Origin: Candidatus Nomurabacteria bacterium
GTDB lineage: Bacteria > Patescibacteriota > Saccharimonadia > Saccharimonadales > VXPC01
NCBI GenBank assembly: GCA_020631905.1
Contig: JACKGQ010000001.1
Location: forward strand, 101,854-165,853
Length of the DNA: 64,000 nt
Direction: 5' to 3'
The translations under genes were made by a program, and so were the position numbers. The notes beneath the pieces were generated by a model. The model did no database searches. It saw only the letters and a list, made by a program, of their open reading frames with translations, and was not told the origin of the DNA. Of the stretch, positions 1 to 64,000 are shown piece by piece (position 1 is the stretch's first letter; each line of letters starts with the position of its first letter).

Positions 1-597
1 TATGGCGATTGCAAAGACAATCACAAAAATGAGAATAGCTTCTCGAGAACCTTCATTGTTAGTTTTTAATAACTGGCTTGAGTCGGACACTGGCAGCTTT
101 GGCATTCCAAGCATCACATATAAATTACAGGCGGTTCCGCCGCCCCAAGCCACAGTAAACTGTTGGTCAAGCTCCTTGGTCTGACACTTTGAACTCTCAG
201 GAATTGTAATTGCCTCTTTTTCGGCCAATTTACTAGCTAGATTGCACGAGCTAGAAGCCCCGTCGCTAGGACTGATTGGATCATTAATACATGCCATCGA
301 GCGATCTATAAACTCTTGCGAGTATGTTTGCGAGGTACCACTGACACTAATTAAGCTGACAGCCCATGAAATAATTGCAGAGACTAGCAGGATTATTACC
401 AGTACATCCTTAAACTGATTGATAAACAATACAGCGGGATTAATAGACTTTTTTGTAGCTAGACTATTTAGACCATATGTAGCTCGTCTTTCTAGTACAT
501 CGGCTTGGCTGAGACCAGTTTTTACGCTCGAGTTAAACGAATCTACGGTCTCTGTTGAGCTCAATTGATAGGCCAAAATAGATTTTTGATTAGACAA
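1..597 (-). CDS. P-type cation-transporting ATPase, N-terminal fragment (gene continues beyond position 1)
   Basis: Absent from the ORF track because there is no stop in the window. My manual minus-strand translation is open from the in-frame stop at 613-615 down to position 1. A putative TTG start at 597-595 is preceded by GGTGGAAGG. The product reads ...KTGLSQADVLERRATYGLNSLATKKSINPAVLFINQFKDVLVIILLVSAIISWAV..., the Cation_ATPase_N plus TM1 pattern. ...EAILIFVIVFAIA at the window edge looks like TM2. Confidence 0.7.
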   Translation of the reverse strand, partial: MSNQKSILAYQLSSTETVDSFNSSVKTGLSQADVLERRATYGLNSLATKKSINPAVLFINQFKDVLVIILLVSAIISWAVSLISVSGTSQTYSQEFIDRSMACINDPISPSDGASSSCNLASKLAEKEAITIPESSKCQTKELDQQFTVAWGGGTACNLYVMLGMPKLPVSDSSQLLKTNNEGSREAILIFVIVFAIAI

Positions 598-674
598 GCT
601 TGCCTTCCACCCTTACAATAACACTTATATTGCTTATGTTATCGTATGGGGAGTAAGGAAGCAAAATAAATATC

Positions 675-1664
675 ATGGTGGATATATCTAGTTTTGCAGA
701 AGTCGCTCAAAATCTTGAAGGCCAAATTGCTGGCTATTCACTTAAGTCTGTCGGCTTAGCCTCACTACTAATTATTATGCTGGTAATTACTGGTATGCAG
801 ATTAAACAGCATAAGCCAAAGTATAGTCTTCATGTGTTTCTGCTGATTACCGCTATAGTTGGCAGTACGACGGTTTTCTTATTCGGCTCGACTATATATC
901 TAAACTCAGTGTCAGACAGTAATGGTCCTGTTCATTGGCACGCCGATATAGAATACTGGGTTTGCGGGAGTGAGATTGAGCTACGCGACCCTTACAGACT
1001 ACTCAGCAATAAGATTGGAACTGCCAGCTTACACGAACATAATGACAAACGGATCCATCTAGAAGGAGTTGTTGTTAATGAGCACGAAGATGCAACCCTA
1101 GGTAACTTCATGCATGTAATTGATGGCAACCTAGAGCGTGGGTCGATGACTATCCCGGTAGGTCAAAATAACCTCTTTGAAGATGATCAAGACGGAGATA
1201 TAGTCGACACCTCAAACCGAACCTATATCGAATCAATGGTTCGTGGGAGTGGTAACGCGCGTTATCTAGACTTGATGAATGGTGAGTCCTGTAGCGGAAA
1301 TGCAGACGCACAGCCAGCAGAAGTCCAGGTGTTCGTTTATCGCTTCGATAAAGACAACGATACATATTCCCAGACAAAACTAGATGACCCAGCCAATTAC
1401 GTTTATTCACCATACTCTAACGTACCGCCCGGCGATTGCATTATTTTTGAATTCGACTCTCCAAAAGATTTTACCGACAAACTATGCCTACAGTACGGAT
1501 TAAAGGACACCAAACGTTGTGTAGAGTTTGGCGTGCCTGCCAATGAGCCAGAACACTGCAATATTACCGATACTACAGACTATACAAAACTATCCGAACA
1601 AGCAGGTGTCGATGTACAAGAGGCTCCATCTAGTCAATCAGACAGTACTGAGAGGAGTAACTAA
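675..1664 (+). CDS. Membrane-anchored extracytoplasmic protein with HxH...HxH motifs, function unknown
   Basis: 329-aa ORF with two N-terminal hydrophobic helices. Motifs VHWHADIEYWVCG and LHEHNDKRIHLEG resemble a conserved family often found next to CcdA/DsbA-type genes. Its stop overlaps the next start (TAATG at 1662-1666). Confidence 0.6.
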   Translation: MVDISSFAEVAQNLEGQIAGYSLKSVGLASLLIIMLVITGMQIKQHKPKYSLHVFLLITAIVGSTTVFLFGSTIYLNSVSDSNGPVHWHADIEYWVCGSEIELRDPYRLLSNKIGTASLHEHNDKRIHLEGVVVNEHEDATLGNFMHVIDGNLERGSMTIPVGQNNLFEDDQDGDIVDTSNRTYIESMVRGSGNARYLDLMNGESCSGNADAQPAEVQVFVYRFDKDNDTYSQTKLDDPANYVYSPYSNVPPGDCIIFEFDSPKDFTDKLCLQYGLKDTKRCVEFGVPANEPEHCNITDTTDYTKLSEQAGVDVQEAPSSQSDSTERSN

Positions 1665-2368
1665 TGCTTGGCCTACCTGCCCTGACTCTGGTTTTAGGCT
1701 CTGCAGCGATTGACTCAATTAACCCTTGTGCTATCGGCGTCTTGATATTAATGGTTTCGGTCGTACTCGGAAACGGTCAATCGACAAAACGCTTACTAAT
1801 AGTTGGCTCTGCCTATATTTTTGCAATCTTCCTAACCTATTTGGCCGCTGGATTGGGTCTTGTTTATTTTTTGTCTGAAATACCAATCGCTTTTGCCGAA
1901 TATCTTAGTTTGGCAGTCGGGGCATTAGTCGTGCTCGCTGGGATATTAGAGATAAAGGATTACTTTTGGTATGGAAAAGGCTTTAGCTTACAAATTCCGG
2001 CGAAATATGCTGCTAAGATCCACGACTGGTCAACAAGCAAGACTTCGATTGCTGGGGTAATGTTACTTGGCATGTTCGTTGCTGCAGTTGAACTACCATG
2101 TACCGGGGCTCCATATCTAGCAATTATCAATGTTTTGAGTGTTGATTTTGGCTTAGCTGCATTTGGCCTGATGATCATCTATAACATTATTTTCGTAGCA
2201 CCTTTATTGGTGATCTTGGGTATGGTAGCCGCAGGTACAAAGGTGAGTGCAGTTGCAAAATGGAAAGAAGAGAGCAAAGGAGCAATGCGATTATTCATTG
2301 GGTTATTAATGATTGCTCTTGGTTGGATTCTAATCTTAATCGCTAACGGTACGGTAAACTTCGGATAG
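1664..2368 (+). CDS. ccdA: CcdA/DsbD-family transmembrane thiol-disulfide electron transporter
   Basis: 234-aa polytopic membrane protein carrying the two family cysteines in context: IDSINPCAIGVL and VELPCTGAPYLA. Confidence 0.8.
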   Translation: MLGLPALTLVLGSAAIDSINPCAIGVLILMVSVVLGNGQSTKRLLIVGSAYIFAIFLTYLAAGLGLVYFLSEIPIAFAEYLSLAVGALVVLAGILEIKDYFWYGKGFSLQIPAKYAAKIHDWSTSKTSIAGVMLLGMFVAAVELPCTGAPYLAIINVLSVDFGLAAFGLMIIYNIIFVAPLLVILGMVAAGTKVSAVAKWKEESKGAMRLFIGLLMIALGWILILIANGTVNFG

Positions 2369-2374
2369 AACTAT

Positions 2375-2650
2375 ATGTCAGAAAACTTTTTAGTAAAACG
2401 CGCTGGTCACACTGAGGCCTACGATAACAAGAAGCTTTATGCCAGTATCTATGCAGCCTGCTTAAGCGTACGTGAGCCTGCGGGATCGGCAGAATTAATT
2501 GCCAATCAAGTTGTTGGCGACGTTGAGCACTGGTTATCCCACAAGCACGAGATTACCAGCAACGATATCCGCAGAATGGCCGCCAAGCATTTACAGGTAT
2601 ATCATCCCGACGCGGCTTATATGTATTTTCATCACCGGGTGGTTTATTGA
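2375..2650 (+). CDS. Stand-alone ATP-cone domain protein
   Basis: 91 aa. The N-terminus LVKRAGHTEAYDNKKLYASIY matches the ATP-cone pattern (V.KRdG..e.F...Kl..si). No zinc ribbon or catalytic domain is present. Its stop overlaps the next start (TGATG). Confidence 0.65.
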   Translation: MSENFLVKRAGHTEAYDNKKLYASIYAACLSVREPAGSAELIANQVVGDVEHWLSHKHEITSNDIRRMAAKHLQVYHPDAAYMYFHHRVVY

Positions 2651-4041
2651 TGTATAAGGTCAAACATATCCGTCCACAGCATTTCGACTACGATCTAATA
2701 GTAATCGGATCTGGCGCCGGAGGCGGTGTTGCCGCCAATCTAAGTGCGCGTATTGGTAAGAAAGTTGCTGTTATTGAGGCAGGTAAAGTAGGTGGAGAGT
2801 GCCCAAACTATGGTTGTACACCCACAAAAGCTTTATTAACTGCTGCCGAAGCCTACACAGGTGCGAAAGAAGCAAGTCGTTTTGGCATACGAACACACAA
2901 TCTAAATTTTGACTATGCATCCGTTAAGGCTTGGAAAGATAAGGCTGTATACAACACTGGTACACACGATGGCGCTCAAGCCTTTACACGCGCAGGCATC
3001 GAACTCATCAAGGGCCATGCACATTTTCTGAATAAATGGACGGTTTCGATTGGCCATAAACGCCTGACGGCTCGTAAGTTTTTGATTGCTTCGGGAACCT
3101 ACAACCTGATACCGCCAATCGAAGGTCTAAAACAAACAGGTTACATAACTTACCGCGAAGCTATCGAGTTAGAACGACCTCCAAAGAGTCTACTAATCAT
3201 TGGTGGCGGGGCGATTGGTGTTGAGTTCGGAGAAATTTTTAACACCTTTGGAACAAGAACCGTTGTAGCTGAACTTGCACCTCGCTTGCTCGTAAAAGAA
3301 GATCAAGAAGCGGGCATGCTACTCGAACGTACCATGACCGAAAAAGGAATCGAAGTACATACAGGTACTAAAGTGATCAAGGTGACAGGAAAACCTGGTC
3401 GTAAAGAGGCGACATTAGAAAAAGAAGGTAAAATTTCTAAAATAATAGTCGAGGAAATCTTACTGGCGACCGGTAAAGCCGCCATGACCGATATTGGCCT
3501 AGAGAACGCTGGCGTAGCTTATGAGCGAGGTGGAATCATCGTCGATCAGTACATGCAAACCACCGCCAAGCATATCTATGCAGCTGGCGATGTCGTGGGT
3601 CCGTATATGTTTACCCATATGGCTTCATACCAAAGCCGGATAGCTGGGCATAATATGTGGCGCCGCTCAAGAGTTCGTGCAAAATATCACGCCGTTCCAA
3701 GATGTGTTTTTACTAGCCCCGAAATTGCTAGTGCGGGCTATACCGAAACCGAGCTTATACAGAAAAAAATCGACTACCAGCGAGCGGCAATCCCTATTAG
3801 CATTATCGGCCGCAGCAATACATCTGGCCAGGATACTGGATTTGTAAAAGTCTTAGCCAGCTACAGTGGGGTGCTCTTGGGAGCAACAATTGTTGCTCCG
3901 CGCGCCGGCGAGATGATCCACGAGCTTACCTTAGCCATCCACAAAGGCCTGAGGGCTAGTGATATTGATGAAACCATCCATGCCTTCCCTACTTGGAGCG
4001 AAGCCGTACGGATAGCTTGCAGCAAAATAATCTGTACCTAG
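2650..4041 (+). CDS. Class-I FAD-dependent pyridine nucleotide-disulfide oxidoreductase (dihydrolipoamide dehydrogenase / glutathione- or mercuric-reductase-like)
   Basis: It has the GxGxxG motif VIGSGAGGGVAA and the redox-active disulfide GGECPNYGCTPTKALL. A second dinucleotide fold (IIGGGAIGVEFGE), AAGDVVG and a C-terminal dimerisation-type region with HAFPTWSE are also present. ATG at 2650 is preferred over the track's TTG at 2647. Confidence 0.85.
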   Translation: MYKVKHIRPQHFDYDLIVIGSGAGGGVAANLSARIGKKVAVIEAGKVGGECPNYGCTPTKALLTAAEAYTGAKEASRFGIRTHNLNFDYASVKAWKDKAVYNTGTHDGAQAFTRAGIELIKGHAHFLNKWTVSIGHKRLTARKFLIASGTYNLIPPIEGLKQTGYITYREAIELERPPKSLLIIGGGAIGVEFGEIFNTFGTRTVVAELAPRLLVKEDQEAGMLLERTMTEKGIEVHTGTKVIKVTGKPGRKEATLEKEGKISKIIVEEILLATGKAAMTDIGLENAGVAYERGGIIVDQYMQTTAKHIYAAGDVVGPYMFTHMASYQSRIAGHNMWRRSRVRAKYHAVPRCVFTSPEIASAGYTETELIQKKIDYQRAAIPISIIGRSNTSGQDTGFVKVLASYSGVLLGATIVAPRAGEMIHELTLAIHKGLRASDIDETIHAFPTWSEAVRIACSKIICT

Positions 4042-4055
4042 AACTTTAAGTATTA

Positions 4056-4955
4056 TTACTTATGTTTGCTGACTTCGTTGGCCGTAATCATGGCATTGCG
4101 TAACTGTTCAGAAATATCTTGCATACCACTTGGGCTATGCGGCAAAAGAATTGTGTTGCTGCCCGACTGTGTGCCAACATCTTTTAGAGTATCAAAATAT
4201 TGGGTCATCAATACTAGGTTCATGACATCCTGGGCACTTGTACCCTGAACGCTATTCTGGAAATCTGTCACGCTCTCTTGCAAGCCATTTACGATTGCCG
4301 TGCGTTGATCGGCAATACCTTTACCCTGAAGTGCTTTGCTCTCGGCTTCGGCTTCGGCGGCCTTGACTACTCGAATCTTGTCGGCCTCAGCCTGCTCAAC
4401 TGCCGCAAGTCGCAGTCGCTGGGCAGCGTTGATTTCATTCATACTTGCCTTTACTTTTGCATCGGGGTCGATATCCGTAACTAGAGTCTTGACTATTCCG
4501 TAGCCAAAATCGTCCATAGTTTGTTCTAGTTCTACCTTCACGGCCTGAGCGATGTCATCTTTTGTTTCAAAGACATTGTCGAGCGTAATCACCGGCACTT
4601 GTGCTCGGACAACATCGTAGACATAGCTGGTAATCTGAGCTTCGGCATTTTGTAAACGATAAAAAGCTTCCTTAACTTTTTCTGGAATCACAAAATACTG
4701 CACACTAACAATCACAAACACAAACACATTGTCCTTAGTTTTAGTCTCAACACGTACATCTAGCTGCTGCACTCGCAGACTTAGGCGCCCAGCCACCCGA
4801 TCGATTAGCGGAATCTTAAAGTTAAGCCCAGCATCTGAAACTTTTGTAAACCCACCGAAACGTTCGATCACAGCAGCAGTTTGCTGTCTAACTATGTAAA
4901 GCCCTGAAATTAAAAAAATCGTAAAAACTATTATTGCAGCGATGATTATTGGCAT
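4056..4955 (-). CDS. SPFH/band-7 (stomatin/prohibitin-like) membrane protein
   Basis: N-terminal TM helix followed by VRQQTAAVIERFGGFTKVSDAGLNFKIPLIDRV and an Ala/Glu-rich coiled region, typical of the SPFH domain. TATAAT plus TAGGAG lie upstream on the minus strand. Confidence 0.85.
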   Translation of the reverse strand: MPIIIAAIIVFTIFLISGLYIVRQQTAAVIERFGGFTKVSDAGLNFKIPLIDRVAGRLSLRVQQLDVRVETKTKDNVFVFVIVSVQYFVIPEKVKEAFYRLQNAEAQITSYVYDVVRAQVPVITLDNVFETKDDIAQAVKVELEQTMDDFGYGIVKTLVTDIDPDAKVKASMNEINAAQRLRLAAVEQAEADKIRVVKAAEAEAESKALQGKGIADQRTAIVNGLQESVTDFQNSVQGTSAQDVMNLVLMTQYFDTLKDVGTQSGSNTILLPHSPSGMQDISEQLRNAMITANEVSKHK

Positions 4956-4997
4956 CTTTAACTCCTATATGATTATATTTTAGCAGATTTAGTAATC

Positions 4998-5498
4998 TTA
5001 AATATCTATCAATATAGAGTCGTCGGAATCATTCGGCTGATATATGAGCTTAAGACTACTCAACGAACTTCTATCGAGGCCAGTAAAAATAATTCTCTGG
5101 GTTATTGTTGCACCCGCCGTAACCAATGTGGCTGGAGTCGTTGAATCTGTAGGATACTGTGATCTGTAAATTTTGTTGCCAATGCTATCGAAGGCAAATA
5201 GATTAATTGGTGCCGTAAAATTGATGTCTGTATTGGTGTGATTCGTTAACTGGTATGTCAGGCTTAAGCTATACTGACCAGAATCAAGACGCTGATAATT
5301 TTTATTGATAATTTGAATGTCTAGAGAGCTAGCGGTAGTTGACACGCCTAATACGGAGGTTATTTTTGCTACGGGGCTAACAGATAATTTGGCGGTGTAA
5401 TTTGCCAGTAGCATAACCGACACAACCATAACTACCGCTATTAGTGTAATCACGCCCACTAGTCGATTGAGGCTCTTTTCGATTTTACTGACTTTCAT
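4998..5498 (-). CDS. Membrane-anchored beta-sandwich protein (DUF4352-like)
   Basis: 166 aa with an N-terminal TM anchor. The C-terminal TAGATITQRIIFTGL region resembles its paralog at 5507-6085. Confidence 0.5.
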   Translation of the reverse strand: MKVSKIEKSLNRLVGVITLIAVVMVVSVMLLANYTAKLSVSPVAKITSVLGVSTTASSLDIQIINKNYQRLDSGQYSLSLTYQLTNHTNTDINFTAPINLFAFDSIGNKIYRSQYPTDSTTPATLVTAGATITQRIIFTGLDRSSLSSLKLIYQPNDSDDSILIDI

Positions 5499-5506
5499 GA
5501 AAAATA

Positions 5507-6085
5507 TTATATATCTTTTAGATAGCTCGAGATATCAAAATTTATAATACTCGAGTTATCTTGGCCGTAAGGTTCGAAGTAAAAATGCAGATCGGTGCTA
5601 GTGATTGGTATCATAAAGCCAATTTGGCCCCTTACAGTATCACCGGCGGCAATTTTCCCGGCAGCACTATTCGTTATATTCGGTACAGTTGTTAGGGCGT
5701 ACTTCTTGCCGGTTTGATCCTTCAGGTAAGTGTAATTTAGCGGAAGAAATAATTGGTCTTGCTGGCTTTTATTGTCGATACTTAAATCGACCGTCACAAA
5801 CATATACCCCGATGGTGCCGGCAGATAAACCGGGATACCCTCTTTATCTATAGTTACATCCTCTAGTTTTAATCGATAAACTTCGGTCTCGACCGATTCA
5901 CCCGGCAACCAACTATGCATGCTGTAGCCAAGTTTAATATCGTACAGCTCGCCTTTTAGGCGATGATTTTGGCGAAGGGCGAGCCCGGCAATCAGGCAAG
6001 TTAGTATAACAGCCGCAACCGCACTAAAGCTGACAACTCTTAGAAGTCTTTGATGATTATTAATTGTTTGTTTACGATCCTGCAT
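5507..6085 (-). CDS. Membrane-anchored DUF4352-like protein
   Basis: 192 aa with a TM anchor. FVTVDLSIDNKS...AAGDTVRGQIGFMIP fits the DUF4352 pattern. It overlaps the upstream gene by 14 nt. Confidence 0.55.
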   Translation of the reverse strand: MQDRKQTINNHQRLLRVVSFSAVAAVILTCLIAGLALRQNHRLKGELYDIKLGYSMHSWLPGESVETEVYRLKLEDVTIDKEGIPVYLPAPSGYMFVTVDLSIDNKSQQDQLFLPLNYTYLKDQTGKKYALTTVPNITNSAAGKIAAGDTVRGQIGFMIPITSTDLHFYFEPYGQDNSSIINFDISSYLKDI

Positions 6086-7268
6086 ATTCCCCTATCAGCG
6101 AATTACCATTGTTGGTCAACCACCAGATAGCCGTCCCGCCACCGCCACTACGCGAACCACCACTATGCTTGCTGTTAAACGTGCTCGAAATATTTTTACC
6201 GCACCAAGTACTAGCGGTTAAAGAAGGTGCGCTCGGCAAACCGTTGTGACTGCCAGAGCTGCCAAAGAATCCACTAGCCAGCTTGTATACTTGTCCATTC
6301 GAACCATTTCCACCAGACGCCGTGTATTTAACTATTACCCAGCAGTCACTCTGTGTGTTATGCGCGGCTACCTCTGCAGAGGTGCATGAACCACCACTAC
6401 CGCAAGTCGAAACAGCATTCACCGTGAGGTTGACCGACTTTGTGCTAGTGCCAGCACTATTCGAGCAAGCTAGTGTATATGTATAGCTGCCAGCCGAAGG
6501 TGATACATTCAGGTTTCCACTAGTTGATTTACTTCCGCTCCACGAGCCGCTTGCTGTGCAGGTTGGGGCTGGGCTGACGTTAGAGTTGAGCGACCAAGAG
6601 ATTGAAGCTGTATCACCATCGGATATCGAACTCGGAGAAATCGTAAGGGTTAGAGTTGGTGCAACCGAAGTTGTTCCGCCAGTAGAGCCACTTGTTCCGC
6701 CAGTAGAGCCACTTGAGGTGCCACCGCTACTTGAACTGCTGCTGGAGCTACTGCTAGATGAACTCGACGAACTGGATGTTGAATTCGTGCTGCTTGTAGT
6801 TTTCTCTTCGACTTTGATCTTGGCACTAACTGTGGTTGATCCAGCCGAGTTTGTACATGTTAGGGTATAAGTTTTGGCAGCCTCAAGTGCGCCAGTATCC
6901 TGGTTGCCAACAGTATTCTTGACGCCAGACCAAGCACCAGAGGCGGCGCATACATCAGCATCTTTCGCTTCCCAATTGAGAGTGGCTGATTCTCCTGGTG
7001 CGACAGTATCTGGAGTAAGCTCAAGTACAATGCTGGGTGCGCCGTTTTCTCCAGCAACAGTCTTAACTGTTGTTTCTGGTTCGGCGTCGGTTGTTTTGGT
7101 ATCTTCCTGACTGGTCTCACTACTAGATTCATCTTGATTCGACAACGGATCATGGTGAATCTGAAAATATCCAATTACTAGAATCGCCGACATTCCAAGC
7201 AGAGATATGCCCAAGCTAAACCCGGCGATAAATTTTGTAGTCATAACTCTTTTAAATTTTATTTTCAT
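6072..7268 (-). CDS. Membrane-anchored surface protein: two Ig-like repeats, poly-Ser linker, C-terminal cytochrome b5-like domain
   Basis: 398 aa with an N-terminal anchor. It has two repeats (...TYTLTCTNSAGSTT... and ...YTYTLACSNSAGTST...) and an S-rich linker. The C-terminus AEVAAHNTQSDCWVIV...GQVYKL...GSHNG...CGKNISSTFNSKH matches the cytochrome b5-like pattern (Hn..dCW..i.g.VY....H.gG....CG.d....F...H). Confidence 0.6.
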   Translation of the reverse strand: MKIKFKRVMTTKFIAGFSLGISLLGMSAILVIGYFQIHHDPLSNQDESSSETSQEDTKTTDAEPETTVKTVAGENGAPSIVLELTPDTVAPGESATLNWEAKDADVCAASGAWSGVKNTVGNQDTGALEAAKTYTLTCTNSAGSTTVSAKIKVEEKTTSSTNSTSSSSSSSSSSSSSSSSSGGTSSGSTGGTSGSTGGTTSVAPTLTLTISPSSISDGDTASISWSLNSNVSPAPTCTASGSWSGSKSTSGNLNVSPSAGSYTYTLACSNSAGTSTKSVNLTVNAVSTCGSGGSCTSAEVAAHNTQSDCWVIVKYTASGGNGSNGQVYKLASGFFGSSGSHNGLPSAPSLTASTWCGKNISSTFNSKHSGGSRSGGGGTAIWWLTNNGNSLIGEYAGS

Positions 7269-8647
7269 GTCATTGTAAATTCTTCGCTATGTATTTTACG
7301 ATTTTTTACGCCTTTTGCACGAATTTGTTCTCGTAAACTCTTCATCATCGGTGGTGGACCACATATGAATATCTCTTTATTCATTAACCCGTCTGTATTT
7401 TTCTCGATAAAGTCGGCGCTTAAGAATGCTCCGTCTTGCTCATCAACAACAAACGGTATGAACTTGAAATTATGATAGTGTTTGGGCAAGAACTCGGCCA
7501 ACACGTGAGTTTCAACCATTTCAGAGCGGGTTTTGACACTATAAATTAGGTAGATTTGCTGGGGTATCTGTTGCATACTCCTAGCCATGCTCAAGAAGGG
7601 TGTAACACCTATGCCGCCCGCAATCCACACTTGCGGCGTCGTACCATAACGTGCTGGAACGAATCGACCAAAAGCGCCTTCGACTTCGGCAACTGTCCCC
7701 TCATGAAGTTTTTGGATTTCTGCCGTAAAATCTCCTAAAGCTTTTACGTAGAGCCTCAGACCATCTTCGGTTTCACCGGATGCTATCGAGAAAGGATGTG
7801 CTTCTGGAATTACTCCATCTTGTTGGCTCCACAAAAAACGTATGAATACAAACTGCCCAGGCTTAAACGGCAGCTTGCCTGCCATAGGCTCAAGTTCCAG
7901 GCGAGTCATGCTATCATCTACAAACACTTTTGACACCTTATAAGGTACTCGACGGACAAAAACATTGCCAAAAACTGTTCTATATAGGAATGCCCCCATG
8001 CCGATTATGCCCCAAATTATCAGGTACCATTTGAGCATATTACTTTGTGTTGTGTCTGAGCTAATTGTCACTAGATGGAGTATTGAAAAGACAAATGCAA
8101 CACCCAAAAAGCGATGCGTAAATAACCATAGTCGGTAAGGTAACTTTACAAAAAAAGTTAAAATCAATAGCACCACCAAACCCCAGAAAGCAATAATGCC
8201 GGCATTGATCGATATTGCATCCTGGACCTCTAGATAGCTGAGGCTAGTATCGACTGCACGCGGCCACAAAAATAAAGCAGCATCGCCAAAGGTTTGAAAG
8301 AGCTTAAAGTCTATATAGCGAATTGCTAAAAAGAATGGATGAAAAACCAAGAATGCCAGAGCAATCCCACCAGTAATATGGTGAGCAATATAAACCCGAT
8401 TAAGGCCTTGGAAAAGATTTTCTAACCAACGCCTTCTTACGGCTAGTAGTAAGTTGATCGCATATAGCACAAAACCAACTAGTGCAAAAATCTTGCCAAG
8501 TGAAGAAAAAGCTCCGTACCAATTTGAAAACTCGGCGCCTGCGTCATTTATCGACAGCCACATAACTATTGGTATCAGGCTAAAGGTCCAGATTAATATC
8601 CAACCACCGTATTTCTCGAACCAAAGTTTAAATTCTAAATCTGACAT
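7265..8647 (-). CDS. NOX/ferric-reductase family flavocytochrome (6-TM bis-heme domain + FAD + NAD(P)H domains)
   Basis: Two His pairs sit 13-14 residues apart in TM helices (IAHHITGGIALAFLVFHP; FTHRFLGVAFVFSILHL). The FAD motif HPFSIAS, the NAD(P)H motifs GGIGVTPFLSM and CGPPPMM are present. ATGA overlaps the downstream gene at 7265-7268. Confidence 0.85.
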   Translation of the reverse strand: MSDLEFKLWFEKYGGWILIWTFSLIPIVMWLSINDAGAEFSNWYGAFSSLGKIFALVGFVLYAINLLLAVRRRWLENLFQGLNRVYIAHHITGGIALAFLVFHPFFLAIRYIDFKLFQTFGDAALFLWPRAVDTSLSYLEVQDAISINAGIIAFWGLVVLLILTFFVKLPYRLWLFTHRFLGVAFVFSILHLVTISSDTTQSNMLKWYLIIWGIIGMGAFLYRTVFGNVFVRRVPYKVSKVFVDDSMTRLELEPMAGKLPFKPGQFVFIRFLWSQQDGVIPEAHPFSIASGETEDGLRLYVKALGDFTAEIQKLHEGTVAEVEGAFGRFVPARYGTTPQVWIAGGIGVTPFLSMARSMQQIPQQIYLIYSVKTRSEMVETHVLAEFLPKHYHNFKFIPFVVDEQDGAFLSADFIEKNTDGLMNKEIFICGPPPMMKSLREQIRAKGVKNRKIHSEEFTMT

Positions 8648-8879
8648 ATTGCTTGTGCTTTAGGCATTATTCTAACAGACTGTTGGTGTTAATCACTAAA
8701 TAATAACCACAATCCCTAGACTGTCCGTTTGCGTCTTTCTATTTACCTGCATGGCAAACCTCAATAGACAACTAGACTAATTAACTATCAAGCTGAGATC
8801 TATAGTTTTTTTGCGAAAATTCCGTAGATATAGCCTGATTGTAAACAAGAAAATAGTATCGAGACGACTAGTCAGTTTA

Positions 8880-10250
8880 CTACTGTTGACCAGCGAGATA
8901 ATAGCCGTATACGTCAACAATGAGATCGGTTTTAAACGCACTATCAGACGGAGGTAAAGTTATTCTAGAGGTTTTTTGAGCACTATATCTGTCCGCTTTC
9001 ATTATTATTGATGCAGCAACATTCTGGTTGACTTCGTAATTTATACTTGAGGTCTCTCCGAGTCCTGGACTGAATTCAGCCCAGCCCTTTTTGTTTGGAT
9101 TTACAATTGCCACATTAGCGCTAAGCGATAATAAATAGTCGTTTGGGATATCGCCAATTCCTCCAACATTAAAGTCTGCCTGAGCACGTTTTAAGAAGCC
9201 TGCGTACCCTAGACTACCACCCAATCCAAAGCCTTTACGGGTGTCCACTATTCTTATCGGGTCTATGGGAATAAACCTACCGGAATTACTAAAATTAACG
9301 TCCCCACCAGAATAATTAAATTTTGCAAAGTAGCCTTTCGCATCAAAGATAACATCAACTGTTCCACTAGACCCGTTATATATGGTTATCTCTTTATTTG
9401 CACCTAGTCCCACTATAGTTGAGTTTGCAACATTTTTTGAGGGGTAGAAGTTTATAATTGAGGCAAGTGGCTGTTCTTCATCTGAAGGATATATAGTTAG
9501 GTACCCTATAGCCGAAGGATTAACGGCAGTTAAAGTGCCGTATACAGCCGCCGCCGAGTCGTACCCGTTCATCGAAGTTAGAGGAACTTTTATCGAACTA
9601 TGCGCATTAATCCTTGCCTTAGGTGCTCCGGTGCCTGTTCTTGTGTCTAATACTCGAGTGTAGCTGTTACTTTGATTGAGCCTCATGCCATCTGGTCCGT
9701 TAACAGATGAATAATAGCCCATGATATCTGAAATTAAGTGTATGGTACTTGAGCTTCCGTTGTATATTGTTATTTCCCCGTTTGATCCAAGCTTTAAAGT
9801 AGCTGTATTAGCCCGGTTCTCATTGCTAACAAAGTTTATGATTGAAACTTCAGGTCGCGCCGAACCGGCAGGATATGCCGTCAGATAGCCTTTTGCCTTT
9901 GGAGACACAACTGTAAAATTAAAGAATCCAGCGCTAACTTGGTTGCTGGATGGTATTACTCCCCTGTCAGTAACCTTTAGTGAAATCTCCCCATACGCAG
10001 GGATGGCACCATTTGTACCCCCTGTACCATCTCGCGTATCAAGTAATCGGTAAGGAGAGACTGGGTTAAATTCACCAGCATTACCGTCAGTTTGACCAGT
10101 CTGGGCGAGCGCATCTTGCACGTGCTGTTGACCCCATACGTAATACCCTGCGCTCCCTACTACCAGTAATGCGACCAGGCTCATTATGAGTAGGTGATGA
10201 GCAAATCCATATACGGATTTCGACAAATACTTCATACAAATTATCCTCAT
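8880..10250 (-). CDS. Secreted protein with three tandem ~115-aa repeats (LDTRxGxG ... GYLT.YP ... S.INF ... GY)
   Basis: 456 aa with an N-terminal anchor or signal. Repeat anchors are YRLLDTRDGTGG/GYLTAYPAGSARPEVSIINF, TRVLDTRTGTGAP/GYLTIYPSDEEQPLASIINF and IRIVDTRKGFGLGG/GWAEFSPGLGETSSINY. Confidence 0.6.
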   Translation of the reverse strand: MRIICMKYLSKSVYGFAHHLLIMSLVALLVVGSAGYYVWGQQHVQDALAQTGQTDGNAGEFNPVSPYRLLDTRDGTGGTNGAIPAYGEISLKVTDRGVIPSSNQVSAGFFNFTVVSPKAKGYLTAYPAGSARPEVSIINFVSNENRANTATLKLGSNGEITIYNGSSSTIHLISDIMGYYSSVNGPDGMRLNQSNSYTRVLDTRTGTGAPKARINAHSSIKVPLTSMNGYDSAAAVYGTLTAVNPSAIGYLTIYPSDEEQPLASIINFYPSKNVANSTIVGLGANKEITIYNGSSGTVDVIFDAKGYFAKFNYSGGDVNFSNSGRFIPIDPIRIVDTRKGFGLGGSLGYAGFLKRAQADFNVGGIGDIPNDYLLSLSANVAIVNPNKKGWAEFSPGLGETSSINYEVNQNVAASIIMKADRYSAQKTSRITLPPSDSAFKTDLIVDVYGYYLAGQQ

Positions 10251-10380
10251 TTTTTATAGCTTGAGTTTATCATGGTTAAGCATATGCACAAATAAAGAAA
10301 CCTTAAGACTCAAGATCTCTACCGATATAAGCTCTTAATTGTGCAAGTCTAGGAGATATACAGTTTTGACCACCCCCTCC

Positions 10381-10409
10381 AAATAAATAATCCCCGCTAT
10401 GGGGGATTA
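10381..10409 (-). terminator. Rho-independent terminator downstream of tRNA(CAT)
   Basis: A hairpin (aatcccc...gggggatt) is followed on the minus strand by TTATTTATTT. Confidence 0.55.
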
Positions 10410-10413
10410 TTTT

Positions 10414-10489
10414 TGGTGGGGGTGGTAGGACTTGAACCTACGACCAAAGGATTATGAGTCCTCTGCTCTAACCACTGAGCTACACCCCC
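10414..10489 (-). tRNA. tRNA with anticodon CAT, elongator type (Met, or Ile2 if lysidinylated)
   Basis: I folded the 76-nt cloverleaf by hand. Acceptor GGGGGTG/CACCCCC, D arm GCTC-AGTGGTTA-GAGC, anticodon loop CTCATAA, T arm GTAGG-TTCAAGT-CCTAC, encoded CCA. Position 1:72 is paired, so it is not an initiator. Confidence 0.85.
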
Positions 10490-10757
10490 GCGTCATGAAT
10501 TCACTTGCTACGTTATCTGAAAAACGGGGTTTTTAAGATAACACCACTTGGTGATTCATTCCTTCTTCCCACGAAACAAGTTTCGCGGGAGCCCTAATAA
10601 ATGTACATATGCAGCGTATCATCGCTGCTCCATTCAAATCCTTAAACAGAAAAAAGTTTTCTTGGTTTAATAATCTGGGCCAGATGAAACGTCTTACTTT
10701 GTGATGAACTAGGCGATTATAGCAGATTACCCGAGCTGCTACTACTGTTGTATAATC

Positions 10758-11192
10758 ATGGGCGTGGAAAGACTAAGAAACATCTCTAGATTTGTAACTG
10801 ATCGCAGTAATCTAACTTTACTATTTTTTATTGTTATATCTCTGGCCATTACTTGGGCTACCGTTAATCAAATTGAGTATAACTACCGGCTCGAACAACG
10901 TTCAAGAACCCTAGAGGCAGAGATTGGTGTGCTGCAGCAACAACAAACAAATCAAGAGCTGCGTAATCAATTTTATGAAACCGACTATTATTTGGATTTA
11001 GCGGCTCGCAAGCAATTAGGCTTAGTCAAGCCAGGTGAAAAAGTCGCATTAATCAACCAGTCCGACATCGACGCAGTGCTTAACGAATCGAAACAATCAA
11101 TCGATCAACCACAATCATCTGTAGTAAAACAAGAATCCGCTTCAAACTTAGAGCAGTGGGCTCGTTTTTTTAGCGGCCAAGAACCACTTTAA
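10758..11192 (+). CDS. Septum formation initiator (FtsB/DivIC family)
   Basis: A single TM helix is followed by a coiled coil (LEAEIGVLQQQQTNQELRNQ) and then YLDLAARKQLGLVKPGEKV, typical of DivIC/FtsB. The true start may be GTG 10764, 7 nt after TATAAT 10751-10756. Confidence 0.75.
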   Translation: MGVERLRNISRFVTDRSNLTLLFFIVISLAITWATVNQIEYNYRLEQRSRTLEAEIGVLQQQQTNQELRNQFYETDYYLDLAARKQLGLVKPGEKVALINQSDIDAVLNESKQSIDQPQSSVVKQESASNLEQWARFFSGQEPL

Positions 11193-11211
11193 ATTATCGC
11201 TTGAAAAGAAA

Positions 11212-11790
11212 TCAAAGCCAGCCAACTTTTTTGAGTAACAATTTACTTGGCGCTTGCCTCTGGTATGAATAATTGGGAAATATTCTCTTTAGAGTTGGAT
11301 TTGTCATGAACTGGTAGTCTACGAGCGACTCCTTATCCCAGTGTTCGAGGTTGAATCCATCGATTATCGGTGCCTGGATTACGAGATGGATTAATTCGTG
11401 AACTAATGTCAAGAATGGATCGCGTTTGTCGGTTGCCATATTTAGTATGATTCGATTTGGTGGCCAATATGAGCCACCTACACCGTATTTGGTGAGAAAA
11501 ATATCTATTGCTGGCGGTACCGGCAACCCAAAACTCATGAGGTATTGACTAATATCAGTCTCACACTCTTGCCATTCGTTCAGGATCTTTGCTTGAAGCT
11601 TTTTCGTTTTCTCAAGCTCTAGTTCTAGCTCAATTTGACTAGTCATCATTTCGGCATCTTTTGCCTCTAAGTCAAAGCCACTCGGGAGCCTAGGCTTGTA
11701 GTTATTTTGCTTGAAAAAGTCTCGTTTTCCTAATGTATACCTAACTCGGTTAAGCTCTGTTTCGACAGAATAATGGAAGCCAAACTTCAT
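11212..11790 (-). CDS. Hypothetical protein with HExxH motif (possible metallopeptidase-like)
   Basis: 192-aa ORF. The only recognisable element is LTLVHELIHLV. Confidence 0.45.
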   Translation of the reverse strand: MKFGFHYSVETELNRVRYTLGKRDFFKQNNYKPRLPSGFDLEAKDAEMMTSQIELELELEKTKKLQAKILNEWQECETDISQYLMSFGLPVPPAIDIFLTKYGVGGSYWPPNRIILNMATDKRDPFLTLVHELIHLVIQAPIIDGFNLEHWDKESLVDYQFMTNPTLKRIFPNYSYQRQAPSKLLLKKVGWL

Positions 11791-11811
11791 AAAAGTAAGT
11801 ATACATTACCC

Positions 11812-11829
11812 GCTTCAGCCAAGCTTCAG
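11812..11829 (+). promoter_or_regulatory. Direct repeat GCTTCAG-N4-GCTTCAG (11-bp period), candidate OmpR-family response-regulator site
   Basis: GCTTCAG occurs at 11812-11818 and 11823-11829, upstream of the LTXXQ / response regulator / kinase gene string. Confidence 0.3.
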
Positions 11830-11957
11830 GTTTAGCGTGTAGTCTTATTTTAGCTGCAGGGTAGCAGCCAACCAGAAACTTGTTCGCTTGGTTTCAAGAA
11901 TTATCCAAGTCTATGAGCATGCCACAGGTTGAAAAGCACTTAACAAGAAAGGTACAC

Positions 11958-12431
11958 ATGAAAAAACCAGTTGCCGGTGGAATAGCCCTAGCAACAATTG
12001 GTCTTAGCCTACTAAGTTTCGGCGCGGCTTACGCTCACCAGGCCAATGTAGGTAATAATCTCGCATCCAAGTTTGCCGAAAGGTTTAACTTAGACGAGAC
12101 CGAAGTTCAGCAATTTCTTGATGAGCAACACGCTACAAACGAGGCCGATAGAGAACAAGCCATGAGCGATCACCTTCAAAGCCTTGTTGATGATGGCACA
12201 CTCACTACCGAGCAAAAAACTGCCCTCGAAACCAAACTCGAAGCAATCCGCAACGAGCGCGAGACACTTCGAAATCAAGACTTAACACCGCAGCAAAGGC
12301 ATGACAAAATGCAGTCTGCTCGCGAAGATCTTGAGGCTTGGGCAAATGAGCAAGGTATTGATCTTGATGTAATTCACCCTCAAGACGAGCAAGGAATGCC
12401 AGGACACCACGGTTTTAGGCACATGGACTAA
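11958..12431 (+). CDS. Secreted LTXXQ-motif protein (CpxP/Spy-like envelope stress chaperone family)
   Basis: It starts at MKKPVAGGIALATIGLSLLSFGAAYA (signal peptide, AGAAAGG upstream). It is helical and charged with LTTEQ and LTPQQ motifs and a His-rich C-terminus. It sits immediately upstream of a two-component system. Confidence 0.55.
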   Translation: MKKPVAGGIALATIGLSLLSFGAAYAHQANVGNNLASKFAERFNLDETEVQQFLDEQHATNEADREQAMSDHLQSLVDDGTLTTEQKTALETKLEAIRNERETLRNQDLTPQQRHDKMQSAREDLEAWANEQGIDLDVIHPQDEQGMPGHHGFRHMD

Positions 12432-12521
12432 CCATTAGACAACAGCTCTCCTACTCGCATGAAACCCGGCCCCCCAGCCGGGTTTCAGCTTAGTTTAAGC
12501 CAGCTGGTTTATAATATTTGT

Positions 12522-13199
12522 GTGAGACTACTAATAGCCGAAGACGATATCAAGATTGCTCGCAGCCTTAAACGAGGCTTGCAAGAAGAGGGTTTTGCGG
12601 TTGATGTAGTTCACGATGGAGATGCAGCGATAATCGAAGCGTCGAACGAACCATACGATGCAATTGTCCTCGACTGGATGATGCCCGAAAAAGACGGCCC
12701 GACCGTTATCCGGGAGCTACGAGACCAGTCGATCACAACTCCAATTATCATGCTAACTGCCCGCGACTCTACGAAAGATAGAGTTAGTGGCCTCAACACA
12801 GGCGCCGACGATTACTTAATAAAGCCATTTTCTTTCGAAGAGTTACTAGCTCGCATACGTGCCCTGCTGCGCCGTCCGAGCCAGAGTTTAAATCAAGAAT
12901 TAAAGTATGGCGATATTACTCTCGAACCAGATAAGTTTGCAGTCCACCGCGCTGGCCAACTGGTCGAGTTATCTCGACGTGAGTTCTCGTTGCTCGAAGT
13001 ATTTATGAGAAATCCCGAAATATTACTTTCCAAAGACCAAATAATTTCGAAAGTCTGGCCATTCGACGCCGATGTGTTGCCGAACACTGTAGAGGTACAC
13101 ATTAAATCGCTACGCCAAAAACTCGATAAACCTTTCGGTAAAGATAGTATCAAGACAGTCCGTGGTTTTGGCTATAAATTAGAGATCGATAATGTTTAG
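12522..13199 (+). CDS. OmpR/PhoB-family response regulator
   Basis: Receiver domain (VRLLIAEDD...DAIVLDWMMPEKDG...LTARD...KPF) plus winged-helix domain (LTLEP...REFSLLEVFM...VRGFGYKL). GTG 12522 is preferred because it matches the conserved N-terminus. TATAAT lies at 12510-12515. Confidence 0.9.
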   Translation: MRLLIAEDDIKIARSLKRGLQEEGFAVDVVHDGDAAIIEASNEPYDAIVLDWMMPEKDGPTVIRELRDQSITTPIIMLTARDSTKDRVSGLNTGADDYLIKPFSFEELLARIRALLRRPSQSLNQELKYGDITLEPDKFAVHRAGQLVELSRREFSLLEVFMRNPEILLSKDQIISKVWPFDADVLPNTVEVHIKSLRQKLDKPFGKDSIKTVRGFGYKLEIDNV

Positions 13200-14187
13200 A
13201 TCGGCTGTCTTAAAATTAACTTTGTTCTACTTTTCGATTCTGCTTGCAGTGGTTCTGTTCCTTAGCTTCAACTGGTATCGGGTTGCTATCCGCGAGATCG
13301 ATCGAGTCGACAGCGCCTTGCAGGGTAACGAGATTGTTTTAAGACGCCGAGGCAATATATTTTCGGACGACCTAGAAGAGGTGGTAACTACAAGACAGCA
13401 AGCTATCGAGATAAGTAAGCACGAAATTAAAACCGAGATACTTACCATAAATGCGTTTCTGCTAAGTGCCGGGGGTCTAGGCGCATATTTGCTTGCTTGG
13501 AGAACTTTAGAGCCTATCGAAAATAGCCATAAGGCTCTAGAAAGATTCACGAGTGATGCTAGTCACGAACTCCGCACACCGCTAACTGCGATGCAAATCG
13601 AAATCGAGACTACTTTGCGTAGCAAGCACTCAGATAAAGCGGAGTTAGCCGAACTTGTCGCGAGCAACCTAGAAGAAGTCAAACATATGACTAGTTTAGT
13701 CGAGAACTTACTGCTTCTCACGCGCAATCAGGCTTTGATTTTAGAAGATAGTCGTACCGACAACTTGGCAAATAAAGCCCTACAAGACACAAAATCTGCG
13801 CGGCAAGCAAAAAAAATTAGCGTAACAAAAGCTATTGATAGCGCCAGAGTTCATGTCAACTCTCCGAGCGTGATTCAGATCTTAACAATCTTACTCGATA
13901 ACGCGATTAAGTACTCCCCCGAAGGCAGTAAAATCGAATTGGCTGGTAAAGCCAAAGGTAGAAATTATACATTTACAGTCACCGACCAAGGTTCGGGAAT
14001 TGCCAAAGCCGAGCAGTCAAAGATTTTTGAGAGATTCTTCCGTGCCGAAAGCTCCCGAACCAGCTATGGTTTTGGCCTAGGGCTGAGCATTGCTCAGAAA
14101 CTCGCCGAACAGAACCATGGCGAGCTCAAACTAACTAAAACCGGTCCAGCAGGAACAAGCTTCTGCTTGCAGATTCCTCTTGCCTAG
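13192..14187 (+). CDS. Sensor histidine kinase (HisKA + HATPase_c)
   Basis: Two TM segments, the H-box FTSDASHELRTPLT, the N-box LLDNAIKYSP, and the G-boxes DQGSGI and GFGLGLSIA. It overlaps the regulator by 8 nt. Confidence 0.9.
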   Translation: MFRSAVLKLTLFYFSILLAVVLFLSFNWYRVAIREIDRVDSALQGNEIVLRRRGNIFSDDLEEVVTTRQQAIEISKHEIKTEILTINAFLLSAGGLGAYLLAWRTLEPIENSHKALERFTSDASHELRTPLTAMQIEIETTLRSKHSDKAELAELVASNLEEVKHMTSLVENLLLLTRNQALILEDSRTDNLANKALQDTKSARQAKKISVTKAIDSARVHVNSPSVIQILTILLDNAIKYSPEGSKIELAGKAKGRNYTFTVTDQGSGIAKAEQSKIFERFFRAESSRTSYGFGLGLSIAQKLAEQNHGELKLTKTGPAGTSFCLQIPLA

Positions 14188-14189
14188 AC

Positions 14190-14218
14190 TTGACTTTAAC
14201 TCCTTACAGGGGTAGAAT
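14190..14218 (+). promoter_or_regulatory. Sigma-70-type promoter for tRNA-fMet
   Basis: TTGACT (14190-14195), a 17-nt spacer, then TAGAAT (14213-14218), about 40 nt upstream of the tRNA 5' end. Confidence 0.6.
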
Positions 14219-14257
14219 ATCTCGGTTGTTTTACGAGTTTAGTTAAAAACTCGATGC

Positions 14258-14332
14258 CGCGGGATGGAGCAGCGGCAGCTCGCGTGGCTCATAACCACGA
14301 GGTCGCAGGTTCGAGTCCTGCTCCCGCAACCA
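14258..14332 (+). tRNA. Initiator tRNA-Met (CAT)
   Basis: 75-nt cloverleaf. Acceptor CGCGGGA/TCCCGCA has a C1xA72 mismatch, the bacterial initiator hallmark. Anticodon loop CTCATAA, T arm GCAGG-TTCGAGT-CCTGC, encoded CCA. Confidence 0.85.
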
Positions 14333-14340
14333 AAGATAAG

Positions 14341-14365
14341 ACCCCACAAAAGTGGGGTTTTGTCT
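14341..14365 (+). terminator. Rho-independent terminator after tRNA-fMet
   Basis: ACCCCAC-AAAA-GTGGGGT followed by TTTTG. Confidence 0.7.
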
Positions 14366-14528
14366 TTGGTTTTGAGTCGCAGACTCGAACCTGTGACCCT
14401 GGCAGCTTTAGCTGACAGTAGGTCGCACGGTTCCGCAAGGAGTCCGCTTCAAGCGGACGACGGAATAGCCGACAGCTTGCAAGCTTTGCTTGTCGGCGTC
14501 TGACTGCTCCCATCGCTAGCGCGATATT

Positions 14529-14541
14529 CCTGCTCCCGCAT
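14529..14541 (+). repeat. 13-nt direct copy of the tRNA-fMet 3' end (TCCTGCTCCCGCA)
   Basis: It is identical to 14316-14328 (T-stem 3' strand plus acceptor 3' strand), 213 bp downstream. Confidence 0.8.
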
Positions 14542-14660
14542 CCGTCTACTGAGTCTGATATACTTGACCTATGACCCTAGAATAACTACTTAAATTCATC
14601 AGTGACGAAGATAAGCGGCTAAGGGACAAGTACCAGGGTGCAAGTAGCGACGACGAGTGG

Positions 14661-14903
14661 ATGATGGCTCACGTAATCAAACTTGTAGAAGAGCATGGAG
14701 AGTTAGCAGAGCAGATCTTAGCAGCAAGATCCCTCCAGAGAAAAGAAAAGGGTACGTTCGATAAACAAAACCTAGCGCACGAGATTGCCGATGTTCTGAT
14801 AACCTGCATGTTAGTAGCAAGAGACTTAGATGTAGATATCAAGCAATCTCTCGTTTCAAAGATCAAGATATTAGAAGATCGTCACAAAGTTAAACCACAA
14901 TAA
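14661..14903 (+). CDS. Small MazG-like nucleotide pyrophosphohydrolase domain protein
   Basis: 80 aa. VIKLVEEHGELAEQIL...LAHEIADVLITCMLVARDLDVDI fits the all-alpha MazG/NTP-PPase E..E...E..D pattern. Confidence 0.55.
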   Translation: MMAHVIKLVEEHGELAEQILAARSLQRKEKGTFDKQNLAHEIADVLITCMLVARDLDVDIKQSLVSKIKILEDRHKVKPQ

Positions 14904-14938
14904 AAACGTCGTGTGACTAGCTTGCTATAATACAAACG

Positions 14939-15493
14939 ATGAAGAATCATGATAAGTTTCTGGATTTCTGCAAGCGAACAATCAAAGACTACGATGCTAA
15001 CAAGCTCGACCTACTAACAGCAGCCGCAAAGATCCGTGACTATGGCTACGATGACTTTGAGTATTCACTTCCCGGAGATTCCCACCCAATGCTGTTTAAG
15101 ATTGGTGATTTAGCTTTTGATATTGCAGAGGCTTACCGCTCAGCAGACGAAGACCAGACCGATTGGAGTACGCTTTGTCGAACAGTTGAAGATTTTGAAC
15201 TCGGCAACTGGGAGAGTACATGCTGGCAGCTAAGCATCATCTATGGGGCATCGAAACACTCATACTCTGTGGTTATCGATAGGCAAAATGGCAGAACGCA
15301 AGTTAATACTACCTTGCCAGGTGCTAAAACTGCTCTAAAGCCTATCATCGCGCAAATCCGTATAGCGCAAACTGATCAAAGATATTTGCAAAACCTTGCC
15401 AGGCTTATGCCTAAAACTATCGGGGAATTCGAGCTCAGGGATGCTTCTGTCCGAGAGTATTTAGTCGAGCCCTACTACTCAACAGCAATATAA
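14939..15493 (+). CDS. Hypothetical protein
   Basis: 184-aa ORF with no motif I recognise. TGCTATAAT ends 7 nt before the ATG. Confidence 0.5.
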   Translation: MKNHDKFLDFCKRTIKDYDANKLDLLTAAAKIRDYGYDDFEYSLPGDSHPMLFKIGDLAFDIAEAYRSADEDQTDWSTLCRTVEDFELGNWESTCWQLSIIYGASKHSYSVVIDRQNGRTQVNTTLPGAKTALKPIIAQIRIAQTDQRYLQNLARLMPKTIGEFELRDASVREYLVEPYYSTAI

Positions 15494-15536
15494 CCAAGTC
15501 ATAGACAGAGGCTAGTAGCTGGCTAGTCTTTTTTGG

Positions 15537-16484
15537 CTACTCTAGGCTATTCCTTAATATCTCGATGGCTTGCTCGCAACTATGGATGTTGGCAATCTGC
15601 GCGCGCAGTTCGCTAGCGCCATCAAAACCACTCAAATAAACCTTCATAAACTTCTTTACCGGGTCGAACTTACGTTCACCATTTGGGTAGTTTGAGCGGT
15701 AAAGTTCGAGATGTTTGATATATAGCGCAATCTTATCGGCTGAGGTTTTACTGGCCCATATGTCTTCGGCGTTTTCGGCAAAGAAATATGGGTTAGTAAA
15801 TATGCCTCGACCAATCATGATGCCATCGAGGCCATAACGAGCTTGCAGCTCGAGAGCCTCGGCTCGGCCGCTAACGTCGCCATTGCCGATGATTTTGGTT
15901 TGCGGAGCGACTGCATCACGTAGCTTTCGGATATGCTCGATCTCGTCCCAGCGAACAGGCACCTTACTCATTTCTTTACGAGTTCGACCGTGGATGGTTA
16001 ACATATCGACGCCTAATTTCAGTAAAAACTCGTGCCAACCAAAATCGGTTTCGTTAAAGCCAAGCCGAGTTTTAACACTTACCGGAATGTTACTGCCACT
16101 ATCTTTAACTCCATGCTTGGTGGCAGCCAGAATTTGGGCGAAGTTCTCTCGGTTCTCTTGTTTAATAAAGGCCGAGCAGCAACCATTTTTGACAATGGTT
16201 TTGTCGGGGCAGCCAGTGTTGATATCAATCCCGGCAAAGCCTAGCTCGGCTAGCTCTTTGGCGGTCTGGTAATAGTTATCGGGGTTTTTGCCCCAGATTT
16301 GGGCGACTACGGGCACGCCAGTGTCTTCGAGTTTTAGGAAATGTTCGAGACGTGGCCGACCGGCACTTTGTAAGCCCTCGACATTTACAAACTCGGTAAA
16401 AAACATATCCGGCGGTGCGCAAGCTGCCACCACCTGGCGAAAGGTAGTGTCGGTGACATCATACATCGGTGCTAAAATTAGCAT
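15537..16484 (-). CDS. tRNA-dihydrouridine synthase (Dus family)
   Basis: LAPMYDVTDTTFRQ, GIDINTGCPDKTIVKNGCCSAF (catalytic Cys region) and HGRTR are typical of the Dus TIM barrel. Confidence 0.85.
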   Translation of the reverse strand: MLILAPMYDVTDTTFRQVVAACAPPDMFFTEFVNVEGLQSAGRPRLEHFLKLEDTGVPVVAQIWGKNPDNYYQTAKELAELGFAGIDINTGCPDKTIVKNGCCSAFIKQENRENFAQILAATKHGVKDSGSNIPVSVKTRLGFNETDFGWHEFLLKLGVDMLTIHGRTRKEMSKVPVRWDEIEHIRKLRDAVAPQTKIIGNGDVSGRAEALELQARYGLDGIMIGRGIFTNPYFFAENAEDIWASKTSADKIALYIKHLELYRSNYPNGERKFDPVKKFMKVYLSGFDGASELRAQIANIHSCEQAIEILRNSLE

Positions 16485-16511
16485 AACAGAGGTAGATTAT
16501 AGCAGATAAGG

Positions 16512-17243
16512 CTAGCTGCTCCAGCGCTCACGCCGAGCTTTAGCTGTGTGTCGCCTTTCGTTAGCCATCTGTTCGGCGGCAGTCGGCCGCCCTGTTTTAG
16601 GTGTATGCCGGGCAGGAGGCTTTGGCATACCACTCACACCAATACCACCACCAAGATCACGCTGAGCTTCCGACACGTCATCATCTAAAGAAGTCGGGGT
16701 TGCTCCTCCTTGTTCTTGAGCAGCTAATATTGCCAGGCCAGCTCCACCTAGCGCAGCAACATTCAAAACCTGTGCTTGACCGGCCTCCTGAGGCTGCTCT
16801 AGTGGCATACTGCTCGCTTGTCGGGCCATAGCCATAGCTCTTTGGGCAAGGGGTGATGTAGATTTTTCGCTTGCCATCTGTTGATATGCTGCAGTCAAGT
16901 CAATTGGCTTTTCGGCGTCAATGCCGAGACGATGCTCAAGTTCAGTAAGTTGATGTTCATCGAGAATCGATGGGTCTATTCCTATGCCATGTTCGGCAAG
17001 CAAAATATCAAGCTCAACAGCCGCAACTCTTGAAAGTGCTAGACGAGTATCTTCGCCGGCTTTAGCGGCTTGATCTAGATCGGCTAGCATTTTGGCTAGT
17101 ACTCTTGAGGCGATTTCTGGGTACTCTTTAAGTATTGTGGGAATATAGGGTGGATTATTAAAAAGCGCATCAGAAACTAGGTCGAGGCGTTGTCTATCTG
17201 GACGCGTCGTAGGTTCAAAAGAAGCTGAATCGTGCTGACTCAT
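16512..17243 (-). CDS. Hypothetical protein, acidic with an Ala/Gly-rich centre and basic C-terminus
   Basis: 243-aa ORF, locally GC-rich, with no recognisable domain. TATAAT (17250-17255, minus strand) lies 6 nt before the ATG. Confidence 0.5.
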   Translation of the reverse strand: MSQHDSASFEPTTRPDRQRLDLVSDALFNNPPYIPTILKEYPEIASRVLAKMLADLDQAAKAGEDTRLALSRVAAVELDILLAEHGIGIDPSILDEHQLTELEHRLGIDAEKPIDLTAAYQQMASEKSTSPLAQRAMAMARQASSMPLEQPQEAGQAQVLNVAALGGAGLAILAAQEQGGATPTSLDDDVSEAQRDLGGGIGVSGMPKPPARHTPKTGRPTAAEQMANERRHTAKARRERWSS

Positions 17244-17294
17244 GCCGTGATTATAGCATAAAACTTATGTTTTGTCTATGATTTAGATTACGCC

Positions 17295-17315
17295 AAAAAA
17301 CCGGGTTGATCCCGG
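17295..17315 (-). terminator. Rho-independent terminator
   Basis: CCGGG-ATCAA-CCCGG followed by TTTTTTGG on the minus strand, just downstream of the stop at 17345. Confidence 0.7.
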
Positions 17316-17344
17316 CTCTTGGTTAGATTAACAGTTGTTATCTG

Positions 17345-17548
17345 TTATTTTACGCGACGTACGGTTAGGAAACCGTTGCGTGGGTTCTCGCCTACTTCCA
17401 TATCAGCTGGCTTGTCGCAAGCTGTTTCTGGACGATGGTCCTTAGAGAAGTAGTAAATTGTTTGTTGCTTTCCACCGCGAAGGGTAACAACCTTGCTGTT
17501 TAGGTAGTAAGTTACGCCTTTAGAGTTAGTGTGCTTGTATCCGTCCAC
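17345..17548 (-). CDS. Small basic conserved-looking protein (67 aa), unknown function
   Basis: GTG 17548 is preceded by AAGGAGG with a 6-nt spacer (the track's longer 99-aa version lacks an RBS). Sequence VDGYKHTNSKGVTYYLNSKVVTLRGGKQQTIYYFSKD.... A terminator follows. Confidence 0.55.
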   Translation of the reverse strand: MDGYKHTNSKGVTYYLNSKVVTLRGGKQQTIYYFSKDHRPETACDKPADMEVGENPRNGFLTVRRVK

Positions 17549-17708
17549 TTTATCCCTCCTTAAATAGTAGTAATAACACCTTACTCTAGAGGCGTAACAC
17601 TTGTCAACACCTTTCAATGATAAATTATCAAAAAGAATGGACATACTTAAAGCATATGCGTTACAATTCTATGGTATTTTAAAGAGAGAAAGGGTGGAAT
17701 CGTTATAT

Positions 17709-18398
17709 ATGAACGAATTCATGCAACGGCCTTCACGCCCTGCTGCGCCAGTCGCTGCAGGCACCCACGAAGTCAGCCGAACAGAGGTAAAGAATAATCG
17801 AAAACTAGGGATTGGTGGCAAAAGCCAACATGTTGCAGCGGGTCTGCTAATGTTCTCGCTGGCAATTGTTGGTATCGCTGTCTTGGCATTGATGCTCCTT
17901 AATGGGAAAACTGCTGTACAGAAAGAAAACGAACGAGTTCTGGATGCTACCTATCAAGCTGTCTTTTTAGACGACTCAAACGGCCAGGTATACTTTGGAA
18001 AGCTCGAAGCAATTAATGGTGATAGCTACCGCCTGAGCGACATTTACTATGTTCAGGTACAATCGGCAATCCAGCCAGATAGCGGCAAGGAAGCTACTAC
18101 CTCGAAGATTAGTCTGGCAAAGCTCGGCAATGAATTACATGGACCAATAGACACCATGTACATTAATCGTAGCCATGTCTTGTTCTGGGAGAATCTTAAG
18201 ACATCTGGACAAGTTGTCTGCGCAATCAATGACTACCAGATCAATAAATTAGACATGAAAGATGTCACCAAAGACGAAAACTGCGGTAAAGATGCTGCCA
18301 CCGATACAACATCGGCAGATTCTACAGCTCAGCAGGCCACACAACCAGCTACCGACGATACAACCACCAACGACACAACTAACGATCCAGCTCAGTAA
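17709..18398 (+). CDS. Membrane-anchored protein with Thr/Asp-rich tail
   Basis: It starts at MNEFMQRPS with AAGGGTGGA upstream. One TM helix (AAGLLMFSLAIVGIAVLALMLL). Confidence 0.5.
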   Translation: MNEFMQRPSRPAAPVAAGTHEVSRTEVKNNRKLGIGGKSQHVAAGLLMFSLAIVGIAVLALMLLNGKTAVQKENERVLDATYQAVFLDDSNGQVYFGKLEAINGDSYRLSDIYYVQVQSAIQPDSGKEATTSKISLAKLGNELHGPIDTMYINRSHVLFWENLKTSGQVVCAINDYQINKLDMKDVTKDENCGKDAATDTTSADSTAQQATQPATDDTTTNDTTNDPAQ

Positions 18399-18441
18399 CC
18401 AGGCAGTTGACTTAACTCCTAAGGCCCTAATCGATAGGGTC

Positions 18442-19083
18442 TTAGTTATTTTTTACACGCCTAGCAATAATCGCGCCAACAATAAATCTTAATAGAAGAA
18501 GTATGATTGTTAAGCCAAATATTATCAGCGAAAAACCCGCAAGATCGGGCGACCAGACAGGACTGGCAAAGTCATAAACATAAAAATCTTTTGATAATGG
18601 TTCGACTTGAGGGAATTTGTCGTGGCTTAGGTTGGCTAGTTCCTGGTTAACGCACTGGAGTCGTTCGGAAATAGGCACCGAGCTGACTTCACAAGCAATC
18701 CGTGCCTCACCCAATAAACTTAGATTTGCCTGAGAACTTTTGACATATGTAGCTATATTTAAAATCGAGTCATAATAATATTTGTAAGCAAGTTGGACTG
18801 GGGCTTCACCGTCAATAGCTAGTTCTCTACCGCGACTTAAATCTGTATTCATGTGAGTTGTTACGAAATTAGCCAGTTCTTTGAGTTTTTCGTCGAGCTG
18901 CTGTTGTCCCTCGCCTTGTTCGTCGGCAGTAAGCACTGCCTCACGCAGCTCCACCATTCTTAAGTTGTTGTTACGTAATCCGTAGACACTCCCTAGCCCG
19001 CTCAAAACGACCATTAAACCAATTGACCACAACGACAATGAGCCCCAGATTTTCCACAAATGTCGACTAAGCCGCTTATGCAT
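18442..19083 (-). CDS. Hypothetical membrane protein (N- and C-terminal TM helices)
   Basis: 213-aa ORF with hydrophobic termini and no known motif. Confidence 0.5.
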   Translation of the reverse strand: MHKRLSRHLWKIWGSLSLWSIGLMVVLSGLGSVYGLRNNNLRMVELREAVLTADEQGEGQQQLDEKLKELANFVTTHMNTDLSRGRELAIDGEAPVQLAYKYYYDSILNIATYVKSSQANLSLLGEARIACEVSSVPISERLQCVNQELANLSHDKFPQVEPLSKDFYVYDFASPVWSPDLAGFSLIIFGLTIILLLLRFIVGAIIARRVKNN

Positions 19084-19137
19084 ATCAAAAGTATAGCTTA
19101 TTTATACAAGCTGGCGAAGGCGGCGTATACTTGGTTC

Positions 19138-20418
19138 ATGCACATTTTCTTATCGGGTATCGGGGGAGCCGGGATTGGCCCTTTAGCACGAATAGCCTTG
19201 GAGTTAGGCTATCAGGTGTCTGGCTCCGATATGAAAGAAAGCCCGTACCTAGATGATCTTCGACAGTTAGGTATCAACATACTCCCCGGGCAAGACGGTA
19301 CACAGATGGAAGCAATTCACAAACAGCACGAAATAGACTGGTTTGTGTATGCTTCTGCTGTTTCAATGGCCAACCCTGATGGTCCTGAGTTTCAGGTGGC
19401 TCGAAAATACCATATAAAAAGTACCAAACGAGACGAGTTCTTGAATCACATTATTCAAGAGGCGGGATTTAAACTATTGGCAATCGCCGGTACGCACGGC
19501 AAAACAACTACAACCGCCATGTGTGTCTGGCTGTTCCAGCAGCTAAACCTAAAGGCAAGTTGGTCGGTTGGAGGTAAAATGCCGTTCGCGAACATGGGGC
19601 ATGCTCAGATGGACGCCGAATGGTTTATTTATGAATGCGATGAATTTGACAGAAATTTCTTAGCTTTCCGGCCAGATAAGTCGATAATCAGCGGTCTGGC
19701 TTATGACCACCACGAAATTTATCCATCCCAAGAACTTTATAATCAGGCATTTATTCAATTTATCGATCAATCGGAACAAGTCCTAATTTACCAAAACGAC
19801 TTCGAAAGACTTTATGGCAACAAGCATGTGCCACTAAATCTTAAAATAGTAGATAATCGGTATGCCGAAAACGTCTCACTTGCCGGCTGGGTAAACCAGC
19901 TTGACGCCGGTTTGGCTGTGCACGCACTCGCCGATATCACCAACCAACCCGTAGATAAGTTACTAGAAATTATTAATCGATTTCCGGGGATTGCCCGACG
20001 GTTTGAATATCTGACTCCAAATTTAGTGACAGATTATGCCCATACACCTGAAAAAATTGCCGGTTGCCTCGCCATGGCAAAAGAGAAAAATGAGCATATG
20101 GTCGTTGTTTATGAACCCTTAACCAACCGGCGCCAACATTTTATTAAAAGCGCTTACGAGAGTCTCTTTGCCGGCATAGAGAAGCTTTATTGGCTGCCCG
20201 CATACCAAGCGCGAGAACACCCCGAATACCGTAATTTCGAACCGCAAGAACTGATAAATTACATGGGTAACCCCGAGATAGCTACACCGGCCGCTTTAGA
20301 TAATAATCTGAAACACGCAATCGAAGAACACCGTGCAAATAATCAACTCGTGATTGCCCTTAGTGGTGGTGGAGCGGGCAGTCTAGATGCTTGGCTGCGC
20401 GTACAAAAATGGTCTTAA
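19138..20418 (+). CDS. murC: Mur ligase family enzyme, MurC-like (UDP-N-acetylmuramate--L-alanine ligase)
   Basis: N-terminal HIFLSGIGGAGIGPLARIALELGYQVSGSD and the P-loop AIAGTHGKTTTTAM. The start is taken at ATG 19138, which fits the conserved N-terminus. MurC versus Mpl cannot be resolved by eye. Confidence 0.7.
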   Translation: MHIFLSGIGGAGIGPLARIALELGYQVSGSDMKESPYLDDLRQLGINILPGQDGTQMEAIHKQHEIDWFVYASAVSMANPDGPEFQVARKYHIKSTKRDEFLNHIIQEAGFKLLAIAGTHGKTTTTAMCVWLFQQLNLKASWSVGGKMPFANMGHAQMDAEWFIYECDEFDRNFLAFRPDKSIISGLAYDHHEIYPSQELYNQAFIQFIDQSEQVLIYQNDFERLYGNKHVPLNLKIVDNRYAENVSLAGWVNQLDAGLAVHALADITNQPVDKLLEIINRFPGIARRFEYLTPNLVTDYAHTPEKIAGCLAMAKEKNEHMVVVYEPLTNRRQHFIKSAYESLFAGIEKLYWLPAYQAREHPEYRNFEPQELINYMGNPEIATPAALDNNLKHAIEEHRANNQLVIALSGGGAGSLDAWLRVQKWS

Positions 20419-20756
20419 AAACCAATGATCGACTTATCGAGCTCACTACTATCAAAGTCTGCCCTTGGACTTAAGTTACTGGTATGTTGCAAAATGTTCT
20501 CTTGAATGAAGAGTAGTTCTGATGAACTTAGAACGCCATCGTTATTGATACCATCAGCTGCAATTGTTCCGCCATCGTAGCCATGATTCGCACGCTGAAT
20601 CGATTGAACCGTGTCTTTAGTTTCTGATTGCCAGAACATTGTAAAAGACACCATTGTCATCAAAAAGGCTACAATCAATAAGCCCAGTAGCGAGACGGCT
20701 GGTTTTGACTGGCGTTTCTCGCGAATCTCAGTTATCTCTGAGGTAACTATATTCAT
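20415..20756 (-). CDS. Hypothetical membrane-anchored protein
   Basis: 113 aa with one TM helix. It overlaps the upstream gene by 4 nt. Confidence 0.45.
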   Translation of the reverse strand: MNIVTSEITEIREKRQSKPAVSLLGLLIVAFLMTMVSFTMFWQSETKDTVQSIQRANHGYDGGTIAADGINNDGVLSSSELLFIQENILQHTSNLSPRADFDSSELDKSIIGF

Positions 20757-21355
20757 CTATTGGCCTCAATGTCTTTTAGCTTATCTAATGTGGTTTGAAA
20801 TGCATTGCTCAATTCACCATCGCGAAAATCTACGATTGACTCGGCAGATCCTAGAACTAGCTTACGCCTAAATCTTGCTTCTTCTAAGCCAGCCACAAAG
20901 TGCTCAGGGAAAACTTGGCAATCAATCACTAGAAGTTCGTCCAGCGCCTTAGAGTATATGGTAACCGCTGCTGTGAACTCTTCGTTAATTCGGGCTAAAT
21001 GAACGCCTGCTAAGTCCAGACTCGAACTATCTTCAGACATGTTATTGAGTGCGTTGGCGGTATATTTAATCGTGGAGTCAATATTCGAAACAGCTTGAGT
21101 GTACTTTTGTTCTAACGAGGGTAGATCGGTGCTCATCGTTTGGATGGTAGTTGCCTGGAGGTTGCGACAAACGCGAAGGACATCAGTCCTTTCTTCTGTG
21201 GACAGCTTAATTGCATAGGTATCAACTAACTGGCTCAAATGGCTGATTGCCTGCTCTCGTGCAACTCCAACATCAGCTCCAATCGCCCGAACGGGCCAAC
21301 TTAAGACAAAGCCGACAGCAACAATTGCAACAAGTGATAGAATTCTTAGTTTCAT
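20753..21355 (-). CDS. Hypothetical secreted helical protein
   Basis: The start at MKLRILSLVAIVAVGFVLSWPVRA (signal peptide) is preferred over the track's GTG at 21415. Confidence 0.45.
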   Translation of the reverse strand: MKLRILSLVAIVAVGFVLSWPVRAIGADVGVAREQAISHLSQLVDTYAIKLSTEERTDVLRVCRNLQATTIQTMSTDLPSLEQKYTQAVSNIDSTIKYTANALNNMSEDSSSLDLAGVHLARINEEFTAAVTIYSKALDELLVIDCQVFPEHFVAGLEEARFRRKLVLGSAESIVDFRDGELSNAFQTTLDKLKDIEANR

Positions 21356-21464
21356 TACACCATATACTAACAATTTATCGACAATTATTTGAGTCTTTTT
21401 CGTCTGCCTATACACTTTGTGATATGCTTATGTGCAAATTAACGGGTGGCTAATCGGGGGTAGT

Positions 21465-22472
21465 ATGCAATTAAAAGCCTTGCGTCAACAATACCTTGCT
21501 GGTCTAGGCATAACATTAGGTCTAAGTGCATGGTATGCAGGTTATTTTGGTAACGATGGGTTATGGTCATGGTTCGGTTTGATATTTTTTGCCTATGGGT
21601 TGTGGTCTGTGGCTAGTACTTGGCACGGCTTGAACACAAAAGACAGCTTAGTCCGCGGAGCTATCTATGGTGGAGTGAGTGTTTTGATAGCGCGTTTTAG
21701 CCTACTACTGGGCGTACATTACACTTATGGGAGCTGGAGTGTGCCTGGATCTGAAAATTATGATATCGCAAATGGGTTAAAAGATGTCTATCGGATACTG
21801 TTAAATGGGAGTTTCGGCCAGACGGTATCAATTGTTTTGCTTGGCGCACTGATAGGTATCTTGTCGGCAAGCATTACAAAGTTCGCCAACATCCGAAGAA
21901 CCGAAAAAATAGAAGACTTTCAAGCTGGTCTTAAAGTTATCGGGACAGTTGTTGGGGTTGGCTTGCTGGCCCTTATAGTAGCGGTGTCAACAGATGTTCG
22001 CTCAACCAGCCTAAAACGAGTCGCCGACTTTCTAGACTATCAACTTGCCCTACAAAGCCAAAACGATAAAGACGAAAGACAGAACGTTAACCTTAGCGAT
22101 ATAACCTATGAAGAACTCGAGGAGTTAAGCCGCGACTACGATCCCTATGCAAAACTTGTGAGCAATTATGATATCGAGGCAGCCCTCTCTGCAGAAGTCG
22201 ACCCCGAACAGCAAGCACTAATCAGCACCCCGGAACAACCAAGCGATGACAACGTGTCCTCACCTCAAGTCGCCGACGATCAGTATGAGGTAAAATCAGG
22301 TGACACATACGCCTGTATTGCCGAGAAGATATATGGGGACTACAAGCTTTGGCCGAAGATCATGGCCGAGAATGATGGTATTGGCTATCACGAGCATTTC
22401 TTGTATGTGGGCAATATCGTTCAGCTTCCAGATTTACCAATCGCCGAATCTACTACTCATATCTGCGATTAA
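21465..22472 (+). CDS. Polytopic membrane protein with C-terminal LysM domain
   Basis: Several TM helices and an acidic linker. The C-terminus YEVKSGDTYACIAEKIYGDYKLWPKIMAEN...VGNIVQLP matches LysM. The start is uncertain (GTG 21432 or ATG 21465). Confidence 0.6.
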   Translation: MQLKALRQQYLAGLGITLGLSAWYAGYFGNDGLWSWFGLIFFAYGLWSVASTWHGLNTKDSLVRGAIYGGVSVLIARFSLLLGVHYTYGSWSVPGSENYDIANGLKDVYRILLNGSFGQTVSIVLLGALIGILSASITKFANIRRTEKIEDFQAGLKVIGTVVGVGLLALIVAVSTDVRSTSLKRVADFLDYQLALQSQNDKDERQNVNLSDITYEELEELSRDYDPYAKLVSNYDIEAALSAEVDPEQQALISTPEQPSDDNVSSPQVADDQYEVKSGDTYACIAEKIYGDYKLWPKIMAENDGIGYHEHFLYVGNIVQLPDLPIAESTTHICD

Positions 22473-24265
22473 CAACCCTTTTCTGTAACAGTAACTCCAT
22501 ATTTGTCGCCTAAATAGGCTTCTACTTCGTTTAGTTCAGTGCACTCTAAGGCTTTGTCATAAACGATCACCTCAGCCACATCGACATTCGCATAGTCGGT
22601 TCCACCAGAGCCCGAACGCCTTCCTGCAACATAAAGCTGATTAATGCTATAGTTGATATTACTGATCTGTTCTGAGTAATTTTCAACTCCATCTCTTAAC
22701 AATCTTTCTACCCAGCTAGCGCTTATTCGGGATGTGTATATTGACCATGTATTGTCTACCGCATTAGACACCGTTTCGCCTGTTTGGTTGCGATAATATT
22801 GCATTAATTGAGAAGTAGAGCCGTTCCTCATAAGCAAAGCTATGCCGTCATAGGTGTTATAGTCATCATTCTGCGTGGAACGCATAGCTGACAAGAATCT
22901 GGCATTAGAAGATGAAGAAGTCATTGGTCGCATAACCATAAAAGCAGTAATGCCATTATTCGAACTAAGACTACTTAAAGTCGACCCTAAGGTTCCACCA
23001 GTAAAGGTGAGTGCATCCATGCCGTTTATGGCTCCTTTACTCAATGTTGGATAAACCCCATAGGCTAAAGATACATCATTATTGTTGACCGATTTATCTA
23101 TCCATGTTGCAACTTGATCACCATTATTGGTTGCGTATCCACCTCCCGAAACACCCGTGTTCCATTCTACATAGAGCTGAGGCACGCCGGCGCTAGACCC
23201 AGATTCTGCCGTACGGACTCCACCACCCTGTATATATGAAATTACAAACGCAATTGCATTGCCAGTAGACCAGCCACTGCGATTAACTATTTCTTGAACT
23301 ATGCCTGTAACATCTACTCTCTCGTTTGCACCACTAGCACCTACTACATTCCAGTTTGGTGGCTTCCAGGTGACACTCTCGGCAGTTTGAGTGGTGTGTA
23401 GCGCAGTATAGCTAGAGTTGGTCCACTGAGGAGCGTTATCGCTAGCTACGGCTCGCACCAGTAAATCAATCGAGCCTGCCTGCTTAGTCTCGTCGGTAGT
23501 AAATTGTATGTATGCTTTATTAACAGTTGCATTTTTGGGTGCATTTAGTCCTCTAAATCTTAGCCCAATAGTTTGATGACCAAAGTTATAGCCGTCGTAG
23601 GACATTTCTAGGTCTGATGTAGTAAAGTATGGAACACCTGGTCCAGATGCTGCATCGGGACCTTTTTCTTCAACGATATCACGATAACTGGAACCATAAA
23701 GAGCATTGATGTATTGGTTGTCTGCACCGCCGGTTACAGGTTGAATAAGACTGTCCGGCTCGTTGGCATCTAACCATAAAAGTGGTTCATAAGTAGCAGG
23801 GTCAATGATTGTACTGCCGCCACCGCCGCCGGTACCGCAAGTAGCACAGACGATTACTTCACCATTCCTGATAATGCTTGCTTTTATATCTCTAACATAA
23901 TCAGCTGTCGCCGAAGCCTCTGGGATATAAACTCTTCCATAAGCCTGTATCCTCTTGGCATTTGTTCCCTGGCTGTACAATACGTTCACTTGGATTGTCA
24001 GACGATACTTAGTTGTGATAACTAAGTCTTGCTCTGGCGTGCCACTATAGTTTTGATTGAGCTCGTACTGCTCTTCTGCATAGTCGATTGCAGCCTTGCT
24101 AGCAATATGAGCCATCTGGGTATATGAGTAACGTATTGTCGCGCGTTGAGCTTGCAGAGAAGCCTGCAACAGAGTGAGACCGAGGCTGGTAATAATAACC
24201 ATGAAGGTCAGAACTACAGGCATCATGAATGCCTTTTCCTGTCTGTATAGTTTTAGATTCTTCAT
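22469..24265 (-). CDS. Type IV pilus minor-pilin-associated protein (PilX-N-like) with C-terminal LamG/concanavalin-like domain
   Basis: N-terminal hydrophobic segment MPVVLTFMVIITSLGLTLLQASLQAQR. The C-terminal lectin-like region ends ...LYVAGRRSGSGGTDYANVDVAEVIVYDKAL. It lies in an operon with two pseudopilins. Confidence 0.6.
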   Translation of the reverse strand: MKNLKLYRQEKAFMMPVVLTFMVIITSLGLTLLQASLQAQRATIRYSYTQMAHIASKAAIDYAEEQYELNQNYSGTPEQDLVITTKYRLTIQVNVLYSQGTNAKRIQAYGRVYIPEASATADYVRDIKASIIRNGEVIVCATCGTGGGGGSTIIDPATYEPLLWLDANEPDSLIQPVTGGADNQYINALYGSSYRDIVEEKGPDAASGPGVPYFTTSDLEMSYDGYNFGHQTIGLRFRGLNAPKNATVNKAYIQFTTDETKQAGSIDLLVRAVASDNAPQWTNSSYTALHTTQTAESVTWKPPNWNVVGASGANERVDVTGIVQEIVNRSGWSTGNAIAFVISYIQGGGVRTAESGSSAGVPQLYVEWNTGVSGGGYATNNGDQVATWIDKSVNNNDVSLAYGVYPTLSKGAINGMDALTFTGGTLGSTLSSLSSNNGITAFMVMRPMTSSSSNARFLSAMRSTQNDDYNTYDGIALLMRNGSTSQLMQYYRNQTGETVSNAVDNTWSIYTSRISASWVERLLRDGVENYSEQISNINYSINQLYVAGRRSGSGGTDYANVDVAEVIVYDKALECTELNEVEAYLGDKYGVTVTEKGC

Positions 24266-24266
24266 T

Positions 24267-25007
24267 CTAGTTAATCTTCTTCATTATAAATTTCGAGGTT
24301 ACACGTATTTCTTCACCAAACGAATCATCACCAAGAGTTACAGTTAGTTCTACTTTTTCTGCCGAACCAGGCACAGTGGTGGCATTATTATTTTCATCAA
24401 AGTAAGCAACCTGAAAGTCTATGAGCTTATTGGTGAGCTCGGCGTCTGGCGCCACGCACGGACCAGTGCCTACATACTGGTTTGGACACGTCTGAACCTT
24501 AAAGTTAACACCACAAATAGAATATTGTGGCGTAAGTGTACGTTTGTACAAAGTCTTGTAATTATTATTCGAGTTGTTCTTCGTGAAATAAACAAGGTTG
24601 TTGATTGCAATTTGGTTATAACCACTCGAGCAACCATATTGGTTTTTATAAATAAAGTCGCGATTTGGGTCGCGCCTATCTGAATCTAATGCTGTTTCAT
24701 AGATTATTAGAGTATTAGGACTAGTGTTATTCTTCCAGCCTCCGGAAGGCGCGTATGGGTCTGTAAGTGCCAGACTACCCCCTATGGTCGTCGAACCATA
24801 CTCGGTTGTGAATAGTAGCTCGTCTTCTAAATTTAATAGCATGGTTTGTGCTTCAAGCCTTAAGTTAGCTTCGGTCGTTTCATTGATCATATGGCCATAC
24901 TGGGCAAACATATACATAAACAATGTGCCCGTTATCAGAGCTATTATTGGCATAACTATGAGCAGTTCGACCAGACTAAAGCCACGCTCGTTTTCTTTTA
25001 TGCTCAT
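24267..25007 (-). CDS. Prepilin-type N-terminal cleavage/methylation domain protein (minor pseudopilin)
   Basis: ERGFSLVELLIVMPIIALI is the class III signal (G|FSLVE). Confidence 0.8.
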   Translation of the reverse strand: MSIKENERGFSLVELLIVMPIIALITGTLFMYMFAQYGHMINETTEANLRLEAQTMLLNLEDELLFTTEYGSTTIGGSLALTDPYAPSGGWKNNTSPNTLIIYETALDSDRRDPNRDFIYKNQYGCSSGYNQIAINNLVYFTKNNSNNNYKTLYKRTLTPQYSICGVNFKVQTCPNQYVGTGPCVAPDAELTNKLIDFQVAYFDENNNATTVPGSAEKVELTVTLGDDSFGEEIRVTSKFIMKKIN

Positions 25008-25438
25008 CTGCCGACCCCACCTAGTTGTATGTAGGTTGCATACTCTATTCTTCTAGTTTCGCTGCCGTATTGAAAATCCAGTACTACACGTAATTTTAAT
25101 AGCGAGCCCGATCCAGGCATATACTGACTATAAACCTTAGCAACAGGGTCTATAACCAAGCCCGCTGATTTCGAATTTACCTCCGCGCTCCAATCTTCTA
25201 CTTCATAGTTACTGCCAGCGTCACCAACGGGTATTGATGTGAAATCCCTGGTTTCATAAGATTGCAGCTTACCAAAAGTAAGTGAATTTGCTTCTGCATA
25301 CTGTCTTGTTCTCGAATTTGTCTGATTGCTCACCTTGGTAATATCAAAACCTACTATGACTATTACCACAACGACAAACAAAGTCATCATGACTTCGATC
25401 AGTGTAAACCCACCACGCTCTGATGCAAGCCCTCTCAT
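25004..25438 (-). CDS. Prepilin-type N-terminal cleavage/methylation domain protein (minor pseudopilin)
   Basis: ERGGFTLIEVMMTLFVVVVIV is the class III signal. It overlaps the next gene by 4 nt. Confidence 0.8.
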   Translation of the reverse strand: MRGLASERGGFTLIEVMMTLFVVVVIVIVGFDITKVSNQTNSRTRQYAEANSLTFGKLQSYETRDFTSIPVGDAGSNYEVEDWSAEVNSKSAGLVIDPVAKVYSQYMPGSGSLLKLRVVLDFQYGSETRRIEYATYIQLGGVGR

Positions 25439-25492
25439 TGAGTGTTAATTATAAAGCTTGTGCTTAATGAATGCCAATTGCCTTCAAGCAAA

Positions 25493-26011
25493 CTAAGGTT
25501 TTGGGTTAAGTAACGACATAGCTGACCTGGCTGCTACTCTGTATAGCTCCACTACGGGTAGCCTACCATTAGTAAGATAGCCCGTGCAATCCCTGGTAAG
25601 CACCGTGTCTACGCCAAAAACTGACCCTAGAGCAGTACTTAGGTCAACGTCATCTTTAATGACTAAATCAATGACACTTTTAGGCACTTCAACTCTTTCA
25701 GACTCAGCCATTACTTGCCTGCCCTGCCGATCAGTAGCAACAACAATACCTACATCAAACCACTGACCTTCATGAAGAAATAAACCGCCTTCCATGCCTA
25801 CTGCTATTCTGGCAGTTAAATTTGCTTTAAGGGCCCTCTCAGATCTATTCTTTGCTCCTTCAAGCGTAGAATTAAAACCAAAGGGTTGATCACTCACGCC
25901 AGAACTCACATCGCATCCAACAACAGCAGCATTTGGCAATTCTAGGTCTTGAGCGGCCAAGCGTACTGCTTCTATCTTTGGCGATCTGCGAGTTCCAGCA
26001 ACAATTAGCAT
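25493..26011 (-). CDS. Inosine/xanthosine triphosphatase (YjjX/DUF84 NTPase family)
   Basis: ...SPKIEAV...VSSGVSDQPFGFNSTLEGAKNRSERAL...AVGMEGGL matches the YjjX pattern (NP.K......v.SGV..QP.g.eET..GA.nR). Confidence 0.7.
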   Translation of the reverse strand: MLIVAGTRRSPKIEAVRLAAQDLELPNAAVVGCDVSSGVSDQPFGFNSTLEGAKNRSERALKANLTARIAVGMEGGLFLHEGQWFDVGIVVATDRQGRQVMAESERVEVPKSVIDLVIKDDVDLSTALGSVFGVDTVLTRDCTGYLTNGRLPVVELYRVAARSAMSLLNPKP

Positions 26012-27318
26012 TATGGTGTTAAGCGGTTAATATCTCTTGGGAACAAAGTTGCCTCTTTAATGTTGGCTAGGCCTATAGTTTTTTGCACTAGACGATCAAT
26101 TCCAAATCCGCATCCGCCGTGCTGCGGTAGGCCATACTTAAAGGCTTGCAGATAGTACTTAAAGCCGTCGTGGCCCACATCTAGGCCTGCTCGTTTCATC
26201 TGCTCAATCATCTTATGGTAGTTATTCTCGCGCAAAGGCACAGTAGCTATCTCAAGACCACGGAAGAGCAAATCGCCCCAGGCGACTGTGCCGTCATCTT
26301 TAAACTTGTGATAAAACTTACCAGCCTCAGCAGGAAAGGCAACTGCGTATACCAAGTCACTACCAAGCTGTTTGCGAGCGTAATCGGCAATCCACCGCTC
26401 TTCGTCTGGAATAAGATCTTTCTCGGCAGTTGTGTCAGTCTTGGTTGCTTTGGTATACATCTCGTGAATCTCGGCAATTGTAAAAGCTGGAACGGTGTCG
26501 ATAAGTTTCAGCTCTGGGGCATTTAGACTTCTTAGTTCATCCCCGTGATCCTCGTACACCCTGTTCAATGCATATTTGGTCATGTTGGCAACCATATCCA
26601 TGACCTCTTGGTGATCGGCTACAAAACCCATCTCGATATCAAGCATGGTTAATTCCGTGAGGTGGCGGGTGGTGGCGCTCGGTTCGGCTCGGTAACTATG
26701 GCCAATCTCATACACACGTTCGAATGCACCAACCATAATCTGCTTATAGAACTGTGGGCTTTGAGCTAATGTTGCTTCCTGGCCGAAATACGGGACCTTA
26801 AAGACTTCGGCGCCACCCTCGGTAGCTCCGGGCAGAAGCTTAGGGGTATCAATCTCTACAAACTCGTTTTGACTTAAGAATTCACGTATGTAGCTGGTCA
26901 AGCTAGCCCGAATCTTAAAAATTTTCTGTTCCTGCAAATTACGGATATTGACAACTCGATGCTCGAATAAAGTATCTAGGTGTTCTGGCTTATGACTGAT
27001 TGGTTTATCAATTTCGATTGGTGGCTCATCTTCAACTGGAACTAGAATTGTAACCTCAGGATTAAAGATCTCGGCGCCTCCCGGGGCACGTTCTTCGGCC
27101 TTTACCTCTCCTACTACCTCTAGGACAGTGCCAATTTGCATACCTCTGAGTTTTTCTACCTGATCTTTATTTTCAATGATTATCTGAGCTAGCCCTGCGC
27201 GGTCGCGGACATTAATAAAGGTTAAGCCTCCGAGTAAGCGTTTTTTGTGCAACCAGCCCCGAATTAAAACTTTCTGGCCAATTAGGGACTGTAAGTCCCG
27301 AGTAAGTGTGCGTTCCAT
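26011..27318 (-). CDS. aspS: Aspartyl-tRNA synthetase, archaeal/eukaryotic type (class IIb)
   Basis: 435 aa. N-terminal OB fold (GWLHKKRLLGGLTFINVRDRAG), motif 2 FRAEPSATTRHLTE, motif 3 GGCGFGIDRL. AAGGAG lies upstream. Confidence 0.9.
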   Translation of the reverse strand: MERTLTRDLQSLIGQKVLIRGWLHKKRLLGGLTFINVRDRAGLAQIIIENKDQVEKLRGMQIGTVLEVVGEVKAEERAPGGAEIFNPEVTILVPVEDEPPIEIDKPISHKPEHLDTLFEHRVVNIRNLQEQKIFKIRASLTSYIREFLSQNEFVEIDTPKLLPGATEGGAEVFKVPYFGQEATLAQSPQFYKQIMVGAFERVYEIGHSYRAEPSATTRHLTELTMLDIEMGFVADHQEVMDMVANMTKYALNRVYEDHGDELRSLNAPELKLIDTVPAFTIAEIHEMYTKATKTDTTAEKDLIPDEERWIADYARKQLGSDLVYAVAFPAEAGKFYHKFKDDGTVAWGDLLFRGLEIATVPLRENNYHKMIEQMKRAGLDVGHDGFKYYLQAFKYGLPQHGGCGFGIDRLVQKTIGLANIKEATLFPRDINRLTP

Positions 27319-27327
27319 TGTGACTCC

Positions 27328-28383
27328 TTAAATATCTGCTATGTTGGTCTGACTACCGGCGGACCTGTGGCGTGAGATTTCGTCGGCTTTCTGTTTTGCT
27401 ACCTCGCGCAGGTCTTCATATTTGTCAAATTCATCAATAATCGACCGGCCAATAATTTGCTCGATAACGTCTTCGATAGTAATGACTCCAACAATTTCTT
27501 CATACCTATTAACTACTATAAACAGATGATGCTGAGTTAGCAAGAAGGCATTGAGAACTTGGTCGAGATTAGTTGCTTCGTTTACATAGTAAACTTCTGT
27601 TCGCATATGATCTTTTATCTTTAATAACCTTCTGATGTTGGTAACGTCTTTAAGGTAAAAAACTCCTACCAAATTTTCGCGACTACCCTCAAAAACTGGA
27701 AAGCGTGAGAAACCGCTATCATGCAGCTCACCTAGTCGAACAGGAGTTAGTTCGTCATCCGCATCCACCATCTCCACAACCGCCCGCGGGGTCATAACTT
27801 CGCTTATTATTTTATCGCCAAAACTAAGTGCATGTGTTGCAATCCGTAATTCATCACGACCTACTTTATCGAGATCCCCAGGTATCTTTTGCAGTACTTC
27901 CAATAACTCTTCTTTGGAGTGAATTCTTGTTGTGCCTTCTAGCTCAATCCATGAACCAAACACTTTGTCTAAGCTTTTTAGGATTGGTCTGGTGTAGCGC
28001 ATCGACCGAACAACCACCCCACTGCTTTGAGCAGCCATTTTTAAACTTGGTTTTGGCCAGCGCGCCCACGGCACAATTACGTGCATAGTCAAAATTATCA
28101 TTACATCAATAACAATAGCTAAAGCTACATGTAGGTAGCTATCTATGAGCAAAATTACAGCTGATAAGCTAAAACCGTAAGCACACCACAATATGATCCA
28201 GAGCTGTAGGCCGTGTTTGCGGGCTCTGTATACCTTTGTTGCCAGTAAGTCCTTTGATTTTACCCTTCTACCCAACTCGGCGATACTCATGTAGCCATAG
28301 CTACGGATCAGTAACACGAGATACAGCGTCGCACTTGCTGATATGATTAGTAGCAGGAATCTCCACATAAACGTTATTAGCAT
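27328..28383 (-). CDS. Membrane protein with DUF21-like TM region and CBS-pair domain (CNNM/CorC/TlyC-like)
   Basis: Four N-terminal TM helices are followed by two CBS motifs (...ISEVMTPRAVVEMV..., ...VVNRYEEIVGVITIEDVIEQIIG). Confidence 0.7.
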   Translation of the reverse strand: MLITFMWRFLLLIISASATLYLVLLIRSYGYMSIAELGRRVKSKDLLATKVYRARKHGLQLWIILWCAYGFSLSAVILLIDSYLHVALAIVIDVMIILTMHVIVPWARWPKPSLKMAAQSSGVVVRSMRYTRPILKSLDKVFGSWIELEGTTRIHSKEELLEVLQKIPGDLDKVGRDELRIATHALSFGDKIISEVMTPRAVVEMVDADDELTPVRLGELHDSGFSRFPVFEGSRENLVGVFYLKDVTNIRRLLKIKDHMRTEVYYVNEATNLDQVLNAFLLTQHHLFIVVNRYEEIVGVITIEDVIEQIIGRSIIDEFDKYEDLREVAKQKADEISRHRSAGSQTNIADI

Positions 28384-28433
28384 AAACTAGTTGGTTAAAA
28401 GTTGCTATAATGTATGTCTAAACTGGAGGAAAA

Positions 28434-29138
28434 ATGAATTTCAAGTTGGCAGGTATTATTATTGCTGTACTAGTAGCAATAATTGGAATAGGTGTACTAA
28501 GTGGTGGTTCAGGCAATAATGATGGTCCGAATGTCGCCGATGCAGAACAAGTTAATTCGGAAGGCTTGGCCACATCAAAGGTAGTATTCACTGAAGCCGG
28601 TGATTTTGAGTGCCCTGCCTGTGCAAGTTTTCATACGTTGATCAAACAAGTTGCTTCGGTCTACCAAGATCGAGTTAAGTTTGAGTTCATTCACTTTCCG
28701 CTCAAAACAATTCATCCAAACTCTTTAGCTGCTCACCGAGCTGCGCAGTCTGCAGCACTTCAGGGAAAGTTCTGGGAAATGCATGACTTATTGTTTGAGC
28801 AAAGAGATCTTTGGATAAGCACTACTACTAGTAATCCAGTACTAGTTTTCGAGTCTTTTGCCTCGCAGCTAGGCCTCGACATGGATAAGTTTAGGTTAGA
28901 TTTCTCGAGCACTGAAGTCAATGACTATATCCAAGCAAATATCGACCTCGGGACAGAAATGGGAGTCGAAGCAACGCCGTCGTTCTTCTTAAACGGCCAG
29001 AAACTAGACAACACCCAGATTGATAGTGTCGAAAAAATAAGTAAGTTGCTCGATCAAGAACTGGCTCAAACATCTGACTCAACTCCATCCACAGCAGATG
29101 CCAAACAATCCCAGACTGATTCCAGCCAGACTAATTAG
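28434..29138 (+). CDS. DsbA-family thiol:disulfide oxidoreductase, membrane-anchored
   Basis: TM anchor, active site GDFECPACASFH (CxxC), and later ATPSFFLNG (cis-Pro loop region). TATAAT plus GGAGGA lie upstream. Confidence 0.8.
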   Translation: MNFKLAGIIIAVLVAIIGIGVLSGGSGNNDGPNVADAEQVNSEGLATSKVVFTEAGDFECPACASFHTLIKQVASVYQDRVKFEFIHFPLKTIHPNSLAAHRAAQSAALQGKFWEMHDLLFEQRDLWISTTTSNPVLVFESFASQLGLDMDKFRLDFSSTEVNDYIQANIDLGTEMGVEATPSFFLNGQKLDNTQIDSVEKISKLLDQELAQTSDSTPSTADAKQSQTDSSQTN

Positions 29139-29147
29139 TATCTAGCT

Positions 29148-29309
29148 TTAATATACTAAAAACTCACGCCAGCTAGCGAAACTAACTCTTACGCTAATTG
29201 CATTCTCAGCCTGATCTACGAAACTAACAATAATTTGGCGTGAAGCCGTCTTGATAGTCTTAGGCAGCTCAATAGCTTTGGACTGCTGATTAATTGCGAT
29301 GTTAATCAT
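29148..29309 (-). CDS. Possible small ORF (53 aa), unknown
   Basis: Below the track cutoff. ATG 29309 is preceded by GGGGGGAAT. The product is MINIAINQQSKAIELPKTIKTASRQIIVSFVDQAENAISVRVSFASWREFLVY. No homolog recognised. Confidence 0.25.
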   Translation of the reverse strand: MINIAINQQSKAIELPKTIKTASRQIIVSFVDQAENAISVRVSFASWREFLVY

Positions 29310-29469
29310 ATTCCCCCCACATCAACGCGACAGAAAACAAATGTTCTCTGATTTTTTTCGTGTTTTTAATTTTTTATTAACTCTAAAAGATTACTAAACC
29401 ATACCCACTTAGCACAAGCATTTTTGTAGAAAAAACAACTAATAAACTGATATCATAATACTTAAGCTA

Positions 29470-31275
29470 ATGAACGATATATTTTACGAACTTAGCCTAG
29501 TAATAGGGATTAGCGCGGGCGTATCAATAGTGATGCGTTTATTAAGGCAGCCATTAATTATCGGCTATATACTGTCGGGTGTAATAGTCGGGCCAGCACT
29601 ATTAAACGTCGTCCACTCTGAGAACACTATTGAAGCTTTCGCAAACTTCGGGATAGCCCTACTCTTATTTATTATTGGCTTAGGCCTAAACCCGAAGATA
29701 ATCAGAGAGGTCGGCCGCGCAGCCGTACTCACAGGTATTGGTCAAGTTGTGTTCACGAGTATTGCTGGCTATCTGATAGCCTCTGTTCTGGGTTATGGAA
29801 CGAAAGCAGGGATCTACATAGCGGTTAGTCTAGCCTTCTCGAGTACAATAGTAGTCTTAAAACTACTTTCAGATAAAAAAGAGCAGCAAAGATTATATGC
29901 CCGGATATCAATCGGCTTTTTACTTGTTCAAGATATCTTAGCCGCTCTTGCCCTAATAGTCGCGACCACTACGAGTTCGGGCAATTTTGAGCCTGGAGAT
30001 ATATTTTCGCTACTCCTAAAAGGAGCCCTCTTGATCACCAGCTTGTTCGTGTTGGCAAAGTATATTTTGCCACACGCCAAATTACTGGTTTCGGGCTCGC
30101 AAGAGCTGTTATTTATCTATGCTATCGCTTGGGGCTTCGGAGTAGCCACAATCTTTCGCGAGCTTGGCTTTTCGTTGGAGGTGGGCGCCCTGGCTGCAGG
30201 TGTTGCTTTGGCGCCTCAAGCATATGCCTTAGAAATAGGTTCTAGGCTTAGACCTTTGCGAGACTTTTTTGTGGTGATGTTCTTTGTTGCGCTAGGCACA
30301 CATATTGAATTGGGTGGTGCCGAATCGATCATACCTCATGCTATAGCGCTCTCCGTATTTGTCTTGATCGGTAATCCGATAATTGTGATGGCTATTCTTG
30401 GTATACTCGGCTACACCAAGAAAACCAGCTTCAAGGCTGGTTTGGCTGTCGCTCAAATCAGTGAATTTTCTTTAGTATTTGTATTGCTAGGCAATCGACT
30501 CGGCCAGATTAACGATCAAATCGTTGCATTGGTTACGATTGTCGGTTTAATAACAATCGCACTCAGTTCATACATGATTATCTATGCAGATCAGATATAT
30601 AACTATATCCAACACTTACTAACTATCTTCGAGCGCAAGAACCTTGCCAGTAACAAAGAAAAACGCACAAACCCCGAAGTCTTTTTATTTGGATACAAAA
30701 AAGGTGGCGAACAATTTGTGAAAGCTTTCGATAATATGAAGTGGCGATACATAGTTTTAGACTACGACCCACACATCGTTGATAGACTGGAACATGAAGG
30801 CATTAACAACACTTATGGTGATATGACTGACGTTGAGTTACTTGAAGAAATTCAGCTCGATAAAGCAAAGTTGGTAATTTCGATGATTTCAGATTACGAC
30901 AGCAATGCTTTTTTGGCCGACTTTATGACATCGAATAACCCAAAGGCTGTCCTGATTTGTTCCGCCGACACACCCGGGCAAGCTGCCGATCTTTACTCGC
31001 AAGGTGTAGATTATGTACTGATGCCTCACTATATTGGAAGTGAACGGGTGGTTAATTTCATCAAACGATCTGGCTTGAAACACGCTGCCTTTAAAGAGTA
31101 CCGCCAGAAACACCTGATACGACTTCAGTCGGAGTATGCAGATTATTACTCTAAAACCAAGGCCCAACGCAACCTAGGTCATCTTATTGTTCAGGCCTCA
31201 GAAGGCATTAAAGACATGGCCCAACGCTCTAAGTCTAGGCGGACTCAATCCCCAGCCAAGCCAACCAAGAAGTAG
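29470..31275 (+). CDS. CPA2-family cation:proton antiporter with C-terminal RCK/TrkA-N domain (Kef-like)
   Basis: About 12 TM helices of the Na+/H+ exchanger type, then a Rossmann-like domain (VFLFGYKKGGEQF...YIVLDYDP...GDMTD). Confidence 0.8.
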   Translation: MNDIFYELSLVIGISAGVSIVMRLLRQPLIIGYILSGVIVGPALLNVVHSENTIEAFANFGIALLLFIIGLGLNPKIIREVGRAAVLTGIGQVVFTSIAGYLIASVLGYGTKAGIYIAVSLAFSSTIVVLKLLSDKKEQQRLYARISIGFLLVQDILAALALIVATTTSSGNFEPGDIFSLLLKGALLITSLFVLAKYILPHAKLLVSGSQELLFIYAIAWGFGVATIFRELGFSLEVGALAAGVALAPQAYALEIGSRLRPLRDFFVVMFFVALGTHIELGGAESIIPHAIALSVFVLIGNPIIVMAILGILGYTKKTSFKAGLAVAQISEFSLVFVLLGNRLGQINDQIVALVTIVGLITIALSSYMIIYADQIYNYIQHLLTIFERKNLASNKEKRTNPEVFLFGYKKGGEQFVKAFDNMKWRYIVLDYDPHIVDRLEHEGINNTYGDMTDVELLEEIQLDKAKLVISMISDYDSNAFLADFMTSNNPKAVLICSADTPGQAADLYSQGVDYVLMPHYIGSERVVNFIKRSGLKHAAFKEYRQKHLIRLQSEYADYYSKTKAQRNLGHLIVQASEGIKDMAQRSKSRRTQSPAKPTKK

Positions 31276-32728
31276 GCTTTTTGCCAATCTCCTCTTTTGT
31301 TTTCTTTGGTCTGTTTGTTGGGGATTGCTTTCTAGGCTTCTTGCGTGGAACAGCCAAACCCCTATAATTTGATATTTCACTATATCCCATCTGCCTTCCA
31401 CCAACTTCATAGGCAGTGCACCAAGCATCATTGCATTCCTTACAAAAAACCCCGCAACCATAGAGTGCCTGCGGCTCACCCTGGTTACATCCTGGCACCA
31501 CACAGTAGCCCATGCCACTAAATCGACGTAGTTCACGAGTATTCTGATTAGCTGCCAGCACATCGAATAATAAGCTACCTGTTGGTTCGATATTTTTTTC
31601 TAAACTGCTAGTGGAGCCTGTGCAATTCCCCTGATATACAACTCCTTTGGCTCGTGCGTTACGGCTCGAAACATATACAGAATCATCTTGAGCTTGCTGA
31701 TCGACCGGACTTGTCGTAAATATGTGATGCGGTAAACTACTCTCACGTAAAACTCCTAGTAGTTGACGTGAACTTAATCGATTAAAAATACCGATTGGCG
31801 GTGGAATTCCTAGCCGGATACATTCATCTCGTAAGCCGGTTGTGGCACTACCGAGTTTTTCTGACTCTAGGCACCAAGCCAACATCTTTAGATACTGGGC
31901 CTCGGCTTGCTGGTAGCGCAGTGAGTCGATAGTCAGCAGTTTATATTGGTTGGTGAGACTTCTAATTCTTCCTACCGGACTATCTTCTGACTCAATAATA
32001 TCTAGTTCGTCTAATTCTTCGAGCGCAGTGTTGTGGACTCGTCTATCTATATTCAGCCCTTCTAGAATCATTTGCTGCATAGCGCGATCATGTTGGTCTA
32101 ACGTAAAGAAATCAGCCCTGAGTCGCCCAGCTTCTAAAGAGAAGAGCGACATTACCGACATTTGTCGCTCGGGCTTGAAATTGAGTAGTCTAGCTTCGTT
32201 TGCAGGAATCTCCCAAGGACAGAGTGAGCTTTTCAGCGCCCAACCCCTACCACCTGTTTTTAGCCAATCACTCAGCTGCTTGGCTTCATGACTTCTTGAT
32301 TGCTCTCGCCTTAATCCGTAGACGCTGCCTAAACCCCAGGCTGTCTTTAGGCAAGAGTCTAGAATGTCTTGCATCGACTGGCCGGAGTCAACACTAATAA
32401 AATCATAGCCTGTGTCCGTCTGAATAATCTCATAGTAAAAGGTGCGTTGCAGACTTTCACGACCAGGAGCATGCTCCTCCATGTCCGTCGCAAATTCTAC
32501 CCTAATTTGACTTAAGGCTTCAGGGCCGTTTTTTTCGAGCAAATATAAGTGAGCGGCTGAATCATTTTGGACCTGAACAACTTCCGCACAAGCAGCTTTC
32601 CCGAATTTAAGGCCTAATCTAGTGCTCCTTAGATTTTCATATAGTTTGCTACGTTCGGTTACGTCCATATCCCGCGATACTCTAGCAGTACCACAGTATG
32701 GTCTTGCTCGAGACACTCCTATTAACAA
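31235..32728 (-). CDS. Large orphan protein with C-terminal Cys-rich (zinc-ribbon-like) region and Lys/Pro-rich tail
   Basis: 497-aa ORF (alternative start MDVTERS at 32665). The C-terminus is GYCVVPGCNQGEPQALYGCGVFCKECNDAWC followed by PRKKPRKQSPTNRPKKTKEE. Its 3' end overlaps the convergent antiporter gene by 41 nt. Confidence 0.55.
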   Translation of the reverse strand: MLIGVSRARPYCGTARVSRDMDVTERSKLYENLRSTRLGLKFGKAACAEVVQVQNDSAAHLYLLEKNGPEALSQIRVEFATDMEEHAPGRESLQRTFYYEIIQTDTGYDFISVDSGQSMQDILDSCLKTAWGLGSVYGLRREQSRSHEAKQLSDWLKTGGRGWALKSSLCPWEIPANEARLLNFKPERQMSVMSLFSLEAGRLRADFFTLDQHDRAMQQMILEGLNIDRRVHNTALEELDELDIIESEDSPVGRIRSLTNQYKLLTIDSLRYQQAEAQYLKMLAWCLESEKLGSATTGLRDECIRLGIPPPIGIFNRLSSRQLLGVLRESSLPHHIFTTSPVDQQAQDDSVYVSSRNARAKGVVYQGNCTGSTSSLEKNIEPTGSLLFDVLAANQNTRELRRFSGMGYCVVPGCNQGEPQALYGCGVFCKECNDAWCTAYEVGGRQMGYSEISNYRGLAVPRKKPRKQSPTNRPKKTKEEIGKKPTSWLAWLGIESA

Positions 32729-32872
32729 GCCACCGGGCTTCTAAGAATCTTAGTTTACCGTTGCGGCACAGCACCAGATTCGCACTGGTTTGCGCTCGTT
32801 AATGTTTCAATTTATTAATTATCTAGAGGATAACTCATGTTAAACATATTTGATATTGTAATTCGTTCAACG

Positions 32873-33337
32873 TCAGTTTGTCGGAGTGTCAGTATTGGTT
32901 TCAGGGTCTGCACTGGATTGTTGGGCATCGGTTTTTGTCTCGACTGTTGGTCCAGCATTAATGATTTTGTCGGTTTCGGGCCGATAAAGTAATGCCCATT
33001 TAGCTTTGTTAAAGATTAGCAGTTTATCGCCATTTTTAGCATTATCAAAAAATGGCTGATCTTTAAACTTCGTGATATCTTCGATCGTAGCAATAACTGG
33101 ATCTTCGTCGGCAGGTATCTCATAGATTGCCGAAACTTTTTCTAAAAGCTGTTTGGCCTGCTCTTCTGGTGTCAACGGGATTTTCGATTGTAGGTCTGCA
33201 ATCTGCAGTCTAAGGTCTGCCGACCTTGAACGCTCGCGCCAGTATAAATATCCAGATGCACCCGCTACCAGAAAGAGCAAGATAGCCAAACTGGTTATCA
33301 ATATCTGCCAAATCGACTTCTGCTTCACAACAGCCAC
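32873..33337 (-). CDS. Membrane-anchored hypothetical protein (last gene of the surface operon)
   Basis: 154 aa with one TM helix. Its ATG overlaps the upstream stop by 1 nt. Confidence 0.5.
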   Translation of the reverse strand: MAVVKQKSIWQILITSLAILLFLVAGASGYLYWRERSRSADLRLQIADLQSKIPLTPEEQAKQLLEKVSAIYEIPADEDPVIATIEDITKFKDQPFFDNAKNGDKLLIFNKAKWALLYRPETDKIINAGPTVETKTDAQQSSADPETNTDTPTN

Positions 33338-34068
33338 TATTTTACCTCGTAGGTCACATTCACATTAATGGTATAGTCTTGCTCGCCAGTTCTAATCGGC
33401 AAAGATTTTGTTTCCGAGCTAGATGCAGAATCTAGCGTAGCGTAGGCGATCGGATAACCACCATAGTTTTCTGTCTCTTCTACCGTAAGTGCTTTGCCGA
33501 CTTTCAGCCCAAGCTCCGTGGCACTTTGATCTGCCTTTGTACGAGCATCTTCGATTGCAAGCTTACGTGCTTCGGCGGCTAGCTCTTTCTGCTTGCTATC
33601 GCTAAAACCAGGTGTTGGAGTAAGTGAGCCTGCTGGACTGGTTGTTAGCAAGTAATCTTGGACTTCCTGGGCTTTGTCTTTATCGTCGACGACGATCTGC
33701 ATGTAAAGATTTGACCGCACGATATCTTCCTCTTCGTCGGTATACCAATTCTCATAAGAGCTAGCATCAACAGTTATATCTTTATCTTCTATGCCAAGTT
33801 CTTCTAGGCCTTTTGTAACTTCGTCGGCTTTATTGGTTGCCGCTGCGATTACATCGTCGCTCGTATCACCCTTAAAATCGTAGCTAGGATTAAACGTAAA
33901 TTCATCCGCTTCAGCACTGACTGTGCCCTCACCACTAGTTGAAATGGTCCTTTTTTGAGATACCTCGCCCTGCCATGGTTGTGACCACAGCAGTAGGCCA
34001 ACTGTTGTCGCTAGTAGCACTGTGTTTAGTCCTCGCCATATATCTCGTTTACTAAAGTTAATCGTCAT
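33337..34068 (-). CDS. SIMPL/DUF541-family protein
   Basis: ISTSGEGTVSAEADEFTF...AIEDARTKADQSATELGLKVGKALTVEE...TINVNVTYEV fits the SIMPL (26-kDa periplasmic immunogenic protein) pattern. Confidence 0.7.
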   Translation of the reverse strand: MTINFSKRDIWRGLNTVLLATTVGLLLWSQPWQGEVSQKRTISTSGEGTVSAEADEFTFNPSYDFKGDTSDDVIAAATNKADEVTKGLEELGIEDKDITVDASSYENWYTDEEEDIVRSNLYMQIVVDDKDKAQEVQDYLLTTSPAGSLTPTPGFSDSKQKELAAEARKLAIEDARTKADQSATELGLKVGKALTVEETENYGGYPIAYATLDSASSSETKSLPIRTGEQDYTINVNVTYEVK

Positions 34069-34095
34069 AAATTACTCCTCTTATGCTTAACAGAA

Positions 34096-35448
34096 TTATA
34101 CAGGACGTTTGAGTTTAACAATAGTTCTGTGGGCTAGGTTTAAGCTAATAATAATCAATACAATAATGGTAATTAGTCTCCAAGGGGCTGGCTTTCCACT
34201 ATATATATTCACTGTAAAGTAAACGGTTAGGCCACACAGTTTGTCAGAGACTGATACATGTCCGTTATAGTGACCAATGCCCGGATATACGTGATGCAAC
34301 CGCTCACTATTTAGCTCGCTTGTTTGATGGCTTATAGCCACATCGCCCCAGTCTATTGTTTTATCATACTGATCACTAAAACCTTCCGTAATTATATCCA
34401 GATCGATACCAGTATGACCTGACTCCAAGTTATAGCTATACCTATTAAGCTTTAGGCTTGCACTACAATCTTGTGAATGCGTAGACTCAGCCAAAAAATA
34501 TTTCACAGAATCGGAGAAACCGCTACACATTGATAATGTGCATGCCCTAGTTTTTACCACCACCGTATCACGCACCATATATATCACAATCGACCATATG
34601 CCATCTGTATTTGAGTAGACTGAGCCAACTAATTCATCATCGACATACACCTCTACCATGGTATTCGGTGTCGCTTGGCCGCTTATTACCAGCTCTCGGC
34701 TACTGCTAACATAATTATTCTTCGGATCTACCACGCTTGATGTGATATTTTGTTGGGTTATTTTTGTATTGGTTGTCGGCTCGGCTTCGGCTTCGGCTTC
34801 GACTATCTTAAATTGATACTTAGAGGAAACTGAAGATGTATAGCTACCTCCATAAGCACTAACCCGAAAAACATGGTAGCCAACATGGAAACCAGTAGAA
34901 TCTATGGTTATTCGCCACGAACCATCCTGTTTTGATATAGTCGTAACGCTCATATTATTATCTATATTTAGTAATATCTCTTTATTAGGACAACCACTAC
35001 CCTGAAATACTATTTTTTTTCCAAGAGTAACAACGGTCTCGCTTATCCTGGCAGTTGGGCTTGGATTAACGGTTCTGGTAGTCAACGATTTAGGCGCGAG
35101 ATACACATAATCCTGGCTGGTAGTGGATACCTGGCCATAGCTGTCTTCGTAAAATACATTGATATCATGTATGCCTACACCCTGAGATAATAATGAGATT
35201 GAGTAAACTCCTGTACTAGCACTCAGTGCTGTGCCAACAACTGCAACACCATCCATGACGGTTACTAGTGAATTGGGCGACACACATCCGCCAACATCTA
35301 AATCTGTATCTGGTACTCGTAAGCTTACAGGTATGCTAGGTGACGTGCTAATTATATTCGTGGCTGATACAGTACTAGGCTTTAGGAATGTTGCAGTTAA
35401 CAACATTGAACCTATAATTACCCATTTAAGGCTCACCCTTAAATTCAT
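34096..35448 (-). CDS. Surface protein 'E': Ig-like repeats, EAEAEAE linker, PKD-like domain, C-terminal TM anchor
   Basis: Signal peptide ending VSA. The PKD-like stretch is DWGDVAISHQ...HHVYPGIGHYNGHVSVSD. The C-terminus is WRLITIIVLIIISLNLAHRTIVKLKRPV. Confidence 0.6.
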   Translation of the reverse strand: MNLRVSLKWVIIGSMLLTATFLKPSTVSATNIISTSPSIPVSLRVPDTDLDVGGCVSPNSLVTVMDGVAVVGTALSASTGVYSISLLSQGVGIHDINVFYEDSYGQVSTTSQDYVYLAPKSLTTRTVNPSPTARISETVVTLGKKIVFQGSGCPNKEILLNIDNNMSVTTISKQDGSWRITIDSTGFHVGYHVFRVSAYGGSYTSSVSSKYQFKIVEAEAEAEPTTNTKITQQNITSSVVDPKNNYVSSSRELVISGQATPNTMVEVYVDDELVGSVYSNTDGIWSIVIYMVRDTVVVKTRACTLSMCSGFSDSVKYFLAESTHSQDCSASLKLNRYSYNLESGHTGIDLDIITEGFSDQYDKTIDWGDVAISHQTSELNSERLHHVYPGIGHYNGHVSVSDKLCGLTVYFTVNIYSGKPAPWRLITIIVLIIISLNLAHRTIVKLKRPV

Positions 35449-35450
35449 AA

Positions 35451-36389
35451 TTACCCGTTCTTAAGAACCGATAACGCTTTACGAATCCTAGATCGATTTC
35501 GAACAATTAAGACAATAGTGACGATTAATCCAAGCAATGCTGGCAGAATGGTTTTATATGGGAAGATAATAAAAGTTGTACTAGCAGATGCGATCTGGTT
35601 ATTCTCTCCGTAAACGATTGTCAGGTTAGCTGTATAGCGGCCAACTGTGAAACCTCCTGGATTCCATTCATTGACCAACTTTCTGATCGTTCCAGGTAAG
35701 ACATTTCGCTCTTCAAGATCGATACTGGTGACAGTGTTGCCAAACATATTCTTGATTTCAATTTTTCCTTGCGGCTTGAAATGAACGTTGCCCTGATTTT
35801 CGACCCTTGTAATCAGCTCAATTGGCCCTGACTGCTTAAAATTGTCAGCACTAAATTCGACTACGGAAGCTTTCTCTTGGGTATCGCCTGGCACGCGAAC
35901 TAGAATTAGTGGACCAACCTCCTGCACTACTGATGGTCCGGTTAAATCAACTTTTTGAGGGTCTGTGCTGACGATGATAACTCCAAAGTGCCCCCCTGGC
36001 TCAGCATCTGCTGGCACGTTGATTGTATATTCGAAGACTTGTGAACCCCTAGATGGTACTTCGACTGTTTCTGGGCTTACATTTATCCAACTAGCTAGCG
36101 AATATTGAGTTGGCTGCTCAGTAATGTCGACCCCTCCCTCTTCATCAGAAGCTGTAAAATTCTTAGGTGTCGCGATTAGGTCTACAGATACGTCAGAGCC
36201 ATTTACAACTTTGAACGAGCCGCTAACAAGATTTCCCCTGTTAGCATCTAGCTCAATCACGGTTGGACTAACATTAAGAACCAGTCTTTCGGGTTGTTGG
36301 GCACGAACTTTAGAGGCGCCAATCGTGGCAATCAATAATCCAATTACGACTAAACCCAACCCCCACTTCGTGTTCCGAAAAATGTTCAT
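35451..36389 (-). CDS. Partner protein 'D': secreted two-domain beta-sandwich protein with C-terminal TM anchor (DUF916/DUF3324-like)
   Basis: Signal peptide, then LVLNVSPTVIELDANRGNLVSGSFKVVNGSDVSVDL...EPGGHFGVIIVS. The second half contains LPGTIRKL. The C-terminus ILPALLGLIVTIVLIVRNRSRIRK is a TM helix plus basic tail. It is a paralog of 37531-38454. Confidence 0.6.
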   Translation of the reverse strand: MNIFRNTKWGLGLVVIGLLIATIGASKVRAQQPERLVLNVSPTVIELDANRGNLVSGSFKVVNGSDVSVDLIATPKNFTASDEEGGVDITEQPTQYSLASWINVSPETVEVPSRGSQVFEYTINVPADAEPGGHFGVIIVSTDPQKVDLTGPSVVQEVGPLILVRVPGDTQEKASVVEFSADNFKQSGPIELITRVENQGNVHFKPQGKIEIKNMFGNTVTSIDLEERNVLPGTIRKLVNEWNPGGFTVGRYTANLTIVYGENNQIASASTTFIIFPYKTILPALLGLIVTIVLIVRNRSRIRKALSVLKNG

Positions 36390-36470
36390 GGCTCTCCTCT
36401 GAGTTGTTTCAAATATATTACACCAACATCTTCAATATAACCAAACGAAGTAATCAGTGGTCTTTATTGT

Positions 36471-37511
36471 TTAGTATATAGCAACGGCAGTGTAAATGAT
36501 GGTTGTAGTATATGTCCCAGCCGGTGTCGTAGAAGAAATACCAACTTGATGACCAACCCTAACTGTGTCGCTTGCAACACCAGCTGCAGTCGCAACTTCA
36601 GCATCTGAGGTAGTGAATGATGTCCATAAACCAGTGCCCGCACCATTCATCGACAAGTCGCTGTCGTCACTAGTCCATGCCCATGCTTCAGTGCCTGGTG
36701 CTGGGAAACTAGCCCCAGACAAACTTCCGCCCGCAATGGTGTCGCTTCCATTTGTCAGTAAACCCGTGTGTCTAATATAGACACTATAGCCACTAGTGGC
36801 ATTTGTGCTAATAGAGATGTCATGAGCAGAGACACCGTTAGTAGAACTAGTTACAGCCGAGGCGTGATCAATGCTAGTAGAGGTCGAGGCGACGGATGTA
36901 TTTTGCGTGGCTGCTCCATTCGGATAGACATCTTGACCACTTCCAACCGCATCAACGCTAAAGGTCAAAGATGGGTCAATCGTTAAAGAGACAAGTGCTC
37001 CATCGATATATGTAAATGTCATGATAACAGAATCAATCGGACCTCCTGTAGAACAGTCGACGTTGGCAAAGGTTTCAAGTACGCCAAAATAAGTGCCAGT
37101 AGCGCCTCCATTTACAACACCACCCCAAACAATGTTACCACTTGCGTTTGGGGTCGCACCACCAGCTAAAGTTGCCCTGAGCTGATCTGTGGCACCATCG
37201 ACACTACCAACGCTCCAAGAACCAGAGCTTGGTATGGATGTCGAGGTTAAGGTTATCGAGCTGAGGTCTAGGCCGGCGTCGCCACTGCCATCTGCACTAG
37301 TACCAACGTCGAGTTGGATACAGTTGATGGAAGTTCCGGTTGTAAACCCAGATGCTGCAACCGTATATGAAGAAGTTTGTGATGGACGTGAATCGGACAG
37401 ACTAATAGAAGCGCTAGTCAAGGCGGCAGCAATCACCGAGCCCGTCGTACTCAAACTCAAAACCAATACTGTTGATGTAGCTGCAGCTGAACGCAACAAA
37501 CTTTTAATCAT
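36471..37511 (-). CDS. Secreted Ser/Thr/Gly-rich protein 'C', candidate major surface subunit, with WxL-like C-terminal domain
   Basis: Signal peptide MIKSLLRSAAATSTVLVLSLSTTGSVIAAA. The C-terminal domain ...STNATSGYSVYIRHTG...WTSDD...AGTYTTTIIYTAVAIY is shared with the 1262-aa protein. Confidence 0.6.
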   Translation of the reverse strand: MIKSLLRSAAATSTVLVLSLSTTGSVIAAALTSASISLSDSRPSQTSSYTVAASGFTTGTSINCIQLDVGTSADGSGDAGLDLSSITLTSTSIPSSGSWSVGSVDGATDQLRATLAGGATPNASGNIVWGGVVNGGATGTYFGVLETFANVDCSTGGPIDSVIMTFTYIDGALVSLTIDPSLTFSVDAVGSGQDVYPNGAATQNTSVASTSTSIDHASAVTSSTNGVSAHDISISTNATSGYSVYIRHTGLLTNGSDTIAGGSLSGASFPAPGTEAWAWTSDDSDLSMNGAGTGLWTSFTTSDAEVATAAGVASDTVRVGHQVGISSTTPAGTYTTTIIYTAVAIY

Positions 37512-37530
37512 ATCTTAATCCCTCGCACAT

Positions 37531-38454
37531 TTATTTGCGTTTAATTCTACTTTGCTTAAGCTTTTTGCGCAAATTATCACGAGGCAATATTGGTTTGAGT
37601 ATTTTTACCATGAGTATAGAAACAAGTACTAATCCAACAATTGAAAAAAACGATGGTAATTTTATGACTGTGTTTGTTTTTGATATAGCTTGAAGCTGAT
37701 TGGCATATGTAAGTCGAACACTCAACTTATACCTGCCCGATTCAAGTTGGTCTGGAGGCAGCCACGTAATCTTTCTGACCGTGCCAGGAAGCAGTAAGTC
37801 TTCGATTCGGCTTTCGGAAGTTATTACACGGTCATCAGGACCAAGTACTTCGAGATTTACAATTGGTCTTTCGTGAATGGTTCCGCTATTTTCGATTAGG
37901 ATGGTGCGCTCTGAGAACTTACCAAAAACAAGTATTGGTGGTTTGGCGAGACTAACTCTAAGATCATGTTTTACTTCCCCCTTGCTAGAGATTAAAACCG
38001 GGACAGAAATTTCTGTATTAACAGTAACCCCGCTACTAGACAGTGATTCATAGCCACTAACCTTAAAGACAACCGCCGCATAACTACCCACTCCACCAGG
38101 TATTTTTTGACCATCAATCAATATGGAAACTGTCCGACTTTGTCCTGGCTCTAATATTAACTGTTTCTCCGATACCCCAATAAGCTCTCTTGCATCTATA
38201 TAGGTGCTGTTGGGAATTATGCTATCTTCTGGGTTCAATGATCGAGTATAGATTTCTACGGCTACGGCTTGCCGGTATAGGTTCGTTAGTCGTATATCCT
38301 TGTCGATTGATTTATTGTCGACAGGTGCATCAATAATTGCAGGGCTAACTGTGAGCCCCTCTAGGGTCGTTGCGGCGGCACTCGACCGCGAAAAGAACAA
38401 TAAGGCAAGACAGGTCGATAAAATAAAATATTTAGTAGATTGCACTAACCACAT
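37531..38454 (-). CDS. Partner protein 'B': paralog of 35451-36389 (DUF916/DUF3324-like, C-terminal TM anchor)
   Basis: Signal peptide, LTVSPAIIDAPVDNKSIDKDIRLTN..., the LPGTVRKI motif, and the C-terminus FFSIVGLVLVSILMVKILKPILPRDNLRKKLK. It overlaps the giant gene by 23 nt. Confidence 0.6.
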   Translation of the reverse strand: MWLVQSTKYFILSTCLALLFFSRSSAAATTLEGLTVSPAIIDAPVDNKSIDKDIRLTNLYRQAVAVEIYTRSLNPEDSIIPNSTYIDARELIGVSEKQLILEPGQSRTVSILIDGQKIPGGVGSYAAVVFKVSGYESLSSSGVTVNTEISVPVLISSKGEVKHDLRVSLAKPPILVFGKFSERTILIENSGTIHERPIVNLEVLGPDDRVITSESRIEDLLLPGTVRKITWLPPDQLESGRYKLSVRLTYANQLQAISKTNTVIKLPSFFSIVGLVLVSILMVKILKPILPRDNLRKKLKQSRIKRK

Positions 38455-41400
38455 AATTTACTTCTGAGACATAGGACCCTGCTGCTTGATTTGCGGTAGT
38501 AGTCACCCGATGAGTAATAATAAAGTTTTCATTAACTATTGGGGCGCCTATTACTGGGCCTGGGTTGTCGGCCACAATATCCCCAGGCTGTGTAAGACTG
38601 AATGGCACATAGCATGGAGGGCTTCCTCCGCCCGCGCAAACAGCTGGGCTGAATTTGTTAATACCCTGAACCAGATTATCATTTGATGTATACCCATAGC
38701 CAGTATCTCCAAGCTGCCATCCATCGGGCGATAAGTACGAGCCGCCAGAGAAGGCTCCAATTGTATTGCCATCATAGCTTAGATCACCAGATAAAAACGC
38801 CCGAATTATGTAACCAGAACGAGCGTTTGTACTGGTAGTTAAGACTGTTGTTTGAGTATCTGTATAACTATTAGACGAATTCAGATTATTAAAACTAACG
38901 TTTGTAGGTGCTGCCGAAAAAGTAATCGAAGGTGCCACCTGTTGGCCATCGCTACTAGCTATCGACAAGTTGTCGGCGTTATCAGTTGTTCGTACATTTA
39001 AATAATATATTTCTGATGTCTGCAGACTAAGCGAACCAGCACTTACGGAACTACTCGTTCCATTTGAAGTCCAACCGACCACATCAGTTCCGCCGATAGT
39101 TGTTCCAATCGAATATTCAAACAAGCTGACTCCGGATACTGCATCTGTAATATCCCAGTTCGCATCAAGTGTATCGAGTGTTCCGTCGTTATATTCGATA
39201 TCTACAGAAACAGTAGATCCGTCATAGACACTCCCACTAGGGTCAGTCGAATCCATAATAAAATCAGCATTTGCTTCAGGGTTAACCCCGAAACTCACCC
39301 AAGCTGATGTTGCTCCTGCGCCGTCTTTTATCCGAGCTTGCCAATGATACGATGTGCTATTACTCAGACCACTAATAGTAACACTAACACTGACTGCGCT
39401 TCCAGAATAAGATACTGCCGTACCGCATTGAGTTGGAGTATTAGTAAATGAGGTTCCAATGTCTTGAACCTCAACACAAAGCTGCAAATCATCGGGGTTG
39501 TCTGGATCCGTAGCTTGAGCAATAAACTGTATCTGGTTACCGTTCGCATAACTTCCTACGCTTAGACTTGCTGAATCACTTGTTCTTATCTGATCTAAAC
39601 CACCTGGCGAATTAGGTGGATTGTTGGCGGCTGTTAATTTTGCGATTATTACTTCTATGTATGGCGGGAGATTTGAATCTGTAGAAAAATTATCAATTGT
39701 AATATTGTGAGTGTGGGTTCCTGAAGCTGTATTCGTTCCACCAGTTCTGCTATTTACTGTACTGCTTGGCGCCGAGGTTGTCAGTACTGTGGTGCCATGT
39801 GAATGAGTCGCAGAACCCCCAGTTCCACCATAGCTGCTAGCTGGTTTCATAAAATTTTGATAAAACGGACCTCCGCTACTTGATAGGTTCGTCCATGATA
39901 CCGAAATTGGTCCATCCCACATTGCTAACATGCCTGTAGGGACTACGCCATCAGCGCTTATTTTCCCTAGAATGGTATTGATATAAGGCGGTTCGTTATT
40001 CTGCGTGTCACTTGTGCCGCTATAAGTATGAATGTGGTTATCCGCTGCAACCGGACCTTGAGTTCCGGCAGTATTGGGCGCAACCAGAATACCAGAGCCT
40101 AAATCAGTAGTTCCAGAAATGCTATGCGAATGCGTATTGCTACCGCCCGTCGAGCCGACGGTCGATTCACCTCTTATATAATATCCATCTTGAGTGCTGT
40201 AACGTGTCCAACCAGCTGGTACTGTGGCGTCAAACGGTGCAATCGTTCCGCTCGGGATTGTAGATGGTGTACCGCTATCGTCTGCTCTTATTACCATGAG
40301 TTGTCTATAAACAGGCAAATTACTAGCAGATCCTATTGTCGGTGTGGACGTATGAGTATGCCCCCGAATTATGCCCGAACCAGCACTAGATCGACCAGAA
40401 GTCACAGACGTGTCGGTATTACCATCGGCTGTATGCGTATGAGAATCCGAACCTCCAGTTGCACCGTAACTTGTATCCCCTCTTATAAACTTTTGGTAAA
40501 AATCTTCGCCTGGGTTGCACGAAACGCAGGTCCAACCAGTAGGTGCAGTTCCCCCATCCCAAAAAAGAAGCATATGACCCATACCATCATCAGAGGTAAT
40601 CTCAGGAATTACACTGTAAGATTCCAGCTCTAAGTCAGTAGCCCTAACTACTCTGAAACAATAAGAAGTTGAAGCCGGTGCTGAATAATCAACTAGACTA
40701 AAATCCCATAGTCCATCCTCACCGTTACTTATAGCACTGATATTATTTGTAAAATTATTTGCCTCTTGATACGACTGAGCAACAATCGAATCTGAGCTAT
40801 GAGTAGGATCGTTTGCATTAGTTATCAAGGTATCGGCATCGCTCACACTTGGATTATCAAAATATCTAATATCGCCCGAAACATCGCTTACATCTGAGTA
40901 AGATTCGCCAATAAAACTCGTATCGCATGTGCCCGACTTGACTGCGTACTGTAATTTTAAACCTGCTCCATTAATGTCTCGATTTGATACGCTAACGTGT
41001 ATAGTTAATCTGAGTCGAAAAGCAGTTCCCTGTTTTGGCGCATTAGCACTGGTATCTTGTGTACCTAACGGACTTCCAACATCTGTGGTGTCCGTATTCG
41101 CATACCAGCGATATGCGCTCTGATCTAAATCACTCGGAGGTTGATATTTAGCGATAATTACATCTATATAGGGAGGAATGTTGTTATCGGTCGAGAAACC
41201 GGTTACATGTATTAAATGTGTGTGTAGGTCGTCAGATGCATTAGGCGTACCGCCAGTCCTAGATGTGTTGGTTGTAGAGGGAGTGCCAGATAAATACGAT
41301 ACATCGGCATGGGAATGAGTGGACGAACCACCAGTTGTACCGTAGCTTGAGGAACCTTTAAAGAAATTCTGATAAAACGGCCCCCCTGATCCACTTTTAA

Positions 41401-42220
41401 CTAACCAGCTTGTAGTCGGATCATCATCCCACATTGCATACATGTTCAATGTCGGAGCGGCACTACTGGTTGCTTGACCAAAAATTACTTCAATGTACGG
41501 TGGTTCGTTATTTGCAATGGCTGATGTACCTGTTGCATCATGCGTGTGCCCATTAGAAGAAACTATGTCCTGAGTACTAACAGTGTTTCTAGCTCTATTT
41601 CCACCTGATGCACCGGTTAGTGTTCCACTTATAGCGTGTGTATGAGTGTTGCTTCCGCCAGTGATGCCCGCTGATGATTCACCATATGGATAATACCCAT
41701 CTTCTGCAGAATATTGCGTCCACCCACTAGGCACAGTCGAATCAAAGAAAGCTATTGCACCTGTGGGTATAATTGCTGGGTCTCCTGAAAAATCATAACG
41801 AATAACTTTCAGTTGACGGAACAAGGGCAAATTACTTGCAGAGCCAATGGCTGGCGTAAACGTATGGGTATGCGTATTGTTATTTATGCCTGTTCCTGTA
41901 TTAGACCGTGCTGGCATAGGGTCTGTGGTAGCATCTACTGAACCGCTGGCCGTATGCGTATGAGTAGTAGCTCCACCGGTGCCACCATATGTGTCGCTAC
42001 CTCTAGGAAAAACCTGGTAGAATGGATCACCACCACTACACGATACACAAGTCCAATCGGTTGGGGCTGTCCCACCGTCCCAGAAAAGGAGCATATGGCC
42101 GTCACCCGGAGTTGCGTGAACCGACTGCGACTGAAAAACGTTAATAACACTGTTTTGCATTATCCCTAACAGCATTACTATCACAACTAAATAGTTTCTT
42201 AGGCTTCTGATTCCTCGCAT
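38432..42220 (-). CDS. Giant secreted protein 'A' (1262 aa): 2 x 3 tail-collar/MdpB-like HxH modules, beta-sandwich domains, WxL-like C-terminal domain
   Basis: The signal peptide ends VHA. The six modules each have a (W/F)D...GW motif, two HxH motifs and an NN.PPYI.VI-type end. The last 16 residues are AGSYVSEVNYVVSAIY. TATAAT (42253-42258, minus strand) and GGAGGAAG lie upstream. Confidence 0.85.
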   Translation of the reverse strand: MRGIRSLRNYLVVIVMLLGIMQNSVINVFQSQSVHATPGDGHMLLFWDGGTAPTDWTCVSCSGGDPFYQVFPRGSDTYGGTGGATTHTHTASGSVDATTDPMPARSNTGTGINNNTHTHTFTPAIGSASNLPLFRQLKVIRYDFSGDPAIIPTGAIAFFDSTVPSGWTQYSAEDGYYPYGESSAGITGGSNTHTHAISGTLTGASGGNRARNTVSTQDIVSSNGHTHDATGTSAIANNEPPYIEVIFGQATSSAAPTLNMYAMWDDDPTTSWLVKSGSGGPFYQNFFKGSSSYGTTGGSSTHSHADVSYLSGTPSTTNTSRTGGTPNASDDLHTHLIHVTGFSTDNNIPPYIDVIIAKYQPPSDLDQSAYRWYANTDTTDVGSPLGTQDTSANAPKQGTAFRLRLTIHVSVSNRDINGAGLKLQYAVKSGTCDTSFIGESYSDVSDVSGDIRYFDNPSVSDADTLITNANDPTHSSDSIVAQSYQEANNFTNNISAISNGEDGLWDFSLVDYSAPASTSYCFRVVRATDLELESYSVIPEITSDDGMGHMLLFWDGGTAPTGWTCVSCNPGEDFYQKFIRGDTSYGATGGSDSHTHTADGNTDTSVTSGRSSAGSGIIRGHTHTSTPTIGSASNLPVYRQLMVIRADDSGTPSTIPSGTIAPFDATVPAGWTRYSTQDGYYIRGESTVGSTGGSNTHSHSISGTTDLGSGILVAPNTAGTQGPVAADNHIHTYSGTSDTQNNEPPYINTILGKISADGVVPTGMLAMWDGPISVSWTNLSSSGGPFYQNFMKPASSYGGTGGSATHSHGTTVLTTSAPSSTVNSRTGGTNTASGTHTHNITIDNFSTDSNLPPYIEVIIAKLTAANNPPNSPGGLDQIRTSDSASLSVGSYANGNQIQFIAQATDPDNPDDLQLCVEVQDIGTSFTNTPTQCGTAVSYSGSAVSVSVTISGLSNSTSYHWQARIKDGAGATSAWVSFGVNPEANADFIMDSTDPSGSVYDGSTVSVDIEYNDGTLDTLDANWDITDAVSGVSLFEYSIGTTIGGTDVVGWTSNGTSSSVSAGSLSLQTSEIYYLNVRTTDNADNLSIASSDGQQVAPSITFSAAPTNVSFNNLNSSNSYTDTQTTVLTTSTNARSGYIIRAFLSGDLSYDGNTIGAFSGGSYLSPDGWQLGDTGYGYTSNDNLVQGINKFSPAVCAGGGSPPCYVPFSLTQPGDIVADNPGPVIGAPIVNENFIITHRVTTTANQAAGSYVSEVNYVVSAIY
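39641..40579 (-). repeat. Intragenic duplication unit 2 (aa 548-860; modules 4-6)
   Basis: GHMLLFWDGGTAPTGWTCVSC...LPPYIEVIIA. The module order and motifs are the same as unit 1. Confidence 0.8.
41141..42100 (-). repeat. Intragenic duplication unit 1 (aa 41-360; modules 1-3)
   Basis: GHMLLFWDGGTAPTDWTCVSC...PPYIDVIIAKYQ is collinear with aa 548-860. Confidence 0.8.
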
Positions 42221-42294
42221 TACAGAGCTAAGCTTCCTCCAAGCTTAAGCATATTATACCAGCCGAGTTGCTAAAAATGTTGTAGAATGGCTGC

Positions 42295-42705
42295 ATGGAA
42301 TATTGGCTGGTTAAGGCCGACCCGGAAACAGATTATTCGATCGACGATCTGAAGCGCGACAAGCATACAGTTTGGGACGGTGTCCATAATTTTGCCGCCA
42401 TTGGTCACATTAAACGAATGAACCCAGGTGACTTTGTCTACATTTATCACTCACAGAAAGCTAAAAGTATCGTCGGCATGGCCGAGGTCAGCGGCAATCC
42501 ATTTGAAAATCATGACGATCCACGACCCTCATGGGCAGTAGAGTTAACTTTTGTCAAAAAGACCAGACCTGTGACCCTTCAAGACATTAAAAACGAGCCT
42601 ATCTGTGCAGATTGGCAGTTGGTGCGAAACAGTCGTTTAAGTGTCATGCCCGTGCCTAGGTCGGTCAACACCTGGCTAGAGCAACAGACAGCTGAAAGTG
42701 ATTGA
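42295..42705 (+). CDS. EVE (PUA-like) domain protein
   Basis: MEYWLVKADPETDYSIDDLKRDKHTVWDGVHNFAAIGHIKRMNPGDFVYIYHS...IVGMAEV is the typical EVE/DUF55 signature. Confidence 0.75.
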   Translation: MEYWLVKADPETDYSIDDLKRDKHTVWDGVHNFAAIGHIKRMNPGDFVYIYHSQKAKSIVGMAEVSGNPFENHDDPRPSWAVELTFVKKTRPVTLQDIKNEPICADWQLVRNSRLSVMPVPRSVNTWLEQQTAESD

Positions 42706-42748
42706 AAACTCTTAAGCTTAGGCTATACTAAATTAGTAAGTAGTTACA

Positions 42749-43993
42749 ATGGAAAACCCAACCAAAAAAATTGTTATTATTGGTGCTGGCACGGCTGGCA
42801 TAATGCTGTCGAACAAGCTCGTCAAACATAAGTTAGATGTGACTGTAATTGATAGCTCCGAAGTTCATTATTACCAGCCAGGATTTTTATTTTTACCGTT
42901 TGGTAAATACAATCTAGACAAACTCAGACGCCCGTTATCAAAGTTAATCAACAAAAAAGTTACCCACCTACGAGACAGAGTCGCCAGTATTAACTATAGT
43001 GGCAATAGCTTAACGACTGAATCAGGCCAAGAGGTAGGCTACGATATTCTTGTAATCGCAACCGGTACTCATATAGATGCCTCGGCGACCCAAGGCTTAA
43101 GTGGTGCTGGTTGGCGTAAGAATATTTTTGACTTTTATACACCGGATGGTGCTATGGCACTACGCGAAGCACTGCAAAACTTTACCCAAGGTAAGCTAGT
43201 TGTCCAGATAATGGATATGCCAATTAAGTGTCCGGTAGCACCGCTAGAGTTTGCTTTCTTGGCAGATGACTATTTCCGTAAACGTGGTTTACGAGACCAA
43301 ATCGAAATCGAATACGTCACTTCTTTGTCTGGGGCTTTTACCAAGCCAGTCGCCTCAAGCAAGCTAGGTCATTTACTCACCGATAAGAATATCAATATTG
43401 TTGCCGATTTTTATGTCGAAAAGGTCGACCCCGAAGCCAGAAAGCTAATCTGCTACGATGGGCGTGAAGTTAATTATGATTTATTAGTAACTATCCCCGT
43501 GAATGCAGGTGCCGACTTCTTGCATAACTCAGAAATTGCAAACGAATTAGGTTTCGTCGAGGTCAACCATGGCAGTTTGCAGTCAACCAAATATCCAAAC
43601 TTATTTGCGATAGGCGATGCTGCCGACTTGCCCACCTCTAAGGCTGGGTCGGTGGCACACTTCGAAGTCGAAACACTTGTAGAGAACATCATGCGTAGTA
43701 TTAATGGCCAACCACTAGAAGAATCTTTCGATGGTCACTCTAACTGTTTCGTTGAAGCCGGTGGTGGCAAAGCATTACTTCTTGATTTCAACTACCAAAC
43801 CGAACCGCTCGAGGGCAGATTTCCGTTCGCTATGTTTGGGCCGATGAAGCTACTTAATCCAAGCCGGATTAACCACCTTGGTAAGTTAGCATTTCGTTAT
43901 ATCTACTGGTACATGTTACTGCCTGGGCGTAAAATACCGTTTATACCAAACAAAATGAGCATAAAGGGTAAAAAACAGCCAAAAATAAGCTAA
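42749..43993 (+). CDS. Sulfide:quinone oxidoreductase-like flavoprotein (pyridine nucleotide-disulfide oxidoreductase family)
   Basis: N-terminal KIVIIGAGTAGIM, the SQR-type Cys loop MPIKCPVAPLEFA, AIGDAADLPTSKAGS, and a second Cys in HSNCFVEAG. Confidence 0.7.
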   Translation: MENPTKKIVIIGAGTAGIMLSNKLVKHKLDVTVIDSSEVHYYQPGFLFLPFGKYNLDKLRRPLSKLINKKVTHLRDRVASINYSGNSLTTESGQEVGYDILVIATGTHIDASATQGLSGAGWRKNIFDFYTPDGAMALREALQNFTQGKLVVQIMDMPIKCPVAPLEFAFLADDYFRKRGLRDQIEIEYVTSLSGAFTKPVASSKLGHLLTDKNINIVADFYVEKVDPEARKLICYDGREVNYDLLVTIPVNAGADFLHNSEIANELGFVEVNHGSLQSTKYPNLFAIGDAADLPTSKAGSVAHFEVETLVENIMRSINGQPLEESFDGHSNCFVEAGGGKALLLDFNYQTEPLEGRFPFAMFGPMKLLNPSRINHLGKLAFRYIYWYMLLPGRKIPFIPNKMSIKGKKQPKIS

Positions 43994-44008
43994 TAAGGGA
44001 GGGTGAAA

Positions 44009-44320
44009 ATGCAAAAAGAAATAGCAGGGCAAAATGTTGAGGTAGATGCCGAAGGCTATCTGGCCGACTTAAACCAATGGAACGGTGAGATTGCCAAAGC
44101 AATTGCTAGTGAGCTTGGTATAACCGAGCTTAGTCAACAGCACTGGGACGTCATTAACTGGTTACGTGATCAAAAAGCTTCGGGTAACGAGCTAAACATT
44201 CGTAAGGTCGGGGGTTCTGGGGTTGTAGATATCAAGCAGTTTTACCAGCTTTTTCCAGGTGGACCACTAAAAAATGCCAGCAAAATCGCTGGCTTACCAA
44301 AACCAACTAGCTGCTTATAG
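44009..44320 (+). CDS. TusE/DsrC-family sulfur-relay protein
   Basis: ...GYLADLNQWNGEIAKAIA...LSQQHWDVINWLRD... and the C-terminus GLPKPTSCL (penultimate Cys). There is no second Cys upstream, so it is TusE-like rather than bona fide DsrC. AAGGGAGGG precedes the ATG. Confidence 0.75.
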   Translation: MQKEIAGQNVEVDAEGYLADLNQWNGEIAKAIASELGITELSQQHWDVINWLRDQKASGNELNIRKVGGSGVVDIKQFYQLFPGGPLKNASKIAGLPKPTSCL

Positions 44321-44331
44321 AAGGAGATGAT

Positions 44332-44907
44332 ATGAGCAAACATCACAAACAAGAACACGATAACCATACACTCTGCCAGGTCTGCAATCAGTGTAAAGAT
44401 TGCTCAGGCTGTAGATGTACAGGCCTACAAGATACCCAAGGATCACCCTTGCGAAAAATGATGATCGTTGTTTCTAAAGCTGGTATCGACAGTGTTTATG
44501 CTGGCCTAATTATGGCAAACGGAGCGCGTAGCGAAGGTATCGAGGTCGATATGTTCTTTACCTTCTTTGGATTAGATGTAATCACCAAAAAACGCATGGA
44601 GCATCTCAAGATTGCTTTGGCTGGCAATCCTGGCATGCACATGCCGGAAATAGTTGGTGTTTTTCCGGGCATGGAGAATCTGGCCACGCATATGATGATG
44701 AAGCGAATGGACGAGTTAGACATCCCACATGTCGGTGAATTTTTGGATATCATCAAGGCTGCAGGTGGAACTATCTTTGCCTGCAAATTAGCGATGGAGA
44801 TGTTTAACCTGTCTGAGCAAGATTTGTATGAAGATATTGATGGCGTGCTGACAGTTGGTCAGTTCTACGAGCGATACAATCCCGGTACTCAGATAATCTT
44901 TATCTAG
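44332..44907 (+). CDS. DsrE/DsrF-like family protein with N-terminal Cys-cluster extension
   Basis: The core MMIVVSKAGIDSVYAGLIMANGA...VDMFFTFFGLDV...GGTIFACKLAMEMF is DsrE-like. The N-terminal stretch LCQVCNQCKDCSGCRC has six Cys in 16 residues. Confidence 0.65.
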   Translation: MSKHHKQEHDNHTLCQVCNQCKDCSGCRCTGLQDTQGSPLRKMMIVVSKAGIDSVYAGLIMANGARSEGIEVDMFFTFFGLDVITKKRMEHLKIALAGNPGMHMPEIVGVFPGMENLATHMMMKRMDELDIPHVGEFLDIIKAAGGTIFACKLAMEMFNLSEQDLYEDIDGVLTVGQFYERYNPGTQIIFI

Positions 44908-44919
44908 TAGCTCAACAAT

Positions 44920-44951
44920 AAAAAATAGCTCCCTTGTCGGAGCTATTTTTT
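44920..44951. terminator. Bidirectional rho-independent terminator between convergent genes
   Basis: AAAAAATAGCTCC-cttgtc-GGAGCTATTTTTT. Confidence 0.75.
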
Positions 44952-44965
44952 AGTTTCAATTAGAA

Positions 44966-45529
44966 CTATGCCAAGAATCGGAAGCGTTTAACTACATCTT
45001 GGGCTTGCCATTTTTTCCCTAGACCCCACACCTGCTCTTTGTTTGCTAGCATTACTCCTACGAGAACCACAGCGTAGACGATATGGTCATCGAGGACTGG
45101 GTTATTCTCTGGTGGCAACACCGCACTCCACATCATTAATAGCATTGCTATTCCAGATACACAAGCTACGGTTACACCAACCCCACTAACCAACGCTAGT
45201 CCGATTAGTAAAAGCCCAGTCATGAACAAGAAGTCAACCGAGCTCTTACCTGCTAGTCCACTATAAAAATCTTGGAACGGACCCTTGGCAGCAAACTTGA
45301 GGAATCCTTCGGTAGGATGAGCAGTTGCTCCCTCATCGTTGACAACTGCCTTAGCACAACCAACTTGAACAGTCTCTTCGCCGGTTGTTTTATCTGCGAT
45401 TCGGCAAGTTGAGTAGCCTAACCCAAACATTTTATCTAAGAACGCCCACAAGAATATCAAACCAATTAATATTCTGAGCGCCGCCCATACTTTGGCATTG
45501 TTATTCGATGCCTTTTTCTTTGTTGCCAT
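44966..45529 (-). CDS. DoxX-family membrane protein
   Basis: VWAALRILIGLIFLWAFLDKMFGLGY and four TM helices. There is a promoter (TTGACG...TATAAT) and GGGGGA upstream. Confidence 0.65.
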   Translation of the reverse strand: MATKKKASNNNAKVWAALRILIGLIFLWAFLDKMFGLGYSTCRIADKTTGEETVQVGCAKAVVNDEGATAHPTEGFLKFAAKGPFQDFYSGLAGKSSVDFLFMTGLLLIGLALVSGVGVTVACVSGIAMLLMMWSAVLPPENNPVLDDHIVYAVVLVGVMLANKEQVWGLGKKWQAQDVVKRFRFLA

Positions 45530-45664
45530 TTTTCCCCCTAAAGTGCTTAAACTTATAAGCTAATTATATACCCCTGTTATATATCGTCAAATTAATGTTG
45601 TTTTGTTTCAGCCTAAAATCAGCTTGTTATGTCATACTATAACCAGTAAATAAGGAGATATCCT

Positions 45665-46258
45665 ATGAAATCTCAATTAATCTTAGTTATTGTCGCCGGA
45701 CTCGGCGCGTTAGTGGCGGCTTACAGCCTGGGCTGGCAAGGGGCAGCAGATAAGCGGTTGACTAATTCTGGCGTCGACACCAGTGAGACAGTCGTCAGTT
45801 CGGCCAACTGTCTATCAGAAGATTGCTTGAAAGTAGCCGATCTAGAATACCCGGCCGGCGAATTGCCGAAAGATGTTATCTCTGCCCTCAACGTGGCGAT
45901 TGATGACGAGTACAAAGCACGAGCCACCTACTCAGCCGTTATAAGTAAGCTTGGCTCGATACGCCCATTCTCGATGATTATTCGAGCCGAGGAACAACAC
46001 ATCTCATCACTTAAAGCCATCTACGACAAATACGGCTTAGAAATTCCAGATGACCCATATACAGACGTTCAGGTTGCAGCCACAAAGGCAGCAAATTGCT
46101 CAGTTGGTGTCCAGGCAGAAATCGATAACGCCGCCCTTTATCGTGATTCTCTGTTACCAAGGGTCTCCGCCTATCCAGATATTACAAGTGTTTTTACTAG
46201 TCTAATGAACGCCAGTCAGAACAACCATTTGCCAGCTTTCGAACGCTGTGCCAGCTAG
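45665..46258 (+). CDS. Ferritin-like (DUF2202-type) secreted/anchored protein
   Basis: LNVAIDDEYKARATYSAVISKLGSIRPFSMIIRAEEQHISSLKAIYDKYGL has paired E..(Y/H) helices. AAGGAG lies upstream. Confidence 0.6.
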   Translation: MKSQLILVIVAGLGALVAAYSLGWQGAADKRLTNSGVDTSETVVSSANCLSEDCLKVADLEYPAGELPKDVISALNVAIDDEYKARATYSAVISKLGSIRPFSMIIRAEEQHISSLKAIYDKYGLEIPDDPYTDVQVAATKAANCSVGVQAEIDNAALYRDSLLPRVSAYPDITSVFTSLMNASQNNHLPAFERCAS

Positions 46259-46644
46259 GTTCGACGACTACACCGACCGCAAATACCCGAAACTAGAACT
46301 CGACCAGATATCTGGCAGTTTCTAGCTGTACAGTTTTCCAAAGTGTTCATGACCAATGGTAGAACATCTATATCCTGGAGTTCATCACATTCTGTACATA
46401 AAAAATGATCATGAGGCTTAATGTTGGCGTCGTACCTCATGGCACCAGAAGTATCAGCTGGTGCAACCGAAATCTCACCACGACCAGCCAGCCTGGCGGT
46501 AGCTCGATGAATGGTCGTATCACTAACATACGGATAATGTTTGCGAACTAAAACGGCGATCTCAGCGTTGCTAGCATGGCCCAGGCTTTTTACGGCTTGG
46601 CGGATTAAAGTACAGTACTTACTTTCTCGTGCTTGAACTTTCAT
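46255..46644 (-). CDS. Fur-family transcriptional regulator
   Basis: Winged-helix N-terminus, then HDHFLCTECDELQDI...CGRCS (HxH plus CxxC pairs). It is divergent from the glutaredoxin-like gene. Confidence 0.7.
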   Translation of the reverse strand: MKVQARESKYCTLIRQAVKSLGHASNAEIAVLVRKHYPYVSDTTIHRATARLAGRGEISVAPADTSGAMRYDANIKPHDHFLCTECDELQDIDVLPLVMNTLENCTARNCQISGRVLVSGICGRCSRRT

Positions 46645-46663
46645 TGCTTTACATTATACTATA

Positions 46664-46688
46664 ATTGTAAATGTAAATTATTTACAAT
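46664..46688. promoter_or_regulatory. Perfect 9-bp inverted repeat ATTGTAAAT-N7-ATTTACAAT, candidate operator
   Basis: It lies between the divergent Fur-family and glutaredoxin-like genes and overlaps the end of TATAAT at 46660-46665. Confidence 0.5.
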
Positions 46689-46701
46689 TAGAAAGGTACA
46701 T

Positions 46702-46959
46702 ATGAAGAAAGTAACTGTATACAGCACAACCACCTGTCCATATTGCGTGATGGTCAAGCGTTGGCTAGCTGAAAGAGGTATAGAATTTGAAGATGTCTTG
46801 GTCGATAAAGACCCAGCTATGGCTAAGAAAATGGTCGAGCTAAGTGGCCAGATGGGCGTCCCCTTTACAACAATTGAAGATGATGAGTCTGAACAGATAC
46901 AAGGTATTTTGGGTTTCAACATCCCTTCACTTACACAAGCATTAGGCTTGTTGTATTAG
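46702..46959 (+). CDS. Glutaredoxin-like protein (NrdH/Grx family)
   Basis: MKKVTVYSTTTCPYCVMVKRWLAERGIEFEDVLVD...GVPFTTI has the CPYC active site and thioredoxin-fold pattern. Confidence 0.8.
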   Translation: MKKVTVYSTTTCPYCVMVKRWLAERGIEFEDVLVDKDPAMAKKMVELSGQMGVPFTTIEDDESEQIQGILGFNIPSLTQALGLLY

Positions 46960-47057
46960 TTTAATAATTGCTTGTATCCCGAGTAGATGTTTGCTATTTT
47001 ATGTCGCAGTGAATTTCGATTGGTCATACTATAGGTCACTTATAAAAAGGCATGTAA

Positions 47058-47083
47058 ATCGCCCCAAATGGGGTGATTTTTTT
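47058..47083 (+). terminator. Rho-independent terminator
   Basis: ATCGCCCC-AAAT-GGGGTGAT followed by TTTTTTT. Confidence 0.75.
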
Positions 47084-47229
47084 ATACTGGAGCTTCGTGG
47101 ATAGGCCATATGGCCGAAATCAAAATATATATATTTGTTTGTTTATTCGTAAATATCGATCCCAATCAAAATTGTTATTGGAACCACCCTAAAACAAAAT
47201 AATTTCTTTCAAATTAATAGGAGAATGAA

Positions 47230-48243
47230 ATGCAAGAAGTGGTAAATCCAAAAAAACAAATACTCGAACAGATCGAAAATAACGGAGGCTGGGTTAACTC
47301 CCACACTCATCTAGACAGAAGTCAAACTCTAACCCAAACAGTTTGGGGACAAACCGGAGCAAGGTTACAAGACAAATGGGGTTATGTAGACCAATTTAAA
47401 TCCGAGGCGAGTGTCGATGATATCGTCGCCAATATGTCGCAAACTATCGAAGATCAAATTTCACAGGGAGTCCAGGCAATTGGCTCGTTCATTGACTGTG
47501 ACTCAGTTGTCCGTGACAAGAGCCTGCGTGCTGCAGAAATTGTCCGTGAAAGATTTAGAGGTAGAGTTGCCCTTCGATTTATGAGTCAACCAATCAAAGG
47601 TCTGGTTGATCCGGCGGAAATAGCTTGGTTTGAACATGCTGCAGATTTTGTCGATATCATTGGAGGCTTACCCGAGAAAGATGGAAATCCAGAGTCAGCA
47701 GCCGACAATAGTCACCTGCACTTTCACAAGATATTTGAAACTGCTGCCGAAACCGGCAAGCCATTACATATCCACATCGATCAACTAAATCGACCCGACC
47801 AGCGCGACACCGAGAGGGCTCTAGACTTTGTCGAAAGATACGAGCTTTACGGAAGGGTTTGCCTAATTCACTGCATATCACTAGCCGCTCAGTCAGAGAA
47901 TTACCGACTAGAGATTTATGAACGCATGGTGAAACTGGGAGTTGGAGTAATAACTTGCCCGACAGCCTGGATTGACAGCCGTCGGACAAACCAAATGGCT
48001 CCAACCCATAACGCCGTAACAGCCGTAGACGAGATGGTGCCGCGTGGAGTAACGGTTGCCCTGGGCACTGATAATATCGCTGATATTTACAAGCCGTTCA
48101 CCGACGGTGACATGTGGACGGAGCTTAGGTTCTTACTTGAGACCACGCATTTCTACGATATCAAAGCACTGGCTAGAGTTAGCTCAACAAACGGTTTAAA
48201 GGTGTTGGGCTTATCTGATCGACCTCGACCAATTTATGCTTAA
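47230..48243 (+). CDS. Amidohydrolase-superfamily enzyme, cytosine-deaminase-like
   Basis: The metal ligand pattern is GGWVNSHTHLDRS, LHIHIDQ, IHCISL and LGTDNIAD. Confidence 0.65.
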   Translation: MQEVVNPKKQILEQIENNGGWVNSHTHLDRSQTLTQTVWGQTGARLQDKWGYVDQFKSEASVDDIVANMSQTIEDQISQGVQAIGSFIDCDSVVRDKSLRAAEIVRERFRGRVALRFMSQPIKGLVDPAEIAWFEHAADFVDIIGGLPEKDGNPESAADNSHLHFHKIFETAAETGKPLHIHIDQLNRPDQRDTERALDFVERYELYGRVCLIHCISLAAQSENYRLEIYERMVKLGVGVITCPTAWIDSRRTNQMAPTHNAVTAVDEMVPRGVTVALGTDNIADIYKPFTDGDMWTELRFLLETTHFYDIKALARVSSTNGLKVLGLSDRPRPIYA

Positions 48244-48296
48244 TAGACGGTTGCCATAAATAAATTCACCCGCTTGCTTTGTTGAAGGTTTTCTTT

Positions 48297-48333
48297 AGAA
48301 ATTTAATTTAAATTTAATTTAAATTAAATTTCT
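48297..48333. repeat. AT-only hairpin: 16-bp perfect stem, 5-nt loop
   Basis: AGAAATTTAATTTAAA-tttaa-TTTAAATTAAATTTCT lies between convergent genes. Confidence 0.7.
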
Positions 48334-48588
48334 ATTTGTCGATTTTGGGAATTACACACTACTTAGGAAGAGTTGGCTCCTGGATGAATTGAACAACCTG
48401 GCCTATGGTTACTGTATTTAGGATAGTTTTATATTTTATTGAAAATATCATTTATAAATTTTGGCAATAGCTTATCAGACCCTAAGAGGACGCAGACAGA
48501 AGAGATGTATGGAGGTTATGTAAAAGTGGTTTAGTACCCGCAATCTGGCAATTGCCATCTGGAATAGGGTTAACGCAAAAATATTCCT

Positions 48589-49194
48589 CTAGGTAAGCAA
48601 TTTATCTCGATAATGTTCAATGATGTAACGGACTGGAAAAGTCAGATCTTTTCGGATAGCTTCATCAAGAGTAAGCCAGGTGGGCATATGACCCTCCTCC
48701 TCTTCTAGCATCTTTAAATCTATATTCTGATTTAGCACAATAAGATACGCATGCCATCTGTGCGCATCACAACCCCGACGACAAGAATCTCCAATAATAT
48801 CTTCGCTCATAATTTTGGTTGCTGATTCGACTATAAGGCCAACCTCTTCTTGAGCTTCTCGACGCATTGCTGTTAGAGGATCCTCGCCTTCGTCAACATG
48901 TCCAGCAGGAATGGTTATGGCAAATGGAAACTTAACACGCTCAAAGAATAAGAACTTATACTCATGGTTACGGATAAAAACACCGGCACTCTCATGCCAG
49001 TATTCGCCCCCTTCGCCGACCCACCACTTTATTTTGGGATCAATAACAATCAAGCGATCGTGACGTTTATTACAAGACGCACAAAAGTAGTATATCTTAC
49101 CTTCATCGACGACTTTGTGCACCGATTCGGCATAGCACTGTATGCAGTATTGATGAAGCTTCCCATCGTTTTGCCAATCGAAATCAAGCTTCAT
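48589..49194 (-). CDS. NUDIX hydrolase with N-terminal zinc ribbon
   Basis: CIQCYAES...FCASCNKRH (CxxC...CxxC) and the NUDIX box GHVDEGEDPLTAMRREAQEEVGL. Confidence 0.8.
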   Translation of the reverse strand: MKLDFDWQNDGKLHQYCIQCYAESVHKVVDEGKIYYFCASCNKRHDRLIVIDPKIKWWVGEGGEYWHESAGVFIRNHEYKFLFFERVKFPFAITIPAGHVDEGEDPLTAMRREAQEEVGLIVESATKIMSEDIIGDSCRRGCDAHRWHAYLIVLNQNIDLKMLEEEEGHMPTWLTLDEAIRKDLTFPVRYIIEHYRDKLLT

Positions 49195-49379
49195 AACTTT
49201 CTCTCATGTTTAAATAATACCAAATAACCGCCAACGAAATATTTAGTTTTGAAATTTAATCGGATTATCCGAAAATCGCTAATTTGCTTCTCGGGTTCCG
49301 GGAACAAATGAATATTAGAAATAACCGCAATAATGTTCATCACTACATTCCACACCAGAACCAAACAGAGGTATTCGGC

Positions 49380-49583
49380 TTATTTTTTTAGATATTTTCC
49401 GGCGATGCTCAAGGCAAAGGATGGCAAGATAAGAAATACGCTCGCAAACAACAACCTGATCAAAAAGTGAGTCAACCTTGTGTCTGGCTGATTCGCTCCT
49501 GGGGCAGTTAAAACTATTAACATGCCTGTTACCCCAAAGACTACTGAAGCATATACAAAAACCCGAGTTGCTATTTTCTGCAT
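49380..49583 (-). CDS. Small two-TM membrane protein
   Basis: The start at MQKIATRVFVYASVVFGV (ATG 49583) is preferred. TATAAT (49590-49595, minus strand) lies 6 nt upstream. Confidence 0.45.
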   Translation of the reverse strand: MQKIATRVFVYASVVFGVTGMLIVLTAPGANQPDTRLTHFLIRLLFASVFLILPSFALSIAGKYLKK

Positions 49584-49672
49584 GATTATATTATAACAAA
49601 CCGACTTTACCCTTGCCTCTGGATATCTTGTGGGCCTGAACGCCACACCTAAACCACTCAACTCATCTCTGT

Positions 49673-49885
49673 CTATAGCGGGGCATACATAAGGTTGACA
49701 TTCAGCTCTTCAGCTTCTGGTCTTTGCGCTGCAATTCGTACTAATTCACTATCATCATTTACCAGATCAACAACTCTAGGCCGTAATACGGACAGTAACG
49801 CAAAGATAGAATGATTGACGGTTTCTGGCAGTAGGTGTACATCTGAAATGGCTGCAACTTTGTTCATTTCTAAATTGTAACCCAA
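49673..49885 (-). CDS. Hypothetical small protein
   Basis: 70-aa ORF only, with no motif. Confidence 0.3.
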   Translation of the reverse strand: MGYNLEMNKVAAISDVHLLPETVNHSIFALLSVLRPRVVDLVNDDSELVRIAAQRPEAEELNVNLMYAPL

Positions 49886-50070
49886 AACATAAAAAGAGGC
49901 ATTTCAACTCCGAAAATCTTAGTTATAACCTTGGCTCCCCTTACAGGTCACGGAATCTATACAGGGGTCGCAGGACACAAAACGAGACAAATGAGACACG
50001 AAACGCACTTTTTTAGTTGTCAATTAGCCGTGCATTAATAATCTCTTGATTAGCATTGTATAATAGACGT

Positions 50071-50322
50071 ATGAAGAGTATGTGTCAAAGCTGTGCCCAG
50101 CCCCTAAAAACGAATAATAAAGGAACTGAAAAAGACGGTTCGTTGAGTCCTGAGTACTGTAATCTGTGCTATCAAAACGGTGTATTCAAAGATCCTGACT
50201 TAACGCTAGACCAGATGAAAGCTATCTATGTCGAGGCCATGAAGAAGATGCATTTCCCGCGTTTTATTGGTAAAACGATGGCCAATTCGCAACTCCCCAA
50301 GCTGAAGCGCTGGAAAGTTTAG
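50071..50322 (+). CDS. Zinc-ribbon domain protein
   Basis: MKSMCQSCAQPL...SPEYCNLCYQNG (CxxC...CxxC). ATG 50071 lies 6 nt after TATAAT 50059-50064. The track start is a TTG inside the -10 box. Confidence 0.6.
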   Translation: MKSMCQSCAQPLKTNNKGTEKDGSLSPEYCNLCYQNGVFKDPDLTLDQMKAIYVEAMKKMHFPRFIGKTMANSQLPKLKRWKV

Positions 50323-50328
50323 AGCGAT

Positions 50329-50952
50329 ATGTCAATAACTGATCGTTTAGCGTCTTCTTTGTCGCGAAACGACGAAGAGCCTAATATTCTTGTTGCTCAG
50401 CAGATTGTAAAAAATAAAGATGCTGATGGTGTCAAAGAACTTATTAATAATATTAAATCCGCGTCAAAAGCAATCAGGCATGATTCAATAAAAGTTCTTT
50501 ATGAGGTCGGCGATCGTAAACCAGAGCTCATAGCCAATTACACCAACGTTTTCATCGATTTACTGGTGTCAAAAGACAATCGGATGCAGTGGGGTGCAAT
50601 GACCTGCCTAGCATCAATAGCAAAAGTGAACCCAGCGGAGCTTTACAAACACATTGACATGCTTGAGAAGGCAGCAAACGTCGGATCTGTCATTACTCGT
50701 GACAATTATATAAGGCTATTAGTAAATATTGCGCGTGTAACTGAATGCTACGACGAGGCCACGCAAAAAATCCTTATGCAGCTATTATCTGCACCAGAGA
50801 ACCAACTCCCAATGTATGCAGAGATGGTTAAGGACGCATTTCAACCTAATGATACCAAGCAGTTTACTGAGGTTCTGAAAGAGCGACTAAGTAAAATTAG
50901 TAAAGAATCAAGAATAAAAAGAATTCAAAAGGTTATTAATTTAGCGGCCTAA
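50329..50952 (+). CDS. Hypothetical helical-repeat (HEAT/ARM-like) protein
   Basis: 207-aa ORF with a repeated amphipathic helix pattern and no catalytic motif. Confidence 0.45.
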   Translation: MSITDRLASSLSRNDEEPNILVAQQIVKNKDADGVKELINNIKSASKAIRHDSIKVLYEVGDRKPELIANYTNVFIDLLVSKDNRMQWGAMTCLASIAKVNPAELYKHIDMLEKAANVGSVITRDNYIRLLVNIARVTECYDEATQKILMQLLSAPENQLPMYAEMVKDAFQPNDTKQFTEVLKERLSKISKESRIKRIQKVINLAA

Positions 50953-51198
50953 ACTTCATGGATTTTATCCATACCAAATTCGCCTTAAAAGGCGGCAAGA
51001 TCGGCTTAGTTTAGAGCCGTAAACTAACTAGAATTTGTTCTCTTTTTTGTTTAATTTTGATGGCGACAGGTCACGAACCGAAATAACAGGGGTAGAAGCC
51101 GTTTGGTACGGTCTCGGAACTCAGTCTTTTAAATGTCCGCTGAGCCACCATAATGCTACACGGTCTAGTTCATTTTAGAGGGCATTTAACAGATGTGA

Positions 51199-51234
51199 AA
51201 CAAACAAAAAAGACCGGTCATAGGAACACGGTCT
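51199..51234 (-). terminator. Rho-independent terminator of the minus-strand metal operon
   Basis: AGACCG-12 nt-CGGTCT followed by TTTTTTGTTTG on the minus strand. Confidence 0.65.
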
Positions 51235-51253
51235 TTATGTGTTGATTTGCATC

Positions 51254-51280
51254 TGGCTCCGAGGGGTGGATTCGAACCAA
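51254..51280 (-). pseudogene. tRNA 3'-end fragment (T-loop, T-stem 3' strand, acceptor 3' strand, CCA)
   Basis: The minus strand reads TTGGTTCGAATCCACCCCTCGGAGCCA. No matching 5' half is present. 23 of the first 26 nt match the tRNA-Asn 3' end at 59507-59532, in the same orientation. Confidence 0.6.
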
Positions 51281-51357
51281 ACGAATATACCACCTTATTT
51301 TTGGCTCGCTTTACCTTAGCTTGCATCTGTTATTTTTCAAACAATTACTTGTAATGG

Positions 51358-51546
51358 CTACTCTTCGTGATCATGTTCGTCGGCATGAGTCTCGGAATCA
51401 CTTTCGTCGCTATGGCTGTCGTTTTCACGGTCATGGTTATGCCCAACTTCTGTAGTTGATTCGATTACTTCACCGTCATGAGCATCGTCACTATGGTCTT
51501 TGCATTTAGATGACACGAATCTGATCGCCTTCTTCAAGCTCTGCAA
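51358..51546 (-). CDS. His/Asp/Glu-rich small ORF (possible metal-binding peptide); start uncertain
   Basis: ...KCKDHSDDAHDGEVIESTTEVGHNHDRENDSHSDESDSETHADEHDHEE. The track start is a TTG with no RBS, and its 5' end overlaps ORF 51506-51622 in another frame. Confidence 0.35.
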   Translation of the reverse strand: MQSLKKAIRFVSSKCKDHSDDAHDGEVIESTTEVGHNHDRENDSHSDESDSETHADEHDHEE

Positions 51547-51622
51547 TGTAGAAATACGGGCTGTATAGACGGGCTACTTTTTCACCGTTGATATACAAGT
51601 GAGCGTGTCCGTGACCAAGCAT
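51506..51622 (-). CDS. Small HxHxH ORF (38 aa)
   Basis: Below the track cutoff. ATG 51622 is preceded by GGAG with a 5-nt spacer. The product is MLGHGHAHLYINGEKVARLYSPYFYIAELEEGDQIRVI. Confidence 0.35.
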   Translation of the reverse strand: MLGHGHAHLYINGEKVARLYSPYFYIAELEEGDQIRVI

Positions 51623-51745
51623 ATTTTCTCCATTCATATCTTAAGACGAAAAAGTAAAAAATTCGCCGTTTCAAGCTCTAGATTCCATCCAGATTTCACA
51701 CCTTTATCAAGACGATCGACATAGCTAGGGCGCAAGAAGATAAGT

Positions 51746-53179
51746 CTAGTGTTTTTTTATACAAACTCCAGCTTGCTCACGAGGTAGGTCATGGTATGAC
51801 CATTCAATAGTTCCGCCTTCAACTGAGTATGCTTCGACATCCTGGTCACGTAACTGCTGTGCAAAAGCAAGAGATGAAACTCCTCGCTGACATACAACAA
51901 ATATTTTTTGATTATACGTGTTAGTGTCGATGTCTGTTTTTGTATCAGTCCATATTGCATATGGAACGTGGAAATGCTCAAACATTTCTCGCGATCGAAT
52001 ATCAAGAATGACAACATTCTTACTTTTCTTGATTTCTTCAATATTGAGATTCTTGATCTGCTCTCTTTCTACTCCGTATGCTTGAGTAATAAAATCATCG
52101 ATAGATAACTCAAGGTCTGAATCAAGATTATCTGGCTGCTCATCCTCAATAAGAAGTAATTCCTCGTTTTCAATTTCAGGAAATTCTTCTTTACCAAGAT
52201 AATAGAAATATTCATCAAAGTATGGAAATGGCGTGTCGCATGCAATGACTACGGCATTAATCACACCTTCTTTGTTGGTTAAGTTATTAAGTGTCCCATC
52301 TTCTTTTTTCTGTTGCAGTATCTTGAAAAGCCCCTGAAGATTAAATCCTGTACTTGGTCCAACCAATAATCCATGACGACAGAGTTTTAGACTTTGAGAA
52401 TATGATTCAACTGTTCCAACTTCAATAAGTTCATCAGAGACATCTTGCCAATCAAAAGCTATTTCATCCAAGAGATTCCGTGTCCGAGGTCCTGGAACAG
52501 GATTGTTCTTTGAACGTACCACACCGATAGTTTGAATTTTTGGATTCTGTTCTTTCAGAAACGAAGCTGTCCCCACCATGGTACCGGTGGTCCCAAGCCC
52601 AGCACAAAACATTTGAATATCACCCTTGGTCTGTTTCCAAATTTGTTGACCAGTGATTTCTGCATGAATATTTGGATTATCAATATTGTCGTACTGACCA
52701 GGATTAAAGAGTTCATCTTGTTCTTCTGCCCATTTCTTTGCCTTAAAAATACCACTCGTTGGATCACTCGGATCGGGGCAAATTGGTTCTTCGTTAATAA
52801 TTGGCTTCACACCAAAAAATTGAAGGAGTTTTAGTTTTCCTTTACTAATTTGATGAGATGCTACTGCTTTTGTGGCCGGAACTCCAAAGAGCTTACCTAA
52901 GATAGCCAAAGAATACACTGTGTTCCCAGAAGAGTTTTCAACCAAAGTTTCAACTCCTTTCAATTTTTGAGATTTATATGCTTGTTCAAGCATATTCCAT
53001 GCAGGAAGTGATTTTACGTTTGCTAGGGGTGTCGTCGACATCATTTTCATATGGATCCGTACACCGTCATCATAGAACGGATTTAATTCAGGTGGTAATT
53101 CAACCAACGGGGTTACTGCATTATGAGGATTAAGATAGTCATATAATCCTTTCGCTCCTGAATAGACATTACTCTCCAT
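51746..53179 (-). CDS. PLP-dependent cysteine-synthase-fold (PALP) enzyme fused to a C-terminal rhodanese domain
   Basis: PALP motifs include the Lys in PLANVKSLPAW, ENSSGNTVYSLA and CAGLGTTGTMVG. The C-terminal VVILDIRSREMFEHFHVPYAIW...VVCQRGVSSLAFA carries the rhodanese active-site loop CQRGVSS. Confidence 0.7.
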   Translation of the reverse strand: MESNVYSGAKGLYDYLNPHNAVTPLVELPPELNPFYDDGVRIHMKMMSTTPLANVKSLPAWNMLEQAYKSQKLKGVETLVENSSGNTVYSLAILGKLFGVPATKAVASHQISKGKLKLLQFFGVKPIINEEPICPDPSDPTSGIFKAKKWAEEQDELFNPGQYDNIDNPNIHAEITGQQIWKQTKGDIQMFCAGLGTTGTMVGTASFLKEQNPKIQTIGVVRSKNNPVPGPRTRNLLDEIAFDWQDVSDELIEVGTVESYSQSLKLCRHGLLVGPSTGFNLQGLFKILQQKKEDGTLNNLTNKEGVINAVVIACDTPFPYFDEYFYYLGKEEFPEIENEELLLIEDEQPDNLDSDLELSIDDFITQAYGVEREQIKNLNIEEIKKSKNVVILDIRSREMFEHFHVPYAIWTDTKTDIDTNTYNQKIFVVCQRGVSSLAFAQQLRDQDVEAYSVEGGTIEWSYHDLPREQAGVCIKKH

Positions 53180-54152
53180 ATTTCTCTGCTACAAATGTCT
53201 CAAAATCAAACCCGTCTTGAATTTGATTTGTTAAATCACCAACTCGAGCGACAACGTAATCTTGAGCGATATATTTTTTGTGTAGTTCAACCAGGTGAGT
53301 AAGGCGATCATTATATGAACGTCGATTTTCTTTTAGTCTCTCATTTATCTTTTTTAAAGTATTCTGTGATGTTTGATCAAGAGCTGTTGCATTAAGATCT
53401 TCTCGATCCTTGTCTACATTTCGAATATGACCACTTAGCATTATTGATCCAAGATACTTCTCTTGAGGAACTGTTTCTAGTATAAATTTTTCATCATCAG
53501 TATCTTCAATTTTGTTCCCAACCACGTATAGTTGATCAAAGATACCTGCATGTTTTGCAAGTTCTGTATACTGTTTATACACCGCAACGCTTCGCTTAGT
53601 TGGCTCAATGCTTAATACCAAGATATCAAATTGAGCATGGAGTGAACCTGCAAAAGCATCAACTCCAGCGACCATGTCAGCAATGATATACGCGTTTGAA
53701 TCAATACTGTGAGCAAGAATATTTTCAAGAATCGCAAGACTATTGTGATAACAGCTTTTTCCGATACCGTCAACATCGTAGGCACCGACGATACTTAAGT
53801 ACATACTGTCTTTCTTCCTTGAATATTTTTTAAAAAGCACATTACCGCTATCACTCAAATCAAAATAACCAGAGTCTTCTGTTGGCGGTGTTGTTTTCTT
53901 AATATGTGCAACGGTCTCAATACGAGGGTTTTCCGACTTGATATATTCCTTGATTTCTTTTTGAATATTTCCTGATGAAAGGTGTGGAAGAATTGATAGG
54001 TCTTCAAAATCCAACAAGTCACCAACATGGATATTCATATCAGCATCAAAGAGTGTAATATTTTTTTGCTCTGTCCGCGCAACGTAATGCGCAAAGAGTG
54101 AGGTCAGTGTTGTTTTTCCTGCACCTCCTTTTCCTACAAATGCTATTCTCAT
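53169..54152 (-). CDS. MinD/ParA-superfamily P-loop ATPase, CooC-like (metal-centre maturation type)
   Basis: MRIAFVGKGGAGKTTL has the deviant Walker A. DMVAGVDAF and a GKSCYH motif are also present. It overlaps the downstream PLP gene by 11 nt. GGAAAGGAAAT lies upstream. Confidence 0.65.
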   Translation of the reverse strand: MRIAFVGKGGAGKTTLTSLFAHYVARTEQKNITLFDADMNIHVGDLLDFEDLSILPHLSSGNIQKEIKEYIKSENPRIETVAHIKKTTPPTEDSGYFDLSDSGNVLFKKYSRKKDSMYLSIVGAYDVDGIGKSCYHNSLAILENILAHSIDSNAYIIADMVAGVDAFAGSLHAQFDILVLSIEPTKRSVAVYKQYTELAKHAGIFDQLYVVGNKIEDTDDEKFILETVPQEKYLGSIMLSGHIRNVDKDREDLNATALDQTSQNTLKKINERLKENRRSYNDRLTHLVELHKKYIAQDYVVARVGDLTNQIQDGFDFETFVAEKYGE

Positions 54153-54222
54153 ATTTCCTTTCCGTTTTCAAAACGTAAGTATATATATTCTTGAGAAGAT
54201 GATACATATACTGTAAAATTAC

Positions 54223-54237
54223 TGCAAATAATTTGCA
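54223..54237. promoter_or_regulatory. 7-1-7 palindrome TGCAAAT-A-ATTTGCA, Fur/Zur-box-like operator
   Basis: It is perfect and AT-rich, lies 11 nt downstream of TATACT (54207-54212), and sits between the divergent Fur-family gene and the ATPase/PLP operon. Confidence 0.55.
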
Positions 54238-54251
54238 ATAAGGATGATTTA

Positions 54252-54719
54252 ATGCAAGCTAATCAATTACTACAAGCAAGCTTTGAGCAAGATATGCGGT
54301 CATCAGGGCTGCGGATTACTCATGTGAGGCAAAGACTTTTTGAAGTGCTCGCAAAAACTAATAAACCGCTATCAGTAAAAGAGCTTGTAGAAAAAACAGA
54401 TGAGGCTCATTTCGTTAGTATCTATCGGTCAATCGACGCTCTACATAAGGCAGGCATAATTAAACAGGTACCAAGAGGTTTCAAGAACCTGTACGAACTG
54501 AGCGACACTTATAGGCCACATCATCATCATGCTACCTGTGAAATATGTGGTAAAAGCACTTCAACTCATGATCAAAAACTTGAGAAACTAATGTCGGACC
54601 TTTCTGTCAAAGCGGGGTTTGAGCCCACCAAGCACACATTTGAAATATTCGGGGTGTGCAATCTCTGTCGTATTTCTAGGGTAGCCATACCAAACCAAAA
54701 CCCGAGAAATCAGCAATAG
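54252..54719 (+). CDS. Fur-family metalloregulator (Zur-like by context)
   Basis: RITHVRQRLFEVLAKTNKPLSVKELVEK (winged helix), then HHHHATCEICGKS...CNLC (His cluster plus two CxxC). Confidence 0.7.
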   Translation: MQANQLLQASFEQDMRSSGLRITHVRQRLFEVLAKTNKPLSVKELVEKTDEAHFVSIYRSIDALHKAGIIKQVPRGFKNLYELSDTYRPHHHHATCEICGKSTSTHDQKLEKLMSDLSVKAGFEPTKHTFEIFGVCNLCRISRVAIPNQNPRNQQ

Positions 54720-56106
54720 ATTTTTTACTCTCAGAGTCATATATGATCGTGTGTGTCTGTTCGCATTGTGCGTTAGGGCTTACTTGATCAAACTGACAAT
54801 AATCAGCGTTTAACTGTGCTGACAATAATATTCCATCGTAGCTAGGTGCCAGTTCTCTCAAGGTTTCGCTAGGATAATCGCTCGTAGTCAATTCAATTTT
54901 TGGTTCTTGATCATCCCAGCCTTGCAATGAATAAACGAAGCTTTGTGCCTCTCCCAGTGAATACGAAGTCGAAGCAATATAAATTTTCTTATTTCCAGAC
55001 ACTACCGACTGCACGTAGCCAGCAGTATCTAGCTCGAATGGCGAGACATCTCCCGATGACACATCGTAGAGTGAGAAGTTACTTTGATCTCTAAACAATA
55101 TTCGACTACCGTTCTCATTAAATCCGAATGATGATGTGTGCGATCCAATCAGCACAGGATCGTAGTCGTTGAATGGACTAACTGCATAAAATGTTTGCAT
55201 TTGGTCTTGAATAAGTGCCACCTGACCATCGTTATCCATTTGGATTGAATATGCACGTATGTAATCTCCCTCAGAGTTTGTAAGTGAGCGTGCTTCGCCA
55301 GATTCCAAATTTATCGCCTCAACTCGAGCAGAAAATCTCTCATAGTATTCGGGACTGACGGAATTGTAGTCAGGTGTGACGGTAAACAAGGCAATCTTAC
55401 CTCTTGGACTTAATGTCAGATAATTTAGCCTGCCGCCAAGTAAAAGCTGTTCTTCACGTACTTCTTTGGTTTGCAGATTGATAGTATATAGAGAATCCCT
55501 CTCTTCACCCTTTGTCGCAATTACCACGAAGTCACAATTAGCAGCAAACATAGTTATTTCAGGATTAGAAAATACTATTTCAGGATCATCACCTAGTCTG
55601 GCAATTTTTATATAATCATCTGCATCCTGCGATAAAAACGATTCATCGCTATAGTCAATCCCGTAATTTCTTTCAAGGTATGCATAGGATGGCTGAGCGG
55701 TCTGTATGGTTTTTTGATATATTCCTCTCATTGGTCTGTCAGTCTGATCAAATATGTCAGGTCCCACCTCGATAGTGTACTCAGTATCGTGTTTAAGATT
55801 CTCGAGTAACGTTACTGTAATATTCTGTGCGGTTGTTTGCGAGGTAAACGAAACACTTGGGATAAAGCGTATTTGTGCGGTGTAGTCACCTTCACGCAAC
55901 GGTCTGTCGAAACGTATTGTCATGGTTGAATTTTGAGTAAGTGACTGGAGGCTCGGATCGCTATCGAAATCAACTATCCGTACTCGAGGACCATGGTTAT
56001 AAAGCAAAAAAGATAAACCAACGATTAGTAGAGCTAGTAGAGATGAAATAAGAACGAGCTTACGATAGTACACACTAGTTGGCATAAGGATTCCTTGGTT
56101 GCTCAA
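54676..56106 (-). CDS. Membrane-anchored Ig-like + beta-propeller-like protein
   Basis: TM anchor, an Ig-like N-domain (...MTIRFDRPL...EYTIEVGPDIFD...) and a repetitive beta-strand region. It is the last gene of the permease operon, and its 3' end overlaps the Fur-family gene by 44 nt. Confidence 0.5.
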   Translation of the reverse strand: MSNQGILMPTSVYYRKLVLISSLLALLIVGLSFLLYNHGPRVRIVDFDSDPSLQSLTQNSTMTIRFDRPLREGDYTAQIRFIPSVSFTSQTTAQNITVTLLENLKHDTEYTIEVGPDIFDQTDRPMRGIYQKTIQTAQPSYAYLERNYGIDYSDESFLSQDADDYIKIARLGDDPEIVFSNPEITMFAANCDFVVIATKGEERDSLYTINLQTKEVREEQLLLGGRLNYLTLSPRGKIALFTVTPDYNSVSPEYYERFSARVEAINLESGEARSLTNSEGDYIRAYSIQMDNDGQVALIQDQMQTFYAVSPFNDYDPVLIGSHTSSFGFNENGSRILFRDQSNFSLYDVSSGDVSPFELDTAGYVQSVVSGNKKIYIASTSYSLGEAQSFVYSLQGWDDQEPKIELTTSDYPSETLRELAPSYDGILLSAQLNADYCQFDQVSPNAQCEQTHTIIYDSESKKSIADFSGFGLVWLP

Positions 56107-56812
56107 TTTGCATAGTACTAGTCGGGACGAGTACTAGTATTTCACCTTCTGTAGTTTGTTTCTTTTGAAAAATGCCTTCAACTTCAAGCCATTCGTCTTT
56201 ATCATATTCTGATCGCCAGTTATTAAGCTGCACAGGTATGCCGACTGGCTGAGCGTCTACAGCACAGCACGTTAATACAAACCGAGCGAGCCAGATAGTG
56301 TCATTGCCAAGATTCGCATCATACACAAAACCACTAATCTTAGCTGGTTTATTGGCGTAATATGTTGGGTCTTGGTTGCTTGAGAGAAGTCGTGACCAAT
56401 CTGTAAGTTTCAGTCCTCTAGATGAGCCAGCAAAAAGTGTGTTCAGTGGTTTTGATTCTGAGGTCGATACTAACGATCCTGCGTCGGTAGAACGTTGCGA
56501 GACAGTCGCAGAGGTTAGTGTTCTAGCTGGCAGAAGTACAGCAGCGATAATCACAAGCCCGAGCGGGAGAAAAGTAAGCTTACCGGACTTATGGGAATGG
56601 CTTTCAAGTGAATAGTAGCTATTTAGTACAAGTAGCAACAGTGCTATAGCGGCCATTATTATCGTAAATGCGACATATCGTGGATGAATGTAGAGAGTAA
56701 GCTGCTTCGTGACCCCCAAATAAGCAATATAAGTTGCTGAGATTAATAGTATGACGGTTTGTAGTTGGGATAGCTTAAAACGCATACGACACCACCAGTC
56801 CTGCAAGAGCAC
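56075..56812 (-). CDS. TIGR03943/DUF1980-family two-TM protein (partner of DUF318-type permease)
   Basis: Two N-terminal TM helices and the C-terminal ARFVLTCCAVDAQPVGIPV (CCxxDA motif). MRFKLSQ (56785) may be the true start. Confidence 0.6.
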   Translation of the reverse strand: MLLQDWWCRMRFKLSQLQTVILLISATYIAYLGVTKQLTLYIHPRYVAFTIIMAAIALLLLVLNSYYSLESHSHKSGKLTFLPLGLVIIAAVLLPARTLTSATVSQRSTDAGSLVSTSESKPLNTLFAGSSRGLKLTDWSRLLSSNQDPTYYANKPAKISGFVYDANLGNDTIWLARFVLTCCAVDAQPVGIPVQLNNWRSEYDKDEWLEVEGIFQKKQTTEGEILVLVPTSTMQIEQPRNPYAN

Positions 56813-57833
56813 TCATTAACAATGAAAGTATAGTTATGGTGATTAACAGTTCGTTTTTGAATGTGGTTTTTAGTAAAGCCAACATCTTTATGTCTATCAT
56901 TGGTCCAAATACCAAGAAGCTGACGATTGAACCCGCAGTAAACGTGTTAGCAAATGACAATGCAAAGAACGCATCGACATTGGCACATATGGATACTACG
57001 AACGCCAATAGAAGCATAGCTAGGATAGATAGAATTACATTGCTACCAATACTAACTAAAATGTCCCGTGGAACAAATGATTGAACGACACCCGCAACAA
57101 TAGCACCAAAAGCGAGCATCTTTATCATCGCAAAAGCTTCGTGAGTGAAGTTACTGCTTAGTTTATCTGCTCGATGACGTGTTGTTCTCTCCTGCTTGGT
57201 AGGGGCATCACAAAGTGCGACAAAGTCCATAGTTAGGAAATCTTGCTCTCGTTTCTTTAGTGAAAGAATATACCCAATGATGTTTGCAATGACAAAGGTG
57301 GCTGCCACTCGTGAAACCACAATTGATTGATCATAGCTAAAAGCTGCCCAAGTTGCCCATATCGTAACTGGGTTAATTACAGGAGCAGCTAACAGAAACG
57401 TGACGGCTTCCGATGGCTTCAACCCTTGAATCATAAGGCTCCGCGCGAGAGGTACATTGCCGCATTCACAAACTGGGAATAAGAAACCCATTAGAGATAA
57501 GATTGCTCGTCTGAAGACACCTTTCTTCGGCAATAACTTCTCAAAAGTATGTGCTGGAACGTAGGTATTCACTACAGCTGCCAAGAGCGAGCCAAGCACA
57601 AGAAATGGAAAAGCTTCTACAAAGATACTTAACGAAAGAGTTGCAAAATCTTGCGCTCTGTTAGGAAGTAGTATTTTGTCAAACAAGTAATCAGAAGAAC
57701 TCAAAACGGCTAAGGTTAGAAGAACCACTACCATTGGTAGCACCAGTTTTCTCCCCTGAGTAATCCGCTTGGTTAGACGATTCGAAACCATAACAACATT
57801 GTAGCGAACTTGCTTAACAACGACCATGAACAA
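56775..57833 (-). CDS. DUF318/ArsP-type permease
   Basis: It is polytopic, with FPVCECGNVPLARSL (CxC motif) and an internally repeated topology. The start may be MVSNRL (57791). Confidence 0.6.
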   Translation of the reverse strand: MFMVVVKQVRYNVVMVSNRLTKRITQGRKLVLPMVVVLLTLAVLSSSDYLFDKILLPNRAQDFATLSLSIFVEAFPFLVLGSLLAAVVNTYVPAHTFEKLLPKKGVFRRAILSLMGFLFPVCECGNVPLARSLMIQGLKPSEAVTFLLAAPVINPVTIWATWAAFSYDQSIVVSRVAATFVIANIIGYILSLKKREQDFLTMDFVALCDAPTKQERTTRHRADKLSSNFTHEAFAMIKMLAFGAIVAGVVQSFVPRDILVSIGSNVILSILAMLLLAFVVSICANVDAFFALSFANTFTAGSIVSFLVFGPMIDIKMLALLKTTFKNELLITITILSLLMSALAGLVVSYAF

Positions 57834-57927
57834 AGTCTTAATAGGTCATGGAGCCAGGTTGGGTTTTGGGGTCCTTGGTTGCCTATTGGAAAACATGTTG
57901 CGGTTAGAACTTTTGTAAGGAGTAAAC

Positions 57928-58143
57928 ATGCAAAAACCGCCATTTCTGACGGTTCCAACATTTGTAGCTTGTAATCACTACGGCACATATTTCTCTGAGA
58001 CTCAGGAGTCAAAGGAGGAACCGGTCATGGAACTCGGTCACTCTATTTCACTGCTGGGTCTGGCTCCGGGGACTGGATTACTGGGGTATATTTTGACTAA
58101 CTTTCGCGTATGCAAGCATCCACGGTTTAGTCAAAATATCTGA
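57928..58143 (+). CDS. Questionable small ORF (71 aa) spanning the tRNA-Asn 3'-end copy
   Basis: It has a good RBS (TAAGGAG, 6 nt, ATG) but no motif, and it contains the 19-nt repeat at 58061-58079. Confidence 0.25.
   Translation: MQKPPFLTVPTFVACNHYGTYFSETQESKEEPVMELGHSISLLGLAPGTGLLGYILTNFRVCKHPRFSQNI
58061..58079 (-). repeat. 19-nt exact copy of the tRNA-Asn 3' end (att-like)
   Basis: TGGCTCCGGGGACTGGATT is identical to 59507-59525, in the same orientation, 1446 bp away. Confidence 0.85.
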
Positions 58144-58200
58144 ACCAGCGACTTGCATCAGCTAAAGCTGCTGCGTCGCTGAACCGAACCAACTCCCTGA

Positions 58201-58232
58201 ATCAAAATGAAAAGACCACCGCGAGGGTGGTC
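58201..58232 (-). terminator. Rho-independent terminator
   Basis: GACCACC-ctcgc-GGTGGTC followed by TTTTCATTTT on the minus strand. Confidence 0.65.
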
Positions 58233-58321
58233 ATCTCATTTTGGCTCACAACAATAGAGGAAGTTATAACTGCGATTAAGAGGGATATGGCAATATCATA
58301 AAAAAAGTCAGTACTTAAGAA

Positions 58322-58996
58322 TTATGCAAGCAGGGTTTCTTGATCGCCGTTTATAACAATCGCTTCACCGTCACGCAGTGTTTTGTAAGGAATATTATTT
58401 GTCTTAAAGTATTCTACGCACTTTTCAATATCTTGGGATTCTGGGTGGTCTGACCTGTAGTGTGGTGCTACAGCATAATCTAATAAGCCAAGTCCACTCC
58501 AAATCACCTCTTTATCGTAGCCTTCTGCAATTTCGTCTTTAGGATCAACGAGCTCAATGCCTCGTAATGAAGGTGCTAATACACAAACACCAGCGCTGAA
58601 ACCACCATAAGCAATCTTATCTTTTTTAAGCATTTCGACTATCAAGTTATCGAACCCGCTCTGCTTGTACGCTTTTCTGAGTATGAATACATTACCACCC
58701 CTTACCCAAATGTACCCATAATCATTCAACTTGTCGGCAAGCTCGGCAGTCTTTCCAAAATAATCACGTAAATCTAATTCTTCTGGCTGCAACCCTAAAG
58801 CTGTCAGGCTTTCGATTTCTTGTTGCACACGTTCCGTACGACTTTCAACTGACTTAGAATCTTGTGCGTTAGCAATAATTGCCGTTCGCTTGTTGTCACC
58901 AATTAAAGTCAGCATTTCTTCTGGCTTGTTACCCAGCTTATATGAAGATAAATAAAGTCTCATAGGTATTATTTTAACATCTGTGAGTCCCGTCAA
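58322..58996 (-). CDS. Peptidase S51 (dipeptidase E-like) / class-I amidotransferase-fold protein
   Basis: ...AIIANAQD...IWVRGGNVFILRKAYKQSGFD...YGGFSAGVCVLAPSL is the nucleophile-elbow Ser context typical of S51. Confidence 0.65.
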   Translation of the reverse strand: MTGLTDVKIIPMRLYLSSYKLGNKPEEMLTLIGDNKRTAIIANAQDSKSVESRTERVQQEIESLTALGLQPEELDLRDYFGKTAELADKLNDYGYIWVRGGNVFILRKAYKQSGFDNLIVEMLKKDKIAYGGFSAGVCVLAPSLRGIELVDPKDEIAEGYDKEVIWSGLGLLDYAVAPHYRSDHPESQDIEKCVEYFKTNNIPYKTLRDGEAIVINGDQETLLA

Positions 58997-59026
58997 TTAT
59001 TTTCGAATTCAACTCTACTCAGGGCA

Positions 59027-59062
59027 CACAAAAAAGTCAGAACCGATATAGCAGTTCTGACT
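59027..59062 (-). terminator. Rho-independent terminator
   Basis: AGTCAGAAC-10 nt-GTTCTGACT followed by TTTTTGTGT on the minus strand. Confidence 0.65.
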
Positions 59063-59106
59063 TAGTCTGTTCCAGTTTGGCTCTCCCTAGTGGACGTACT
59101 TCGCAA

Positions 59107-59466
59107 CTATGATGTTAAATATTCTTCCCATGTATCAAAATTAGATATGCAAAATTTAGCTACACTCGCCGCGTGAGCAAGGGCATATTCGTCGTCGAGA
59201 AATCTCCTCCCATGCTTATCTCTACGCTCAGATGCAATTTCTTTAAGCTGACCTACTAGCTCTGCGTCGGATGGTACTGGTTCACCGTACAATACAACCC
59301 CAGCCGCAAGCATTTCGCCAATATCTCTAGCTACCAGGTCATAAGCATCGCCTACTATTTGACGATGTAAGTCTGTGAATGGTGTTTGGACGCTGTGTGC
59401 CAGCCATGCAAGTCTTTCGTCAGGATCTGATCTAAGTAACTCAATATAATCATCCGGGGAACACAT
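59107..59466 (-). CDS. Hypothetical protein
   Basis: 119-aa acidic ORF with no motif. Confidence 0.45.
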   Translation of the reverse strand: MCSPDDYIELLRSDPDERLAWLAHSVQTPFTDLHRQIVGDAYDLVARDIGEMLAAGVVLYGEPVPSDAELVGQLKEIASERRDKHGRRFLDDEYALAHAASVAKFCISNFDTWEEYLTS

Positions 59467-59506
59467 AAAACTAAAAATACCACATTAGTGTTGTATAGTC
59501 AAAACT

Positions 59507-59581
59507 TGGCTCCGGGGACTGGATTCGAACCAGCGACCTAGTGGTTAACAGCCACCCGCTCTACCGCTGAGCTACCCCGGA
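59507..59581 (-). tRNA. tRNA-Asn (GTT)
   Basis: 75-nt cloverleaf. Acceptor TCCGGGG/CCCCGGA, D arm GCTC-AGCGGTA-GAGC, anticodon loop CTGTTAA, T arm GCTGG-TTCGAAT-CCAGT, discriminator G, encoded CCA. Confidence 0.9.
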
Positions 59582-59823
59582 ATAAATTGTTTAACGTACT
59601 CTCGACCCTTTGCAGATTTTAGAGATCTCTCTCGTTGAATCGCTTCAGAACGAGTGGTAAATGATTCCTTATAAATCAACTCCCATTCGCCCTCAAACTT
59701 AGAAGTAAAGCTTTTTGTTTTGTGTTTATTATTATGCGCTAGCAACCTAGCCTTAATGTTCTGAGTTTGACCTATATATATCTTACTCGCGATCTTATTA
59801 AAGATTACATAAACATAAAACAC
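59572..59823 (-). CDS. Small GIY-YIG (URI-domain, COG2827-like) nuclease
   Basis: FYVYVIFNKIASKIYIGQTQNIKARLLAHNN...ELIYKESFTTRSEAIQRERSLKS has the GIY/YIG, R and E motifs. The GTG start lies 6 nt after TGTATAAT. The last codons and the TAG stop lie inside tRNA-Asn nt 1-10. Confidence 0.8.
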   Translation of the reverse strand: MFYVYVIFNKIASKIYIGQTQNIKARLLAHNNKHKTKSFTSKFEGEWELIYKESFTTRSEAIQRERSLKSAKGREYVKQFIPG

Positions 59824-59860
59824 GTTCTTATTATACAGACACCCTCCGCCAGCTGGCGGA

Positions 59861-59874
59861 TGAGCTACCCCGGA
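59861..59874 (-). repeat. 14-nt exact copy of the tRNA-Asn 5' end
   Basis: TGAGCTACCCCGGA is identical to 59568-59581 (tRNA nt 1-14 on the minus strand) and lies 293 bp upstream of the tRNA. It is followed on the minus strand by the 16-bp palindrome TCCGCCAGCTGGCGGA (59845-59860). Confidence 0.85.
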
Positions 59875-60084
59875 TTAGCGCTTCGCTTACGAGACAAAAC
59901 TACGTTTTTTCTCATCGCGCGGGACGCGAAATAAATTCGACGTTCCGGCTGCTCTTTTTCTTTATCAAGAACAGACAAGCTTTGGAATGTACGTGAGCTG
60001 ATCACTCAATTACAGGGGTCAAGTATACTGTTTTCTATCAGCGGTGTCAAAGGACTATAATAAAAGTGTAGTAAAGGAGATCTT

Positions 60085-60339
60085 ATGGCAAATATCAGCG
60101 ACAAAGAACTCGAGCAGGCGCTTGAGAGTAAAATAAAATCTAGGTTTTCACGCAAAGATAAAAAACACAGAAGCTCTGGAGGTGGTGGTGCATATTTTAT
60201 CGCATTTGTTGGTGCGATCGTTTACTACATGCAGGCAGCCACAAGTTTTACGACAGTTGTTACGGGCATATTAAAAGCCTTAGTGTGGCCTGCAATCATC
60301 GTCTATAAACTATTAGAAAGTTTTTACGGGGTTGTTTAA
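60085..60339 (+). CDS. Small membrane protein
   Basis: 84 aa with a basic N-terminus and two TM helices. TATAAT plus AAGGAG lie upstream. Confidence 0.5.
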   Translation: MANISDKELEQALESKIKSRFSRKDKKHRSSGGGGAYFIAFVGAIVYYMQAATSFTTVVTGILKALVWPAIIVYKLLESFYGVV

Positions 60340-60341
60340 AA

Positions 60342-60536
60342 ATGACCAAGAAATATAGATATGTATTGATAGGAACTATCTTGAGCTGGTCTATGGGCTA
60401 TTTAGGTGCCGATCGAGCTTATAAGGGCGAGATGGGTTTAGCAGTTTTTAAACTTCTAACTCTCGGCGGTGTTGGAGTATGGTGGATAGTCGACGCCTTT
60501 TCTTGGACAAGAGATCTAGGCAATAGCAAAGACTAG
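60342..60536 (+). CDS. TM2-domain protein
   Basis: LGADRAYKGEMGLAVFKLLTLGGVGVWWIVD fits the TM2 domain pattern. Confidence 0.65.
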   Translation: MTKKYRYVLIGTILSWSMGYLGADRAYKGEMGLAVFKLLTLGGVGVWWIVDAFSWTRDLGNSKD

Positions 60537-60829
60537 GTGTCTATAAGGTGAAGTTCCACATCATAAGATTCACCCTCAATTAACTTCTGCTGTTCGCGGA
60601 TTTGTTTGTTAATTGGTAGCATAAATGTTTCTGTCTTAGAATCTGGAAAGATTGATGTTTTCCAGATAGAATTACCAATTTTCGCTTCGACTTTTACAGA
60701 CCCAAAACCTCGCGCATACCCAGATGCAAATAACTTTATCTCTGGGTAGTAGTCTCTTGGCAGTGACATAAAATGCCATGCAGAGTCTCCTTGCCACTTC
60801 CACAGTTTTGCTTTGAAATCATAGGTCAT
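60533..60829 (-). CDS. DUF1905-family protein
   Basis: FKAKLWKWQGDSAWHFMSLP...VKVEAKIGNSIWKTSIFP is the typical DUF1905 signature. Confidence 0.65.
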   Translation of the reverse strand: MTYDFKAKLWKWQGDSAWHFMSLPRDYYPEIKLFASGYARGFGSVKVEAKIGNSIWKTSIFPDSKTETFMLPINKQIREQQKLIEGESYDVELHLIDT

Positions 60830-60833
60830 ACTA

Positions 60834-61814
60834 CTATATTAACTTAGTCGCGAGTGCCAAGTATACCAATAGATAAATCGAGCCTTCCCAGGCATGAATT
60901 CGTCGAGTAATCCCGCTAACCACCAGAAGCATACTAGCCAGTACCAAGCCACCAATCGACCACCACACCAAACTTTCGCTTATGTGTTGATCGGCAACCA
61001 GACTAGAAACGCCACCTACCATTAATATATTAAAAATACTTGATCCTAAAATATTGCCTAAAACCACATCGCCCTGACCCCTCCGCAGTGCCTTGAGGCT
61101 AACAACAAGCTCTGGCAAACTGGTGCCGATTGCCAGCGTGAAGAATGTTAATTTATCAACCTGATAGTTAACGTGCTCGACTATCTGAAGTAAATTATCA
61201 ACAGCCAATTTTGAGGCAAGCCCCAGCAGAATCAACGAGGCGCATAACATAAAGATACTCGTTGCTAAATTTTGCTTTGGCTTTACATCTATCTCGACAA
61301 CTTGCCGATCGGTGCCTTTTATAAGGCTCGCCACCAGTCCGACTAAGCCCTGATGGTACTCATTCTTTTCTCGATATGTGATTGTGTAAAGCACATAGCC
61401 GAAGAAACCCGTTAATAGCAACACACCATCAAAACTAGATAAATTGCCATCCGAAATCATTATTCCGAACAACGAGGTTACGCCAATCAAAAGTGGCAGA
61501 TCGATATCAATTAGGTCTTTGTCGAAATTAATCGTACCCATAAAAAAGGTGCTGATGCCTAGTATCACTAAGATATTGGCGAGGTTCGAGCCGACAATAT
61601 TGGCGATGGCTACATGGTTCACTCCGTCTATCACAGAAGCCAAGCTAGTGGTAAGCTCTGGCAAGCTGGTACCAAAACCAACTAGCAGTACGCCTAACAC
61701 AAAAGGCGATAGACCTAGCCTAACTCCAATCGACTCTGCTGCGGCCAGAAACCAGTCAGCGGCTTTTACCACTACCAATAGGCCGAGCACTAACATAGAT
61801 ATCTCAAAAATCAT
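60834..61814 (-). CDS. Ca2+/cation antiporter (CaCA family, YrbG-like)
   Basis: Two alpha-repeats, GFGTSLPELTTSL and AIGTSLPELVVSL, in a protein of about 10 TM helices. Confidence 0.85.
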   Translation of the reverse strand: MIFEISMLVLGLLVVVKAADWFLAAAESIGVRLGLSPFVLGVLLVGFGTSLPELTTSLASVIDGVNHVAIANIVGSNLANILVILGISTFFMGTINFDKDLIDIDLPLLIGVTSLFGIMISDGNLSSFDGVLLLTGFFGYVLYTITYREKNEYHQGLVGLVASLIKGTDRQVVEIDVKPKQNLATSIFMLCASLILLGLASKLAVDNLLQIVEHVNYQVDKLTFFTLAIGTSLPELVVSLKALRRGQGDVVLGNILGSSIFNILMVGGVSSLVADQHISESLVWWSIGGLVLASMLLVVSGITRRIHAWEGSIYLLVYLALATKLI

Positions 61815-63040
61815 GTCTTGCTCTTTCCTGTTCTAAGTATTTTAAACTTTTCAAAAACCATAAAGATTGTCACCGTTCCGGCTGCCACGGTAGCGTAGCG
61901 CAAAACCTCCATCTGATTGTCGAAATAGCTAAGGGCGAGAATGATTAAAATGATAAAAGGTATCCTAAATATATGAACCAGATTCTCGAGCATAACCATG
62001 TAGGCTATCCTCTGGCCTGGAAAGTTGTCTGTCTCGCTATAGAAGCCTTTTCCTAGTGGAATTTGACGAATCGTTAGTGCCTGGGCATCAAAAAAACTGT
62101 TTGCGGCAACAGCCATGGGCGTGTTTACGAAAATTTTGGTCAAGCTAAACACAACTCCGCCATATGCACCAATTCTCATATACTTTGGCCCCTTGCCAAG
62201 ATCCGTCTGGTTACCGATATACTTGGCTAGAATGATCGAAAGAAGTGTAGTCACTGTAGCCAACACGCCGATGTATGCATAGACATCGTTCCTAAAGACG
62301 GCTATACCAATAAATAGTACCCAGGTGATACTGGATAAGACGGTCCCTAAGTTTATGGCCAAAATGGCCAAGATATTGGCCTTACTGCTAACAAGTTTCT
62401 GGGTAATCCCTCCGTAGAACACATGTTGGTTTAGCTTAACTGGTTCCCCGCTCAAGAATAGCGGCACCAGAGACAGCATTAGCAAAGCAATCGATACTCC
62501 AACGCTCAGACGCACATCAACCAAAGTAGCCAGTATCCCGCCGACTAACGGGCCAATCATGCCAAAGATTTTCTCTAGCACAACCATGTGACTAAATTCT
62601 TTGCCGGCGTCACTTGTCTGTTTGATTTTAGAGAAGTCTACATGATAGGCGGTGAAAAACAGCGAATTTGCAATCGACTGAACAACACTCAGCAGCAATA
62701 TCGGCCAGCCAAAGCTCTTTAGACTAACAAGCAAGATCATGTAGGTTGTTTCGGCTATGGTGCTAATAGCGATTGTGTGCTTTGGTCCGATTTTCCCAAT
62801 CACATACCCGGCAATAAAGTTTGCCGGGATACGAACAAGACTAAAGACCAAAAAATACCACATAATTGCTGTCAAGCTATATCCCAGGTTATAGAGATAG
62901 AGCGGCAAGAATACACTAACCATACTCAATGCCAATGTTCGAACGCTCATGCTTGTGTAGAGCTCAGCAATCTCACTGTGTCCTATATCGCGCCAATGGT
63001 ATCTCTTAACGACAGAGTTATGTATTATGCGCCTAATCAT
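61811..63040 (-). CDS. MFS-type transporter
   Basis: 409 aa with about 12 TM helices. It overlaps both neighbours by 4 and 8 nt. Substrate unknown. Confidence 0.6.
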   Translation of the reverse strand: MIRRIIHNSVVKRYHWRDIGHSEIAELYTSMSVRTLALSMVSVFLPLYLYNLGYSLTAIMWYFLVFSLVRIPANFIAGYVIGKIGPKHTIAISTIAETTYMILLVSLKSFGWPILLLSVVQSIANSLFFTAYHVDFSKIKQTSDAGKEFSHMVVLEKIFGMIGPLVGGILATLVDVRLSVGVSIALLMLSLVPLFLSGEPVKLNQHVFYGGITQKLVSSKANILAILAINLGTVLSSITWVLFIGIAVFRNDVYAYIGVLATVTTLLSIILAKYIGNQTDLGKGPKYMRIGAYGGVVFSLTKIFVNTPMAVAANSFFDAQALTIRQIPLGKGFYSETDNFPGQRIAYMVMLENLVHIFRIPFIILIILALSYFDNQMEVLRYATVAAGTVTIFMVFEKFKILRTGKSKT

Positions 63041-63461
63041 GTCTGTCTAATTTCAAAAGCCGTTGCTTAAATTCCTCAAACTCTTTTGATAAACCAAGAA
63101 TTTTAAGGCTACCAAGCAGCACGTATAAATCGTCGATATTATCACTGGCGTGAAAATGATTTGCCACCTGTCCGACAAACCAAGCTTTACCCGACATATT
63201 ACTAGCTGAAGACACGGAGTCGGCCTGTGCTCCACCGACTACCTCTAGACTACGGGCGCTGTTCAGGCGTTTGACTAGATGTCCCCTTTTAATAAGATTA
63301 TTGACATGTGCTGCAACCGTTGCAACAGAGTTATAGCTACAGCCAGACATAATCTCTCTGTAGCTAGGGCTATAGCCATGTTCTTCTATAAATTGAGCAA
63401 TAAAGTCGAGCAGCTCTTTCTGCTTTTTGGTTGGTCTTGTTTTCGAATTATGTTCACCCAT
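63033..63461 (-). CDS. LexA-N-terminal-type winged-helix DNA-binding protein lacking the S24 peptidase domain
   Basis: PTKKQKELLDFIAQFIEEHGYSPSYREIMSGCSYNSVATVAAHVNNLIKRGHLVK resembles the LexA DNA-binding domain. The C-terminal 60 aa have no Ser/Lys peptidase motifs. Confidence 0.6.
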   Translation of the reverse strand: MGEHNSKTRPTKKQKELLDFIAQFIEEHGYSPSYREIMSGCSYNSVATVAAHVNNLIKRGHLVKRLNSARSLEVVGGAQADSVSSASNMSGKAWFVGQVANHFHASDNIDDLYVLLGSLKILGLSKEFEEFKQRLLKLDRHD

Positions 63462-63502
63462 GTTTAAGGGTTATGCTAACAGTTAATAGCCCGAGGTTCA
63501 AG

Positions 63503-64000
63503 CTAGGTAGTCCCCCTGCCCCCCAAAACAACTCTGAATGTCTTGATAATGATTTTGAGGTCGAGCCAAGGTGTCCAGTTCTGAACATAATAGAGTTCTA
63601 GATTTATGCGTTCGTCGAAAGTTAAATTATTCCGCCCAGACACCTGCCATAAACCAGTTATCCCACCCTTTACACTCAAGACTACGTCACCTCCAGCTTG
63701 TTTACGATATTCTTTGGCCTGTTCGGCAGTCATCGGCCTAGGACCAACAATACTTAGTTCACCTTTTAGCACGTTTAGCAGCTGAGGCAATTCATCTATA
63801 CTGCTGCGTCTTAAGAAATGAGAGAATTTACTAACACGTGGATCATCTTTAACCGATCCAAACTCTTTTAGTTCTGGCAACAAATCCTGCCTCCCCATTG
63901 CTTCAAAAGCCGCTTCATCATCTTTGAAAGGTTGATTAGGACCGGTGCAGTATTTGTAGTTCATCGTTCTAAATTTATAAATACCAAACTCAGTGCCAAA
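63503..64000 (-). CDS. Bacterial sugar (undecaprenyl-phosphate hexose-1-phosphate) transferase, C-terminal part; gene continues past the window end
   Basis: DELPQLLNVLKGELSIVGPRP...GLWQVSGRN. The frame stays open upstream of the track's ATG, reading ...FGIYKFRTM, the conserved motif of this family. Confidence 0.8.
   Translation of the reverse strand, partial: FGTEFGIYKFRTMNYKYCTGPNQPFKDDEAAFEAMGRQDLLPELKEFGSVKDDPRVSKFSHFLRRSSIDELPQLLNVLKGELSIVGPRPMTAEQAKEYRKQAGGDVVLSVKGGITGLWQVSGRNNLTFDERINLELYYVQNWTPWLDLKIIIKTFRVVLGGRGTT

Follow-up and report, generated by a model that had tools for sequence, protein, structure and literature searches.

A candidate selfish GIY-YIG nuclease cassette at a tRNA-Asn gene of Patescibacteria, with half of the tRNA duplicated

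How a small nuclease gene can share nucleotides with a tRNA gene and leave that gene complete is the question raised by one locus in the window, the whole 64-kb stretch of DNA analyzed here. The features of the locus are listed with the evidence for each.

59507-59581, minus strand: intact, intron-less tRNA-Asn (GTT) of 75 nt (ARAGORN; Rfam tRNA, 70.5 bits)
59572-59823, minus strand: stand-alone GIY-YIG ORF of 83 aa, UPF0213/COG2827 type, starting with GTG (ORF list; Pfam)
59830-59837, minus strand: extended -10-like box TGTATAAT, a putative promoter element (sequence)
59835-59844, minus strand: second piece of a dead tRNA copy, GGGTGTCTGT (sequence match to the tRNA)
59845-59860, no strand assigned: perfect 16-bp palindrome TCCGCCAGCTGGCGGA (sequence)
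59861-59874, minus strand: first piece of the dead tRNA copy, exact tRNA nt 1 to 14, TCCGGGGTAGCTCA (sequence)
59875-60015, minus strand: conserved structured leader, the native upstream context of tRNA-Asn (comparison of filled and empty sites, 14 metagenome loci)
60022-60050, minus strand: strong sigma-70-like promoter, TTGACA, 17 nt, TATACT (promoter scan, 11 of 12 matches)

An earlier note on this DNA had described several of these features, and all were recovered where it had placed them, namely, the repeat of 14 nt, the TGTATAAT box, the palindrome of 16 bp, the spacing of the GTG start and the 83-aa ORF ending in tRNA nt 1 to 10. The GTG start is located at 59821-59823 and is separated from the TATAAT hexamer by 6 nt (AAGAAC). 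The ORF ends with ATT CCG GGG TAG, i.e., the 'AT' preceding the tRNA followed by tRNA nt 1 to 10, which also serve as the Pro and Gly codons and the TAG stop, the stop codon being U8-A9-G10 of the tRNA. The view that the insertion left the tRNA intact was borne out by the complete gene called by both ARAGORN and Rfam. The sequence TCCGGGGTAGCTCA forms the 5' end of this tRNA (59568-59581), recurs exactly at 59861-59874 and has only these two sites in 64 kb, even with 2 mismatches allowed. The expectation for another exact copy within 400 nt is about 3e-6, in agreement with the earlier judgement that chance recurrence is very unlikely, and other direct repeats of at least 14 nt within 400 nt occur at three places only in the window, all tandem or of low complexity. 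Three perfect 16-bp palindromes are present in the window; such a palindrome is not rare by itself and takes its meaning from its conservation in related loci.

A further match to the tRNA directly after the palindrome was missed in the earlier note. The 10 nt GGGTGTCTGT are identical at 9 of 10 positions to standard tRNA nt 26 to 35 (GGGTGGCTGT), which comprise the 5' strand of the anticodon stem and C32-U35; the identity at this place is 10 of 10 in the closest relatives, L260 and L261, and the palindrome and the second tRNA piece have the same layout in L003, L033, L037 and L039. In the dead copy, the palindrome stands in place of nt 15 to 25, the D-arm. The copy ends in the anticodon loop (...CUGU), where the cassette sequence starts, and the TGTATAAT box spans this junction, with TGT from U33-G34-U35 of the dead copy and ATAAT from the cassette. 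The same CTGT/ATAAT junction was found in L003 and L039. Relative to a cassette-free site, the locus is longer by 293 bp and contains the 5'-most 35 nt of the tRNA in two copies. The proposed insertion at nucleotide 14 does not describe this best: the remnant consists of nt 1 to 14, the palindrome and nt 26 to 35, and the duplicated target of about 35 nt ends in the anticodon loop.

A two-hexamer promoter scan did not call the TGTATAAT box, as a -35 match is absent. The promoter at 60022-60050 would, as judged from the sequence, drive the leader, the dead copy, the ORF and the tRNA as one transcript, and no terminator-like sites were found on the minus strand between this promoter and the tRNA. 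The tRNA remains functional, and its transcription has to pass through the cassette. The leader matched no Rfam family, and RNAalifold gave a structure of 17 pairs, 9 of them with compensatory changes. The GC content of the ORF is 35.7%, compared to 43.3% for the window, and falls in the lowest 3.7% of 252-nt windows.

Cassette-free sites were available from 120 metagenome loci whose tRNA is identical to the resident tRNA-Asn. The ORF, the repeat and the palindrome were present in 0 of the 120, of which 98 have at least 350 nt upstream. In 14 of the 120, the leader that adjoins the dead copy in the window directly abuts nt 1 of the intact tRNA, and by this alignment the leader marks the old 5' boundary of the tRNA. 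The comparison rests on the conserved leader and not on flanking genes; the flanking proteins have almost no homologs around the 120 metagenomic loci; LexA-like and glycosyl-phosphotransferase genes recur near some of them with about 50% identity. The cassette, as the earlier note had proposed, is thus an insertion relative to cassette-free tRNA-Asn sites, and the empty sites that it had suggested looking for in relatives were found. Presence and absence at one defined site were seen with empty sites from species other than that of the window. A look-up with the exact proteins of both neighboring genes gave no empty site in the same species; five further contigs were all occupied, with 99.8 to 100% identity, so no recent gain was caught. 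On the other side of the same tRNA-Asn, a 19-bp repeat of its 3' end bounds a 1.43-kb insert, and in L266 a polymorphism was likewise noted on the other side of the tRNA.

The arrangement was followed through 57 loci encoding homologs of the nuclease, retrieved from many Patescibacteria classes. A tRNA-Asn gene lies directly 3' of the ORF on the same strand in 53 of the 57 loci, the exact 10-nt overlap with U8-A9-G10 as stop was found in at least 29, and in the overlapping loci the last ORF residue tracks acceptor-stem nt 5 to 7. The first 9 to 23 nt of the host's own tRNA recur 278 to 371 nt upstream of the tRNA in 29 of 38 tRNA-Asn loci, counted as exact runs of at least 9 nt, and the remaining loci have interrupted copies. 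At least 47 of the 57 loci have a like palindrome, 20 to 70 nt ahead of the ORF start and rare in the rest of the locus, with compensatory variants including TCCGCTGTACAGCGGA and TCCGGCAGTTGCCGGA. The geometry of an ORF abutting a tRNA 5' end with an upstream repeat, for which a search had been proposed, was therefore found in about 50 loci across the phylum. Palindrome TCCGCCAGCTGGCGGA is single-copy in the 64-kb window, where it does not behave as a dispersed REP- or MITE-like element. Extra copies in the related loci numbered 79 near and 15 far; the near copies cluster at the cassette, its tRNA fragments or adjacent introns, and most of the far ones differ in sequence.

The position of the palindrome and the end of the duplication both varied. 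The palindrome follows tRNA nt 8, 9, 10, 13, 14 or 23, depending on the locus, and follows nt 14 in the window and its two closest relatives; insertion is thus not tied to nt 14. The junction lies at nt 37 in L260 and at about nt 48 in L044, which weakens a strict 35/36 position. The upstream fragment was compared with the tRNA by ungapped matching once the palindrome was located, and it was usually of the host type on both sides of the palindrome, including the cassette on a tRNA-Lys gene (L045). L036 has host-type nt 1 to 10 ahead of the palindrome and a segment of a foreign tRNA type behind it, and in L013 a foreign-type tRNA fragment is present at the ORF terminus. For the proposal that the element brought its own copy of the displaced 5' segment, L036 and L013 speak in favor, and the usual host-type fragment, even on tRNA-Lys, speaks against it. 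Relatives from Bacteroidota adjoin tRNA-Met and have a partial 3' copy with a palindrome in it, starting from the anticodon loop. Bacteroidota relatives without a following tRNA-Asn end in ...FIPK or ...FIPP, and the conserved C-terminal 'IP' is accordingly weakened as proof that all of the ORFs end in tRNA-Asn.

Decayed and rearranged forms were also present, namely, ORF-less tandem remnants (L024, L260 and others), pseudogenes (L038 and L051), pseudo-tRNAs in L039 and L053 in which palindromes replace or extend the D-arm, variable loop and T-loop hairpins, and palindromes within introns or nested in one another (L006, L019 and L023). In a neighbor-joining tree of about 80 residues, built without support values or formal reconciliation, clades with a common palindrome layout mix host classes (Saccharibacteria, Microgenomates and Levybacteria), and the layout goes with the ORF clade. 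Despite saturated dS, the two pieces of the dead copy flanking the palindrome have stayed nearly identical to the tRNA. Among the 57 contigs, about ten stop no more than 600 nt past the ORF. Viral contigs scanned with the family alignment contained no member of this GIY-YIG subfamily; the only matches were partial ones to the N-terminal GIY-YIG motif, covering from residues 1-30 to residues 1-66 of the 83 (in one case as far as residue 79) with 31 to 62% identity, and carriage of the cassette by phages was rejected. A literature search for GIY-YIG with tRNA-Asn, Patescibacteria, COG2827, UPF0213 and YhbQ returned no description of the arrangement.

The ORF encodes, as judged from its sequence, a real GIY-YIG protein under purifying selection with a predicted nuclease function. 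The GIY-YIG profile PF01541 matched with E = 2e-17 and 63.7 bits against a cut-off of 22.6, over profile positions 1 to 74 of 78, and the motifs YVYVI (Y5) and IYIGQT (Y16 and G18) are present. Y16, G18, R26, H30 and E65 are invariant across 35 homologs, and R26, H30 and E65 likewise in the 15 close homologs. We take R26 and E65 to be the catalytic Arg and Glu from the Pfam alignment and general knowledge of GIY-YIG enzymes, and the earlier concern with their conservation in orthologs was answered by this invariance. The GIY-YIG fold is predicted confidently (AlphaFold pLDDT 92.4; element order E-E-H-E-H-H), and motifs with profile, the Arg/His/Glu set and the predicted fold all place the protein in the superfamily. 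Foldseek matched the predicted structure to 1ZG2, 7WME, 1YWL, At-HIGLE, Slx1, the UvrC N-terminal domain and I-TevI, with 1ZG2 and 1YWL best, then At-HIGLE and Slx1, ahead of UvrC and I-TevI; a PDB profile search gave 1YWL (8.2e-7) and 1ZG2 (3.3e-5). The deposited entries of these two state no function and call them hypothetical or UPF0213 proteins, and a literature search found no functional study of UPF0213/COG2827 GIY-YIG proteins. The protein is a bare catalytic domain with neither a DNA-binding domain nor a second Pfam domain, its size lies within the approximately 80 to 110 aa of the UPF0213/COG2827 type, and its closest characterized structural relatives are structure-specific nucleases (Slx1 and At-HIGLE), not site-specific homing enzymes. 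Against the closest relatives, dN/dS is 0.09 to 0.13; dS between the closest cassettes is about 1.5, i.e., synonymous sites are saturated.

The anticodon loop of tRNA-Asn is also an intron site in this phylum. Group I introns at 35/36 were reported in tRNA-Asn genes of Patescibacteria, in 15 of 95 genomes and without homing endonucleases, in a study with no mention of GIY-YIG genes or palindromes (PMC13011429). The cassette junction falls within this loop, at 35/36 or directly beside it. An intron at 35/36 of the adjacent tRNA was found in 7 of the 57 cassette loci and about 85% are intron-less, a frequency similar to that in the phylum in general, and an association of cassette and intron is not evident. 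Small introns at 35/36 lie directly 3' of the GIY-YIG ORF in L003, L038, L040, L054, L059 and L260, and no endonuclease ORF was noticed in them, an observation made without an ORF scan of these introns. The RF00028 matches in L003, L038, L051, L054 and L059 lie within the tRNA that follows the ORF, and none surrounds the ORF. An Rfam scan of 58000-61000 with E up to 1 returned the tRNA only and no group I intron, by which an intron around the ORF of the window was rejected.

Taken together, the locus is probably a site occupied by a free-standing selfish cassette, of the homing-endonuclease type, from a family that lives on Patescibacteria tRNA-Asn genes and that would seem to consist of tRNA-gene parasites, apparently not described before. 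For its cleavage target and insertion mechanism we infer the following course. The nuclease would break a cassette-free tRNA-Asn gene in or near the anticodon loop or at hairpin-forming arms, and the break would be repaired from the occupied allele with the conserved tRNA as homology, whereby the cassette is copied and the half-tRNA duplication is left behind. With the palindrome interrupting it, the dead copy would not serve as a target and would offer no long direct repeat for deletion of the cassette. Cleavage by RNase P at +1 of the tRNA would take the stop codon off the nuclease mRNA, so nuclease expression should be self-limiting.

Several observations weigh against the homing-type cassette. 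The candidate nuclease is a bare catalytic domain with Slx1 and At-HIGLE as structural kin. If the tRNA gene is the target, immunity of the occupied allele is not evident, because the resident tRNA equals that of the cassette-free loci; the palindrome breaks up the dead copy, the intact tRNA is unaltered, and a protecting intron is present in 7 of the 57 loci only. Saturated dS between the closest cassettes and the lack of an observed recent gain, the near-identity of an old dead copy to the tRNA, which simple homing leaves unexplained, the variable junction (L260 and L044) and the tree on about 80 residues without support values belong here, too. A wider reading, put forward tentatively as a possibility, is that UPF0213-type GIY-YIG genes with a GC-rich palindrome form a distinct, undescribed class of tRNA-gene parasite. 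Its members would enter the tRNA gene at its anticodon loop and preserve that gene by duplicating half of it, the dead half-copy would be kept as a working part (homology arm or operator), and in Patescibacteria they would supply the endonuclease in trans for the endonuclease-less 35/36 group I introns of tRNA-Asn.

The same protein and palindrome data may be read differently, with the palindrome at the center. A structure-specific nuclease similar to Slx1 or HIGLE would act on extruded hairpins or cruciforms, the GC-rich palindrome would be its substrate or a small mobilized element, tRNA arms would be hit as hairpins, and the half-tRNA duplication would be a repair by-product. This is unlikely in our estimate, in spite of the order of structural matches (Slx1 and At-HIGLE before UvrC and I-TevI), the compensatory changes in the palindrome arms, the palindromes that replace or extend tRNA hairpins, sit in introns and nest, and the report that GIY-YIG-encoding rRNA insertions of CPR bacteria are non-intron and that most rRNA insertions overall lie at the tops or bases of stem-loops (PMC11270868). 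The palindrome is not a dispersed repeat in the window, the strict tie to a single tRNA species in a single orientation points to sequence specificity rather than pure structure specificity, and the structure-specific activity is a predicted one. In the version of the earlier note, homing would have inserted a self-contained element at nt 14/15 of the D-loop, with the palindrome at one end, its own tRNA nt 1 to 14 at the other and the ORF between them; the tRNA-like 10 nt after the palindrome would then be a relic inside the element. The variable palindrome position, a post-palindrome segment that is normally the host's own anticodon stem (also on the tRNA-Lys of L045), the Bacteroidota copies starting at the anticodon loop and the equal acceptor stem in donor and host that a functional chimeric tRNA would require make such an insertion rather improbable. 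It would account for the palindrome directly after nt 14 in the window and its two closest relatives, for L036, where foreign-type sequence after the palindrome and host-type nt 1 to 10 before it are expected if the palindrome is the left end, and for the inheritance of the palindrome layout along with the ORF clade.

Another reading is a domesticated, vertically inherited operon, in which absences reflect loss and the nuclease, together with the half-tRNA leader and its palindrome, works for the host or controls expression of tRNA-Asn or the nuclease. Strong purifying selection with saturated dS, a dead copy conserved far past neutral expectation, the fixed orientation and overlap in about 50 loci and the presence of the cassette in all sampled contigs of the window's species would fit. 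Absence from 120 of 120 loci with an identical tRNA, the pseudogenized and ORF-deleted copies, the foreign-type fragments in L013 and L036, the relatives on tRNA-Lys and Bacteroidota tRNA-Met and the low GC content relative to the host leave little room for such an operon, and we regard it as very doubtful. The scar of an integrase-mediated genomic island or a transposon aimed at the tRNA gene is barely credible. tRNA genes are classic integration sites, and the 1.43-kb insert bounded by the 3'-end repeat lies on the other side of this very tRNA; against this, neither an integrase nor a transposase is encoded in the 293 bp or the neighboring ORFs, terminal inverted repeats are absent, the duplication is of the 5' half (35 nt, interrupted), and the same 290-bp layout occurs in about 50 genomes. 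An integrase or transposon origin was rejected on the missing recombinase and terminal inverted repeats.

The finding gives UPF0213/COG2827 GIY-YIG proteins a concrete genomic context and, if the parasite-class reading is true, would give this protein family its first biological role. It shows how a selfish gene may occupy an essential, unalterable RNA gene without an intron, by duplication of half of the target and borrowing of the invariant U8-A9-G10 as a stop codon. It places a candidate endonuclease gene at the 35/36 intron site of tRNA-Asn and makes in-trans mobilization of the introns testable. For annotation, tRNA 5' fragments and palindromes beside tRNA-Asn can mislead tRNA calls, and assemblies may break at the cassette, as suggested by the contigs that end shortly after the ORF.

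Among known systems, the protein resembles UPF0213/COG2827 (1YWL and 1ZG2) and Slx1/At-HIGLE in profile and fold matches, with agreement in size and domain make-up. Slx1 requires Slx4 and has an additional zinc-finger domain. In collaborative homing, a free-standing endonuclease gene reportedly lies beside an intron-containing gene (cyanophage psbA/F-CphI; T4 mobE). The likeness is an endonuclease gene beside a gene whose intron occupies the presumed target site, whereas most cassette loci (about 85%) are intron-less and the intron frequency is that of the phylum generally. Islands that target tRNA genes by tyrosine or serine recombinases resemble the cassette in that they insert into a tRNA gene and leave it complete through direct repetition of one part of it; they duplicate the 3' part and carry an integrase, whereas the cassette duplicates the 5' half, adds 293 bp and has no recombinase.

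SegB, from the tRNA gene cluster of T4, is described in its abstract as recognizing a conserved tRNA-gene motif and driving inheritance of itself and its flanks (PMC2330249). The free-standing GIY-YIG Seg proteins of T4-like phages resemble the cassette as nuclease genes outside introns and among tRNA genes (PMC2330249), and both are patchy and, in the case of the cassette probably, selfish. SegB is a phage protein said there to recognize a 27-bp site, in contrast to an 83-aa bare domain on a bacterial chromosome known from sequence, and its abstract contains no half-tRNA duplication, palindrome or ORF/tRNA overlap with the stop inside the tRNA (PMC2330249). In rRNA genes of CPR bacteria, non-intron insertions encoding GIY-YIG are sparse and not site-specific (Tsurumaki et al. 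2024, PMC11270868). They share the phylum and the GIY-YIG ORFs in non-intron insertions within structural RNA genes; going by their description, they lie inside the rRNA genes, whereas the cassette is strictly tied to one tRNA and leaves the RNA gene intact by duplication. The tRNA-Asn group I introns (PMC13011429) share with the cassette the phylum, the tRNA and an anticodon-loop site that is identical or within 1 to 3 nt. In contrast to these introns, the cassette is not spliced out, the window is intron-less, and the tRNA is regenerated by duplication instead.

The features that the earlier note had read from the sequence (14-nt repeat, palindrome, box, GTG start, and 83-aa ORF) were all recovered at the coordinates claimed, on the minus strand, and are listed with the result of a promoter scan.

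59507-59581, minus strand: tRNA-Asn(GTT)
59572-59823, minus strand: 83-aa GIY-YIG ORF with a GTG start
59830-59837, minus strand: extended -10-like box TGTATAAT
59845-59860: perfect 16-bp palindrome TCCGCCAGCTGGCGGA
59861-59874, minus strand: exact second copy of TCCGGGGTAGCTCA, the first 14 nt of tRNA-Asn
60022-60050, minus strand: strong promoter (TTGACA, 17 nt, TATACT)

The GTG start lies 6 nt past the TATAAT hexamer, and the ORF, with a GC content of 35.7% versus 43.3% for the window, ends in ATT CCG GGG TAG, drawing on tRNA nt 1 to 10. The 14-mer has two sites only in the window, even with two mismatches allowed, and ~3e-6 exact second copies are expected within 400 nt, in line with the earlier estimate (order 1e-6), so the repeat is not due to chance. 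Perfect 16-bp palindromes, with three in the window, are not rare per se.

An identical protein is annotated in the Candidatus Saccharibacteria genome GCA_020428525.1, and a search of 5.8 billion proteins returned 35 homologs, the named ones including Saccharibacteria, Uhrbacteria, and Calditrichaeota; nearly all close homologs terminate in I-P-x followed by the stop. As the earlier note had proposed, other GIY-YIG ORFs abutting tRNA 5' ends with a repeat were sought. An alignment of 15 close homologs, used to scan a single genome from each species, yielded 57 loci from Saccharibacteria, Uhr-, Davies-, Wolfe-, Magasanik-, Berkel-, Levy-, Roizman-, Nealson-, and Campbellbacteria and others. ARAGORN placed tRNA-Asn immediately 3' of the ORF, in the same orientation, in 44 loci; a further 7 have a tRNA-Asn split by a group I intron, and another 2 have one cut inside by the contig end, giving linkage in 53/57 loci. 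The terminal IP formed part of one of the two search patterns; many loci outside this pattern, e.g., L010, L011, L022, L024, L035, L037, and L048, are tRNA linked as well, so the linkage is no search artifact. In at least 29 loci, tRNA nt 8 to 10 serve precisely as the ORF stop, the last ORF residue (G, A, E, T, L, R, V, K, and others) tracks host acceptor-stem nt 5 to 7, and the orientation of the ORF and its overlap with the tRNA are fixed. The first 9 to 23 nt (mostly 13) of the host's own tRNA were repeated 278 to 371 nt upstream of the tRNA in 29 of the 38 tRNA-Asn loci; in the rest, the upstream copies were broken by palindromes or had one mismatch. This repeat differs from host to host just as the tRNAs do (GGGG, GGCG, GGAG, GACT, CCTG, CCGG, GCGA, etc.). 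About ten of the 57 contigs stop 6 to 570 nt past the ORF (L004, L009, L016, L022, L029, L034, L035, L037, L040, and L057), possibly because repeats or strain-level heterogeneity at the locus break assemblies.

The ORF product matched Pfam GIY-YIG with E = 2e-17. Residues R26, H30, and E65 and the GIY/YIG tyrosines were invariant among homologs, so the loss of the catalytic Arg/Glu in orthologs, named earlier as evidence against a nuclease element, was not seen. The gene is under selection, with dN/dS of 0.09 versus L260 and 0.13 versus L261, the closest relatives by protein identity (76% and 70%), at dS near saturation. The AlphaFold model was confident (pLDDT 92.4) and the nuclease is a bare catalytic domain. 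Its sequence matches are the UPF0213 proteins 1YWL and 1ZG2, which also ranked first among the fold matches, followed by At-HIGLE and Slx1 and then by UvrC and I-TevI.

When the loci were compared, the tRNA sequence was found to pick up again past the palindrome. Most loci continue with GGTAGAGC and host-specific anticodon-stem bases, which places the palindrome in the D-loop. In the window's clade, homology restarts at standard nt 26, and the window segment GGGTGTCTGT (59835-59844) matches tRNA nt 26 to 35 at 9/10 positions; L260 and L261 match at 10/10. The dead copy, i.e., the broken tRNA upstream of the ORF, therefore consists of nt 1 to 14, the palindrome replacing nt 15 to 25, and nt 26 to 35, and TGT in the box represents its U33-G34-U35. 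The last homologous bases are ...CTGT (nt 35) for the window, L003, L261, L015, L033, L039, L040, and L041; many other loci lose homology sooner (nt 24 to 33), and it reaches nt 37 in L260 and about nt 48 in L044, an outlier. The cassette contains a half-tRNA duplication that ends within the anticodon loop and encloses a conserved palindrome. Of the insertion at nt 14 described in the earlier note, it holds that the palindrome follows nt 14 in the window; the remnant extends to nt 35, and the palindrome is placed after nt 8, 9, 10, 13, 14, or 23 depending on the clade. The dead copy is near-identical to the tRNA both before and after the palindrome, although among the closest cassettes synonymous sites are saturated and the spacer ahead of the start codon is unalignable. 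It is therefore either under selection, serving as homology arm or operator, or regenerated from the target.

Empty sites, a comparison also suggested earlier, were obtained by a metagenome scan with this exact tRNA, a few variable positions being allowed. None of the 120 loci, 98 of them with at least 350 nt upstream, had the ORF, 5' repeat, or palindrome upstream of the tRNA. In 14 of them, ~90 nt ahead of tRNA nt 1 were homologous to the window sequence ahead of the dead copy, sharing the pattern ...GCGCGATGAGAAA-hairpin-GTCTCAT-AGCGAAGCGCTAA up to the junction; the same leader precedes the dead copy in L260. As the leader abuts the tRNA in the empty loci and the dead copy in the window, the occupied site equals the empty site plus 293 bp, and the cassette is an insertion relative to empty sites. 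AT ahead of the tRNA, present in 70/99 empty sites, is accordingly native and lies outside the duplication. No same-species empty allele was found; five further contigs with 99.8 to 100% identity all carried the cassette.

The leader (~59875-60015, minus strand) is a conserved, structured stretch of ~90 to 110 nt directly upstream of tRNA-Asn, and the promoter precedes it. It was represented by L078, L079, L081, L085, L099, L116, L129, L134, L152, L164, and L260; RNAalifold gave 17 pairs, 9 with compensatory changes, and no Rfam family matched at E < 0.1. This stretch could be a novel leader, or a small RNA, cotranscribed with the tRNA. In the cassette-free metagenome locus L125, the largest ORF (492 aa, N-terminus MKAYLLARVSTDDQ...) looks like a large serine recombinase, as read by eye from its N-terminal sequence.

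The distribution of the cassette is patchy, with decay products, and the following features may be signs that it moves and passes through cycles of gain and decay. In a short NJ tree of the ORFs, without support values, the window grouped with L003, L035, and L037 (Saccharibacteria), L033 (Microgenomates), and L036 and L039 (Levybacteria), and this clade shares a layout with the D-arm replaced by the palindrome and homology restarting at nt 25/26. L036 combines a host-type piece ahead of the palindrome with a piece past it, AGGAAGCTGT, that is of the tRNA type of L033, L037, and L039; in L013, the ORF-terminal tRNA fragment is TCCGCAG versus TCCGGAG in the host tRNA. A cassette with an identical palindrome and the same 10-nt overlap was present on tRNA-Lys(TTT) in Wolfebacteria (L045, 2900-3320), its upstream fragment being tRNA-Lys-like on either side of the palindrome. 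Bacteroidota loci L046 (2872-3330) and L050 (3001-3330) have a mirror-image layout: a partial 3' copy of tRNA-Met comes after the ORF, running from the anticodon loop onward (GGGCTCATA) and bearing a TCCGCC...GGCGGA-type palindrome. The intact tRNA upstream is tRNA-Met in L046, where it lies close to the ORF, and tRNA-Val in L052 (2355-2830), another Bacteroidota locus of mirror-image layout; ARAGORN found no intact tRNA in L050. The nuclease homologs of these three loci likewise end in ...FIPK or ...FIPP. ORF-less remnants between the ORF and the tRNA in L024 and L260 are made up of a tRNA 5' piece, the palindrome, a tRNA piece, and the last few ORF bases. Similar units of tRNA piece and palindrome lie past the ORF in L007, L013, L016, L031, and L041, and the ORFs of L038 and L051 have in-frame stops.

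A palindrome follows the repeat in at least 47/57 loci, and variants of the consensus TCCGCCAGCTGGCGGA retain symmetry (TCCGCTGTACAGCGGA, TTCGCTGTACAGCGAA, and TCCGGCAACTGCCGGA, with TCCGGCAGTTGCCGGA in L261, the second-closest relative). Palindromes of this kind are otherwise rare in the 6-kb loci, and the window contains a single one. In L006, L019, and L023, palindromes ~40 to 70 nt upstream of the ORF start are nested in others or partly duplicated; L040 has one within the group I intron (3337) and L025 two downstream of the tRNA (3388 and 3556). Just downstream of the real tRNA, L039 (~3340-3470) and L053 (~3335-3465) contain a full-length tRNA-Asn pseudogene with three different GC-rich palindromes, one replacing the D-arm and the others in the variable loop and T-loop.

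In the mechanism proposed here, the nuclease would cut cassette-free tRNA-Asn genes, and repair off the occupied allele would copy the cassette. Repair that is homologous on the tRNA side only, with an illegitimate join at the other side, would leave exactly a duplication ending at the break and would account for the Patescibacteria (5') as well as the Bacteroidota (3') duplications. No immunity of the occupied allele is evident. A palindrome-centered mechanism with a structure-specific nuclease seems unlikely to us and is kept alive by the palindromes at tRNA hairpins, nested in one another, and in adjacent introns and pseudo-tRNAs; the nearest characterized folds of the protein are also structure-specific nucleases. 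The strong promoter and the absence of a minus-strand terminator between it and the tRNA imply that read-through transcription would run from 60050-60022 to the tRNA. An RNase P cut at +1 would take the stop codon off the message, which would restrict nuclease output.

Nakagawa et al. (PMC13011429) reported a tRNA-Asn intron in 15/95 complete genomes and most tRNA introns without endonuclease genes, and do not mention GIY-YIG genes or palindromes. An intron directly after ...CTGT interrupts the tRNA right after the ORF in L003, L016, L038, L040, L051, L054, and L059, as well as in L260; the window tRNA-Asn has no intron. That cassette and intron share a site is suggestive of a link. Intron frequency among cassette loci (~13%) is not above that background, so no cassette-intron association is shown. 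In L051 (~3290-3600), the 35/36 anticodon-loop intron contains coding sequence for an HNH-type endonuclease, with the motif ...CANCHRELH, and an HNH ORF ends directly upstream of the dead copy in L054 (~2870-2960), so that, with GIY-YIG, two endonuclease families crowd one tRNA gene. At the other end, the last 19 nt of tRNA-Asn, AATCCAGTCCCCGGAGCCA (59507-59525, minus strand), are exactly repeated 1.43 kb downstream (58061-58079), flanking a 119-aa ORF and an S51 peptidase gene. This 1.43-kb segment is missing from L266, a contig of the same species with 100% identity across 1,074 nt (cassette included), where the tRNA 3' end joins sequence like 58037-58060 directly (L266, 1-120); the segment is therefore an insertion polymorphism at the 3' end of the tRNA, and no integrase was found. 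On the minus strand at 51254-51279, GGTTCGAATCCACCCCTCGGAGCCA is a diverged tRNA T-arm and acceptor 3' end that shares 88% identity with the 3' part of tRNA-Asn and perhaps represents the remnant of an older attachment site; none of the ORFs at 50.3 to 57.8 kb was recognized as a recombinase.

No account of a tRNA-Asn cassette spread across the phylum and combining half-tRNA duplication, conserved palindrome, and tRNA-borrowed stop codon turned up in the literature searched, which was limited in coverage. GIY-YIG ORFs are known from non-intron insertions of CPR rRNA genes (PMC11270868). Phage T4 SegB (PMC2330249) is a known case of a free-standing GIY-YIG homing gene situated near tRNA genes.
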